A stretch of DNA of 64,000 bases. Origin: Piromyces finnis finn (Eukaryota; Fungi; Neocallimastigomycota). Shown piece after piece: positions 1-64,000 of the stretch; positions within the stretch are counted from its first letter, which is position 1, and each line of letters starts with the position of its first letter. The DNA lies in contig MCFH01000041.1 in NCBI GenBank assembly GCA_002104945.1, positions 62,001-126,000 of the forward strand, read 5' to 3'. The notes under the pieces are model-generated. The model worked only from the letters and a program-made list of their open reading frames with translations, had not been told where the DNA came from and did no database searches. Both the position numbers and the translations under genes were made by a program.

Positions 1-2347
1 ATTAAAATTTTAATCTAAAATTTCCCTAAAATTTAAATTTTATATCCTTCACATAAAATTATTATAACTTTAATTTATTTGCTCTATTTTATTATCTCCA
101 AAAATGTTTAAATTTTAAAATTCTTATTTTTTTGTCATATAAAAAAAAAACAACTAAATATCTAAATTATTTTCAATGTAAAATGATGTTTGAAAATTAA
201 ATTAATTGCTATGCTATAAATTAAGTATTAAAATAAGGAATATAAAAGTGTCTTTTTATATATATGTATATATATATGTTCCATATTTATTTAAAGTTAT
301 ATATTTTTTTATTTACTAATAATAAACCAGACAATAACAATTTAAATTAATAAGTTTATTAATTATTCTTTCATTCATTAATTTAAAGGCATATTAGAAA
401 TTAAAATTAACAACTTTCCTTCAATGTTCTTCAATAAATAAATGTAATAATGATATTTAAAAATACCTATTATAAATACTAAAAAAAAAAATAAATATTT
501 GATTTTATTATTTATTATACTTTTGACTCATTTAAATAAATTATTCTTTATATTCAAATTTTAAAGATATTAAAGAAAAAAATAGTATTTTAAATACAAT
601 TATAAATATTTTATTTTATGTTATCTTTTAATAATATTTTATAAATATATACTTATTAAAGACTTTCAATATTGTACACTATTCGTTATTGTTTATTAAA
701 TCATTATTATGATTGGTGAAGAGTAATTATTAATATGTAAGAATAAAAAGGTATTATTGGCTAAATACAGATATATTTCCTTTATTATTTCTCTATAAAA
801 TAAAGTTAATGGAGTTTTAAAATATTATTTATTAAATAAATTAATTTTAATTTTGAATTATTTAAATAAATCTCCTTTAAAATATATATAAAAGTTTAAA
901 TTAGTGCAACATGTTTTTTTCATTTTTATATTATTAAACTTTAAATTAAAAACAATAAAAAAAAATTAAAAGTTATAATATCATAATTAATTATAATTTA
1001 TCACTATTTAACATGCAACATTAATTATATTAAAAAATTAAAATTTAGAAAGAATGATATAATTCATGATACTTAAAAAACCAACAATTAATTTTCTTTA
1101 CATATATATCATATTTTATCATAATTTTTATAAATGGTTTTAAATTTGATAAGATTTTTATTATTAAAATTAATATCTTCATTTTTTTTGAATCATTTTT
1201 CTATGATAAATTCTAATTTAATTTTAAAATATATTTATACTTAATTATAATAAATAAATTATGATAAAATAAATCATTTCAAAAAAAAAAAGAATTTATT
1301 TTGTGTAAATCTTTTTTTTTATAATAATACTTTATTATTGTGTTACTTTATCATAGAATATGATTTACTTTGGTAACTTTTTTAAATTTTATATATGAAT
1401 ACTAAAATATTATATTTCGTATTATATTATATATGTGTTATAATATAATATATTATTATATTTATTATGTTATAAATAATACATTGATTATATTATATTA
1501 AAAATTAATATATATTATTAAATAGTATTCTTTTTAATCTATTACTCATTTATTAAATTTTTAAAACTGTCCATTCATCTTTAAACCTGCTAATATATTG
1601 AAATATATTCCTTCAATTGTTTAAATATTTACTAATAGATATATTATTAACCAAAATCAAATTCATATAATAATATTTATATTAAATAAAGTTTTCTATT
1701 TAATTTTTTATATTAATAAATTGTAGTATTATATTATTTCATTTATTAGTATATACAATATAATATAATAATTATAAACTTTTTTGTTTTTTGTAAAAAA
1801 TAATTTTTAATAAACTAATTTTCTTAATATAGATTTTTTTTCTAACTTTTTTCTTTCATTTTTCTATTACTAAATAATATATTTATTTATTTATTTATAA
1901 TAAATCTAATTTAAACATATTCTTAATAACAAAAATTAGATTAAATATGGAATTATCAAAGAATTAATTTCAAATTATAAATAAGTGATATTTAATATAA
2001 ATTAAAAGAAAAATAAATAAAATATAAATATATAAATAATAAGAAGCTATTAATAAACATTTATAGCTCTATATTTTTTTTTACATTTTGTTATAATAAT
2101 ATAATATTTATTATTTATAGCAAATAATATATTGGCAATAAATAAATTTATACTCAAATAGTTTTACTTAATATAGATTAATTTAAGGAATGAAATAAAA
2201 ATAAAAATAAATAAATAGTAAATAATATACCTTTAAATTATTATTTATTATTAATATTAAAAAAAGTTAATAAAAACATTCATAAAAGAAGATAAAGTAA
2301 TAAAAATTTAATATTATCAAAAAATAATTTTAAAATAAATTAATAAA

Positions 2348-4053
2348 ATGGCAAAAATAACAATAATACATATAATACAAAAAGTTTTTATTTTATTATT
2401 AACTTTAACATTTGTTCAAGCTGAAAAGACAGCATTCATACAAATTACAAATTTTAATGGAGGAAATTCTGTAACACCAGGTAAATTTACATAAATCGAA
2501 TAATTTTTTTTTTATATATTTAAATATTTTATATTTTAATTTAATTTTAATATTTATTAACATAATATAAAAATGAAAAAAAAAATAAAATATAAATGAA
2601 AATGTCAGGACAAAGTATATCATTTAAATTTAAAATAATTCACACACCTTCTCCAGAAGATAATTCATTTGATTTAGTATTAAAAAATGATAGTAATACT
2701 GTTTTTGCAAAATTGATTACTGTAAGTAGTGATGATTATCAATTTAATAAAGACAATGAATACAAAGTTGAAAATGTTATTATTCCTAGTGTTTCAGATG
2801 GTAAATATAAATTATATGGCTATGTTGGTAATGACAAAGTATCAGAATCATATTCAGTATCTGTTAAAACTGCAAAAATAACAACAAAAGAAGCAATTAT
2901 AACTATTACAACTAAATCTATAGAACCTGTAAAGACTTCTGCTACTTCACAACCTTCTGGAACACCAAAACCTTCGGAGTCGATCAATCCTGAAAAATCG
3001 GAAAATACAAGTATATCATTTTTATTTTAATATTATTTTTATTAAATTTATTAATAGTAAAAAAAATTGAACTAGCCTTTATAATAGTTATTAAAAATAT
3101 AAATATAATATTAAAATTATATATAAAAAATAGTTATTACTTCAAATTCAACACAGCCAAATATATCAATAAGTGGTGAATATAATAATGGAAACTCAAA
3201 CTCTAGCTTCAATTGGAAAACATTTAATTGGAAAAGTGCTATTATAGTTGGATCAATTATTTTAGTTATATTAATTATATTTGGAATATTACTTTATTGT
3301 TGTATAAAGGATTCTAAAAGAAAAAGAGATGATAGTATTTATAAATTACCACCAGCTGTTTCGGAGCCACATCTTGTCTCTTCTAGCTCACCAATTAAAG
3401 CAATTCCGCTTCAATATAAAAATAATATCAATAATATAAATATAAATGAAAATAAGTTCTCCTCACCAATTATATCACCAATTGTTCATTCAAATTCTAA
3501 TTACAGCGATATATATAACCAGGAAACCCAGGGTTTAACGCAAACAACAAAAGTAAACAATATAGCAACGCCTGCAAATGCTTACGTTCGTGATACTATT
3601 TATTCAAATAACTCAGCATATATATCACATGATTCAATTGCACCAGAAGATGATATGTCAAGTCCATCCCCAAGTTATTATTTCCAAGTATTTAAACCAC
3701 ATCAAGTATATCGTGTACTTTATGACTTTGAACCTTCATTGGCAGATGAAATGGCAATTCAAGCCGGTGATATTGTAAGAACAGAGGAAACTTTTGAAGA
3801 TGGTTGGGCTTATGGTATCAATATGTCAACAGGAAAGAAAGGAACTTTCCCAATGAATTGTCTTGAAGATGATTTCGCTACAGATGCAGATTCAAGGTCT
3901 GCTGTTTCTGAACGTTCTCAATCTCATAACCGCCGTACCTCTTCATTACCAAATAATCAAAATTCACAAATAATTCAGATGATGTTGGATAATAATAGTA
4001 ATAACAATAGCCAAAGCTTTCAAAAATCATATTATACATCACAAGGTATATAG
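2348..4053 (+). CDS. Type-I membrane protein with C-terminal SH3 domain (Fus1-like architecture), 484 aa; exons 2348-2480, 2609-3010, 3134-4053
   Basis: N-terminal signal peptide MAKITIIHIIQKVFILLLTLTFVQA; two GT-AG introns join the ORF pieces in frame; S/T/P-rich stalk; TM segment AIIVGSIILVILIIFGILLYCCI followed by KDSKRKR; SH3 motif VLYDFEPSLADEMAIQAGD..DGWAYG..KGTFPMNC. Confidence 0.8.
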
Positions 4054-5903
4054 TATATATAATAATTTTAATGAAATAATAATTTTTAAAGTAATAATTT
4101 ATTAATTTTTTAAAAAAAACATTATTGTAAATATTATATATAGTTAATAATATGAAAGTTTAAAATAAATATTTAAAGAATGTTATCAAGAAATATAATT
4201 TTCGAAATATAATACAAAAGAAGTAAAAATTTCAACATTTGTATTATTCATATCAAATTAATATTCACATAAAATTAATCTCCCCAAAAGAAAAACAAAA
4301 TACATTTCAATTAAATGGAAAAATACTTTTAATTTTTATAATTAAAGTAATTTTGGAATTTATATTAAATCGAAATTTATAAAAATATATACAATATTCA
4401 TTAAACCATTAAAAAGAAGAAATGAAAAGAATATATATTATTATATTATGATTATGCTATTTCATTATTAATTCATATTCATGATTAATAAATTCCAATC
4501 TTTAGAAATTAGATAAAATAGATGAATATAAGTAAAAATATGAAAGTAAAATAAGATATAAAATAATAAAAATAGAAATAATTATGATATATTATATATA
4601 AAACAATTAGTTTCTATTTAATTTTTTAATGAGCTTATTATTAATATAGATTTAATTTTGAATGTTTACTATAGATAAAATACATTAAAAAAAAATGGAA
4701 AAATATTAAAAAATAGGTTTTGATTTAGTTTTATAAAAAAAAAAAAGTATAGAAAAAATGAAAGAAAGAGAAGAATACAGTTTAATTCCCCCTTTTCATG
4801 TACTTGCACTAAAAGTAATAATTGTAAATGGTATTGAATATTAAATAATAATATTTCTAAATAAATACTGATTAAATAATCATTAAATAAATTTTCTTTC
4901 ACCACCATTTTTTTTTTAATTAGAGTAAAAAATTAAAATTTGCCGTTGCGGCTATAAAAATAAAACTTATATAATTGAATAATTATAAAATGTGTTTTAT
5001 TATATATGTGTGCAAAGCAAATAAATTAATAAATAAATAAAAATAAAAATAAAATAATAAAATAAAAAAATAAAAAATAAAATGAAACTAAATCTTTTAA
5101 TATTGATATCATTGTTGTCGTTTACTATTATAATTGTTTTTATTATTTTACAAAAAATTTTGAGAAATATAAATTTACATTTTAAAAATCTTCATACAAA
5201 AAAAAAAAAAAAAAAAAAAAAAAACTAATCTATAATTATAAAATTTCAATTAAATAAAATAAAAACTTTAATTATAAAAAATTAATATAATTATTAAGAA
5301 TAATTTTAAATAAAGTTTATAAACATTTTTTTTTAAAATTTTAAAATATTTATAAATTAAAAGTAATTTTTTTTAATTATTGTATTATAATTGAATTATG
5401 TATTTAAAAAAAGTTTATTTTTCATTTTATTATACTAATTGATATTCAACAAAAAACAATTAAAATATATTCTTTATCATTAAAATATTAATTAATTTAT
5501 TAATGTTTATTTTATGAGAAAATTTTAAATTTACTAATATAGAAAAACAAATAAATAAATTAAAATCATCCCATAATTTCAAAAAAAATAATTAAAGGTT
5601 TTTCCATTTTTTTTATAAAAAAAAAATATAAAAATAAAAACATTATTAAAATAATATATATATAAATATCAAAAAATCGAAGGTATTTTATTTACATTAA
5701 ATATAAAGTTTGAGAAAGGAAATTTTATATAAAAGTTACTTAAAGGAATTAAAAATTATTATTCTTAATTACACCATATAATATATAGTATTAATATAAT
5801 ATTTAAATGTTTATGAGAAGATAATATTTTCATTCTATTTTGAAACGCTATAATTGCAATTTTTAAAAAATAGTTTAAAAAATATTTTATAATTGAAACA
5901 CCA

Positions 5904-10377
<4,474 letters not shown>

Positions 10378-10736
10378 TATATATTGAGTTTGTTTTTTTC
10401 TATAAAAATTAAAATAAATGCCTTTATTTTTTGTTATTTATTATATTAGTTTTACTTAATGTATTTGTATTCAACTTTTAAAAAAAAAAATTGTTACAAT
10501 AAAAAAATATTTCCAACTTGTTTTATAAAATAATTTTGAAATAAACAATAAACAAATATAAATAAAATATTATAAAAATCATCAGAAATTAATAATTTAT
10601 ATATTAAATATATTTAATATATTTCTATTAATTTAAAAACGTTATTAATAAAAATAAGAAGTTAAAATCATTTTTATTTTACTTTTAAAAACTAAAAGTT
10701 CTCCATAATTTTTAATATAATATATTTTTTTCATAT

Positions 10737-10762
10737 GTGAGCCACAAAACGTTTATGATTGG
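10737..10762. promoter_or_regulatory. Candidate nadA promoter elements GTGAGCCACAA and TGATTGG
   Basis: About 300 bp upstream of the nadA ATG; the same motif pair occurs in the same order in the RPS3 upstream region. Confidence 0.4.
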
Positions 10763-11046
10763 AGTTACTACAGAAAATTTAAAAAAGTTAAGATTTAAAT
10801 AATATACCCCATTAAACTTAACATATATTATATTGTATGTTTTATATATTAAAATAATAATAATCATTTAAAATTTTATAAATTTATAATCATATTCAAA
10901 TATTCGAATAATCTTTTGTTGATTATTAATAATTCATATATATTATAAATTATTTACTTTTATTTGTTATTTATTTTATTTTATTTTATTTCTTTTTTTT
11001 TTTTTTTTTTTTAGTATATTTTTTTAAATATAAAGATAAAATCAAT

Positions 11047-12516
11047 ATGCAAAGTTTAGTTACCAATTTCAGTAAATCATTTTTTAAACCAGCAAACTTA
11101 AGATTTTTATCAACAGCTGCTCAAAAATTCCCTTCTTTAATTATATCTGCTAATGAATACATTCCAAAAGGAGCATATGCTGAAAGACAAGCAGAATTCT
11201 TAAAACCTGATTTAAATGCTGTTAAAAAAATTGATGATGTTCTTAAACAAAAAAAGATCGCTGTAAATGCTCACTTTTACATGGATGCAGAATTACAAGG
11301 TATCATTACTGCTTGTCAAACTCCAAATGGTGTTTTCATTGCCGATTCATTAGCAATGGCAGATCAATGTGTTAAACAAGTTAAGTCTGGTTTTAAAAGT
11401 GTAGCAGTCTTGGGTGTTGATTTTATGTCAGCAAATGCTCGTGCAATTTTAGATAAAGAAGGTTTTTCTAATGTTCCAGTCTATAAAACTTCAACAAAGC
11501 CAATTGGTTGTTCTCTTGCCGAAGCAGCTGAAAAGGATGTATATAAATCATACCTTTTAACTGAAAAAAAAAAGGCTGGTAATTCACCAATTGTAAATTT
11601 AATTTACATCAACACTAGTTTACCATCTAAAGCTATGGCTCAAGACATTATTCCAACTATTTCATGTACTTCAGCTAATGTACTTCGTTCTGTTTTACAA
11701 ATTGCTGCCCAAAAACCAGATTGTAAGATTTGCTATGGTCCAGATTCTTACATGGGTAACAATTTAGAAGTTATGTTAAAGCATTTAACCACTCAACCTG
11801 ACTCTGAAATTAAGAAATATCATCCAGCTCATAATCAAAAATCAATTGCTAAACTTTTAAAGAATTTCTCTTACTTTAAGAACGGTAACTGTATTGTTCA
11901 CCATATGTTTGGTGAAAAGGTTGTCAATAATATTCGTGAAAATTATGATGATGCTTATATTACTGCACACTTTGAAGTACCAGGACCAATGTTCCAATTA
12001 GCTATGGAAAAAATCCAAAAGAATTCTGGTACCGTTGGTTCTACTTCAGATATCTTAAATTTCATTATTAACAAGGCTAAATCTACTGATGAATCCTTTA
12101 AGGTTGTATTAGGTACTGAATCTGGTATGATTACAAAACTTTCACAAATGATTCAAAAGACTTTAAAAGAACATGGTAGTAAGAACCAAACTATTGAAGT
12201 TATTTTCCCAGTTTCAAATGATGCTGTCACTGTTTCAAATGATAAGAAATTAGGTATTGTTCCAGGTGTTTGTGGTGGAGAAGGATGTTCAACTGAAGGT
12301 GGTTGTGCTTCTTGCCCATACATGAAAATGAACACTATTGATGGTCTTCTTCATGTTGTTGAAATGCTCAATGAAGGTAAAACTGAAGAACTTAAAGAAT
12401 ATGAAGTCAAAAACAAGATTTCTGATAATATTGTTGATAAAGCTTTGAAGCCAATTTTTGCAATGAGATATTTCCAAAAGAACAAAGAATTCCCAGAATG
12501 GGCTTTCCAATCATAA
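11047..12516 (+). CDS. nadA: Quinolinate synthase ([4Fe-4S] NadA), intronless, with N-terminal organellar presequence
   Basis: 489-aa ORF with NadA motifs AHFYMD, ADSL, LGVDFM, GCSLA (Cys1), CIVHH (Cys2), AHFE, GST, GTESG, GGCASCPYMKMN (Cys3). Confidence 0.9.
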   Translation: MQSLVTNFSKSFFKPANLRFLSTAAQKFPSLIISANEYIPKGAYAERQAEFLKPDLNAVKKIDDVLKQKKIAVNAHFYMDAELQGIITACQTPNGVFIADSLAMADQCVKQVKSGFKSVAVLGVDFMSANARAILDKEGFSNVPVYKTSTKPIGCSLAEAAEKDVYKSYLLTEKKKAGNSPIVNLIYINTSLPSKAMAQDIIPTISCTSANVLRSVLQIAAQKPDCKICYGPDSYMGNNLEVMLKHLTTQPDSEIKKYHPAHNQKSIAKLLKNFSYFKNGNCIVHHMFGEKVVNNIRENYDDAYITAHFEVPGPMFQLAMEKIQKNSGTVGSTSDILNFIINKAKSTDESFKVVLGTESGMITKLSQMIQKTLKEHGSKNQTIEVIFPVSNDAVTVSNDKKLGIVPGVCGGEGCSTEGGCASCPYMKMNTIDGLLHVVEMLNEGKTEELKEYEVKNKISDNIVDKALKPIFAMRYFQKNKEFPEWAFQS

Positions 12517-12701
12517 AATATAAATAATATCTAATAATAATAATAAATACTACTTAAAATAAAATATAATTTAAATTATTTAAAAAAAAGAAAAAAAAAA
12601 AAAAAAAGAAAAAAACTTTTATTTTGATTTTTTTAAAATATATATATAAAATATTTAATGTTAAGCTTTAAATATGTTTATAAATTTTATATAATATTAT
12701 A

Positions 12702-12746
<45 letters not shown>

Positions 12747-13349
12747 TTCAAAACTCTTTAAATATGTATTTTTTAGTTACTAAAAGCTTCTATATATTTA
12801 AAAATATTTGTTTATAAATTAAAACAATATAACAAAATGAAATATATATAATTAACAAATGTAATAAAAAACAAAATATAAAATATTTCAAATTCTATAA
12901 AAATTAATATAAAAAAGTAAATTATTATTAAATAAAATAAATTATCTTGTTATAAACATATTAAAAATTATATATATATAATTTATTATTTGAAAGAGTT
13001 TTTATGGACATAAGACTTAAATATAAATGGTTTTTTTTTTTTTTTTTTTTTTTTTTGTATTATTTTATTACTATCTTACAACTACTACTATTTCAGCCAC
13101 TAAAATATATTACAATTACAAAAATAATGGTAGAAACTTATTTGTAAATAAAAATATATTAATAATAAATTATTATAATATTTATCTTTATTATACATAT
13201 TGTAATAATGTATTTAAAATGTAAAATTTGATAAAAAAAAAAATTGCAAATATTGTTTTTATTTTTTTATTTCTTCATATTTTAAAAAAATAAAAATAAA
13301 TATATACAAAAAATAAAATAATAATAAAAATAATTTATAATATACGAAA

Positions 13350-14201
13350 ATGAATGATATTTCACTCTCAGCAATTACTGGTGCCTTTGATCCAGGACCA
13401 ACAGTTCAATTAAAAGAATTAGAAAGTGATCATATTAAATTTTCTTTATCAAATGTTGATCTTAGTGTTGCCAATGGTATTAGAAGAGCAATGATTGCAG
13501 ATGTACCAACAATGGCAATCGATTTAGTTGAAATCGAAACCAATACAACAGTATTAACTGATGAATTCATTGCACATAGATTAGGTCTAATTCCTTTAAC
13601 AAGCACAGATGTAGATAAGAATTTTGCTTATAGTAGAGAATGTAATTGCTCAGATTATTGTAATTTATGTAGTGTTGAATTAAATTTAAATGTCAAATGT
13701 ACTGAAAATAGAACAATGGAAGTAACTAGTAATGATTTAATTAGTCAAAATCCAGATATTGTTCCAGTTATTACTGACAAGGATGATCGTGGCATTATTA
13801 TTGCAAAAATGAGACAAGGACAAGAATTAAAATTAAAATGTATTGCAAAAAAAGGAACAGGCAAAGAACATGCTAAATGGTCACCAGTTTGTGGTGTAGG
13901 TTTTGATTATGATCCATATAATAAATTAAAACATACAACATACTGGGTTGAAGATGATGAAAAGGCTGAATGGCCTTTAACTGAAAATTCTAATGAAGAA
14001 CCACCACCTGTTGAAGGCGAGCCATTTGACTACAACGCAGTTCCCAATAAATTTTATTATAGATTTGAAACAACAGGTTCAATGGAAGCAAAAGATATTG
14101 TATTATCATCTCTTGATATATTGCAAAATAAATTAGATGAATTAAGAAATGAATTAAGAAAAGAACAAAGTATGAACCAACAACAAGATCAAATGTATTA
14201 A
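13350..14201 (+). CDS. RPB3: RNA polymerase II subunit RPB3, intronless
   Basis: ANGIRRAMIADVPTMAID, DEFIAHRLGLIPL, Zn cluster CNCSDYCNLC, AKKGTGKEHAKWSP, DYDPYNKLKHT. Confidence 0.95.
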   Translation: MNDISLSAITGAFDPGPTVQLKELESDHIKFSLSNVDLSVANGIRRAMIADVPTMAIDLVEIETNTTVLTDEFIAHRLGLIPLTSTDVDKNFAYSRECNCSDYCNLCSVELNLNVKCTENRTMEVTSNDLISQNPDIVPVITDKDDRGIIIAKMRQGQELKLKCIAKKGTGKEHAKWSPVCGVGFDYDPYNKLKHTTYWVEDDEKAEWPLTENSNEEPPPVEGEPFDYNAVPNKFYYRFETTGSMEAKDIVLSSLDILQNKLDELRNELRKEQSMNQQQDQMY

Positions 14202-14647
14202 ACAAGCTTATAAATTAAAATTAATAGTTAAATATATTTAACTTTATTTAATTGAAAATATAAACAACTTCACATACAAAATTAAATCTTCACATAAATT
14301 TAAAGAATAAATATAATAATAAAAAAATATTTATTTTATATATCCCTTTTTCCCGAAGATTTTATAAAATAAAAACAAATAAAAAAAATATTATACAAAG
14401 AAAATTTTTATTATTTCATAACATAAATTAATATAAAATTTTGAAATTTAACTTAAATTCAAAATTTTTATGATTAAAATATAATTTTTGATGTAAATTT
14501 TAACTTATATACAATTTTAAAATAATGATCTGATTGGTCGTGAATTTTGATTTTATCCAATAAATCTTATTTTAAAATTTACAATAAAAATAATTTTTCA
14601 TATGTACAATTAGTTCCCTCCTTTTTATATTATTTGAAAACGTCAGG

Positions 14648-15199
14648 ATGCCTGTATGTGTTATTTTTTTTTGAATGAAATAATGAATTATTATTTAATA
14701 AATATAATATAAAATGTCCATCCATTTAATGTTAAATATTTAATATTTAAACTATTTAATTTTATGAATTATTTATTGATGAAATCATAAATAATAGTTG
14801 GCCGTAGATCTTCTTAACCCATCAGAAGCTTCTGAACAACGTCAACACAAGCTTAAGAGACTTGTCCAATCTCCAAACTCTTACTTCATGGACGTTAAGT
14901 GTGCTGGTAAGAATTTTATGATTAATAAGAATTAAATTATTATTAATGTAAACGTGAGTATTAACAAAAATTATAAATAGATTGTTTACAAATTTCTACT
15001 GTCTTCAGTCATGCTCAAACTGTTGTTCTCTGCAGTGGTTGTGCTACTGTCCTTTCCCAACCAACTGGTGGTAAGGCTAGATTAACTGAAGGTAAGATAA
15101 AGAATTACAATTATAAATGAATATGAATAAAGCATATATATTAAGTTTATAATATCACAATTAAAAATAGGTTGCTCTTTCCGTAGAAAGCCAAACTAA
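14648..15199 (+). CDS. RPS27: 40S ribosomal protein S27 (eS27); 4 exons
   Basis: Spliced: MP|[36 protein letters not shown]|[37 protein letters not shown]|[13 protein letters not shown] introns; highly biased codon usage. Missed by the ORF track. Confidence 0.95.
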
Positions 15200-16468
15200 T
15201 AAAATAGCGTTTATTTTATTTAATAAATTCAATATAATAAATTAAATGTATTTGTGGTTAACTGAAATTACAAATCAGCCAAATAAATAATTTAATATAT
15301 TCAAATAATGATAAAAAATTTATAATATTTATTAATAATTAATTCGTGTTAAAAGGGTGTAAATAATAGTTTAGTTGAAAATTACTAAGGATTTTAAAAG
15401 TATCACTTAAATTATTAAATTATAATTTAGAGAAAAATATTTTTTATGGCTCAATTAAAACTATGCATTTTAACTATCAAATTGATAATTTGATGTAAGA
15501 TAAAAATAAATGTTTAAATGGATCAATAATTAAATAATTTCAATAGTGTTGATTGCTAAATGTAGCATTTTAAGATTTCTGATGAAAATAAGATTTAAAT
15601 AAAATGTAATATTATAAAAATTTAAAAGATATTTTGTTAATTAATTAATAATTATTTATTTAAATATTGTTTAGTTTTTATAATTAAATGTAATTTATTT
15701 ATCTTTTTTTTTTTTTTCTATTACTAATGTTAAGATACTAATTAGAAGATTATTCAATGCTTATGATTATAAATGAAATAATTATCATCACTTGTGAAAA
15801 CACAATAAATATCTATCTTGATAATTTTATTTATTATTTTAATTATTTTTTGTTTAATTATTAACTTCACATATAGCTTAGAAATAAGTAAATAATATAT
15901 ACATTTGTTCCCCTTAAATGTTAAAGACATTATTTATATTTCTATATTATTATTTTTATTTATTATTTAATATAGCAATATGTATTATCACCTAATATAA
16001 TGTAAATCGCAAATTAAATAAATAAATACAAGTGTACTATCTTCCTAGTCCAAAAAAAAAAAAAAAAAAAAAAACTTATAATAATATATTATTACTATTA
16101 TTAAATATTAAATAATAATTACTTGGGAAAAAAAATAAATAAATAAAAATTTAATAAGTACTATTGTTTTTATGTAATTAATAACAAAATAAATAAACTC
16201 TTACAGAATTTATTTATTCTTTATTTGTTATTCTTTTTTTTTCTTTTTTTTTTTTTTTTGACTACTTATAAAGTACTTAATATTGATAAATAAAATTTAA
16301 TGTTAAAATAATTATAAAAATTTTTATTAAGTTTATTTTATTGGATAAATATGTATAAATTATTTAATATTCAGTTTAAATAATTTTTCTTAAATTAGAC
16401 TTGTTTGAAATAAAGAAATATATACCACTATCTTATTTTTCTTTATCATACTTTAATATATCTAAATA

Positions 16469-16734
16469 ATGACAAGTTATATAAAATTTACAGCATTATC
16501 TGGAGCTCGTGATGATAATCCATTATGTTACTTATTAGAAATAGATGAAGCAAAAATATTATTAGATTGTGGTTGGTATGATACTTTTGATGAAGAATTA
16601 TTGAAACCATTATCAGAGTAAGTCATTTTATTGACATACTAAAAGAAATTTTTAATAATATGTTTAAATTTAAGGAAAAAATAGTAGACTAAATTATTAA
16701 TAAAAATGTTAATTCATTCTTATATAATTATCAT

Positions 16735-16774
<40 letters not shown>

Positions 16775-19700
16775 TTGCAAATAGTATTGATGCAATATTA
16801 TTATCACATGCAGATATTGAACATATTGGAGCATTACCATATGCTATAACAAAATATAAAATGACATGTAGTGTTTATGCTACAATTCCTGTTCAAAACA
16901 TGGGACAAATGTGTCTATATGATGCTGTTCAATCACATTTAGCAACAGAAGACTTCACAAAATTTTCATTAGATGATATTGATAATACTTTTGAAAAAAT
17001 CATCCAATTGAGATATCAACAACCTTTTTTATTATCTGGTATTTTTTCTAAAAATAATAAATAAATAAATATAAAATCTTAAAATCGGTTAATTTAAATG
17101 TAAACTGACGAATTTCATATTATACTTCTAAAACTAAAATAAAGGTAAATGTAAAGGTATTATAATAACAGCATATTCAGCTGGACATACTTTAGGAGGA
17201 ACAATATGGAAAATTAAAAAAGATACAGATGAGATTTTATACGCAGTTAATTATAATCACAAAAAAGAAAGGTAGTTTAATAATTTATTATCAATTAAAA
17301 ATCCCAATATTAAATTAAAATTTCATTAATAATTCATTAGACATTTAGAGGGAACACAGTTACATTTAAATTCAGAATTGTTTACACGCCCGTCATTATT
17401 AATTACAGATTGTAGAAATTCATTGAATGCACAACCATCAAGAAAACAAAGAGATAGTTTTTTAATTGGTATGTAATATATGTAATATATTAAAGAATTT
17501 AATTCTTAATTAAAATTACTTTTTTCAAAATTTTATTAATTTTTTTTTCTTTCTTTTTATTCTATTGAAATATAAAGATACAATATTTTCTACTCTAAAT
17601 AAAAATGGAAATGTATTAATACCGGTTGAATCAACAACTAGAATTTTAGAATTGGCGTATATATTAGATCAGCATTGGGGTAATAATAGAGTAAATTTCC
17701 CACTTGTAGTATTTACTCATCAAGGATATAGAACTTTACAATTTGCGAAAAGTATGTTGGAATGGATGAGTGATGCATTATTAAATATATTTTCTCAAAC
17801 AAGAGAAAATCCTTTTGAATTAAAGTTAGTATCATATCATAATATTTTCAAAAGCAAAGAATTAAATTAAATTAAGTAATAGAAAAAAGTATTAAAAATA
17901 TATTATATAATTGCACTTTCTAAACATTATAAAGACATATCAAGTTAAAAAATAAACTCCAAGAAGTTGAAGATTTAAAATCTCCAAAAGTAGTATTAAC
18001 ATCAATGAAAAGTTTAGAAATAGGATATGCAAGAGATTTATTTATAAATTGGGCACAAAATCCAAATAATATAGTAATTTTTCCAACAAAATGTCAGCCA
18101 AATACCTTGTCAGAAAAATTATATAATTTATGGTTTAATATTGTAAAAGAAATGTCAGATGATATTAAGCCAGCGGCTAATGTCAATATTGATTTAGAAC
18201 TTGAGGTACTATAAATATTAGAAATTCATCTTCTTAATATTCACTTTATATATAAATATATAAATAGCAATTGTATTATAAAATAAAGTAAATAATAATT
18301 ATTAATTTTTAATATTATATATATAATAGATAAAATCACGAATTCCATTAGAAGGAGAAGAATTGAAAGAATTTCTTCGACTTGATCAAATTAAAAAAGA
18401 AAAAGAAGCTGCTGAAGCTGCTCAAAGAAAGCATAATTTATTAATTATGGAAGATGATGATAATGATGATAATGATGATAACGACGAAATTGATGTTAAT
18501 TTATTAAACACCCAATTTGATTTATATGTTAGAGATACCAATAACATGGATTATATGACTAATATGTATTATGTAAATCAATCATATAAAATGTATCCAT
18601 GTAATGACCAAAAGAAAAAATTTGATGATTATGGTGAAGTTATTAATGCAGCAGAATACACACATGATGAATTTCAATCATCTGAAATTGAACAAATAGA
18701 TAAAGATAATAATGAAGAAGTAAAATTTAATTAATATTACTCTATATATTAACTTATTAATGTTATATATCATAATAATTTATATTTCTTTATATATATA
18801 TATATAATAATTTTATTTATAATAATATTATAAAATATTTAGCAAGTAGATTTAATGAAAATTGATAAACCAGAAAGAGAAACAGAACTATCTATACCAT
18901 CTAAATGTATAAGCCATACAAGAAATGTACCAATTAAATGTAAAATTTGTTATATCGATTTTGAAGGTCTTTCTGATGGAAAATCTATAAAAAATATCAT
19001 ACCACAAGTTGCACCAAAAAAACTCGTAAGTTAAATACACATTCTCCTTTTTATTTCCTTATTTGTTATTTTATCATAATAAGTGACGCGCTTAAAATTA
19101 TTAATTATATTATTATTAATGATTATTTATATATTATTACTTTTTTCGATTCAATTATTTATATTAATAACAATAAGATATTAATTCATGGTAATGAAGA
19201 GCAAACTTTACATTTACAAGAATTTTGCAAATCAGTTATATCTAATGGTGTTGAAGCACCTCATGTTGGTGAATGCATTAATGTTTCAGCAGCTACAAAT
19301 ATATATCAAGTAATTTTAAATAAAGCAATATTGCTTTTAATGATTAAATATTAAATATATTTTAATATATTAAATTTTATTAATATTTATATAATCATTA
19401 GATTAAACTCACTGATACACTTGTTAATTCTTTAGATATGGCTAAAGTAATTTTATATAAATAAGTATATATAATTATTATTTATGAACAATATTTATTA
19501 ATATTTTTTGTTTATTTGTTTATATGTTTTTGTTTTATTTATATTCAATAGATGGATGATTATGAATTGGCATTTATTCAAGGACAAATAGAATTAAATG
19601 ATATGAATCAAAATCCTGTATTGGATATCATTCCTCCTGAAGAAAAAAATAAAAATAATGATTATATCCCATCTATTATTATTGGAGATCTAAAACTATC

Positions 19701-19998
19701 AGAATTTAAAAAATTATTACAGCATGAAGGATATGATGCTGAATTTATTCCAAGTGGTTTATTAGTAAATGAATCTATACTTATTCAAAAGGTAAAATTA
19801 TATATAATGTTTTTTTAGATAACTAAATTAAAAATTAAAAAGTCATATATTAATTATTATTTTTTTATCAAATTATTATAAACATTTATATTAATTATTT
19901 AAAAGAATGAATCTGGAAAATTAATAATAGAAGGTTCTCTGAGTTCTGAGTATTATAAAGTTAGATCATTATTATATAACCAATTTGCTATTTTGTAA
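16469..19998 (+). CDS. CPSF2: Cleavage and polyadenylation specificity factor subunit 2 (CPSF100/Cft2); multi-exon
   Basis: [109 protein letters not shown]-terminal [15 protein letters not shown]. Confidence 0.93.
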
Positions 19999-20418
19999 TT
20001 CTAAATAATAATAATAAAAATAATAATAATAATAGAACTAATAATATGAATAAGTATTATTCATTGATAAACATGAAATATAAATACCATTACTTTATAT
20101 AATTTATTACTTATTCTTTATTGAACTTATGTAACTTTTAAAAAAGAATCATAATGACTATAATAATAAAAATTTAAACATCAATAATTTAATATTATAA
20201 TAAATTTTTAACTTTTTATATATTATGATTATAATTTTTTATTAAACTTTATTATATAAATGTTTAACATTTGATTTCTAATAATTTTAAGAATTGTAAT
20301 CTGTAATTAAAATTTCTTTTTAAAGTTTTAATTTAATATAAATAAATTATAAATAAAGTAAGAATAAAAGTGGATTTTGAAGTTCGTATTTTTAATTTCA
20401 AATATAAAGTATAATCAT

Positions 20419-21501
20419 ATGGAAAATCAAATTAATATAAAAAAGATAATTATAATTCAGAAAATAGTAAGAGGTATATATTTCAAATATATATGCTTAA
20501 CAACTTTATAAATATTTATCTAAATAATTTATATTAATATAAAAGGATTTTTAGTACGACAAAGACTACGAAAATGTAATGAAAATGCAATTAAAATACA
20601 GTCATTATATAGAGGGTATGTTACAAGAAAATCTTTTAGAATTTATAAAGATTTATATTCTAAAAAAAAAATAATAGAAAATTCATTAATAAAACATGAA
20701 AAATTTCTGAAAAATAAATTGGAAGAATTACAAAAATTACGCCAACTTTCTAATAATAAATACTTTGAATACAAAAAGGAAAGCAGAAATAATGCTGCTA
20801 TTATAATACAAAAAACATGGAGAGGTCACTATACAAGAAAAAACATCAATAAAATAAAGCAAATGCAAAGTCTCTTATCACTTTACGAAGATAAAGATAA
20901 TAATAATATGATTGATTTATCCTTCATTGAAAAAAATAATTCACAAAATTTAATCAATGACAAAATTTGGTTAAAAAAGAAATTTGAAATAATTGATAAT
21001 AGTATGCATAAATATAGAAGAGAATGTAAAAAGAACAAATGTTTTAATGAAAATAATACTGAAGAAGTAAAGAAAGCTCTAACAGAAAGATTAAAAAATG
21101 CTCAAAATATAATGGATATATATTACGAAAACTACTTTCATTTCTTTCAATTAAAAAAAGAAATATATGAAAATAAAAATGCATTAGATATTCTATCTCT
21201 AAATTGTAATAATTATTTTCTATATATATAAATTATAGTTATACAAATAATCATTAATATCAATGTTATTGTTTAATATTATTTATATTACTTATCAATA
21301 GTAAATTGTAAAAAAATTAATGACTTAAAACTACTTCCTGTTGTAAAACAAAATTTATCCTCAATGGAAATTAAAAAAGTGCATCAAAAATTAATTAATG
21401 ATGTCAAAATGCCATGGTGGAAAGTATTGAAAAATAATTATGATTTAAATCATATTGATTTTGATTATATTAATGAAATTTTTCAAAATAGGGTAAAATA
21501 A
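20419..21501 (+). CDS. IQ-motif protein resembling the C-terminal half of IQCB1/NPHP5, 304 aa; exons 20419-20473, 20546-21205, 21302-21501
   Basis: Three IQ motifs (IQKIVRGFLVR, IQSLYRGYVTR, IQKTWRGHYTR), coiled-coil segments and a C-terminal PWWK motif recalled from IQCB1. Confidence 0.65.
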
Positions 21502-21801
21502 TAGTACTAATAATAATAATAGGTATCATAATTTATAAGAATAAATAAAAATTAGTTATATTTAAAAATATCATACTTTTAATAAAAGTAAGAATTTTTT
21601 CATGTATAAAAGTATGTTCTCTTATTTATTCTATACTTCCTTTTTTCTTTAATTCTAAATAATACTGTTTAAATTATTAAATTTGCTTTTGTATATTCAT
21701 AAATTAATTTTTATAGTTTTTTGTTCATTTGTTTTTTATTTTAATATTTATATGTATTTTTTATTCTGAATTTATATATCTATTATTCAATTTCATTATT
21801 T

Positions 21802-23364
21802 TTATTTGTAATCAATTGGTATTAAATTCTTTGTCGTCCATGTAAATATAAAACGAAGAATAAATACAACTATAGTAAGTAATCCTAAAATAATTGAGCA
21901 TACAGTAAATAATATTTTTCCACTTTCATTAGCATATATATATGTTAATAAAGCTATTGCCATATTAATAACACTTAGTATGTAAATGGCATTAATCCAT
22001 CCAAAAAAAATCGAATTTTTTTCTTTTATGATTAATGAATAATAATCATAGATAAGTAATCCAAATAATATCAATGTCAATAATAAACATATTGAAAATA
22101 ATAAGTTTCTTCTATGAATTATAAGGGGTTCTGAACGCATACTTTTTCTAGTTTTATATTCATAATATAATTTTCTTCCTTCCACATTATCAGTAAATTC
22201 AATAGGATAATAGTATCGTTCTTCATTTTCATTATATACATCATTTTGTTTTTTAAATTCTCTACTTGAAATTACATTAGTTTTCTTATAAGCATTATTC
22301 ATCTTTTGAAGCATAATTTTATCAATAAAACCCAAATTCTCATGAGATTTATACAATAAAAGATCTAATGAACTAGAAAAACCTCTTTTTTTTTTTTCAT
22401 CTTCTTTAATTTCATTATCTAATGCAAAAGTTGCTTTTTTTTTTACTTTCTTATCTTTATGTTGATCTCTCGATTTTTCAATATTTAAATCATTTCCTGT
22501 GTTTAAATCAGGTAAAGAATTGCATTTGCTTTTATCTATACTACCTTTAATTTCATTTAATGAATTATTTTTTTCCATTAAATTTTCTTCTAAACTTTCT
22601 TTAATGCTTTTTTCTGATATGAAGGTTGAATGTTCTCTTGTATTAGAGAGACTTCGTTTTGATTTATTAAGTCTACCTTTAAATCTATTATTATTTTCAA
22701 TACAATTAATACTTTCTGTGATACTTTCAGTTTTATGAAAAACACGAATCAAAGATTTAGTATATGTTGTATGATCTTCAATATTAGCTATTCTACTATG
22801 TTTAATTGGAATACTACTTCGTTTTCCTATCGAATCTATTAAAGTATTGTTATTGCTATCATAGTTGTAATTTAAATCATTCGTTTTTAGATCTATATCA
22901 TTACTTTCTAAAAAAATGCTTTTTGATTCTTCTTTCTTTTCATTAATTTTATTTAAATTATTAAGTTTTTTCTCTATATTTTCTTCTACATCATCAAACA
23001 TATCACATAAATCAAAATCAGTAGTTGTTTCTTTTTGGAATTCTCCTTTCAGTACTTCATCTTTAATTATTTGATTTGGTAAACTGTCAATAAGATTTGG
23101 AGGTGGATATTTACTTAAAGTCGACAGTGGTTTTGTTGATGACTCATTATTATATGAAGTATTTACATTAGCAGGAACATCTTCTTTATATATTTTTTCT
23201 TCTGTTATATCAGCATTATTATTAATTGCTTCTGTTGTAGGTTCTACATTATTTTCCATTATTTCATTATTGTTTTTAATATCTATATTTTTATTATTAA
23301 TAATATTGAAATTTATATTTTCATTGTTTTTATTATTTTCTATATTAAGGTTTTTATTCTCCAT
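21802..23364 (-). CDS. Hypothetical protein, 520 aa, low-complexity N-terminus and three C-terminal TM helices
   Basis: Long single ORF; hydrophobic segments LLFSICLLLTLILFGLLIY, FFGWINAIYILSVINMAIALLTYIY, ILFTVCSIILGLLTIVVFILRFIF. Confidence 0.75.
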   Translation of the reverse strand: MENKNLNIENNKNNENINFNIINNKNIDIKNNNEIMENNVEPTTEAINNNADITEEKIYKEDVPANVNTSYNNESSTKPLSTLSKYPPPNLIDSLPNQIIKDEVLKGEFQKETTTDFDLCDMFDDVEENIEKKLNNLNKINEKKEESKSIFLESNDIDLKTNDLNYNYDSNNNTLIDSIGKRSSIPIKHSRIANIEDHTTYTKSLIRVFHKTESITESINCIENNNRFKGRLNKSKRSLSNTREHSTFISEKSIKESLEENLMEKNNSLNEIKGSIDKSKCNSLPDLNTGNDLNIEKSRDQHKDKKVKKKATFALDNEIKEDEKKKRGFSSSLDLLLYKSHENLGFIDKIMLQKMNNAYKKTNVISSREFKKQNDVYNENEERYYYPIEFTDNVEGRKLYYEYKTRKSMRSEPLIIHRRNLLFSICLLLTLILFGLLIYDYYSLIIKEKNSIFFGWINAIYILSVINMAIALLTYIYANESGKILFTVCSIILGLLTIVVFILRFIFTWTTKNLIPIDYK

Positions 23365-23818
23365 ATGATAAGTATTAACGTTATTATTTAAAATATTAGA
23401 TTGTTAACTAAATAATAAAAAAAAATTTTTATTACTAGTTACATTTTATTTATCATAAAAATATACTTATTATTGTTGTTATATCAATTAAATTATTATA
23501 GTTTTTTCAAATTTTATTAAAATAGTTTTTTTAATTTGAATTTTAAACTTTAGCATTTATTAAATATATATTTATTATTAATAAAAAAGAAATGCATAAA
23601 TAATTGAAAATACATATAACAAATCTTAATTCTTGTTACTACTTAATCATTTTATTTTTTCTTAAATTATTATTTAATCAGTTTTTATAAAGTTATATTA
23701 ATATTAATATATAAATAACAGTTTAACCCTTAATATGACTAATTATTAATTATTTAATCATCATTTTTAAATTTATTTTAAAAATTAACAAAAATTTAAA
23801 TTATTTTCAAAATGTAGC

Positions 23819-24140
<322 letters not shown>

Positions 24141-24333
24141 TTATACTTCTTTAATATACAGGTTTTCTAATGTTTAAAAAACTTTTATTTCAATTATTAA
24201 AAAAAAATACAGCTTCAATATAAGAAAAAAATATTTATTAATTTTGACTTAAAATTATTAATATCATTATTAATTTTTATAAAAATAAATAATAATAATA
24301 AATATATATATTAAAAGCTATTTATTATTTGTA

Positions 24334-27906
<3,573 letters not shown>

Positions 27907-28450
27907 TTTTATTAAAATAATTTTATTTTAACAGTTTTTTTACCGTTTATATCCTTATAATAACCTTTTTTACTACCACAAATACTTCAAATACTTAGAA
28001 TAATCTTAAAATAAAATGAACTATTAATATTTAATATCGAGATTTATATAACATAAAAACTTAAACATTAATAACTTTATTTTATAACACTTTTATACCA
28101 AATTCTTTTATTTAAATAATTTTAATAAAAAAACTTATTTAACAATTTTAAAAGACAAATAATTATACTTTTTACAATTTAGATTATTTCCTTAACTTTA
28201 ACAATAACTTAATTTATATTTAATAATCACATTTCTACCAAACTTTTTTTTAAACAACATCATACTTCCAATTATAATTTAAAATTTATTGCATTTCAAT
28301 CCATTATAAAGCATTATTAATTTTGTTTATAACAAAATGTTTATAATTATTAATAATATAAATTCAATACTCTTTTAACTAACACAAAAAAGTTATAATA
28401 CGATATAATTCATTTTAGTTGAAAGTGTAAATAGTTTATTCACAATTTAT

Positions 28451-29724
28451 TTAAGCTTCAACTTGAACTTCTTGTGAGGCTTCACTATCGTAAACAATAG
28501 TCTTAGTGACGATTTCTTCTTCGTCTTCCTTTGGATCCTTGATTCTGACATTATCTGGGAATGGGTTCTTTGGACCTCTTCTACCAGTTGGATCGTAATC
28601 CATCATAATCTTGACCTTAACACCAAGAACACCTTTTAATTTATTATTTATAAAAGTTTAGTTATCATGATTTCTTTATAAATTTTATTTATACATCTAA
28701 TTAATTACCTTGTCTAAGAAGAACGTGTCTAGTGGCCTTGTCAATGTATTGACGGATTGGTTCACCAGAGTGAAGTAATAAACCGTCAGAGAACTTCATG
28801 GACTTGGCACGAGCAGCACGAAGCTTACCAGAGACAATAACTTCACAACCCTTAGCACCAGCGTCCATAACGAAACGAAGAACACCGTAGCAAGCTCTAT
28901 TTAATTTTAAAAAATATTTAATATCATTCATATAGATAACTTGTATTCAAAATATCATTTTACCTTCTGACAGCAAGACCTTGGAGAAGCTTGAACTTAA
29001 GGGATTCAGCTTGAGCAATAGCACAGAGACCACGAATTTCAACCTTTTCAGCGTAAAGTTCAACAGAGTTTTCTGGGAAGTTGAATCTCTTTTGAACAAC
29101 TGAAGTAAGTTCTCTAATACGACGACCCTTTTCACCAAGAACATCTCTGGTACGAGTAGCACGAATAATAATTTCAGTACGAGCTGGAGTGACACGAACT
29201 TCAACACCAGAGTAACCTTCTTCGGCTAATTCACGAGTAAGGAATTCGTTTAATTCGGCGTAGAAAACACCATCAGCGACGAACTATTTTATTAATTATA
29301 TATTAATTTCATTGATATTAGTACCTTGTGTGTATAATTTTATTAACGATTAAGTGTATTCTCTAATATATTGATTCTATTTGAAATTATATATTTGAAT
29401 ATCATCAGTTTAATATAATCCTGTTATATAAGTTCTCGGATATTTCAGCATTAAACTTCATTCAATATACATCCATTTTATTTAATTTACATTACTATTT
29501 TATTTAAATATAGACATATTTAAAATATAACATGCCTTAGCACATTATATTATTTCATGTAATTAATATATATTACTACATTAATATACACATATAGTAA
29601 TTATACATAAATACATATATATCATAACAAAAACATTCATTCATTAAAAACATAAAACATTCATTTATTTCTTTTCATCATTTCAATTTAGTTTTACCTT
29701 TCTTTTTTTAGAAATCTGTGCCAT
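28451..29724 (-). CDS. RPS3: 40S ribosomal protein S3 (uS3); 4 exons, first intron 29284-29697
   Basis: MAQISKKRK|[44 protein letters not shown]..|[35 protein letters not shown]..|[15 protein letters not shown]. Confidence 0.97.
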
Positions 29725-29835
29725 GTTTACTATATATCGATTCTTCCGAAAGAAATTAAATAAAATTTGAATCGAAATGAGAAAGAGAGTGAATAACTAG
29801 GAACTAACTTCACAACCACCAATATTCTATAAGCA

Positions 29836-29901
29836 TCACGTGTTTAGTGAGCCACAATATAATTAATATATTCTATATATATTAATATGGTATATGATTG
29901 G
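29836..29901. promoter_or_regulatory. Candidate RPS3 promoter elements: TCACGTG (E-box), GTGAGCCACAA, TGATTGG (CCAAT box)
   Basis: GC-rich motifs 110-180 bp upstream of the RPS3 ATG in very AT-rich DNA; GTGAGCCACAA recurs exactly at 10737. Confidence 0.4.
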
Positions 29902-30464
29902 TATATTCATCAAAATATATAAATTTCCTTTAATTTTATTTGCTAAAACCAAATCCCACGAAATTATTTACATTTTTATTTAATGTATAAAAAATGTATT
30001 TATTATTGTTCAATAATCTAACCTTTTAAAATGTTGTGTTACGTTACACATAATTATATATATTAAGATATATTAAGAATATTTAAATAAAATATTTTAA
30101 ATTATAAAAACAAAAAGTAATTAATTATATTCATTAAACTTTTTATAAATAATAAAATCTTTTATATTAAAATTTTAATTTAGCGTAATTAAAAATAACA
30201 TTTTATGTAAAATTTTTCTATATTATTGTTATTTAATATTTTTTTAGTTCCTTCCATTTTTGAAAATAAATCATTATTTAATATTTTAAATCTAATAATT
30301 ATTTATATCTTATTATTAAAAAATTTATATTAAACCCATATTTTATTTAATAATTTACAATTTTATTATACAATAAAAATATAATTTAAAAATAATATAT
30401 ATTTATTAAAATATTGTATACCAAAAAGGCAAAAACAAAAAGTGTAATATTATGAATTTCTTTA

Positions 30465-30564
<100 letters not shown>

Positions 30565-31017
30565 TAAAGATATCAAGCAATACTTCCTAAGTATAATATA
30601 TAATATAAATAAAAACTTAATATTTTATATAAAACATTTTATTTTTAATATAAAAAATGATATATCATCTTAAAATACTGTACACTTTATAATCCTTGTT
30701 CATTTGCAATATACTACAAAAATGTATAATCTTAAATACTTATATAATTAATAACAATATAATACTATTATTATTATATGAATTTTATTATATTAATATG
30801 TAAATGATATATTTTTTATTTTTGCTAAAATATATTATTAGTTCTAAATTTTTTCTTATATTTTATAATATATATGACTATACAATATTTGTTTGTTTAC
30901 TTTTTTTATAAATATTCTTTTATTTTTATAATCTAAAAATAAGTAATTTGACTTGATAAAAATTTTATTTATTCTATCAAGAAAAACTTAACATTTTATT
31001 TCTTTTTTATTCTAAAT

Positions 31018-34000
31018 TTAACTAGTAAATTGAAGATCCCATGTTTTCAACCATTTACGGGAAACTAGTTGATCATGAGATGAGAACTTAAAACCATAAA
31101 TTATTGGTGAAAAGTAAATAAAAATACCAAATGTAATAAGGGAAACAACACCAATTATTATCCAATAATACTTTGGTATTTGAGCTTGATAAATTACTTT
31201 ATTTTCTTTGGTAGTAATAGATTTTTTTTCTGTTTCTTGAGGAATGAAAACATATAAAAATATAAATTCAAACAAAGCACCAACAATCATAAAACCAAAG
31301 ATTGAAGCTGGAAGATAATGATGTAAGAAAAGAGATCTACCCATAATAAAGAATGGAAGATAGTGAAGTAAATAACCAATAAATAAGAAACCAGCAGTTC
31401 TATCCCACCATATACGAACCTTAGTATAAAGTTGGTTAATACCACGATGTTCTAATAATCTATCAACAATCCAAATTGAACAATATGAAATATAAACAAT
31501 TAAAGAAATAAAGTAAGTGAAAGGATTACCAAGTAAATAAATTTGTTGTTCTGTTTCCTTATTTTCCCAGAATGAAATACCACGAGTTAATACTGGCCAG
31601 GATTGTGGTCTTGATTGATATGGATGTGGTTTAGTTAAAGCGTTATTTTGTGAAAGCATTACACCTTGAAGTTCTATATATTTTGAGAAGAAATTCATCT
31701 TTTTAACCTTTGGTAGAATTTTTTTTAATTCTTCAGCCTCTTCTGCAGCAGTCTCAGCTTCATTCTTAATAGTTTCATGCTGAACTGTTTCAATAGTCCA
31801 GACGTTTAAACGATCCATAATCTTTTTTTCACCATTAACTTCTTGTTGCTTAAATCCCCATTCTGGTAATTTACTAATATGAGAGTAAATAGCTACATTA
31901 TGAACATAATTAACAAAACGAAGATGTTGACCACGACTACGAATGACACCAGTCTTATCACCACCAGCAAGGAGTTCAACTCTCCATAAAGTTTCATCAT
32001 ATCTATTTGGATCCATACTTTTAGCTTGAGTAGTCATTTCCATATTAGTAGACATCAATGGAGAAGCAACATCATGAGTAATTAAATAAGAATCTGTTTT
32101 AATATGTCTAAAACGAACTAAATCACCAACTTGAACATAAGATACCATTTTGTCCGCATATTTATTATGTGGTTTTGGAATAACAACTCTGCTATTACTA
32201 TTAAGTGAAGAATCAACTGGTTCAATACACCAAACATTATTTTCATCAGCATATGGATAACCAGTAACTTGTTGTCCTTGACTAGAAACACGTTGATCTT
32301 TATAACGAAGAGGATATCTGTGTGGATGGGAATGAAGATAAACATCAGTATCCTTATGTTTAATAGTAATGTTAGCATAATATGGAACAGCTTAAATAAT
32401 TTAAGATTTTATTATTGAATTGTATATACACACAAAATATTTATAAAATATTGATTTATTAAAAAATTTATTAAAAATTTAATATTAAATTTATATATTG
32501 TCTTAATTATGAAACAAAATTTATATGTAAATATATTATAATTGCATTTCTTATTAAAAGCTTACCAACACTAAGTTTAACTATTTCACTTCCTTGTAAA
32601 GATCTTTGGAATCTTGGACTCATAAAGCCATCACCTGGACCACTGTATTTTAAAATATGAAAATGAATAGCAAAGAATGATAAATAAAGAGAAAGTGGAA
32701 TTGCAATTAAACAAAGAGCTCTAGCACCAAAATGTTGCCAGAAGCGATTTATTGAAAGAGCATATGGTTTACGATTAATATCTAATAATCCCCATAAATC
32801 AATTAATGTAGCAATACCGACTAAAGCGATAACAAGTAAACCTACTAATTTAACACTATTTTACGCGTGTGTATAATAATATAAATAATATGTAAGTTTA
32901 AATGATTATTTATTATATAAATAATGCAATGATAAAAAATGTTAATGGAACTTTTAAATACAAAAATTATATCTATTATATATACCCTAAAGTACAACCA
33001 AGAAAGACACCAGTTAAAGTTAAATTAATCCACCATTTTGGAGTAAATGGACTGTATTTAATAAAAAATAAATAGTTAGAAAAGCATATTAATCTTTAAT
33101 AAAACTAAATATTATAAATACCAACTTTTTACGTTCATTCCAGAACTTAACCCAAAAAAGGATAGTACAAAAACAGAACAAAATTAACATGTTATCTAAA
33201 AGAATAAGTCTTGATTGAGTAACTAAGCCATTATCTTTTTTGTTTTATATTATTATATAAAAAAATATTAATTAATTAATTAATTGTAATATTAAATTTT
33301 TAAAATATGTATTTACCAAAAATAGTCATAGCAGCAACCAAAATGGCAGTTGGTAATGAAAATCTCATATTTTTCATAATTAAGAAAACAACTGGTGGTA
33401 TTAATGCACCAAATAATGCAATGCCAGATCTTAATCTAATATATGGAACTTTATTATCAATATAACTATCACCAATATTTTCAAAATCAAAATGGCCATC
33501 ATATCCAACTAAATAACCAACTAATGCAACAATTAGTCTACCAAGTGGTGGGTGAACATCAAAATAAAAAGTACGACGAAGATAATAACTAGCAAATTTA
33601 CCAAAGTGAACTTCATCAAAGCTTTTTAATAATAAAACAACAATAACATATAAGTATATTTATATAATAATAATAATAATAATAATATCAAACAGCCAAC
33701 ATATTAAATATTTATTATTTTATATAACTTACACAACTTGATTTGGTTCATTGATCTTATAATATCTAGTAATAAAACTTAAAAGAGTAACAACAATAAA
33801 AGCAATATTCCAAGAAGATTTTTCAGCTTTTGGTTGTAATAAAACATTTGGATTTTTTATAGATTTCTAAAAACAATATATTTATTTCAAAGCAATAAAT
33901 AAATTAATAAATAAGAGGGGGTAAAAAAAGTCACAATAAATTAATCTCAATTATATAAAAGTCATTATTAATAATAATAGTAAATTCAATTTTAATTCTT

Positions 34001-34160
34001 TTTATAAAAAATTAATTATATTCAAGTAGATAAAATAATAATAATTCATCTTTTTTAAATATATAAGAAGAAAAAAAAAATATTTAATTACAATGTCAAC
34101 ATTAAATTCTGAAAGTCCACTTTTCTTCGGAGATTCAGGTTCTTGAGTTCTTTTTTTCAT
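31018..34160 (-). CDS. PMT4: Dolichyl-phosphate-mannose protein O-mannosyltransferase, PMT4 subfamily; multi-exon
   Basis: Spliced motifs VFDEVHFGKFASYYLRRTFYFDVHPPLG, QSRLILLDN, MIR domain YLHSHPHRYPLRYKDQRVSSQGQQVTGY, HPYQSRPQSWP, IYLLGNP, LFLHHYLPA. Confidence 0.9.
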
Positions 34161-35438
34161 TTTTCTACTATTTAACTTTTTTTTTTTTTTTTTGTATATA
34201 AAATATAATGCAAACAAAATTGTAATAATAAAAAAATAAAAAAATAAAAAAAAAAATGTTTAATAAATTTATATTTAAAATTATACATTTAACATTTATT
34301 ACATTTATTATACCTAAAATATTCTATTTTTCAATATTTCTTTTTTTTTTTCAATTATTTATTTTTGTTTTGATTTCTTTTTTTTTTTTTTTTTTTTTAT
34401 TTATTTAATATTTAATATTTCAATTTTTATTTTATTTTTATTTTAATTTATTTTTTTTTTTTTAAAAAAAAAAACTTTTTTCTTTACTATTACTCTTGAT
34501 TTTTATTGTTTAAAAAAATAATAATAATAAATAAAAAGAAGAAAAATAAAGTATATATATATAAATAATTTATATATAATTTATATATTACAAGTTTTTG
34601 AATCCTACAGGGTTACTTTTTTTATATTTAAAAAAAAAGAAAAAGAGAAATATAATAAAATTAAAGTTTCATAATAATAATTTTTTAATTTAAAATTGTA
34701 TGAATGATTCATAAATTTAAATAATATATTAGTTTTTAAAAGATTAGTTTTTTTTATTCTATTATACACCAATTAATGACCAACATATTAATGCCAACAT
34801 AAATAACATATACTTTATTTTATTTTTAATATAAATGAAATAAGTTTTAATTATAATATAATATAGACCTAGCAAGCCACATAAACTTCGTTTTACTTAT
34901 TATTTTTTTTATTAATTTTTATTTTTTTTTATTATATATATAATTTATATATAATTATTATAGTACAACTTTTATTATAATATTTAATTTACATCATTAA
35001 TTGTAGATTACATCTATATATATTAATATTATTATAATTTAGTTTAATTTAAATATCTTTCAATTATTTATTTATTACTATTTTTTGCTTTTTTTTTTTT
35101 TTGTTTTTTTCTGTTTTTTTTTGTTTGCTATTTATTTTATTTTTATTTTTTTAATTATATTTTTCTTTTGCTTTTTTTTTTTTGTAGTTGGTTGGTTAAT
35201 CTATATATAATTGTTTCGATTTTTAATAAAGTTTTTTACTTCTATTTTTGTTTTAGCTTTTGTTTTTATATAACTCTAACGATTTATTTAGTTATGTAAT
35301 AATAATTATAAGAAATTTTTAATTGATTGATAAATATTTGATTATAAATAATAATAAAAATAAATAAAACAGAAGAAAAAAAAAGTATATATATTAATTA
35401 TAAAAATAAAATTTATTATTAATAACTAATTTTCTTGT

Positions 35439-38400
35439 TTAGGATAATATTAAGTTATCAAATAATTTAATAGAATTAAATAAAATGGAATTAAGATCCT
35501 ATAAAACATAAAATATGATAATAAAGATAATATATAATTATAATATTTGATAGTTAGCTAATTATCAAAAATAATATTTATGTATAATAGTAATAATTAC
35601 CTTGTTTAACGATTCAAATTTTTCTTCACATTCATTTAAGCTAGTCAAAAGTCTATTATTTTCTTCATCATTAGCGTCTTGCTCCTTTTGTTTCTCTTGT
35701 TCTTTTTCATATTCTTCTTCTTTGCGATCATCTAAGTTAATTGACTTTCTAACAATATCAGTTACTAAACGACTATTACGTTGTGAATATCTTTTTGACG
35801 CTTTGGTGTCAGAAAGCTTATCTAATAATGATTTAAGATAACTATCATCAAATTTAGAACTTCTATTGGCAGTACTACTCCTTGCGGTACTACCTGTTGA
35901 TAATCTATGCATAGAAAGTCTGCTTTTTCTTTTTTCTTTATCAATAGCTAATTCTTCTAACTCTTTCTTTAAATTTTCAATATTCTTTCCAACATTTTCA
36001 TCAGTTGAAGAATTAGAAAAACGGAACTGTCTTTCTTCAGCTTTTCTCCATAATTCAATAGAAGTGAAAGAAGTATTGGAATTATTACCAAGAGAAGTTT
36101 TACTATTTCGTTTCGATCTTTCAATTTTATGCATAATATGATCTCTATATGTTTCAGAACCTTGACGATTAATATTATTTTCAATGATTAATGATGTACC
36201 ACTATCTTCATTATTTTTCTGCAATTTTTCTAATTTACTTAATTCTTTAGCAAATGGTGATATTTGTTCACGTGATGGTGTTCCAGTCATTAATTGTCTC
36301 ATTTCATCCATTAGAATATTAATAGAAATATCAGAAGATGATGACATAGTAGACTTACGAATTGATTGACGATTAGGTATAGAAATTCTTAAACTAGTAC
36401 GGGTATCAATACGTGGTGGTCTAACCATTGATGAAATTCTATGACTAACTTTTAATGAAGAAGATACCCCCGGTTTAGAATTATCAAACTTATCTGCTTT
36501 TAATTTAGGAGAAGCTTCTCCATTATAATCTCTTCTACTACGTATATGCTCATGACGACTTCTTCTATCTTTTTCATTAATTAACGGGCTTCCTAAAGAT
36601 TTATTACGTGAATCTGAATGTGAAGAACGATGACGCATTGATTTATGTCTACTTTCTCTTTTTTTAATATCAGAATTCGAAGAATGAATTGAAGATTGAC
36701 GATCATGAGAGCCTGAACGATTTCTAGAATGGGAATGGCTTCTACTATGACGACGATGATGATGGTGATGATGACTACCATTACTATCTATACTACGATG
36801 AGATCCAATACTTGACTCTGATAGAATACTACTTCCACTACCTATACTACTCATAGAAGTATTAGAAGCTTCTGAATGATGTCCTTTACCTTTAGTATAT
36901 AATCTTTCTTCCATATGCAAAGCACGATCAGGAATAACAATATCGTCAGTATCTATTACTGAAAGAGATTGATCGTCTTTAACAGAATCGGAATTAGTGG
37001 TTGTTTTAATTTGTTGTAATGATACCTTATCATAGTTCTTTTCATTCTCATTTCCGTTTTCAACATTTGGCAAAATATCACCACTAATGTTAATTCGACT
37101 ACGTGTTGGTGAATTATGACTATATCCATGTTCATGTCTTTCCGCCATTCTTGAATGCCTCTCATGACTTTTTTCAGTCATGATGGAACGATGACTATCT
37201 TTATTTTCAGTTTGTTCATTTTCTTCTTTATCCTTTTCAGAATGATCCCTCTTATGATGTTCTTCATTACTTTCAGCTCTTTTTGATAAATGTCTTCTTG
37301 AACGTCTTTTTTCTCTTTCTTCATCCGTCTCTAATCTTCTAGATGCATGTCTTCGTGCTCTTTCTTCATCTGTTTCTAATCTTCTAGATGCATGTCTTCG
37401 GGCTCTTTCTTCTTCTGTTTCTAATCTTCTGGATGCATGTCTTCGGGCTCTTTCTTCATCTGTTTCTAATCTTCTGGATGCATGTCTTCGGGCTCTTTCT
37501 TCATCTGTTTCTAATCTTCTGGATGCATGTCTTCGGGCTCTTTCTTCATCTGTTTCTAATCTTCTAGATGCATGTCTTTTAACTTTTTCTTCTTCTGTTT
37601 CCGGTAGTAATCTTCTAGAAACATGACGACTTTTTCTTGAGGAATGTCTTTCAGATATACGTCTAGAGGCATGTCTCCTTCTCCTTTCTTCATTATCTTC
37701 GGTGCTTTCTTCTCTATCATTTTTATCATTATCAGACTTTGTTTTTGAAGAATGTCTTTCTGGCAATCTAGTTGAAATATGACGACGACTAGAAGAACGA
37801 GAAGAACTACGCGTTCTTGAAGATACCATACTACGAACTCTTCTTCTATGAACTTCTTCCTCTTCTTCATCTCTTTTACTATCTTCATCTTTTGAATTTT
37901 CCCTATATTTTGACTTTCTTTTTTCTAATCTCCTTGAATGTCTAATTGATGATGATCTTTTAGCTTCTTCAAGACGTAAATCTTCTAATTTCCTCAATTC
38001 TTCTGACATTGGATATTCCTTTGGTGCTTTTAATATAGACTTATATTTTTTTGGTTTGTCATTTTCTTTACTTTCACTATTTTCTAACTCTTTCTTTTTT
38101 TCATTATTATCAATATTTTTATTCAATTGTTCTTTTATTTCTTCTTTATTTTCAGTGATATTTTCTTCAGAATAAATTATATTATCTTCATTCTGTTCTT
38201 TTTTATCTTGTAAAGAATCAACCAAGTTTTCTTTATCCTTATTAGTAGCATCGGTTAAAACTGGATTTTGAACTTGAACATCTTTATCTTTTTCTTGAAT
38301 AGTAGTAATTTTCTCATTTTCTTGATCTTGCTTTATTTGTGGTGATTGTTTTTCATTTTCATTTAAATCTGTAATAGAAACATTGCTATTATTTTTTTTA

Positions 38401-41400
38401 CTACTTAACAATTCTGGTGAAAAATTAGGTTTTGTATTAGAAGTTGAACGTGATGGGATTTTTAATTTATCAAAAATACTTCCACCATTACTATTATCTT
38501 CTGAATTTTTTCTTGCTTCAGCTGATGATCCACGTGTTGGAAATTTTAATTTATTAAAAATGCTACCAGTATCATTATTTTCCTGTGAAATATTTTCATT
38601 TTTATTCTCTATTTTTTTCTCCTTTTCTTCTTCAATCTTTATACTCTTATCATCTGATTCATTTTCAGATTTGGAAATGGAATTACTTCTAAATAAATTG
38701 GTGATTAAACCCTTTATACCAAAACCAGGATTTTCTGGTAGATTATTAATATTATCATCTTTATCTTCCTTTTTTATTTCTTGTTTTACTTCAATTTTTT
38801 CTTCTTTTACATCTTCTACTTCATTTTCTTCATTTTCTTGATCATTTTTTGGTTTTTCTTTTTCTTTACTATTATTTGGAATCATAACACTAATTTCATC
38901 TAATGTTGATAACATTTCATCAAAATTTACGTGAGAAGAAGTTGAAGCAGATGAACCCCTACGGTTTTGAATTTTAGATGGCATTTGTGGAGGATCTTGA
39001 ATAATCACTTCATCATCATCAGACTCTTCATCATTTATATCATCTAATACTTCTTTAGTGATATTTTCTTCTTCTTTAATATGATTTTTTGTTTGTTCTG
39101 CTTTTGCTAATAACAGTTCAAGATTTGATTTCTCCTCACCTGCAAAATTGTTTTCATTATCAATAACTTTGGATGAAGTAGAAGCCTCAGAATCCTTTAT
39201 ATCTCTTATATGAGATGGTTTTACAATTGGCATTAATCTTTGTTTAGCTAAATTTTTATTAATCTTAGAACCCTTTTCGTCTAAACTTGGAGAAAAACCT
39301 TTATAGCTTGAACTACTTGTTCTTGGATTAATTTTTCCCAATATAGATGACATATTATTATTATTAGGCTTTGATGCATCAGTATTTGATTTATTATTTC
39401 TATCTAATGATCCAAACCTCATTGATGGACTATTTATTCTTGGAGATTCTATCTTATTTAATTTCATTGTTATACTATTATTGCTATTACTTCTTGCACG
39501 AGTTGCACTTAATGGTGTTATTGATTTTCCTTCTAATACACTTTCATCACCTTTTGATTTCAAATTGTTTATTAAATTTGTTAATTCTTTATTGTTTTTT
39601 TCTTTCTCTTCTTCTGTTAACTATTATAAAAAATTATAATAATAATAGTAATAGTAATAATAATATAAATATAAATAATTTATTATAATTTATTATATAA
39701 AATAAAGCTTAAAAACATATTTTTCTGTAGATATACACTACAATACTTACATCAATTGACATTTGACTATATTCTGAATAACTTTTATCCAATGACTTTA
39801 CGGGTTTAGGTATTTTTGGTATCATGACTGTTTCATTTGGATCAAATTTATCATCATACATTGCATATTGACTCAATGTAGATTTTATTCTTTCTTTTTT
39901 TTCTTTATCCTCATTTTCAACTTTTAATTTTGACTTTCTCATACTCTTTCGTTTTTCTCTTTCTCTATCATGTTCCGTTTTCTCTTTCATTACAAAGTCA
40001 ACTTTTCTGGAACCTTTTTCTATTTCTTGTTTTATTAAGTAAAATATAATATATGAATTTCTTATAGGAATTAATTTTTTCCGTGTATAAGCATGTAACA
40101 CAAAATCATCAATAGACTTCCCATGAAGAATACTAAACTTTTTTAAAGCATATTCAATTATATTTTCTGCAGTTTCTTTTGAAGTCACACCTACGGTTTT
40201 AAACATTTTTTTACCAAATTCATCTTTTTGATCTATAAATACTCTAACTAAACGACAATGACTAGAATTTTCATTCTTTTTATTTAAAATAAACTTAAGA
40301 TTTCTATCATTTAATATATTTCTACTTAATCTATTAGATTCTACTAAAGAACTATTGGCATTATCTTCCTCTGATAAAATACTAACACTTTGAGATAAGC
40401 GTTTAGTAGCCCCTGGTAGTTTCTTATTTTTTATATGTTCTAAAATTTTAAAAACTTCATCATTTGGGTTTAAAGTTTTTTCTTTTGAATCAAAATGAAT
40501 AACACTCATATAATAATCATGATAAGTATCTCTTGGTAATTTAAAACGATATAATGCGGATTTAATCATTTCTTTAACTGTTGTATTTGAATTAACAGAA
40601 ACACTTTTATATGGTGTTTGTTCAACGTCAAAGTTACCAGTAAAGATCTTAATAATATTAATTGATGAAGAAGACTAGAATCCCAATTATAAAATTAATG
40701 GCAATAAAGAGTTAAATAAAATATTTATGTTTAAAATGTTAGTACAATTATATAATAATAATGTATATATGTTAAACTTACACTTGGATTAAGAACACTA
40801 ATGTGCTTCTCAGAAAGAGTAACTCTTTTAGAACTTGGAAGTCTTTCACTTTTTCTTCTATCTTTTTCTTTATCTATTAATGATGTTTTACTTGAAGAAT
40901 GCATAGATGATATCCTAGGTTTTAAATCTTTTCTAATATCTCTTTCTTTTTCTTTTTCTCTATCTCTATCTCTATCTCTCTCCCTTTCCGATCGATGCGA
41001 TTTTAAATGAGAATGGGTGCTTTCTCTTCTTTTACTATCTTGCTCAATATTTATTTCTTGATCATCATCACTATTTTCATTACTCATTATCTTTATATTA
41101 TTTCTTTCTTCATCGTTTAATGAAATATCTGGATATTCCATATTACTAATATTTTGCTTATTTGTAAAACTATTTTCATTTGGAATATTATTATAAATAT
41201 TTGATGATTCATTTGGAATAAAGTTTTTCTGTTGTAATCTATAATCCTTGTTTCTATCTTCAAATGAGTTAGTATTTTTATATTCTTGGATATTATTATT
41301 TAATGAAGGTGATGGATAATCCTGTTGGAAAAAGGGTTGTTCATTTCTAGATGGAAATGCTTGAATTGAAGTTAAATTTGGAATGTTTGAATTATTATAA

Positions 41401-43038
41401 TTTCCAGCTGCCGCATTATATTTTGTATATTCATTTTGATTAATGTTCATATTTGAATTTGGATTTATATCTATTCCATTCACTCTATCAAAATTATTTA
41501 TATTTGAATTTGAATTCACATTCATTCCATTCATTCGGTCAAAATTATTTACATTTAGATTTGAGTTTACATTCATTCCATTCATTCGATCAAAGTTACT
41601 CATATCATTATTTATACTTATATTATTCATTTTATTTAAATTATTCATGTTTATATTGTTAGTATTATTTATACCATTTATTCTATTGAGACTATTTATA
41701 TTATACATATTCATATTTCCATTATAATTATTTGTACCAAGAGACATTGTCATATTATAATTTTGATTATAATTCTGAGGTAAATAATCATATAACTTTT
41801 TATTCTTTTCTTTTTTCTTTTTATTCTTTTTCAACAATTTCTATATTATAGAGATAATAATAATAAAATCAATAAAACTAATTAATACTTCTTATTTGAT
41901 TTTAGTATATATTTATCAAATAAATTAATATATTTACAGAAAAGAAACCGCCTTTTTTCAAATATTTTTTTTCTTCATGATCATATAAAGATAATGAATG
42001 ATTAAATGGCTCTGTTGAAAGAATAATATTATTTCCACCAAATGGACCATTGGGGTTATTAAAGTTTATACTATTATTCAATTTATTATTCATTATGTTC
42101 ATTGATGTACCATACATATTATTATTTATTTGATTACTTGGATTATGTTGTTCATTATCATTATCATCATCATCTTCTTCTTCTTCTTCTCCATAAAATG
42201 GACCCTCATCTGAACCATATTCATCATAATCTTCAAAATCTTGTCTATTTTCTACTATATGTATTGTAGGAGGAGTAGCTGAAAATTTTATCTTTTTAGT
42301 TCTTTCTTTATATCTATGTAATGTATCCTGCGGCATTACAGCAGCAACCTTATAATATAAAAGTTAATTAATGTTTCTATTTCTAAATATATATTTTAAT
42401 TTTACTTTCTATAATATATACCTGAACATTTTTAAATCTATTCGCTCTTGCAACTCTTTCATATGGAAGCTATTAAATTTTAGTAAATATATATAGTAAG
42501 TAAATATATTATGTTACAGTTAATAAATTACATATAAAAAAAAAAAAGGATTAAAATATAAATAAAAAAAATTTACTTCAATATTATCAGCAGGAAGATA
42601 CCCTATCTATAAAATTAAAAAGTTAAACAATAATATATAAGAAATTAGTAATAATTTCATTTAATTAATTACATAAATATATATTACCTCATTTGTACTA
42701 ATACACCGAACTAACCACCAATAGTCATGAGTATCATCAAGTAAATCTAAAACATCATCCTTTTGTACACAAATTTGACCTTCAACGTTTGCTATAAAAG
42801 TATGATAAGCATATACTTTTGAAAAATCAATCTCGCTGATATCAATATCTAAATCTGATACAGGAGACTCTAAATCATAATCATCATCATCACTATAATC
42901 ATCTTCAAAATCTTCTGCTTCTTCAATATACATATCACTTCGACCGTTCATATATCGAAGATCTTGTTGATTTGTTTCATTATATTCTTCATTATGCCCA
43001 TAACGACTTCTATATCTCTCTAGAGAAAAAAACTGCAT
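35439..43038 (-). CDS. Tea4/Bud14/TeaC-like polarity scaffold: SH3, PP1-docking motif, two RA domains, long disordered region, C-terminal coiled coil; 2300 aa, 8 exons
   Basis: Exons 43038-42688, 42606-42577, 42469-42422, 42348-41938, 41840-40782, 40674-39751, 39620-35601, 35498-35439, all phase-0 GT-AG. SH3 IDFSKVYAYHTFIANVEGQ..LLDDTHDYWWLVR..IGYLPADNIE followed by LPYERVARAN (Tea4/Bud14 signature) and KKIKF (RVxF). RA-like blocks IKIFTGNF..YKSVSV..ALYRFKL and VRVFID..FKTVGV..ALKKF. Confidence 0.8.
37312..37578 (-). repeat. Coding tandem repeat, 6 x 45 bp, unit RHASRRLETDEERAR
   Basis: Plus-strand unit tcttcatctgtttctaatcttct(a/g)gatgcatgtcttcgggctctt repeated with few substitutions. Confidence 0.95.
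41455..41605 (-). repeat. Coding degenerate repeat, 3 x 51 bp, NFDRMNGMNVNSN-type unit
   Basis: NFDRMNGMNVNSNLNVN / NFDRMNGMNVNSNSNIN / NFDRVNGIDINPNSNMN in exon 5. Confidence 0.8.
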
Positions 43039-43339
43039 TTTTATGATTTTCTATTTGAGTTTTAATTTTAATTTTGGTTTTATGACACTACTTTAATTTT
43101 ATGAAAATGTGTATATTATTTACTATTATTTTTCTATAATTCTATAATTTAATCATTTAACCTCTATTTTATTTGTTTCCTTTTTTCTACTTTCTTAATA
43201 TAATTAAAAAAATAAAAAAAAATAAAAAAATAAAATTTAATTTTGTGCCTCTTATTTATATCTATATATATATTGTATTTATTCAATATTTATAATTTTT
43301 GTTATTATGTTGCTTTATCTATTATTGTTATTGTTTTTG

Positions 43340-43797
43340 TTTTTGTTTGTTTGCTTGTTTGTTTATTTATTTATTTATTTATTTATTTATGTATTTATGT
43401 ATTTATGTATTTATGTATTTATGTATTTTATTTTATATTTTATTCCACCTTATCTTTATAAAATTAATAAAAATTTTAGAAATTTACTTTTCTTTTATAT
43501 AATTTTTATAATTGTTTTTCTTATTATTATTCTATAAAATTAAAATCACAATATAAAAAAAAATAATAATAAAATTTATTAGTAAGAATATATTAAAAGC
43601 TTGTTACTTCTAAAATAAAACAAAATAAATTTACATTTATATATATTATATATTATATATATAATACCTAATTTTTTTAGGTTACTTTAATATTTTCGCT
43701 TACTTTGATTTTTATTATTTTTATTAATTTAAACTTTCTCTAACAAAGTTTTGTTTTTTTTAAATATATGTATATTGATACTGTTGTTTTTGTTGTT

Positions 43798-43830
<33 letters not shown>

Positions 43831-43995
43831 CTTATTTATTTATTTATTTATTTATTTATTATTATGCTTATATTTTTTATTGTTGTTTTTGTTATTATTA
43901 TTATTATTATATTATTAGTAGTAGTAGTAGTAGTAGTAGTAGTAATAATAATAATAATAATAATAGTAATAGTAATATTAGTAGTAGTAGTTGTA
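43340..43995. repeat. Compound microsatellite cluster (TTTA)n, (TATG)n, (TTA)n, (GTA)n, (ATA)n upstream of the Tea4-like gene
   Basis: Directly visible arrays at about 43340-43430 and 43795-43995. Confidence 0.9.
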
Positions 43996-45548
43996 GTATA
44001 AAATTATAAAATTAAATAAAATATTAATTCTTAATTTTTTTAATTTCTTCGACCCTTTGTTAAAAAAAAACGAATTATTTTAGTAATTTAATAAGATTTT
44101 TAATTGAAATATTATATTACTGATATTTATTATTTATAAATAAAAATAAAATCTTTACATTTTTTATTTACATCTTTCTTATTAATTTTTATTTTTTTTT
44201 CTTTTTTTTCTTTCTATTAAGTTTTTTTTTACAAAAATATGATAAAATAAATATACTTTATAAAAGTTTTTAAAGGGTAAAGCAACAAAACAATATTCGA
44301 GAATATATATAAACTTTAATCAATAATTAATATAATTAATTATTAATAATAATAGTTAATATTATTTTAATATAAATGCTTTATAAAAAAAATGATATAA
44401 TAATAAATAATAATAATTTTTTTTTTAAAATATTAATATTCTTATTTTTAAATAACCATATCTGAAATATATTAATATATAATTTATAAATTATTATATT
44501 TAACAAATATAAATCTAAATAAATAAAATAAATTTTATTAAATATAAATTAATTACTTGAATAATAATTCTAAATGATCAAAAATATTATAAACTAAAGA
44601 TCAACTTATTTTTCAAAAAAATAGATTTTAATTTTATACTTTTTACTTATATGAATATAATAAAAAAAAATATTATTTAAATATTTATAAACCTTCTTGA
44701 AGATAATATATATATATTTTCCTTACTTAATAATATTAAATTTATAATATAATAATTGTTTAATCATAAACATTTTTTATTTTCTTTATTGAATAAAATA
44801 TATTTATCAATACATTTTCTAATTTACAAAAATATTATGGAATTATTATCATAATTCGAATTTTTTAATATATTTAATAAATTATTAAATTAGTTATGGG
44901 TTAGTTTTGTATAATTTTTTTAAAAGGTTAATTTTTTATTATCAATAACTAATTTTTTAATAACTTTTTTTATAGTTTTATAATATTTAACATAATAATT
45001 ATTAATGCTTTGTTAAAATAATTGTTGATATGTTTATTATAAAAATAAAAAGAAATTTTTAATATACTTAATTCTTCATATTAATATTATATGAAGATTT
45101 CTAAATGTTATAAAACAACAAAACGTAATTATAAACTTAATTTTAATAATTTCAGAGAGCAAATTTTCTATAGTATAAGTATTTATATCTAATTTTAAAT
45201 ATTAAATATAGTAACAAAAGTGTGTAAATAACAATAAATAATTTTATAATATATATATTTTAATAAACACTTTTATTTTAGCAATAAAACTTGAAAATAA
45301 CAACTTTTGATAGAAATAAAGAAATCCAAATAATTTATAATTTATATTTTTTTTACAGTATATTTATTCTATATGGATTAGATTATATGTATATTTTTTT
45401 TAATTAAAAATATTCATTTTTTTTTCTTTTTTTCTTTAATTGGTATAAATTAATTATTTTTAATTATTTTAATATAAAACGTGCCGCTACAACAATATTT
45501 TTTTTTTTTAAAGAAATATGAATACTCATAATTTTTTAGTTATAATCA

Positions 45549-45770
<222 letters not shown>

Positions 45771-46163
45771 GGATAATATTTTTTATTATTAGAGTTGTAA
45801 ATTTTGTATAATTAAAAAAGTTAATTTTTTATCCCAAATTTTATATAATAATATATAAAGTTAAATTAAAACGTGTTAATTTAAATTAATAATTAGAATG
45901 TATAATGAATAATAAACTTTTGTGTGATAATTGTAAGACTTATTTTTCAATATATAATTTTCTAAATTTAATTATATAGTTATATAGAAATTATCAACTT
46001 TTTTTTTCTCATGTTAATAAAACAATAATAAACATTTAGTTTGAAAATTATTTATAATTAAATATTTAGTTTATTGTTGCAGTAAATAATTTTTTTAAAC
46101 ATTTTTTTCTTCTAAAAAAATTAAAACCTTTATTTATAATAATTATTAATTTTGTAAAATAAA

Positions 46164-47386
<1,223 letters not shown>

Positions 47387-47859
47387 ACAAAAATGTGTTT
47401 ATATAATTAATTTTGTTAATTTAGTTCTTTTTTTAAATCTATATAAAATTATAATAATAAATATATAAAAATATAAAAAATAAATATTAAAATTTTATAT
47501 ATATTAGATGTATTTTTTGTATAAAAAATCTTATAATAAATATATATATTTTTATTTTCATTTTTTTATTTATTTATTATTTATCTATTCATTATTTTTC
47601 TTTTATTTATTATATAAAAAATTCTTAATACAACTATAAATAGTAATAATTTATGATTAAAAAATAATATTATTTATTTTTATTTATTTTTATTTTTTAT
47701 TTTTATTATATTTTATTTTATTTTAAATTCAAGCATAAATAATTTGTTAAAAAGTTTTTTTTTTTTTTTTTTTTTTTTTTTATCTTATTTTAAAATAAAC
47801 TTTAATATTTATTTATATATTAAAATAAATAATAAAATATAATTTATTATTTTATGTAT

Positions 47860-50068
47860 TTATTTTCTAGCACTTCTTTTATTTTTATTATTCTTTGCAC
47901 TGGATGGCTTACCGGCTATACTAAAAAGATCATCATCAATATTTCCTTCTATTAACTCAAGTTCTTGATGTTTACTTTTCTTAGTATGTTTTCGTGATAA
48001 GCCATCATCATTACCATTATTTTTATTTTTAACATTTTTAGTTTCTTTTCTTTTGTTTTGCTTCTTAATTGTACTTTCAATTTCAATTTCTTCATCCTTT
48101 TCATCTTCTTCTTCTAGTTGCTTTTTATTCTTTTTATTATTCTTGTTTTTAATTAGCAATGTTTCTTCTAAAGTTGTTTCTTTATTAATACTTTTATTTT
48201 TTTTATGACCCTTTTTAGACATTGATTGTTCATTATCTGATTCAGGATCACATTGACCACCAAATATATTTTGATAAATTTCATCGTCACCATTGTTTAC
48301 AATATAAGTTTGACGTGTACTATTAAGAGCTTCAAATTCTTCATTAAGCTTTTTATTTTTTAATAACTTTTTAGATACTTTTCTTTCTTTTTTACTTAAC
48401 TTCTGTTGTTCTGTATTATTCTCGAATTCATCTTTTAAAAATCTATTTTTATATTTATTATCATCAGTTGGTGAGGCAGATTTTTTCATATTATATTCAT
48501 CTAATAAACTATATTTATAATCAATTGAACTTTGATTTACTGAATATGCTTTGTTATTTTTCATGGTTTTATATGTATTTGTTTTAATTAGTGGTGGACA
48601 TGATTCTACAAAAAGTGGTGAATCAGCAATTGATGATTTATTATTACTATTCTTTTTATTTTTAATTGGACTTGTAGTTATCTCGTTAATTTCAACTGAA
48701 GATTTTTTAGGTGATCTTGGCTTATAACTTCCCTCATTATTATTATGGTTATTTTTATTGTGATTTTTAGTATATGGTGAAGAAGAAATTACAGGAATTG
48801 AAGGTTTATTATTTTTACTATGAGATTTAGATGGTGATATTAATAATTCTTGAATATCAGATTCGTTTACTGATGTTGGATTAATAATAACTGCTATATT
48901 TTTATCCGAAATTTTAATTGGAGTATTTGATCCGTATTGAATATGAATTTGTTTTCTATTATCAATTGAAATTTGATAAGGACTTTTATTATTAGTTACA
49001 GTTGTCGTTTGTTGAGTTTGAGAAGATGATTCAATTTGTTGAATTGAATTTAATTGATCAATGGAGTCACTATTACTATTTGGTTTACTTGAAGTTTCAT
49101 TGCGTTTTTTACTCTTTGTTTTTTTAGATTTAATAAATCCTTCTATATCTTCTGTAACAAATTGATATGGTTTAGAATTTTTATATTTTTTTGAGGATTT
49201 TTTATTTTTCTTTGCTTTATTATCATCATTATCATTACTATCATTTTGGGAAGTTGATAATGTCTGTTCAGAAGTTTCTTTTGTTTTTTCTACACTATCA
49301 TTAGATAAAGAAGTTGTTGATTCATTAACAATTTCATTTATTTCATTACTTTCATTTTCTTCTGATTTACATGAGTTTAAGCTAGAACTTTTACAAATTG
49401 CAGCTAAATTAATGTATGAGTTTTGATTACTAACATCATCATCATTTTTTGAAATATCTAATTGGGAAGGTAGAGTTTGAGGTACTGTCGAAAATAACGA
49501 ATTATTATTAATTGTTTCTGATAATTGATTTTTATCAATAACCATTATATTTTGACCAGCTAATAATGTATTAACTTTTTTTAATGATATTTTATTTGTA
49601 TAAGATGATTTATTATTAGATGAAGACGTTCTTCTATTATGATAATATTTTGCTTCAAAAGCTTCTTGGGCATTTTCAGCTTCATCAAATTCATAAGATT
49701 CATCAGAATAGTCATCATCATCATCTTCAATATAGTCTTCATTTTCATCAAAATCATTTTCATCTACAAAATCATTAGTTATAAATTTTCTATTTTCTGA
49801 TGTTGTATTTTTGGAAATGGATGGCTTAACTTCCTCTGTTTTTTCATTTCTTTAATAATGTAAATAGTAAATATATAATAATTAGATAGCATTATATATA
49901 TATAATATATATATAATATAATTTAGATATTTTGAAACTCAAAATATATTAAATATAAAACATTAAATTAATAAGATATTTTTATATATACTTTTCAAGA
50001 TTATTTTTATGTTTAATAAAAATATTTTCTACATTTGATGAATTTGTAACTGATATTGAATTATCCAT
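47860..50068 (-). CDS. Low-complexity K/N/S/E-rich hypothetical protein, 688 aa; exons 50068-49992 and 49849-47860
   Basis: The 561-aa ORF extends upstream in frame through an acidic block to an acceptor at 49850, plus a short first exon MDNSISVTNSSNVENIFIKHKNNLEK. No family recognised. Confidence 0.7.
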
Positions 50069-51536
50069 TATAATATTAAAAAAATCGTTATATAATTTTT
50101 TTTTTTTTAAGTTTAAAATGTTCTAGTTTAAAAAATTAAAAAAATAAAAAATGAAGATTTTCCTCCATTTTTAAAAGAAAAATCTAATTTAATTTATTAT
50201 AATGAAAAATATAATGAAAAATCATTATAACTGATAATACATTAAATTATGGTTAAATTATGATTAATTATTGTATTTATCTTAATATAATTTATTATTC
50301 GTTCTTTTTAGTTTGAAATTAATATTATATTAAGTTTAATGAAAAATTATTATAAATAAAAAATCATTTTTAAAGAAAAAGATTAGTTTTATTTCTTAAT
50401 AATAAATTAAATAAAAAAAGTCTCACATAAAATAACATATTTTATTTGCTTATAATACAATTAATTAACATAGTACAAAGAAATTATTAACACTACTTGA
50501 GTAATTAAAAATAGTTATGAATAAAATTGAATGAAAATATTTAAATATAATTTCTTATATTATAAACAGGATTATATTTTGTTATTTAATAAAATAATAA
50601 TATATACAATTTTAAAAATATAGATTTTATTCTTAATTTTTATATCATATAACTAATAAACTAATAAATATAATTATGTTTTATATTATGTCATAATAAC
50701 TTTCATAGTTTTTAAAGATAAAAATGATTATGATCATATATTTTCATTAAAAGGTTATGATATTTTAAATTTTTTTTTTAATTATTATTTATGTTACACA
50801 ATATTTTTTCATATTATTGTTATAATTATATAATTATGATATGGTTAGATTATATATGTATATTTTTTTTTTGATGAAATCACATGAACTCATACTTTAA
50901 AATAAATTATCTATTTATTTTATCTTTATCTATATATAAAAAACTTTTAGTGAAAAAGTTTAGTAATGTGGAATATATAATTTATTTTGTTTAAAATTAA
51001 ATGATAAAAAATAAGTATAAATACTTTTATAAATAAAATGACAAAACAATATTCGTATTAATAAAAATTTAGATATTAGAATTAAGCCAATCAGAAAATG
51101 ATATCTGAATATGTAAATATTTTTTTTTTATTTTTTTATTTTTTAATAATAATTAACTGAAAGATTATACATAGATTTATGTAAAATAAATCTTTTAATT
51201 AAACTTCTTTTTTTGAAAAAAATATTTATATATATATATATATATATATATAAATATATATTTTTTTTTTTTTGTTTTATTATTATTATTATTATTATAT
51301 TATTTATTCATTTCAAGTTAGTTTTTAAAATTTTGGATTAGTTACCTATTTATAAATTATAAATTAATTATTCAATAAATAATTCTTTTATTTGTCAATT
51401 ATTATTTTTAAATTTCATTTAATATATTCTGGATATTAAATTTGCTATTTTGATTTTTCAGTATTTTTGGATATAATTTCTTTACATATATTATTTTTAA
51501 TCCTAATTTTATTTGTATAAAATTCGAAATATCAAA

Positions 51537-54500
51537 ATGCAATTTCCAACTCCAGAACATCTAAAATACGCAGAAAAGAAATTTTCAACACCAAATGGAC
51601 TTGGTGCTTCAATATTCGAAACTGATGTCGTTGGTAGACCAGATATGAGATATGGTGGAAAAAAATTGACAGATCCAGTTAATATGATAGAGGTAATAAT
51701 ATTTTATTAATAATTTTTATTTAAATTATTTAAATATATAAGGAATTTTACAAGAGAAAATAGCTTTCTTTTAAATTGTGTTTTTAGTTTCTAGTAAATT
51801 CATGATAATTACAAATAGTTTTATAAAAATTTATTAATGTAATTAAAGTGAAATTAAGTATATTCCTTTATATATATATATAGAAATCTCAGTATTGATT
51901 ATTACATTATTAGATTATATTACTATTATATATATATATTTTAATATGGATATTTTTTTTCATTAATTAAATTTCTAATAAAATTATCAAATTTCAAATT
52001 TAAATTAATAGGACAAATGGAGATTAGTACCGGCTTTTTTGAAAACTAGAGGTCTTGTTAAGCAACATTTAGATTCTTTCAATTATTTTATTAATACTGA
52101 TATAAAAAAGATTGTTCAAGCAAATTCAATTATTAAGAGTGATGTTGATCCTTTATTTTATGCAAAGTAATATTAAACTTCAAATATAAGATAAAAATAA
52201 ACAATAACCTCACAATTAAATATTAGAAATTAAAATATCAATATTTTAAATTATTAAAAAGTAATTATTTTTTTTTCTTATTGTCATAAAAATATGTTTT
52301 AGATTTACTGATATCTGGGTTGATTATCCAACTGTTCATGATCCACAACTTCAAACAGATAGAAAAATTACACCACATGAATGTCGTTTAAGAGATATTA
52401 CTTATTCAGGAAATATTTATATTGATATAGAATATATTAAAAGTAGAAAGATTGCAACGGCAGGAAAAGTTTGTATTGGAAGATTACCAATGATGCTTAG
52501 AAGTGATAGATGCAGTCTTTCTAAGAAAACATTAAAAGAAGTAGTAGAGATGGGTGAATGCCCATTAGATCCAGGAGGTTATTTTATCATTAGAGGTACT
52601 GAAAAAGTTATATTAATTCAAGAACAAATGTCTAAAAATCGTATTATTGTTGATCAAGACCGTCAAGGTGGTATTACTGCTAGTGTTGCAAGTACAACTC
52701 AAGAAAGAAGAACAAAAACAAATGTTCAATATAATAAAGCTAAAAAAGTTGTATTAAAACATAATAGTTTTACTTCAGATATTCCAATTTGTGTTGTTAT
52801 TAAGGTAAAATTTTATATATAATGTAAATAAAATTTATTAAGATATTAGTATAATTAAATAATTAAATATTATTTTCATTTAATAATTTATAATATTAAT
52901 ATTATTAAACATAATTTAATATATTTACATAATTAATGATAGGCTTTAGGTATATTATCAGATCAAGAAATTGTTGAAATCGTTTGTGGTTTTGATCCAG
53001 TTCTTGTAGATTTATTTTCACCATCTATTCAAGAATGTGCAAAGTTAAAAATTTTTACTCAACAACAAGCTATGGAATATATGTCAACTAAAGTTAAAAT
53101 GGGTTTACGTACATTCCAACGTGGTCAAAAACGTTCAGCTTTAGATGAAACTAAGGATGTATTACAAAATATGGTAGTATCTCATATTGCTGCTGATAAT
53201 ATTAAAGGTTCTACTAATTTAAGACCAAAAGCTATCTATATTGGTATCATGATTAGAAGAGTATTATTTGCTGTTAGAGATGGTGGTATTATAGATGATC
53301 GTGATTATGTTGGTAACAAAAGACTTGAATTGTAAGTATATTAAAAAACTTGAGTTTTATAATTAATGTTGATAATAATTTTAATGGTTAGTATATGAAA
53401 TATTACTCTTCGTTAACTGTTGTTTTATATATAATTCTATATTTTTATTTTTAAAATAACAGGGCTGGTCAATTATTATCACTTTTATTTGAAGATGCTT
53501 TTAAATCATTTATTCATCACGTTAAAAGAGAAATTGATCTTCAGCTAGGTCGTAACAATAGAACAGCAGTAGTTGATGCAGCAAAAATTATTAAATCACA
53601 TAGTAGACACATTACTGAAACCTTATTCAGAAGTATTAGTTCTGGTAATTGGAATGTTAAGCGTTTTAAGATGGAAAGAGCTGGTATTACTCAAGTATTA
53701 AGTAGATTAAGTTATATTAGTGCATTAGGTATGTTAACTCGTATTACTTCACAATTTGAAAAAACAAGAAAAGTTTCAGGTCCTCGTTCATTACAAACTT
53801 CTCAGTGGGGTATGTTATGTCCATCAGATACACCTGAAGGTGAAGGTTGTGGTTTAATTAAAAATTTAGCTTTAATGACACATATTACAACTGATTCCGA
53901 AGATGAACCTGTACGTAATATTGCGTATATTCTTGGTGTAGAAGATATCAATTTATTAACTGGTATTGAATTATACTCTAATCCAAGTACATTCCTTGTT
54001 TTCCTTAATGGTATTACATTAGGTGTTCATAAAAATCCATTAAAATTTGTTAAAGATTTTAGAAGATTAAGAAGGGCTGGTCGTATTGGTGCTTTTGTTA
54101 GCATTTATAGAAATGAACAACAAAAAACTATTAATATTAGTAGTGATGGTGGTAGAGTTTGTAGACCTTTAATTATTGTTGAAAATGGCAAGCCAAATAT
54201 GATTGATAAAGATATTAAGGATTTATTAAATGGTATTAAAGGTTTTGATGATTTTGTTAAAGAAGGTAAAATTGAATTTGTAGATGTTAACGAAGAAAGT
54301 GATTCAAATATTGCAATGTATGAAAAGGATATTATTTATATAACTGGAACAGAAAAACAAATTCTTAATGAGATGTCATTTGAAGCTGCATCTGAATTAT
54401 ATAATACAACTCATTTAGAAATTGAACCATTTACTATTTTAGGTGCAGTTGCTGGATTAATTCCATATCCTCATCATAATCAATCTCCACGTAATACTTA

Positions 54501-56335
54501 TCAATGTGCTATGGGTAAACAAGCTATTGGTGCAGTAGCCTATAATCAATTTACAAGAACTGATACCTTATTGTATCTTAATGTTTATCCACAACAACCG
54601 ATGGTCAAAACAAAGACAATTGAATTAATTGGCTATAATAAATTACCAGCAGGTCAAAATGCTACTGTTGCTGTAATGAGTTATAGTGGTTATGATATTG
54701 AAGATGCTTTAATTGTTAATAAGGTAAAACTTTATATTATTAGTTTTTAAAATATATAAATATATCTGAATTAATTATACTAAATATAAATTATAATAAA
54801 ATAATTTGATTTTATTACTTATATTTATTTAACAGGCATCTTTAGATCGTGGTTTTGCTCGTGTACAAACTATGAGAAGATTCTCAGCTATGATTAAAAC
54901 ATATCCAAATGGAACTTATGATCGTGTATTTTTACCAAGAGATCCAGTTACTCATAATGTCGATCCAAAGTTTTCTGTATTAGAAGAAGATGGTATATGT
55001 GCGGTTGGTGAAAGAATTGATCCAGGAAAAGTACGTATTTTTTTTTTATTGGATAGATATAAATGAGAATGCAATAATTAATATATATTCTTTTTATAAT
55101 TTTTAAGTGCTACATATTTAAACAATCCCCCGTTGAAAATGGTCCAACAGCTGATGGAGTAATTTTATTTATTTATTTATTATTATTATTATATATATAT
55201 AAATTATTAATAACTAATTATATATATATTTATTTATTTACTTAAAATGAAAGACTCGTAATACTGTTGAATACACAAATACAGAACAAAACTTTAAATA
55301 TCCAGGTGTTTCATATGTTGATAGAGTAAGTAAAAAATATTGAAATAAATATTTTATCTTTATTTTTATTAATATATATGATAAACATTTTTAATTTTAT
55401 TTATTAGGTATTGATTACAACAAATGAAGAAGACCAAACCCTTGTAAAAGTATTGGTTAGACAAACTCGTCGTCCAGAATTAGGTGATAAATTCTCTTCA
55501 AGACATGGTCAAAAGGGTGTTTGTGGTTTAATTGTTAATCAAGAAGATATGCCATTTACTGATCTTGGTATTGTTCCAGATATTATTATGAATCCACATG
55601 GTAAATATTTTTTTCTCTCTATTTTTTTTTATGTTCAATATTAATGTTAATAATAAAATAAAAATAAATAAAATAAAAATGGATATATATATATTTACTA
55701 AAAATAAAAATATTTAATTTTATTATAATTTAAAAGGTTTTCCAAGTCGTATGACTGTTGGTAAGATGATTGAATTATTAGCTGGTAAAGCTGGTGTATT
55801 AAAGGGTGAATTACAATATGGTACAACATTTGGTGGTAGTAAGGTAGATGATATGTCAAAGATATTAATTGAAAATGGGTTCAATTATTCTGGTAAAGAT
55901 TATGTTACTAGTGGTATTACTGGAGAACCTTTAGAAGCTTATATCTTCTTTGGTCCAGTCTTCTATCAACGTTTGAAGCATATGGTATTAGATAAAATGC
56001 ATGCTAGATCTCGTGGTAAGCGTGCAGTATTAACTAGACAACCAACTGAAGGTCGTTCAAGGGATGGTGGTCTTCGTGTAGGTGAAATGGAACGTGATTG
56101 TTTAATTGGTCATGGTGCAAGTAATTTGTTAATGGAAAGATTAATGTTTAGTAGTGATGCATTCGAAATTGATGTATGTCAAGACTGTGGTTTAATTGGG
56201 TTCCAAGGTTATTGTCCATATTGTAAGAAGAGAAAGGGTGTTTCAAATATTCAAGTTCCATATGCTTGTAAGCTTTTATTCCAAGAACTAATGAGTATGA
56301 ATGTTGTTCCAAGATTAATTTTAGAAGATATCTAA
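51537..56335 (+). CDS. RPC2: RNA polymerase III second-largest subunit; multi-exon
   Basis: [135 protein letters not shown]. Confidence 0.95.
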
Positions 56336-57004
56336 ATTAAATAAAAGGAAAGCTAAATAATATGATTCTTTTTATCAATATTTTTTAAATATCATAATCA
56401 AAACGAAATAATATAAAAATAATAATTTCTATTTTAATATCATTGTTATTTTAACTTTTTTTTTTTTATTTTATTTTTTTATTTTAATGATTAATTAGAT
56501 TATAGAATTATAAAAAAATATATTATAAAAATCATTTTATAATTTTAAACTTTTTTTGTCATTTTTTATATAGTAATAGTAAGATTAATAATTGTAGAAA
56601 AGTATATTTATTTATGTCAAAACAATTACACTAATAATTTAATGTATATAATATACACACAGATAAAAAAATAATAAAAAAAAAATATCATATATATAGT
56701 TTTTTTAATCCATATTTATTTAATTATTATTTTATCTTTTTTTTTTTTTTTTATTTTTTTTCTATACTATATCATTTTCTTAAAAAAAATATATTTAAAG
56801 AATAATATCATTTCATATAATAATTATTTTATTATATATATATTTTTTACATTTATTTTAATGTTTTTATGTTTATTTGCTTTATTTTTTATTTTATTTT
56901 TAATTTTTTTTTATTGTTATTTTTTTTTTTTTTTTTTTTTGTTTTTTTTTGTTTTACTTATATAAACATTTTATTATTGTATATGTTATAAAATCATATA
57001 AACA

Positions 57005-57895
57005 TTAATATAATGCCATTAAAGCAAAACATGAATATAATAACAATATTGGATATGCCACAAGTATAATTTGATCCTTCATAGATAATGAGGTAATAAA
57101 CATTCTTGTTGCTGTAATTGTAGACCATACTAAGCATATACCACAACACATTTTTGCAACTGTGCCACTATTATATTTGAAAATTATATAAAAGTTCAAT
57201 AAAATAATAATTTTTATAAAAATTTCGAAGTTATATTATTACTATTATTACCTTGGATTTAAGAATGTAGAAATTGCTGATAATACCACTATTGGAAGAA
57301 GACAATAACCTAAAATACTGCCAGTATTTGATGGTTCTAAATGAGCTTCACTCATTAAATTAAGTATTAAATGAACTCCAATACTTCCTAATGATGCTAC
57401 ACCATAAATATAGCCGAAATTAACTTTTCCTCTCTTTTCAAGTCCATTTAAAAAATCAGAATTTATAAATCATATATTATTTTTATTAATTAAATTTAAA
57501 AATATAAAATATAAAATATAAAAATAAATATATAATTATATTTAATATTTGTAAGAATTACTAAATATTAAATTTATTTTATATAATACATACGAGAAGT
57601 AAAATAGAACCAAATATTAAACAAAAAATAAGTGGTCCAACAAGATCAGGGTTACCCATATTTTCATTATCATATTTCCTAAATGGATATAAAACTACAA
57701 GAGCCTTAAAAAGATAATATTTAATAAATTTAATCATTTTATGGAGGAGAAATGAATGATTATTATTTCATTTTACTCAATATTTACCTTCTTCTTAATA
57801 TCCGAAAAACTAATTTCTAATTCTATATTATTAAAAATTATATCATTGAAAATAATAATTATGGAAAAAAAATAATTAATGAATATTTATTGCTT

Positions 57896-57939
<44 letters not shown>

Positions 57940-58274
57940 AAATGTTTCATTTTTTAAATTTAAAGTTTTTAAAATAATTAATTACCTTCTAAAAGTGGTG
58001 GTTCATCATCGTATCCTCCAGTACCGAAAGCTGCTTTAATCGATGCAAAAGTTACTCTATCATTATATTCATATTGAGTATTCATGTTTCCAGTATAAAA
58101 ATTCTGTGGTGCTGGTGGTGTAAATCCGGTTGTTGTACCAGAACCATAAATTTGTTGATTGTCGTAAGTATTGGAAGAGTAGAATTGTAAATCATTATTA
58201 TTTTGCTCTGGTTGTTGTTGTTGATAATAATCCTGCTGATTACCAAACAAAACAGAATGTGCTTCGTTTTGCAT
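57005..58274 (-). CDS. YIP1: Yip1-family Golgi membrane protein (YIP1/YIPF5-like); 5 exons
   Basis: GTGGYDDEPPLLEELEISF, DLVGPLIFCL, GKVNFGYIYG, SILGYCLLP, WSTITATRMF, LVAYPILLLYSCFALM. Confidence 0.9.
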
Positions 58275-58579
58275 TTTATTATTTAATTAATTGTATTATT
58301 TGTTTATTTATTTGCTTATTATTTAATTATTTATATTATTTGTATTATTAATATTAGTTTAATAGAAATATATTTTTATTCACTTTTTTAATATTTTTTA
58401 TTTTTATTTTTAATAAAACATAAACCTAATCTTATTATATATATATTTAAATTATAAATTCTATTTCCCAAAATTATTTTTATTTGTTTTAATTTTAAAA
58501 GATATAAAGAAATATTTTGAAGAAATTAAATATTAATATGTAAAATTTATTCTCAATAATGATTATAAATGTTAAATTA

Positions 58580-58745
<166 letters not shown>

Positions 58746-59305
58746 ATTACCAAAAATAATTTTTTTAATTGTATTTTACATACGTTATAAATATATTGAC
58801 AATGTATTTTTTTTTTTTTTTAATTACAAAATAAGGAAAATAATAAATACAACATAAAAAAACTATTATTTAACTTAATATTTATCTTTTTTTATTTCTT
58901 AAATTTTATTTTTGATATATTTTTTTAGGTATATATAGTGTTATCATATTTTATAACTATTTGAAATAATTACTTATATAGAATAATATTAATATGATTA
59001 ATATGATTTATTAATACACAATACACAATTAATAGCTTTTTTATATAGTTTAATCATTAAAAAAAAAAAAAGGATTTCAGAATTTTCAAATTAAATAATT
59101 AAATATATATTGATATATTAATTATAATTTACTATTATTTAATATTAACTTTTTATTTTATTTTATTTTTTTTATTTTTCTACTTTATTTCAATACATAA
59201 TAATATATCGGAATTTTATATTCCATTTAACAATTATTGTTTGAAAATTTAATTTATTATTTATTCAAAACAAATATTATATTTTTGATAGAATAATAGT
59301 AGATA

Positions 59306-59987
59306 ATGTCAAACGAGCAACCAGAAGAGCATGTTGAAGAATTTAAGGAGCAAGATCGTTATCTTCCAATTGCAAATGTTGCTCGTATTATGAAAAGAGC
59401 ATTACCAGAAAATGCAAAAATCGCAAAGGATGCTAAAGAATGTGTTCAAGAATGTGTTTCGGAATTTATTTCATTCATTACAAGCGAATATCCTTTTAAT
59501 AAATTTTAAAATAAATGATTAAAAAAAAAGAAAAAAGAAAACTATTTAAATTGTTTATATAATCTTATTCCTTAATTTTTAATATATATAATGCTTTCTT
59601 GATTGTTATATTTTAATTTCTATTATTATTTCATTTTAATACAGCAAGTGATCGTTGCCAAAATGAAAAACGCAAAACAATTAATGGTGAAGATATTTTA
59701 TGGGCTATGCAATCTTTAGGTTTTGAAAATTATTGTGAAACATTAAAAGTTTATTTACATAAGTATCGTGAGGTATGTATAAATATTTATTAAATTATTA
59801 TTATTGTTATTATTTTTTAAAGAAAAGGGATATATTAATTAAAATTTCAATTTATTTTTTATAATGAAATAAAATAAACCAATTGAAATTATTAAAGGCA
59901 ACTAAGAATGAAAGATCTTCAGCAGGAAAAGATACTGGAATGGATGAAACTTTAGCAAATTTATATCAACAACAATATTATCAATAA
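59306..59987 (+). CDS. HAP3: CCAAT-binding factor subunit B (NF-YB/Hap3), 133 aa; exons 59306-59487, 59643-59772, 59898-59987
   Basis: [40 protein letters not shown]|[30 protein letters not shown]. The conserved core is restored only by an AT-AC first intron. Confidence 0.95.
59488..59642 (+). other. U12-type (minor spliceosome) AT-AC intron, 155 nt
   Basis: 5' end ATATCCTTTT matches the U12 consensus RTATCCTT; 3' end ..TTTTAATAC; candidate branch points TTCCTTAAT (59568-59576) and TTTCTTGAT (59595-59603); splicing gives GA|A GCA AGT GAT (E-A-S-D). Confidence 0.9.
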
Positions 59988-60417
59988 AATAGAAAAACAT
60001 ACTATTTTATATATGTATAATTGTTGGATATCAATATCTTTTATATCATTTTAATTTTTTAAAATAACTCATTAATATGCATTTTATTAAAAGTAATTTA
60101 ATTTAATTAAAGTAACTGAAATATGTTTACCATTTATAATAGACTTGTATAAATTTAAAAAATATTATTAAAATAAATAATTTCTTATAAAATATAATTT
60201 TTATTATTTCATTTTATTATAAAAATTTATGATTTTATTATCTATTACATTAAATTTTGATATTTATTTATTTACGAATGAAAAATGAAAATAGAATAAA
60301 AAAAAAAAAAAAAAATCAATGAATAAATAAATAAAAAAATAATAATAATAAAATTTAAATGTTAATAAAAATTATCAATTATTAAATTTGCTATTCTTAT
60401 AAAGCATATTTAATGGT

Positions 60418-62251
60418 TTAATTGTTATTCCAAAAGATATTTTTTGGGAAGTTTTTATCAAATGTTTTTTTTGACATATTAAGTCTAGTTTCTAATTGTG
60501 GCAAACATTCAATCTCTTCAGTTTTTTCGGGTATTATAGCTAATGCAGCTATACCCATATATGAATGTAATATATCTTTATAGTATATAATATAATTAGA
60601 AATATTATTATTATAAGTTATTAATTATGTAAAATTATCTTACCTGGAAAATCAATTTCAGGATATTTAGCAAAACCTCCATATATTGTTTGAGTACTAT
60701 ATAAAAATTTTTTATGAGCTTCGTGATCTAAAAAATGATAACCGCCTAAGATCTATTATTGAATTTATAAATTATTAAAAAATTAAAAATTATTAATATG
60801 TATTTAAAAATTATTTAATTACATCAATAGCAGCTCCAATCCAGAATGAATAACAAGTATCTGGTGGTTTATTCGCCCTTCCTTGAAAGCCATCAACTTG
60901 TCTTGATAAACACCACAATAATGTATCCTTTTTTGATTTTAGACCCTCGTCAATTTTATTCATGAGACTCAAGGCAGCAACAGCACAAAATGTTGGTCCA
61001 CCTATCATAATATTTTAAAAATCATTTAATTAAATTAATGTTTAAATATCATTCTATGTTTAAATAGTTATTAAGATAATTAATATTAAACACTAATTTT
61101 TTAATTCTATGTTTAAACCACAAATTATAAATTAGTATATTTATAATTTGTGGTTTATTTATTATTATTATTATTTTTTTAAATTAATACCATGTGATTC
61201 TAAACCAAAGCCTTGAGAAATACCAAAATCATATGTCTTTTATATATATATATATATTTTAGTAATAGAAAATCAATTCAGTATAACTTCTTTTTTTTTT
61301 AATTATACATATATTTATTTGCATACTTGGCTTTTTTTAATGAAATCAATTGCTTTATCGATGTTTATACCACTCCAATCATTTAAAATATATGAAATTA
61401 CTGAAGCACAATACAAAAATCTCATATCATATTCCATCCCAAAAATGACTGGAGAGAAACTATTTATTTTAATTTATTATTGTTTTATTATATTTAAAAA
61501 TAATTATACTTTATGAATTTATAATTCAAACATTTAACATATATACCTTCCATCTTTCTGCTGTAAATGCGATATTGATTCAATTATAGCTTTTTTATTA
61601 ACGCGAGATAAATCATCTCCAAGAATTATTAAACATATAAGTGCGGTATATGTCATAGCTAAATTTGATGCATCATATGGCTCATGAATTGTTTCTTTCT
61701 TTTATTATTATTATTATTTTTTGGCAATTATAAATACAATTAATAATTATGTTTACATTTAATAATGTATTTATATATTCATAATATTTACTGAATTAGG
61801 TTCAAATTTATGACCAAGAAATGGTGCCCCTCTATAACCACATTGACCAATATCTTATATATTAATATTATTAAAACTTTTGTTTTTAGAAACCGGAGAT
61901 TATATATATATATTTTAATAGATTATTTAATTACTTCCTATTTCTGGATCCGGGTGGATTTGTTGTGCGTATATCCAATCAATTGTTTTTTGTTTGATAT
62001 CTGGCGTTAAAACATCGTCTAAAGCTCCTAAAAGATCAAGTCCAGAGATACAGAAGAATAGAAAAGTCATTCTATAACATAATCATTTTTAGAGATGAAT
62101 GAATTTAATATATAATTTAATTATTTATGCATATATTTTAATTAAGGTATATTTACCTATTAGTATCTGAACTGGTATATTGATATGGTAGCATTTTAAA
62201 GCATCTTTCAAAATACTTTATATGCTTATGTTTTTCAAAAGTTTCAGACAT
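60418..62251 (-). CDS. PGGT1B: Geranylgeranyltransferase type-I beta subunit (Cdc43/PGGT1B); multi-exon
   Basis: [104 protein letters not shown]. Confidence 0.9.
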
Positions 62252-62678
62252 TTTTTAAAATTATTTAAATTTTACATTAATAATATATTTATTCTGTTTC
62301 TTAACTTTTATTATTTAATAATAATAATAGAAATAAAATTTTTATATTATTATAATAGTCTTTAAATACATTTACTTTAATAATTATAAATAAAATTAAA
62401 GTTTTATTTTATAAAGAAATAATTATCAAAAATTTAATTAAAAATTAATCCATTAAAAACAAAGTAAATAAATAAATGAATTAATAAAAGATTTTTATTA
62501 ATTTTTTTTAAAATTTTTTTTACCAAAAGTCGGAGATAGTACTGTATAATATAAACATAAACATTAAATTTTTTCACATAAACTCATTAGTTAAGTTTTT
62601 ATACATATATATATATAAAAGACATAACTATAATTAAGTGTAAATAAGTATAACATACCATAAAATAAAATTTAAAAA

Positions 62679-63239
62679 ATGAACAAATATTATTCCTCAA
62701 CACCACATTTAAGGTAATATTAAATATAAATTTATATGTCATTCAAAACCATTAAAGTTAATGATGAAGTAAATAATTTTATTATTTTTTTTTTTAAAAG
62801 AATAAGGAATTGTCGTGAGGTAGATAAGAAGGGTAATACTTTAATGACAGAAAAATACATTAAGCAGTTATGTCGTGAACAAAAATTATATGTTACTCCC
62901 CAACTAAATGATAAAATCTACTTACATTATAAAGGTATATTTAAATAAGTTATTAACATTTTATTTAACATTATAAGATGTACAATATATAAATATTAAT
63001 ATGTTAATCGTAATAACAATTTGATATACCAAGGTTTTAGTAAAATTGAGAATTTAACTAATTATACTGGTTTAAAAAGTCTTTGGTTAGAAGGAAACGG
63101 AATTGATAAAATTGAAAATTTAGGTAATACCATATTAAATATTTATAATTAAAAACATATTTTATTTCTAATATATATATATCTTTATTTATTATTAATA
63201 TTAGATCATTTAAAGGAATTAAGATGTTTGTATGTATAA

Positions 63240-63274
<35 letters not shown>

Positions 63275-63933
63275 ATATATATAATATTAATTTAAATTTA
63301 AAATGAAAATATTAATAATATTATTATAATAATGAAAATATTGAAGGTTTCTTCATCAAAATTGTATTAGTGAAATTAAAAATTTAGAAGAATTGGAAAA
63401 CTTAGATACTCTAAATCTTAGTAATAATTTAATTAAAAAAATTGAGAATATAGCAAAATTAAAATTATTAAAAACCTTAGATATTTCAAATAATTTTTTA
63501 AGAAATTCTGAAGATATAAATCATTTAATTGAGTGTGAAAGTATATGGTAATAAAGATAGTATAATAAAATCAACTAAATATTACATTTATATATTTTTT
63601 TGAACGACTATTGAATTTGCTTTAATTTAGTATATTAGATCTTTCAAAAAATAAATTAGATGATCCAACTATTATTAATGTTTTAGAAAAGATGCCAAAT
63701 CTGGTAAATTAATGTTCAAAATTCAAGAAAATAATTTTTAGAAATTTTAATTTTTTAATAATTAATATATTTTTTTCTTGGTTAAATAAAAGGCTGTTCT
63801 AAATTTGATGAATAATCCAGTTATTAAAAAAATATCAAATTATAGAAAGACAATGATTTCTCGTTGCAAAAGTTTAACATATTTAGATGATCGACCAGTT
63901 ACAAAAAATGAAAGATTAGCTACTGAAGCTTGG
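62679..63933 (+). CDS. DNAAF1: Dynein axonemal assembly factor 1 (LRRC50/ODA7-like LRR protein), 5' part, runs off the window
   Basis: [121 protein letters not shown]. Confidence 0.88.
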
Positions 63934-64000
63934 TAAAACATAATAAATAATAATATCTATATTTTTTTGCTTCTTATTATTAATAATTAATAAATTTCTT

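What the first reader, a model, noticed from the sequence alone, without database searches (positions are those of the whole stretch)
11047..12516. NadA quinolinate synthase with a hydrogenosome-type presequence: aspartate-route NAD synthesis in a fungus
Seen: intronless 489-aa NadA with all three Fe-S cysteines. The first ~25 residues (MQSLVTNFSKSFFKPANLRFLSTAAQK) lack acidic residues, are rich in S/F/K/R, and have an RF/LS-type cleavage context. Motifs PKGAYAERQAEFL and GEGCSTEGGCASCPYMKMN match, from memory, the long plant-plastid/bacterial NadA type, without the SufE domain of plant QS. Known: typical fungi make quinolinate by the O2-dependent kynurenine pathway, while NadB+NadA is the bacterial/plant route and NadA needs an O2-labile [4Fe-4S] cluster. 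Inference: a laterally acquired, fully domesticated gene (native codon bias, added presequence) targeted to the anoxic organelle where ISC Fe-S assembly occurs. HGT of this pathway into gut fungi may already be reported; the organellar targeting is the part worth testing.
Basis: partly seen in the sequence, partly recalled or inferred. Interest (0 to 1): 0.7.

Follow-up and report, generated by a model that had tools for sequence, protein, structure and literature searches.

The report
Gut fungus NadA with organelle leader
This is the already published, bacterial-type quinolinate synthase (NadA) gene that lets the anaerobic gut fungus Piromyces finnis make NAD without oxygen; its one little-studied feature is a short N-terminal leader that looks like a hydrogenosome import signal, which its partner enzymes NadB and NadC lack.

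Summary
Window 11047-12516 (+) is an intronless 489-aa NadA with all three [4Fe-4S] cysteines (C155, C282, C423), sitting next to an Rpb3 gene and showing native base composition.

The genome is Piromyces finnis and NadA is single-copy, so this is PfnadA. Its horizontal acquisition (Murphy 2019) and its function, shown by yeast bna2 complementation together with PfnadB (Perli 2021), are already published.

The N-terminal 27 residues are a real, translated, eukaryote-only extension:
- Myxococcota homologs start 2-5 residues before the invariant FPS block.
- AlphaFold leaves residues 1-25 unstructured.
- All eight gut-fungal orthologs lack acidic residues there and keep an R-x-[F/Y/C]-L-[S/V]-T motif. 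In seven of them it reads R-[F/Y]-L-S, like the RFLS of this genome's hydrogenosomal SCS-beta presequence.

DeepLoc-based Dataset S3 of Pratt 2024 already lists nadA among predicted hydrogenosomal proteins.

Against a simple organellar pathway, NadB (about 75% identical to and colinear with Myxococcaceae NadB), NadC and TPI have no leader.

Verdict: a known gene and pathway. Hydrogenosomal import of NadA is plausible (about 0.6) but unproven, and it would split the pathway across the organelle membrane.

The parts
11047..12516 (+). nadA coding sequence (489 codons plus stop), intronless; the single NadA gene of the genome (PfnadA)
   Evidence: ORF; Pfam NadA; single six-frame hit in the whole genome; orthologous poly(A) mRNA contigs with in-frame stops upstream of the same ATG.
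11047..11127 (+). N-terminal extension, residues 1-27: putative hydrogenosomal (mitochondrial-type) matrix presequence
   Evidence: Absent from Myxococcota homologs, which start 2-5 residues before F28. Residues 1-25 have pLDDT below 50 and no secondary structure. There is no D/E in any of 8 gut-fungal orthologs. Pairwise identity is 65% here against 86% in the mature part.
11101..11112 (+). R19-F20-L21-S22: predicted processing site. It reads as Arg at -2 (cut after F20) or at -3 (cut after L21)
   Evidence: R-[F/Y]-L-S is kept in 7 of the 8 gut-fungal orthologs (the eighth has RCLV), making it the best-conserved part of the leader. SCS-beta of this genome has the same RFLS tetrapeptide. NFS1 has RQFS and the Hsp60 genes have RNYS/RNYA. 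The cleavage itself is inferred, not shown.
11128..12513 (+). Mature quinolinate synthase, residues 28-489, colinear with bacterial long-type NadA from the invariant F-P-S block onward
   Evidence: Alignment A1. The AlphaFold model has pTM 0.80 and the ordered fold begins at strand 30-33. Active-site motifs AHFYMD, DSL, YINTS, TSAN, AHFEVP and GSTS align to T. maritima NadA.
11509..11511 (+). Cys155, first [4Fe-4S] ligand
   Evidence: Aligned to the first ligand cysteine of T. maritima NadA; invariant in A1.
11890..11892 (+). Cys282, second [4Fe-4S] ligand
   Evidence: Aligned to the NGHCPVH cysteine of T. maritima NadA; invariant in A1.
12286..12315 (+). C414-x5-C420-x2-C423 motif; Cys423 is the third [4Fe-4S] ligand
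   Evidence: C423 aligns to the AVCVNMK cysteine of T. maritima NadA. All three cysteines are invariant. The preceding loop 395-419 has low confidence without the cluster.

Best explanation
The gene is PfnadA, the single quinolinate synthase gene of Piromyces finnis. It is a long-type [4Fe-4S] NadA of bacterial (Myxococcota-like) ancestry. [quoted passage not shown] This part is shown here and in the literature.

The inferred part concerns the leader. After transfer the gene gained a leader of about 21-27 residues that most likely acts as a mitochondrial-type presequence. It would direct the protein, or at least part of the pool, into the hydrogenosome matrix. There the processing peptidase would cut at R19-F20(-L21), leaving an enzyme that starts 6-7 residues before the bacterial N-terminus, and the ISC machinery would insert the oxygen-labile cluster. 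NadB and NadC stay in the cytosol, so substrates and product would have to cross the organelle membrane, or part of the NadA pool would have to act outside.
For: Identity and function:
- ORF, Pfam match and PDB alignment; invariant ligand cysteines; single copy.
- The genome is P. finnis: 56,455,805 bases in 232 contigs, with C112 at 1,961,624 bases, matching the published 56.46 Mbp, 232 contigs and 1.96-Mb scaffold.
- Perli 2021 showed that P. finnis nadA plus nadB complement yeast bna2 aerobically and anaerobically. Murphy 2019 reported the HGT.
- NadB is about 75% identical to Myxococcaceae NadB. NadC is present. No kynureninase, IDO or 3-HAO was found.

Leader:
- Absent from bacterial homologs.
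- Translated: mRNA contigs of orthologs carry in-frame stops 3-23 codons upstream and no upstream ATG.
- Unstructured in the AlphaFold model.
- No acidic residue in any of 8 orthologs despite only 65% identity, with R-[F/Y]-L-S kept in 7 of 8.
- Same motif class as SCS-beta (RFLS), NFS1, Hsp60 and IscU of this genome.
- M16 peptidase loci on C167 and C112 with MPP-like N-terminal regions are present.
- 0 of 117 background ORFs share its composition profile and only 2 of 117 have the R-3 motif.
- Only 1 of 117 background ORFs reaches its score on a composition model trained on the markers alone.
- DeepLoc 2.0 Dataset S3 of Pratt 2024 lists nadA, but not nadB or nadC, among predicted hydrogenosomal proteins.
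- There is no internal Met before M79, so no leaderless isoform can arise from a downstream AUG.
Against: - No experimental localisation exists in anything I could read.
- NadB starts directly at the FAD-binding motif in this genome and in transcript-derived orthologs, colinear with bacterial NadB. NadC and the single TPI also lack leaders. An organellar NadA would therefore be separated from the source of its short-lived substrate iminoaspartate (instability is established knowledge, not tested here) and from cytosolic DHAP.
- The composition-only score is a weak classifier: NadC ranks 5/117, bacterial NadA N-termini 3-4/117, and Hsp60b only 18/117 when left out.
- My rule thresholds were set after seeing NadA.
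- DeepLoc reads the same N-terminal features, so it is not independent biology, and the strain shading in Dataset S3 is lost.
- Perli's complementation worked with a leaderless NadB, so it does not require organellar NadA.
Confidence: 0.6

Rival explanations
1. NadA is purely cytosolic. It works beside cytosolic NadB, NadC, fumarate and DHAP, and receives its cluster from the cytosolic CIA system. The N-terminal extension is not an import signal; it would be a neutral or otherwise functional leader that arose when an upstream ATG was adopted after transfer.
For: - NadB, NadC and TPI have no leader.
- Metabolic logic favours one compartment, because iminoaspartate is unstable and DHAP is glycolytic (established knowledge).
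- In an AT-rich genome, N-termini without acidic residues are not rare: 21 of 117 background ORFs.
- The composition score separates poorly.
- Perli 2021 assumed cytosolic function in yeast.
Against: - This does not explain why the leader stays free of acidic residues in all 8 orthologs, or why R-[F/Y]-L-S sits at a fixed distance from the mature domain in 7 of 8 while the rest of the leader drifts.
- It does not explain the identity of that motif with the SCS-beta presequence.
- DeepLoc calls nadA mitochondrial.
- No C-terminal [LIM]-[DES]-[WF] CIA-client tripeptide (motif recalled from memory); the protein ends in AFQS.
Confidence: 0.3
2. The gut-fungal NadA was not taken directly from a myxobacterium. 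It shares a eukaryotic ancestor with the stramenopile (oomycete) NadA through eukaryote-to-eukaryote transfer, and its organelle leader was inherited, not newly gained.
For: - In the unrooted tree all 90 bacterial rows lie on one side of a branch (SH-aLRT 91), with the gut-fungal and stramenopile clans on the other.
- Both eukaryotic groups carry acid-poor leaders. Saprolegniales leaders end R-x-F-S-[SA]-x-W-[ED]-K-P-FPS, with the Arg at nearly the same distance from FPS as in gut fungi.
Against: - The tree has no outgroup, holds only the top 120 hits, has a gut-fungal stem of 2.04 changes per column, and carries compositional-bias warnings for exactly these rows, so long-branch attraction is likely.
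- The leaders cannot be aligned beyond the cleavage context.
- NadB clearly comes from Myxococcaceae at about 75% identity, whereas Ternes 2014 puts stramenopile NadB with Spirochaeta/Halobacteria. The two lineages therefore assembled the pathway differently.
Confidence: 0.15
3. The ORF is bacterial contamination or an annotation artefact.
For: None found.
Against: - GC is 0.32 and GC3 0.19, like native genes.
- It is flanked by a eukaryotic Rpb3 gene on a large contig.
- Orthologs occur as polyadenylated mRNAs in several gut fungi and as protein in a proteome.
Confidence: 0.01

Closest known systems
PfNadA of Piromyces finnis (Perli et al. 2021, mBio, PMC8262920; HGT reported by Murphy et al. 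2019)
   Same: Almost certainly the same gene. The genome is P. finnis and holds one NadA locus. It has the same pathway role and the published functional complementation of yeast bna2 with PfNadB.
   Different: The paper treats the protein as cytosolic in yeast and never mentions its N-terminal leader or the hydrogenosome. I could not compare sequences letter by letter, because the supplements hold no protein sequence.
Long-type NadA of Myxococcota / Polyangiales
   Same: 47-50% identity over 93% of the length. It has the same FPS start block, the same three ligand cysteines plus the C-x5-C-x2-C motif, and the same insertions relative to the 300-aa Thermotoga type.
   Different: The bacterial proteins have only 2-5 residues before the FPS block, high GC, and a longer, different C-terminal tail.
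Arabidopsis quinolinate synthase (SufE3), plastid-targeted
   Same: A eukaryotic, organelle-targeted NadA of the same broad long type, next to Deltaproteobacteria in Ternes 2014. Its cluster is supplied by the organelle's own Fe-S system.
   Different: [quoted passage not shown] The early steps of NAD synthesis from aspartate occur in the plastid (Katoh 2006, cited). Here there is no SufE domain, the leader is mitochondrial-type, and only NadA has it.
Oomycete / stramenopile NadA (e.g. Pythium, Phytophthora, Saprolegnia)
   Same: 47-54% identity, and they also carry an acid-poor, Arg-rich N-terminal extension before the FPS block.
   Different: The extension is longer (25-47 residues) and cannot be aligned. 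They form a separate clan in the tree. Stramenopile mitochondria hold part of glycolysis (title and abstract of PMC6198282), so DHAP is plausibly at hand there, which is not known for gut-fungal hydrogenosomes.
Presequence of hydrogenosomal succinyl-CoA synthetase beta of gut fungi
   Same: In this genome its leader ends KRFLSV, the same RFLS as NadA. It is of similar length, has no acidic residues and the same 11-residue hydrophobic moment of 0.59.
   Different: SCS-beta is an ancestral mitochondrial protein with experimentally supported localisation (Dacks 2006, cited; the 27-residue cleaved leader is from my memory of Brondijk 1996). NadA is a bacterial acquisition with no localisation data.

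Membership tests
Quinolinate synthase NadA (Pfam PF02445) | Significant match to the family model over the whole catalytic region | tested here: met
   109.2 bits against a cut-off of 27, covering residues 61-470 and model positions 2-290 of 295.
Quinolinate synthase NadA (Pfam PF02445) | Three conserved cysteines that bind the [4Fe-4S] cluster | tested here: met
   C155, C282 and C423 align to the three ligand cysteines of T. maritima NadA and are invariant in 22 sequences.
Quinolinate synthase NadA (Pfam PF02445) | Substrate-binding and catalytic motifs (H-x-Y, DSL, Y-x-N-[ST], TSAN, H-x-E, GST) | tested here: met
   AHFYMD at 75, DSLAM at 100, YINTS at 187, CTSAN at 207, AHFEVP at 307 and GSTS at 331 align with the corresponding 4p3x motifs.
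Quinolinate synthase NadA (Pfam PF02445) | Quinolinate synthase activity | not testable with these tools
   Reported for P. finnis nadA plus nadB by complementation of yeast bna2 (Perli 2021).
NCBIfam nadA equivalogs (TIGR00550, NF006878 and others) | Score above the curated equivalog cut-off | tested here: not met
   109.5 bits against 262.9, and lower for the other models. These models do not represent the divergent long type well, so this does not argue against NadA function.
Plant SufE-quinolinate synthase fusion (SufE3 type) | N-terminal SufE domain | tested here: not met
   Pfam finds only NadA. Just 27 residues precede the catalytic body.
Cleavable mitochondrial/hydrogenosomal matrix presequence | N-terminal extension relative to prokaryotic homologs that lies outside the fold | tested here: met
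   Bacterial homologs have 2-5 residues before FPS against 24-27 in gut fungi. Residues 1-25 have pLDDT below 50.
Cleavable mitochondrial/hydrogenosomal matrix presequence | No acidic residues; enriched in basic and hydroxylated residues; amphipathic potential | tested here: met
   0 D/E, 4 K/R and 6 S/T in 27 residues, and 0 D/E in all 8 orthologs. The hydrophobic moment is 0.59, as in SCS-beta, against 0.23 for NadB and 0.34 for NadC. The composition-only ranking is only moderately discriminating.
Cleavable mitochondrial/hydrogenosomal matrix presequence | Arginine at -2 or -3 of a processing site, with the peptidase present | tested here: met
   R19-F20-L21-S22; R-[F/Y]-L-S is kept in 7 of 8 orthologs. 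Only 2 of 117 background ORFs have such a motif. M16 peptidase loci on C167 and C112 have MPP-like N-terminal regions. The rule is as stated in PMC2440562.
Cleavable mitochondrial/hydrogenosomal matrix presequence | Demonstrated import and cleavage | not testable with these tools
   Only a DeepLoc 2.0 prediction exists, in Pratt 2024 Dataset S3. The supplement of the hydrogenosome-fraction proteomics of C. churrovis is not held.
Complete organellar aspartate-to-quinolinate pathway (as in plant plastids) | NadB, and NadC, co-targeted with NadA | tested here: not met
   NadB starts MERKYDFLVIGGG, colinear with bacterial NadB, in this genome and in transcript-derived orthologs. NadC starts in the conserved BNA6-type core. 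Neither is in the DeepLoc hydrogenosome list.

The most novel reading that the evidence does not exclude
Only NadA, not NadB or NadC, is imported into the hydrogenosome, because a bacterial [4Fe-4S] enzyme can be matured and shielded there by the ISC system. This would split a two-step pathway with an unstable intermediate across an organelle membrane. It would require carriers for iminoaspartate (or an alternative source of it), DHAP and quinolinate. It would also mean that the unexpected activity of PfNadA in aerobic yeast arose because its own leader took it into mitochondria, not because it was matured in the cytosol.
Probability: 0.35. Interest if true: 0.55.

Novelty: already known. Interest (0 to 1): 0.3.

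Why it matters
The gene, its bacterial origin and its role in oxygen-independent NAD synthesis are established, so the finding adds no new system.

What remains open is cell-biological: where a horizontally acquired, oxygen-labile Fe-S enzyme is matured in an anaerobic eukaryote. If the leader works, it would be a clean example of a bacterial gene being fitted with a hydrogenosomal address after transfer while its pathway partners were not.

It would also give metabolic engineers a simple explanation, and a design rule, for why this NadA works in yeast when cytosolic expression of [4Fe-4S] enzymes usually fails.

Tried and rejected
- **Read laying.** Transcript 5' ends in this strain are therefore not shown. 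Four runs from three studies hold 70-75% of the words of the stretch, as a transcript would, but their kind is only guessed.
- **Contigs encoding this exact protein.** None on record, because the genome's own records are withheld. I used ortholog mRNA contigs instead.
- **Perli 2021 supplements.** No protein sequences, so identity with PfNadA rests on genome identity plus single copy.
- **C. churrovis hydrogenosome proteomics.** The supplement is not held.
- **Wilken 2021 model paper.** No word on NadA localisation.
- **Oomycete NadB N-termini.** The flavoenzyme genes near Saprolegnia NadA are DAO-family, not NadB.
- **Leader copied from the NFS1 gene.** Both start MQSL[VI]TN, but I rejected this: only 21 of 33 coding bases and 41 of 100 overall are identical, which is background for this AT-rich DNA.
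- **Composition-only classifier.** Weak.
- **Class II aldolase lead.** Two loci exist, one in a 495-aa open frame, but the DNA could not be fetched.
- **Spliced genes.** N-termini of SCS-beta, IscU, NFS1, TPI, NadB and NadC were read exon by exon. Exon joins were made by eye and used only in local feature scripts, not in any search.
Full report
**Observation.** The window holds an uninterrupted 489-codon ORF at 11047..12516 on the + strand, in DNA of about 20% GC.
- It matches Pfam NadA at 109 bits against a cut-off of 27, with no other domain.
- It aligns to solved Thermotoga maritima NadA structures.
- By that alignment the cluster ligands are C155, C282 and C423. These and the main active-site motifs are invariant in an alignment of 22 fungal, stramenopile and bacterial sequences.
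- Scores fall below the NCBIfam equivalog cut-offs, because this is the divergent long NadA type.
- An AlphaFold model built on the alignment is confident (pTM 0.80). Its ordered fold starts at strand 30-33, and residues 1-25 are below pLDDT 50.

**Whose gene it is.** The assembly has 56,455,805 bases in 232 contigs, and contig C112 is 1,961,624 bases. This matches the published Piromyces finnis assembly of 56.46 Mbp, 232 contigs and a second scaffold of 1.96 Mbp (PMC5622200).
- A six-frame search finds one NadA locus in the whole genome.
- The next gene downstream is RNA polymerase subunit Rpb3.
- NadA has GC 0.32 and GC3 0.19, against GC3 of 0.10-0.18 for other long open frames of the window.

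It is a resident, fully ameliorated fungal gene.

**What is already known.**
- Murphy et al. 2019 listed NadA and NadB among genes that anaerobic gut fungi acquired horizontally, giving them the bacterial aspartate route to NAD.
- Perli et al. 2021 took the P. finnis NadA and NadB candidates, expressed them in a yeast bna2 deletion strain, and obtained nicotinate prototrophy both aerobically and anaerobically. With one NadA locus in P. finnis, that gene is this one.
- They called it surprising that a [4Fe-4S] enzyme worked in the yeast cytosol. They did not mention its N-terminus or the hydrogenosome.
- Pratt et al. 2024 give Myxococcota as the NadB donor, in both the tortoise-associated and the mammalian gut fungi. 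They also detected NadA and NadB in an A. divisus proteome.

**Rest of the pathway in this genome.**
- NadB lies on C113, split by introns. Its last exon is about 75% identical to L-aspartate oxidases of Corallococcus, Myxococcus and Stigmatella.
- NadC lies on C150 and is of the fungal BNA6 type.
- No kynureninase, IDO or 3-hydroxyanthranilate dioxygenase was found. Only the kynureninase search had a working positive control, so the other two are weak negatives that agree with the literature.

**Phylogeny.** The nearest NadA relatives outside gut fungi, at 47-54% identity, are oomycetes with other stramenopiles and Myxococcota/Polyangiales.
- A quick maximum-likelihood tree of 120 rows gives a gut-fungal clade (support 100) on a very long stem, a stramenopile clan (94) and a bacterial clan (91).
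- Unrooted, this leaves both a direct bacterial origin and a shared eukaryotic origin open.
- The program warns of long branches and deviant composition for exactly the fungal rows, so I draw no conclusion beyond "Myxococcota-like long type". That agrees with Ternes and Schoenknecht 2014 for the stramenopile and plant enzymes.

**The leader.**
- Bacterial homologs begin 2-5 residues before the invariant F28-P29-S30. All eight gut-fungal sequences carry 24-27 extra residues, and stramenopiles carry their own 25-47.
- The extension is translated. Transcript-sized contigs of orthologs from three fungi, several with poly(A) tails, have in-frame stops 3-23 codons upstream of the shared ATG and no upstream in-frame ATG.
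- It evolves faster than the enzyme: 65% mean pairwise identity against 86%. Even so, no ortholog has a single D or E in it, and seven of the eight keep R-[F/Y]-L-S-T just before the mature part; the most divergent has R-C-L-V-T.
- Hydrogenosomal markers of the same genome, read exon by exon, show the same design. SCS-beta ends KRFLSV, NFS1 has RQFS, the two Hsp60 genes have RNYS and RNYA, IscU has KRSYH, and NuoF has KSAFS.
- M16 peptidase loci on C167 and C112, with N-terminal regions that look like the two subunits of the processing peptidase, are present.
- Cleavage at R19-F20 or after L21 would leave an enzyme starting 6-7 residues before the bacterial start.

**How unusual the leader is.**
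- Among 117 first-ATG ORFs of at least 80 residues in 264 kb of this genome, none has the combined profile of no acidic, at least 3 basic and at least 5 Ser/Thr in 25 residues. Only 2 have an R-x-[FYL]-[SA] motif at positions 12-60. I chose those thresholds after seeing NadA.
- A composition score trained on the six markers alone puts NadA above all but 1 of the 117. That score is a weak classifier, however: NadC ranks 5th, bacterial NadA N-termini rank 3rd to 4th, and Hsp60b when left out ranks 18th.
- The weight therefore rests on four things together: the extension itself, its lack of structure, the purged acidic residues and the conserved cleavage motif.
- Independently, Dataset S3 of Pratt et al. 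2024 lists the peptides that DeepLoc 2.0 calls mitochondrial in three gut fungi. It includes "nadA; quinolinate synthase", and includes neither nadB nor nadC. The main text never mentions it, and the cell shading that tells the strains apart is lost.
- The organellar prediction is thus already in print, as one line of a supplement.

**Evidence against a simple organellar pathway.**
- NadB begins MERKYDFLVIGGG, five residues before the glycine-rich FAD motif. An in-frame stop lies 8 codons upstream, followed by more than 600 bp of AT-rich non-coding DNA.
- Transcript-derived orthologs of 535 residues start the same way and are colinear with 529-residue Myxococcaceae NadB.
- NadC starts inside the conserved BNA6 core, and the single TPI gene starts MARKFFVGGNWK.
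- NadA needs iminoaspartate, which is short-lived, and DHAP, which is glycolytic. Both points are established knowledge and were not tested here. An organellar NadA would need carriers for both and for quinolinate, or part of its pool would have to act outside.
- There is no Met between M1 and M79, so a leaderless isoform from a downstream AUG is not available.
- An earlier first-reader note proposes a presequence-bearing class II aldolase in this genome. I found two aldolase loci, one in a 495-residue open frame, but could not fetch the DNA.

**Mechanism and odds.** That this is the functional quinolinate synthase of the oxygen-independent NAD route is as good as certain.
- About 0.6: the leader is a working hydrogenosomal presequence, and at least part of NadA is imported, processed and loaded with its cluster by the ISC system.
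- About 0.3: a purely cytosolic enzyme with a non-targeting leader.
- The remainder: other readings.
- If the leader works, it probably also worked in Perli's yeast. It is known from earlier work, as I recall and not checked here, that a gut-fungal malic enzyme presequence directs import into yeast mitochondria. That would explain the unexpected activity of this Fe-S enzyme under air.

**Verdict.** A correct observation of a known gene in a known pathway. It is contradicted in its simplest form by the leaderless partners, and it is untested by experiment. Interest is modest.

**Limits.**
Those places were not sent to any search tool afterwards.
- Exon joins of comparison genes were made by eye.

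Noticed in passing
G000:C79, minus strand, first exon upstream of 777541 (locus L022): The cysteine desulfurase NFS1 gene opens MQSLITNTLKKS, almost the same first 11 residues as NadA (MQSLVTNFSKS). At the DNA level only 21 of 33 bases match, so this looks like convergence of presequences and not a copied exon.
   Followed up: yes
Tree; alignment A1 columns 1-50: All sampled bacterial NadA fall on one side of a branch (support 91), with gut fungi and stramenopiles on the other. Saprolegniales leaders end R-x-F-S-[SA]-x-W-[ED]-K-P-FPS, with the Arg at nearly the same distance from FPS as in gut fungi. This could mean shared eukaryotic ancestry or convergence; long branches and composition bias prevent a call.
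   Followed up: partly
L053 (ENA metagenome contig k119_232254, 2288 bases, GC 0.34), gene 58-1494: P0022 is a K/N/I-rich, eukaryote-looking NadA with its own short acid-free leader, MRFLSKNLFSTFSNTI, before FPSL. It sits on a very long branch weakly joined to the gut-fungal clade (support 87). Its organism is unknown.
   Followed up: partly
L054 (Saprolegnia parasitica KK583225.1), 2722-4198 (+) and 5127-6497 (-): Two paralogous DAO-family (DadA-like) flavoenzyme genes lie 4-7 kb upstream of the oomycete NadA gene. They are not NadB. Whether they supply an imino acid to NadA is unknown.
   Followed up: no
G000:C113:245827-247601 (-) compared with window 11047-12516: The two transferred genes differ sharply in divergence from their nearest bacteria: NadB is about 75% identical to Myxococcaceae, while NadA is only about 50% identical to any bacterium. 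The causes could be different donors, different transfer times or different rates. NadB has gained introns and NadA has none.
   Followed up: partly
window 10993-11012: A run of 20 T lies 35-54 bases upstream of the NadA start codon. The in-frame reading upstream of the ATG is open for 39 codons but holds no ATG.
   Followed up: no
window 13350-14201 (+) and 10066-10377 (+): Downstream lies an intronless RNA polymerase Rpb3-type subunit (Pfam RNA_pol_A_bac and RNA_pol_L). Upstream lies a 103-residue ORF with no Pfam match.
   Followed up: partly
G000:C2:330911-332206 (+) and G000:C57:134942-136059 (-): There are two class II fructose-bisphosphate aldolase loci. The DNA could not be fetched.
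   Followed up: partly
G000:C172:390627-392491 and G000:C46:471903-474034; G000:C198 and C211; G000:C24 and C210: Hsp60, malic enzyme and SCS-alpha are each present as two loci in this genome. Both Hsp60 copies carry presequences with an R-N-Y-[SA] site.
   Followed up: no

Follow-up and report, generated by a model that had tools for sequence, protein, structure and literature searches.

The NF-YB/HAP3 gene of the anaerobic gut fungus Piromyces finnis is interrupted within its histone fold by an intron that begins with AT and ends with AC. The locus raises the question of which spliceosome removes this intron, which branch site is used, and why the intron is present at all. The gene lies in a window of 64 kb, which is the whole stretch of DNA that was analysed. 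A gut-fungal host had been proposed for this DNA from the letters alone, and the proposal proves correct, since the 3682 nt compared, which surround the gene, match Piromyces finnis assembly GCA_002104945.1, contig MCFH01000041.1, without a difference. Our analysis indicates, with a probability of about 0.9, that the Glu61 codon of P. finnis NF-YB/HAP3 is interrupted in phase 2 by a U12-type AT-AC intron, at positions 59488-59642. The termini, the donor box, the branch box and the exact restoration of the reading frame all agree with this assignment, which was also that of the first-pass annotation.

The P. finnis NF-YB gene is composed of three exons that sum to 402 nt and encode a protein of 133 aa (sequence analysis of the window; Table 1). 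Intron 1 starts with ATATCCTTTTAAT and ends with TTTTAATAC, and the spliced product reads FITSEASDRC over the first junction. This product contains both the CBFD_NFYB_HMF histone fold and the NF-YB signature ..[RK]C..EKRKTI.., and is ~80-90% identical to annotated fungal NF-YB/HAP3 proteins. The translation of the AT-AC model is the same, without any difference, as the annotated Piromyces sp. E2 protein OUM70260.1. Likewise, the Pfam profile is continuous over the junction, with the split codon occupying profile position 43 and neither a gap nor an overlap between the two matched segments. Earlier statements about the donor, the acceptor, the exon sum and the FITSEASDRC join were all verified in the window.

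Table 1. Features of the NF-YB locus of P. finnis (positions are those of the window)
Feature	Position	Strand	Description
NF-YB exon 1	59306..59487	+	ATG to second base of Glu61 codon; ends ..ACA AGC GA
Exon 1 profile match			PF00808 CBFD_NFYB_HMF positions 2-42, E 1.2e-16
Intron 1	59488..59642	+	155 nt, AT-AC, phase 2, U12-type
Intron 1 5' splice site	59488..59496	+	ATATCCTTT; perfect U12-type consensus
Intron 1 branch-site motif	59568..59576	+	TTCCTTAAT; 67 nt from 3' splice site; presumed branch site
Second branch-like motif	59595..59603	+	TTTCTTGAT; probably non-functional
Intron 1 3' splice site	59640..59642	+	TAC, then exonic AG
NF-YB exon 2	59643..59772	+	begins A GCA AGT GAT CGT TGC
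Exon 2 profile match			CBFD_NFYB_HMF positions 44-65, E 2.4e-5
Intron 2	59773..59897	+	ordinary GT-AG, GTATGT...AAAG, phase 0
NF-YB exon 3 and stop codon	59898..59987	+	translation matches proteins P0201 and P0121 exactly

The window is AT-rich (~19% GC) and the donor box ATATCCTT is matched 8 times within it, against 6.5 matches expected. Because this count is near expectation, the box alone carries no significance. The ATATCCTT donor of intron 1 sits at the sole base able to restore the NF-YB frame, and the TCCTTRAY motif appears in 0.4% of shuffles of the intron body (chance 0.004). A GT-AG or GC-AG intron at the NF-YB break was rejected, as none of the possible pairs preserves the conserved residues, and even the best of these alternatives remove 2-16 residues of the histone fold. 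Combining the AT donor with the overlapping CAG acceptor was also rejected. As had been stated in the first-pass annotation, translation of this alternative join runs into a stop, which is reached after two codons. Nine other [AG]TATCCTT sites are present in the window, and none of them lies, in a plausible gene setting, between an open coding exon and a downstream branch motif. The site at 27949 was considered as an intron start and discarded: it is intergenic, despite the presence of TTCCTTAAC 239 nt downstream.

Canonical U12-type AT-AC introns, as found in animals, plants and early-diverging fungi, follow the consensus /ATATCCTT ... TCCTTAAC ... YAC/. The P. finnis intron resembles them in having AT-AC ends and perfect donor and branch boxes, in not being phase 0, and in residing in an "information-processing" host gene. 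It differs from them in the 67 nt that separate its branch motif from the 3' splice site, a spacer rich in A/T. A few AT-AC introns are excised by the major (U2-type) spliceosome, and the same could be proposed for intron 1. In such U2-type introns the donor resembles GTRAGT but starts with A (ATAAGT), and the TCCTTAAC branch box is missing. These introns share their terminal dinucleotides with the P. finnis intron, which also resembles the 3' region of U2-type introns in its long branch-to-3' distance and in the T-rich tract before the 3' splice site. Moreover, no snRNA, minor or otherwise, and no other Rfam family was matched in the 64-kb window. However, the P. finnis intron has both U12 boxes, and its donor ATATCCTTT is unlike that of a U2-type AT-AC intron. 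ATATCCTT is invariant in the gut-fungal orthologs (Piromyces sp. E2, two Neocallimastix paralogs, Anaeromyces and a metagenomic species) while the remaining sequence of intron 1 diverges among them, and the TCCTTAAT motif, with its chance occurrence of 0.004, is conserved as well. The orthologous introns of Basidiobolus and Rhizophagus are textbook U12 introns. Finally, both minor introns and minor snRNAs have been reported for P. finnis itself by Larue and Roy 2023 (PMC10639083), and they have been published for Neocallimastix californiae as well. Removal of intron 1 by the major spliceosome is consequently very improbable, and we infer that the minor spliceosome is the machinery that excises it. 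The deduction of a working minor spliceosome in the first-pass annotation is therefore upheld for P. finnis by the published work, but it is not a new inference.

Under this U12-type assignment, U11 and then U6atac would recognize ATATCCTTT at the 5' end of intron 1, and U12 snRNA would pair with TTCCTTAAT. The cuts would fall before A59488 and after C59642, with GA being joined to A-GCA, and the joined exons would encode ..FITSEASDRC.. within the 133-aa histone-fold protein.

In a literature search that included some text supplements, no publications joining NFYB with minor introns were found. The NF-YB intron adds one conserved example to the published gut-fungal minor introns, and in this respect the main claim matters little. 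A metagenome scan with a conserved 23-mer of the U12 5' end identified two loci, of which one is a real U12 from a GC-rich organism. This locus (L021:707-854), on a JGI metagenome contig of high GC content, is a full-length U12 snRNA (RF00007, at 143 bits) and is unrelated to the gut fungus.

Evidence for the position of the cuts comes from transcripts of Neocallimastix. The JGI transcript contigs L005 and L009 have 100% identity to the exons of the genomic loci L004 and L006-L008, and encode the Neocallimastix NF-YB proteins uninterrupted; the 5'UTR introns are also absent from them. Their junction, ..ACTAGCGA/AGCAAGTGAT.., is the one left when ATATCCTT...AATAC is excised, allowing for the customary ambiguity of 1 nt. 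Both introns are likewise missing from L002, another gut-fungal contig, whose junction is GAA GCT AGC GAT. Neocallimastix orthologs with the same distal layout of the branch motif are thus demonstrably spliced at AT-AC, and it is for this reason that the P. finnis intron is filed as U12-type despite its spacing. P. finnis RNA presumably uses the corresponding 59487/59643 junction. The P. finnis RNA runs contain 31-48% of the sampled words of 59200-60100, which is approximately the exonic share, and the only run shown to contain the 3' part of intron 1 is a DNA run, although both of these indications are weak.

The public gene model of P. finnis NF-YB differs from ours at precisely this junction. 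GenBank entry ORX45162.1 reads ..SESSDRC.., with Ser62 at the position of the conserved Ala, and is reproduced exactly by an intron at 59490-59644 (AT..AG) in which both ends are moved by 2 nt. Over the P. finnis junction such a shifted cut would read ..AGCGAATCAAGT.., whereas the AT-AC cut reads ..AGCGAAGCAAGT... If the public model were correct, NF-YB would genuinely carry this Ser, and it is in favor of that view that the Anaeromyces robustus model ORX87983.1 has the same residue (SESSDRC). These models are nevertheless difficult to reconcile with the Neocallimastix transcripts, which are identical to the genome and give GAA-GCA, encoding an Ala that only the AT-AC cut yields. In Piromyces sp. 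E2 and N. californiae the modelled protein has SEASDRC, with Ala present in both Neocallimastix models, and Ala is the usual residue at this site among the retrieved NF-YB proteins. A cut placed 2 nt within the ATATCC box also misfits U12 5' splice-site recognition, and AT-AG combinations have been described as disfavored (PMC3584512). The shifted intron would be a typical aligner artefact, in which a forced AG acceptor is paired with a donor that keeps the frame. We therefore give almost no credence to the Ser62 model. In ORX45162.1 and ORX87983.1 the 2-nt splice-site shift falsely turns an Ala of the histone fold into Ser, and the NF-YB records of both species, P. finnis and A. robustus, need correction in GenBank and UniProt. 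That gene predictors would mis-annotate this gene had been forecast, and this has come true for P. finnis NF-YB itself, while the models of the related species Piromyces sp. E2 and N. californiae are correct. The error in ORX45162.1 and ORX87983.1 is a new point.

Comparable irregularities are seen in other public NF-YB models. Those of Dentiscutata erythropus, Dichotomocladium elegans and the spider Oedothorax gibbosus enter the same U12 intron (..SEYPF..), and NF-YB of Pilobolus umbonatus shows ..SESSDRC.., as does the shifted P. finnis model. The models of this set (P0003, P0013, P0020, P0028/P0100 and P0029) probably represent the same class of annotation error.

The branch motif of the P. 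finnis intron is unusually distant from the 3' splice site. The optimum for the branch-to-3' site distance of U12 introns is 11-13 nt (PMC3584512), and the short spacing that is usual for the class is not found here: the distance to the 3' end of intron 1 is 67 nt for the second A of TTCCTTAAT and 40 nt for that of TTTCTTGAT. The greater than typical distance had been recognized in the first-pass annotation, which proposed both motifs as branch points. Of the two, TTCCTTAAT is conserved in Piromyces sp. E2, where it falls within the longest intronic island shared with P. finnis, but TTTCTTGAT is not conserved in that species. Five gut-fungal orthologs have a single strong branch motif, and its distance from the 3' site is 51-94 nt, compared with ~11-18 nt in other fungi. 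In addition to P. finnis, the five comprise Piromyces sp. E2 (TTCCTTAAT, 51 nt), Neocallimastix paralog A (ATCCTTAAT, about 55 nt), the metagenomic species L023 (GTCCTTAAT, about 60 nt) and Neocallimastix paralog B (TTCTTTAAC, 64-94 nt). From its conservation, the distal TTCCTTAAT is presumably the branch site actually used. In the proposed scheme, the branch motif and the 3' splice site would have been moved apart in anaerobic gut fungi by the insertion of A/T-rich and poly-T sequence.

The broader proposal, that the minor spliceosome of Neocallimastigomycota uses branch sites far from the 3' site, at 51-94 nt in the NF-YB intron, is a tentative one to which we attach slightly less than even odds. 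With expanded microsatellites, as in Anaeromyces, the distance possibly grows to hundreds of nt. The coupling of branch and 3' sites is tight in animals, plants and other fungi, at about 11-13 nt. If the A of the distal TCCTTAAT is the branch point, then U12 3' site choice would be mechanistically relaxed in Neocallimastigomycota, and standard classifiers, whose search for the branch box is confined to the vicinity of the 3' end, would under-count gut-fungal minor introns. The occurrence of the distal motif across five gut-fungal orthologs provides a testable case of relaxed spacing between U12 branch and 3' sites. The unusually distant NF-YB branch motif in gut fungi is a new point, and a literature search found no publication on distal U12 branch sites in anaerobic fungi. 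Two features that might accompany the long spacing were considered and rejected. The spacer downstream of the branch motif contains no AC or AG in four orthologs, but the same holds for 9-75% of shuffles of its composition, and an AC/AG exclusion zone is therefore not significant. A hairpin that would shorten the branch-to-3' distance has a fold of -3.8 kcal/mol, with z = +0.8.

Length variation is apparent in this part of the intron. In Neocallimastix paralog B (L006, L007 and L011-L016) the poly-T tract between TTCTTTAAC and the 3' site ranges from ~37 to >70 T among assemblies and metagenome contigs, and the branch-to-acceptor distance is polymorphic (64-94+ nt); the transcript contig L009 is still correctly spliced. 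The orthologous AT-AC intron of Anaeromyces robustus (L010:601-1880) is 757 nt long and contains ~50 tandem copies of the branch-box-like 8-mer TTCTTTAA, along with a stretch of poly-T and an array of (ATTATC)n. More than 250 nt separate the last box-like unit from the 3' site, and near the 3' site itself (..GATTTAATGACATTAC/AG) this intron has no strong branch box.

The comparison of intron positions among NF-YB orthologs, which had been suggested from the sequence, was informative as to the origin of the intron. In Rhizophagus irregularis (L017) and Basidiobolus ranarum (L020) the DNA contains a GA/ATATCCTT...AC/ intron in the same codon, so that these introns share with that of P. finnis the codon, the phase, the donor and the AC acceptor. 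The branch spacing is different, being ~18 nt in Rhizophagus (CTCCTTGAT) and ~11 nt in Basidiobolus (TTCCTTAAC) as against 51-94 nt or more in the gut fungi, and these introns are 72-128 nt in length whereas the P. finnis intron has 155 nt. The AATAC/AGC acceptor is kept in four gut-fungal orthologs. Since Rhizophagus and Basidiobolus carry an AT-AC intron at the same site, the NF-YB intron is old and inherited from the common ancestor of several fungal phyla.

Gene calls in which the intron is left unspliced translate RTATCC in this phase as ..SE-Y-P.., providing a read-through signature for its presence. Among 207 retrieved NF-YB fragments and proteins, ..SEYP.. is found in 44, from sources that include Dentiscutata, Dichotomocladium, Basidiobolus, Thamnocephalis, the spider Oedothorax and a Prorocentrum transcript. 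The ..SEYPF.. read-through of Oedothorax may point to an occurrence in animals. A GTAYG-like donor at the same site is represented by ..SEY[not P].. (19 of the 207), a G/GT donor 2 nt downstream by ..SEG.. (32 of the 207), and FITSE/ASD is contiguous in the case of 97. The shifted form is present in the chytrid Gaertneriomyces semiglobifer (L019:301-764), where a GT-AG intron, GAA G/GTATTT...TAG/CC, lies 2 nt downstream. U2-type GT-AG introns at this downstream position (GAA G/GT...AG/CN) also include those of Rhizopus microsporus and an ascomycete (P0032, P0085 and 30 others).

These U2-type introns (Gaertneriomyces and the SEG and SEYV classes) break the same FITSE/ASD histone-fold junction as the P. 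finnis intron. They differ from it in their GT-AG ends, in having no ATATCC box, and in lying in phase 1 of the Ala codon 2 nt downstream or, where they are at the same site, in having a GTATGT-like donor. The exonic AG that follows the AC acceptor of the AT-AC form occupies the position of the U2-type acceptor, and U12-to-U2 conversion by a 2-nt shift is therefore suggested. The positional comparison thus suggests that the U2-type NF-YB introns at the same site or at +2 may be U12-to-U2 conversions. Conversion of a U12 intron to U2-type through a short splice-site shift has been described in Trichinella (PMC2846911). Overall, the old NF-YB U12 intron appears to have been retained in some lineages and converted or lost in others. 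At the FITSE/ASD site, fungi can be compared for the presence of a U12 intron, a U2 intron in the same place, a U2 intron displaced by 2 nt, or no intron.

It had also been suggested that NF-YB depends on this intron, possibly as a rate-limiting control point. Such a control point would gate NF-YB and hence CCAAT-dependent transcription. Minor introns can indeed splice slowly, and minor-spliceosome activity may be limiting (PMC3584512 and general literature). However, descent suffices to account for an intron that fungal phyla have inherited at one and the same site and that, as judged by read-through, is present there in a spider. Many lineages instead have U2-type introns, either in this place or 2 nt downstream, or intron-free models, and NF-YB is still conserved. 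Larue and Roy, moreover, argue for a largely neutral evolution of minor introns. The presence of the intron needs no regulatory role, because it can be explained by inheritance from the common ancestor of several fungal phyla; the control-point proposal is unsupported, and we consider it unlikely. The best explanation of the available comparisons is that the NF-YB U12 intron is an old inherited opisthokont feature and not a lineage-specific regulatory device.

The genes around NF-YB appear more conventional in structure, and those of their introns that were inspected appear to be ordinary GT-AG introns. A multi-intron gene for a prenyltransferase beta subunit is located downstream of NF-YB in convergent orientation (60418-62260, - strand; Pfam Prenyltrans on the public model). 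Upstream of NF-YB there is a Yip1-like gene on the opposite strand (57579-58274, - strand), and exons that by eye resemble the second-largest subunit of RNA polymerase are found at 54872-56335 (+ strand). A long intergenic simple repeat, which reads (FIYL)n on the - strand, is located upstream of NF-YB at 58577-58753.
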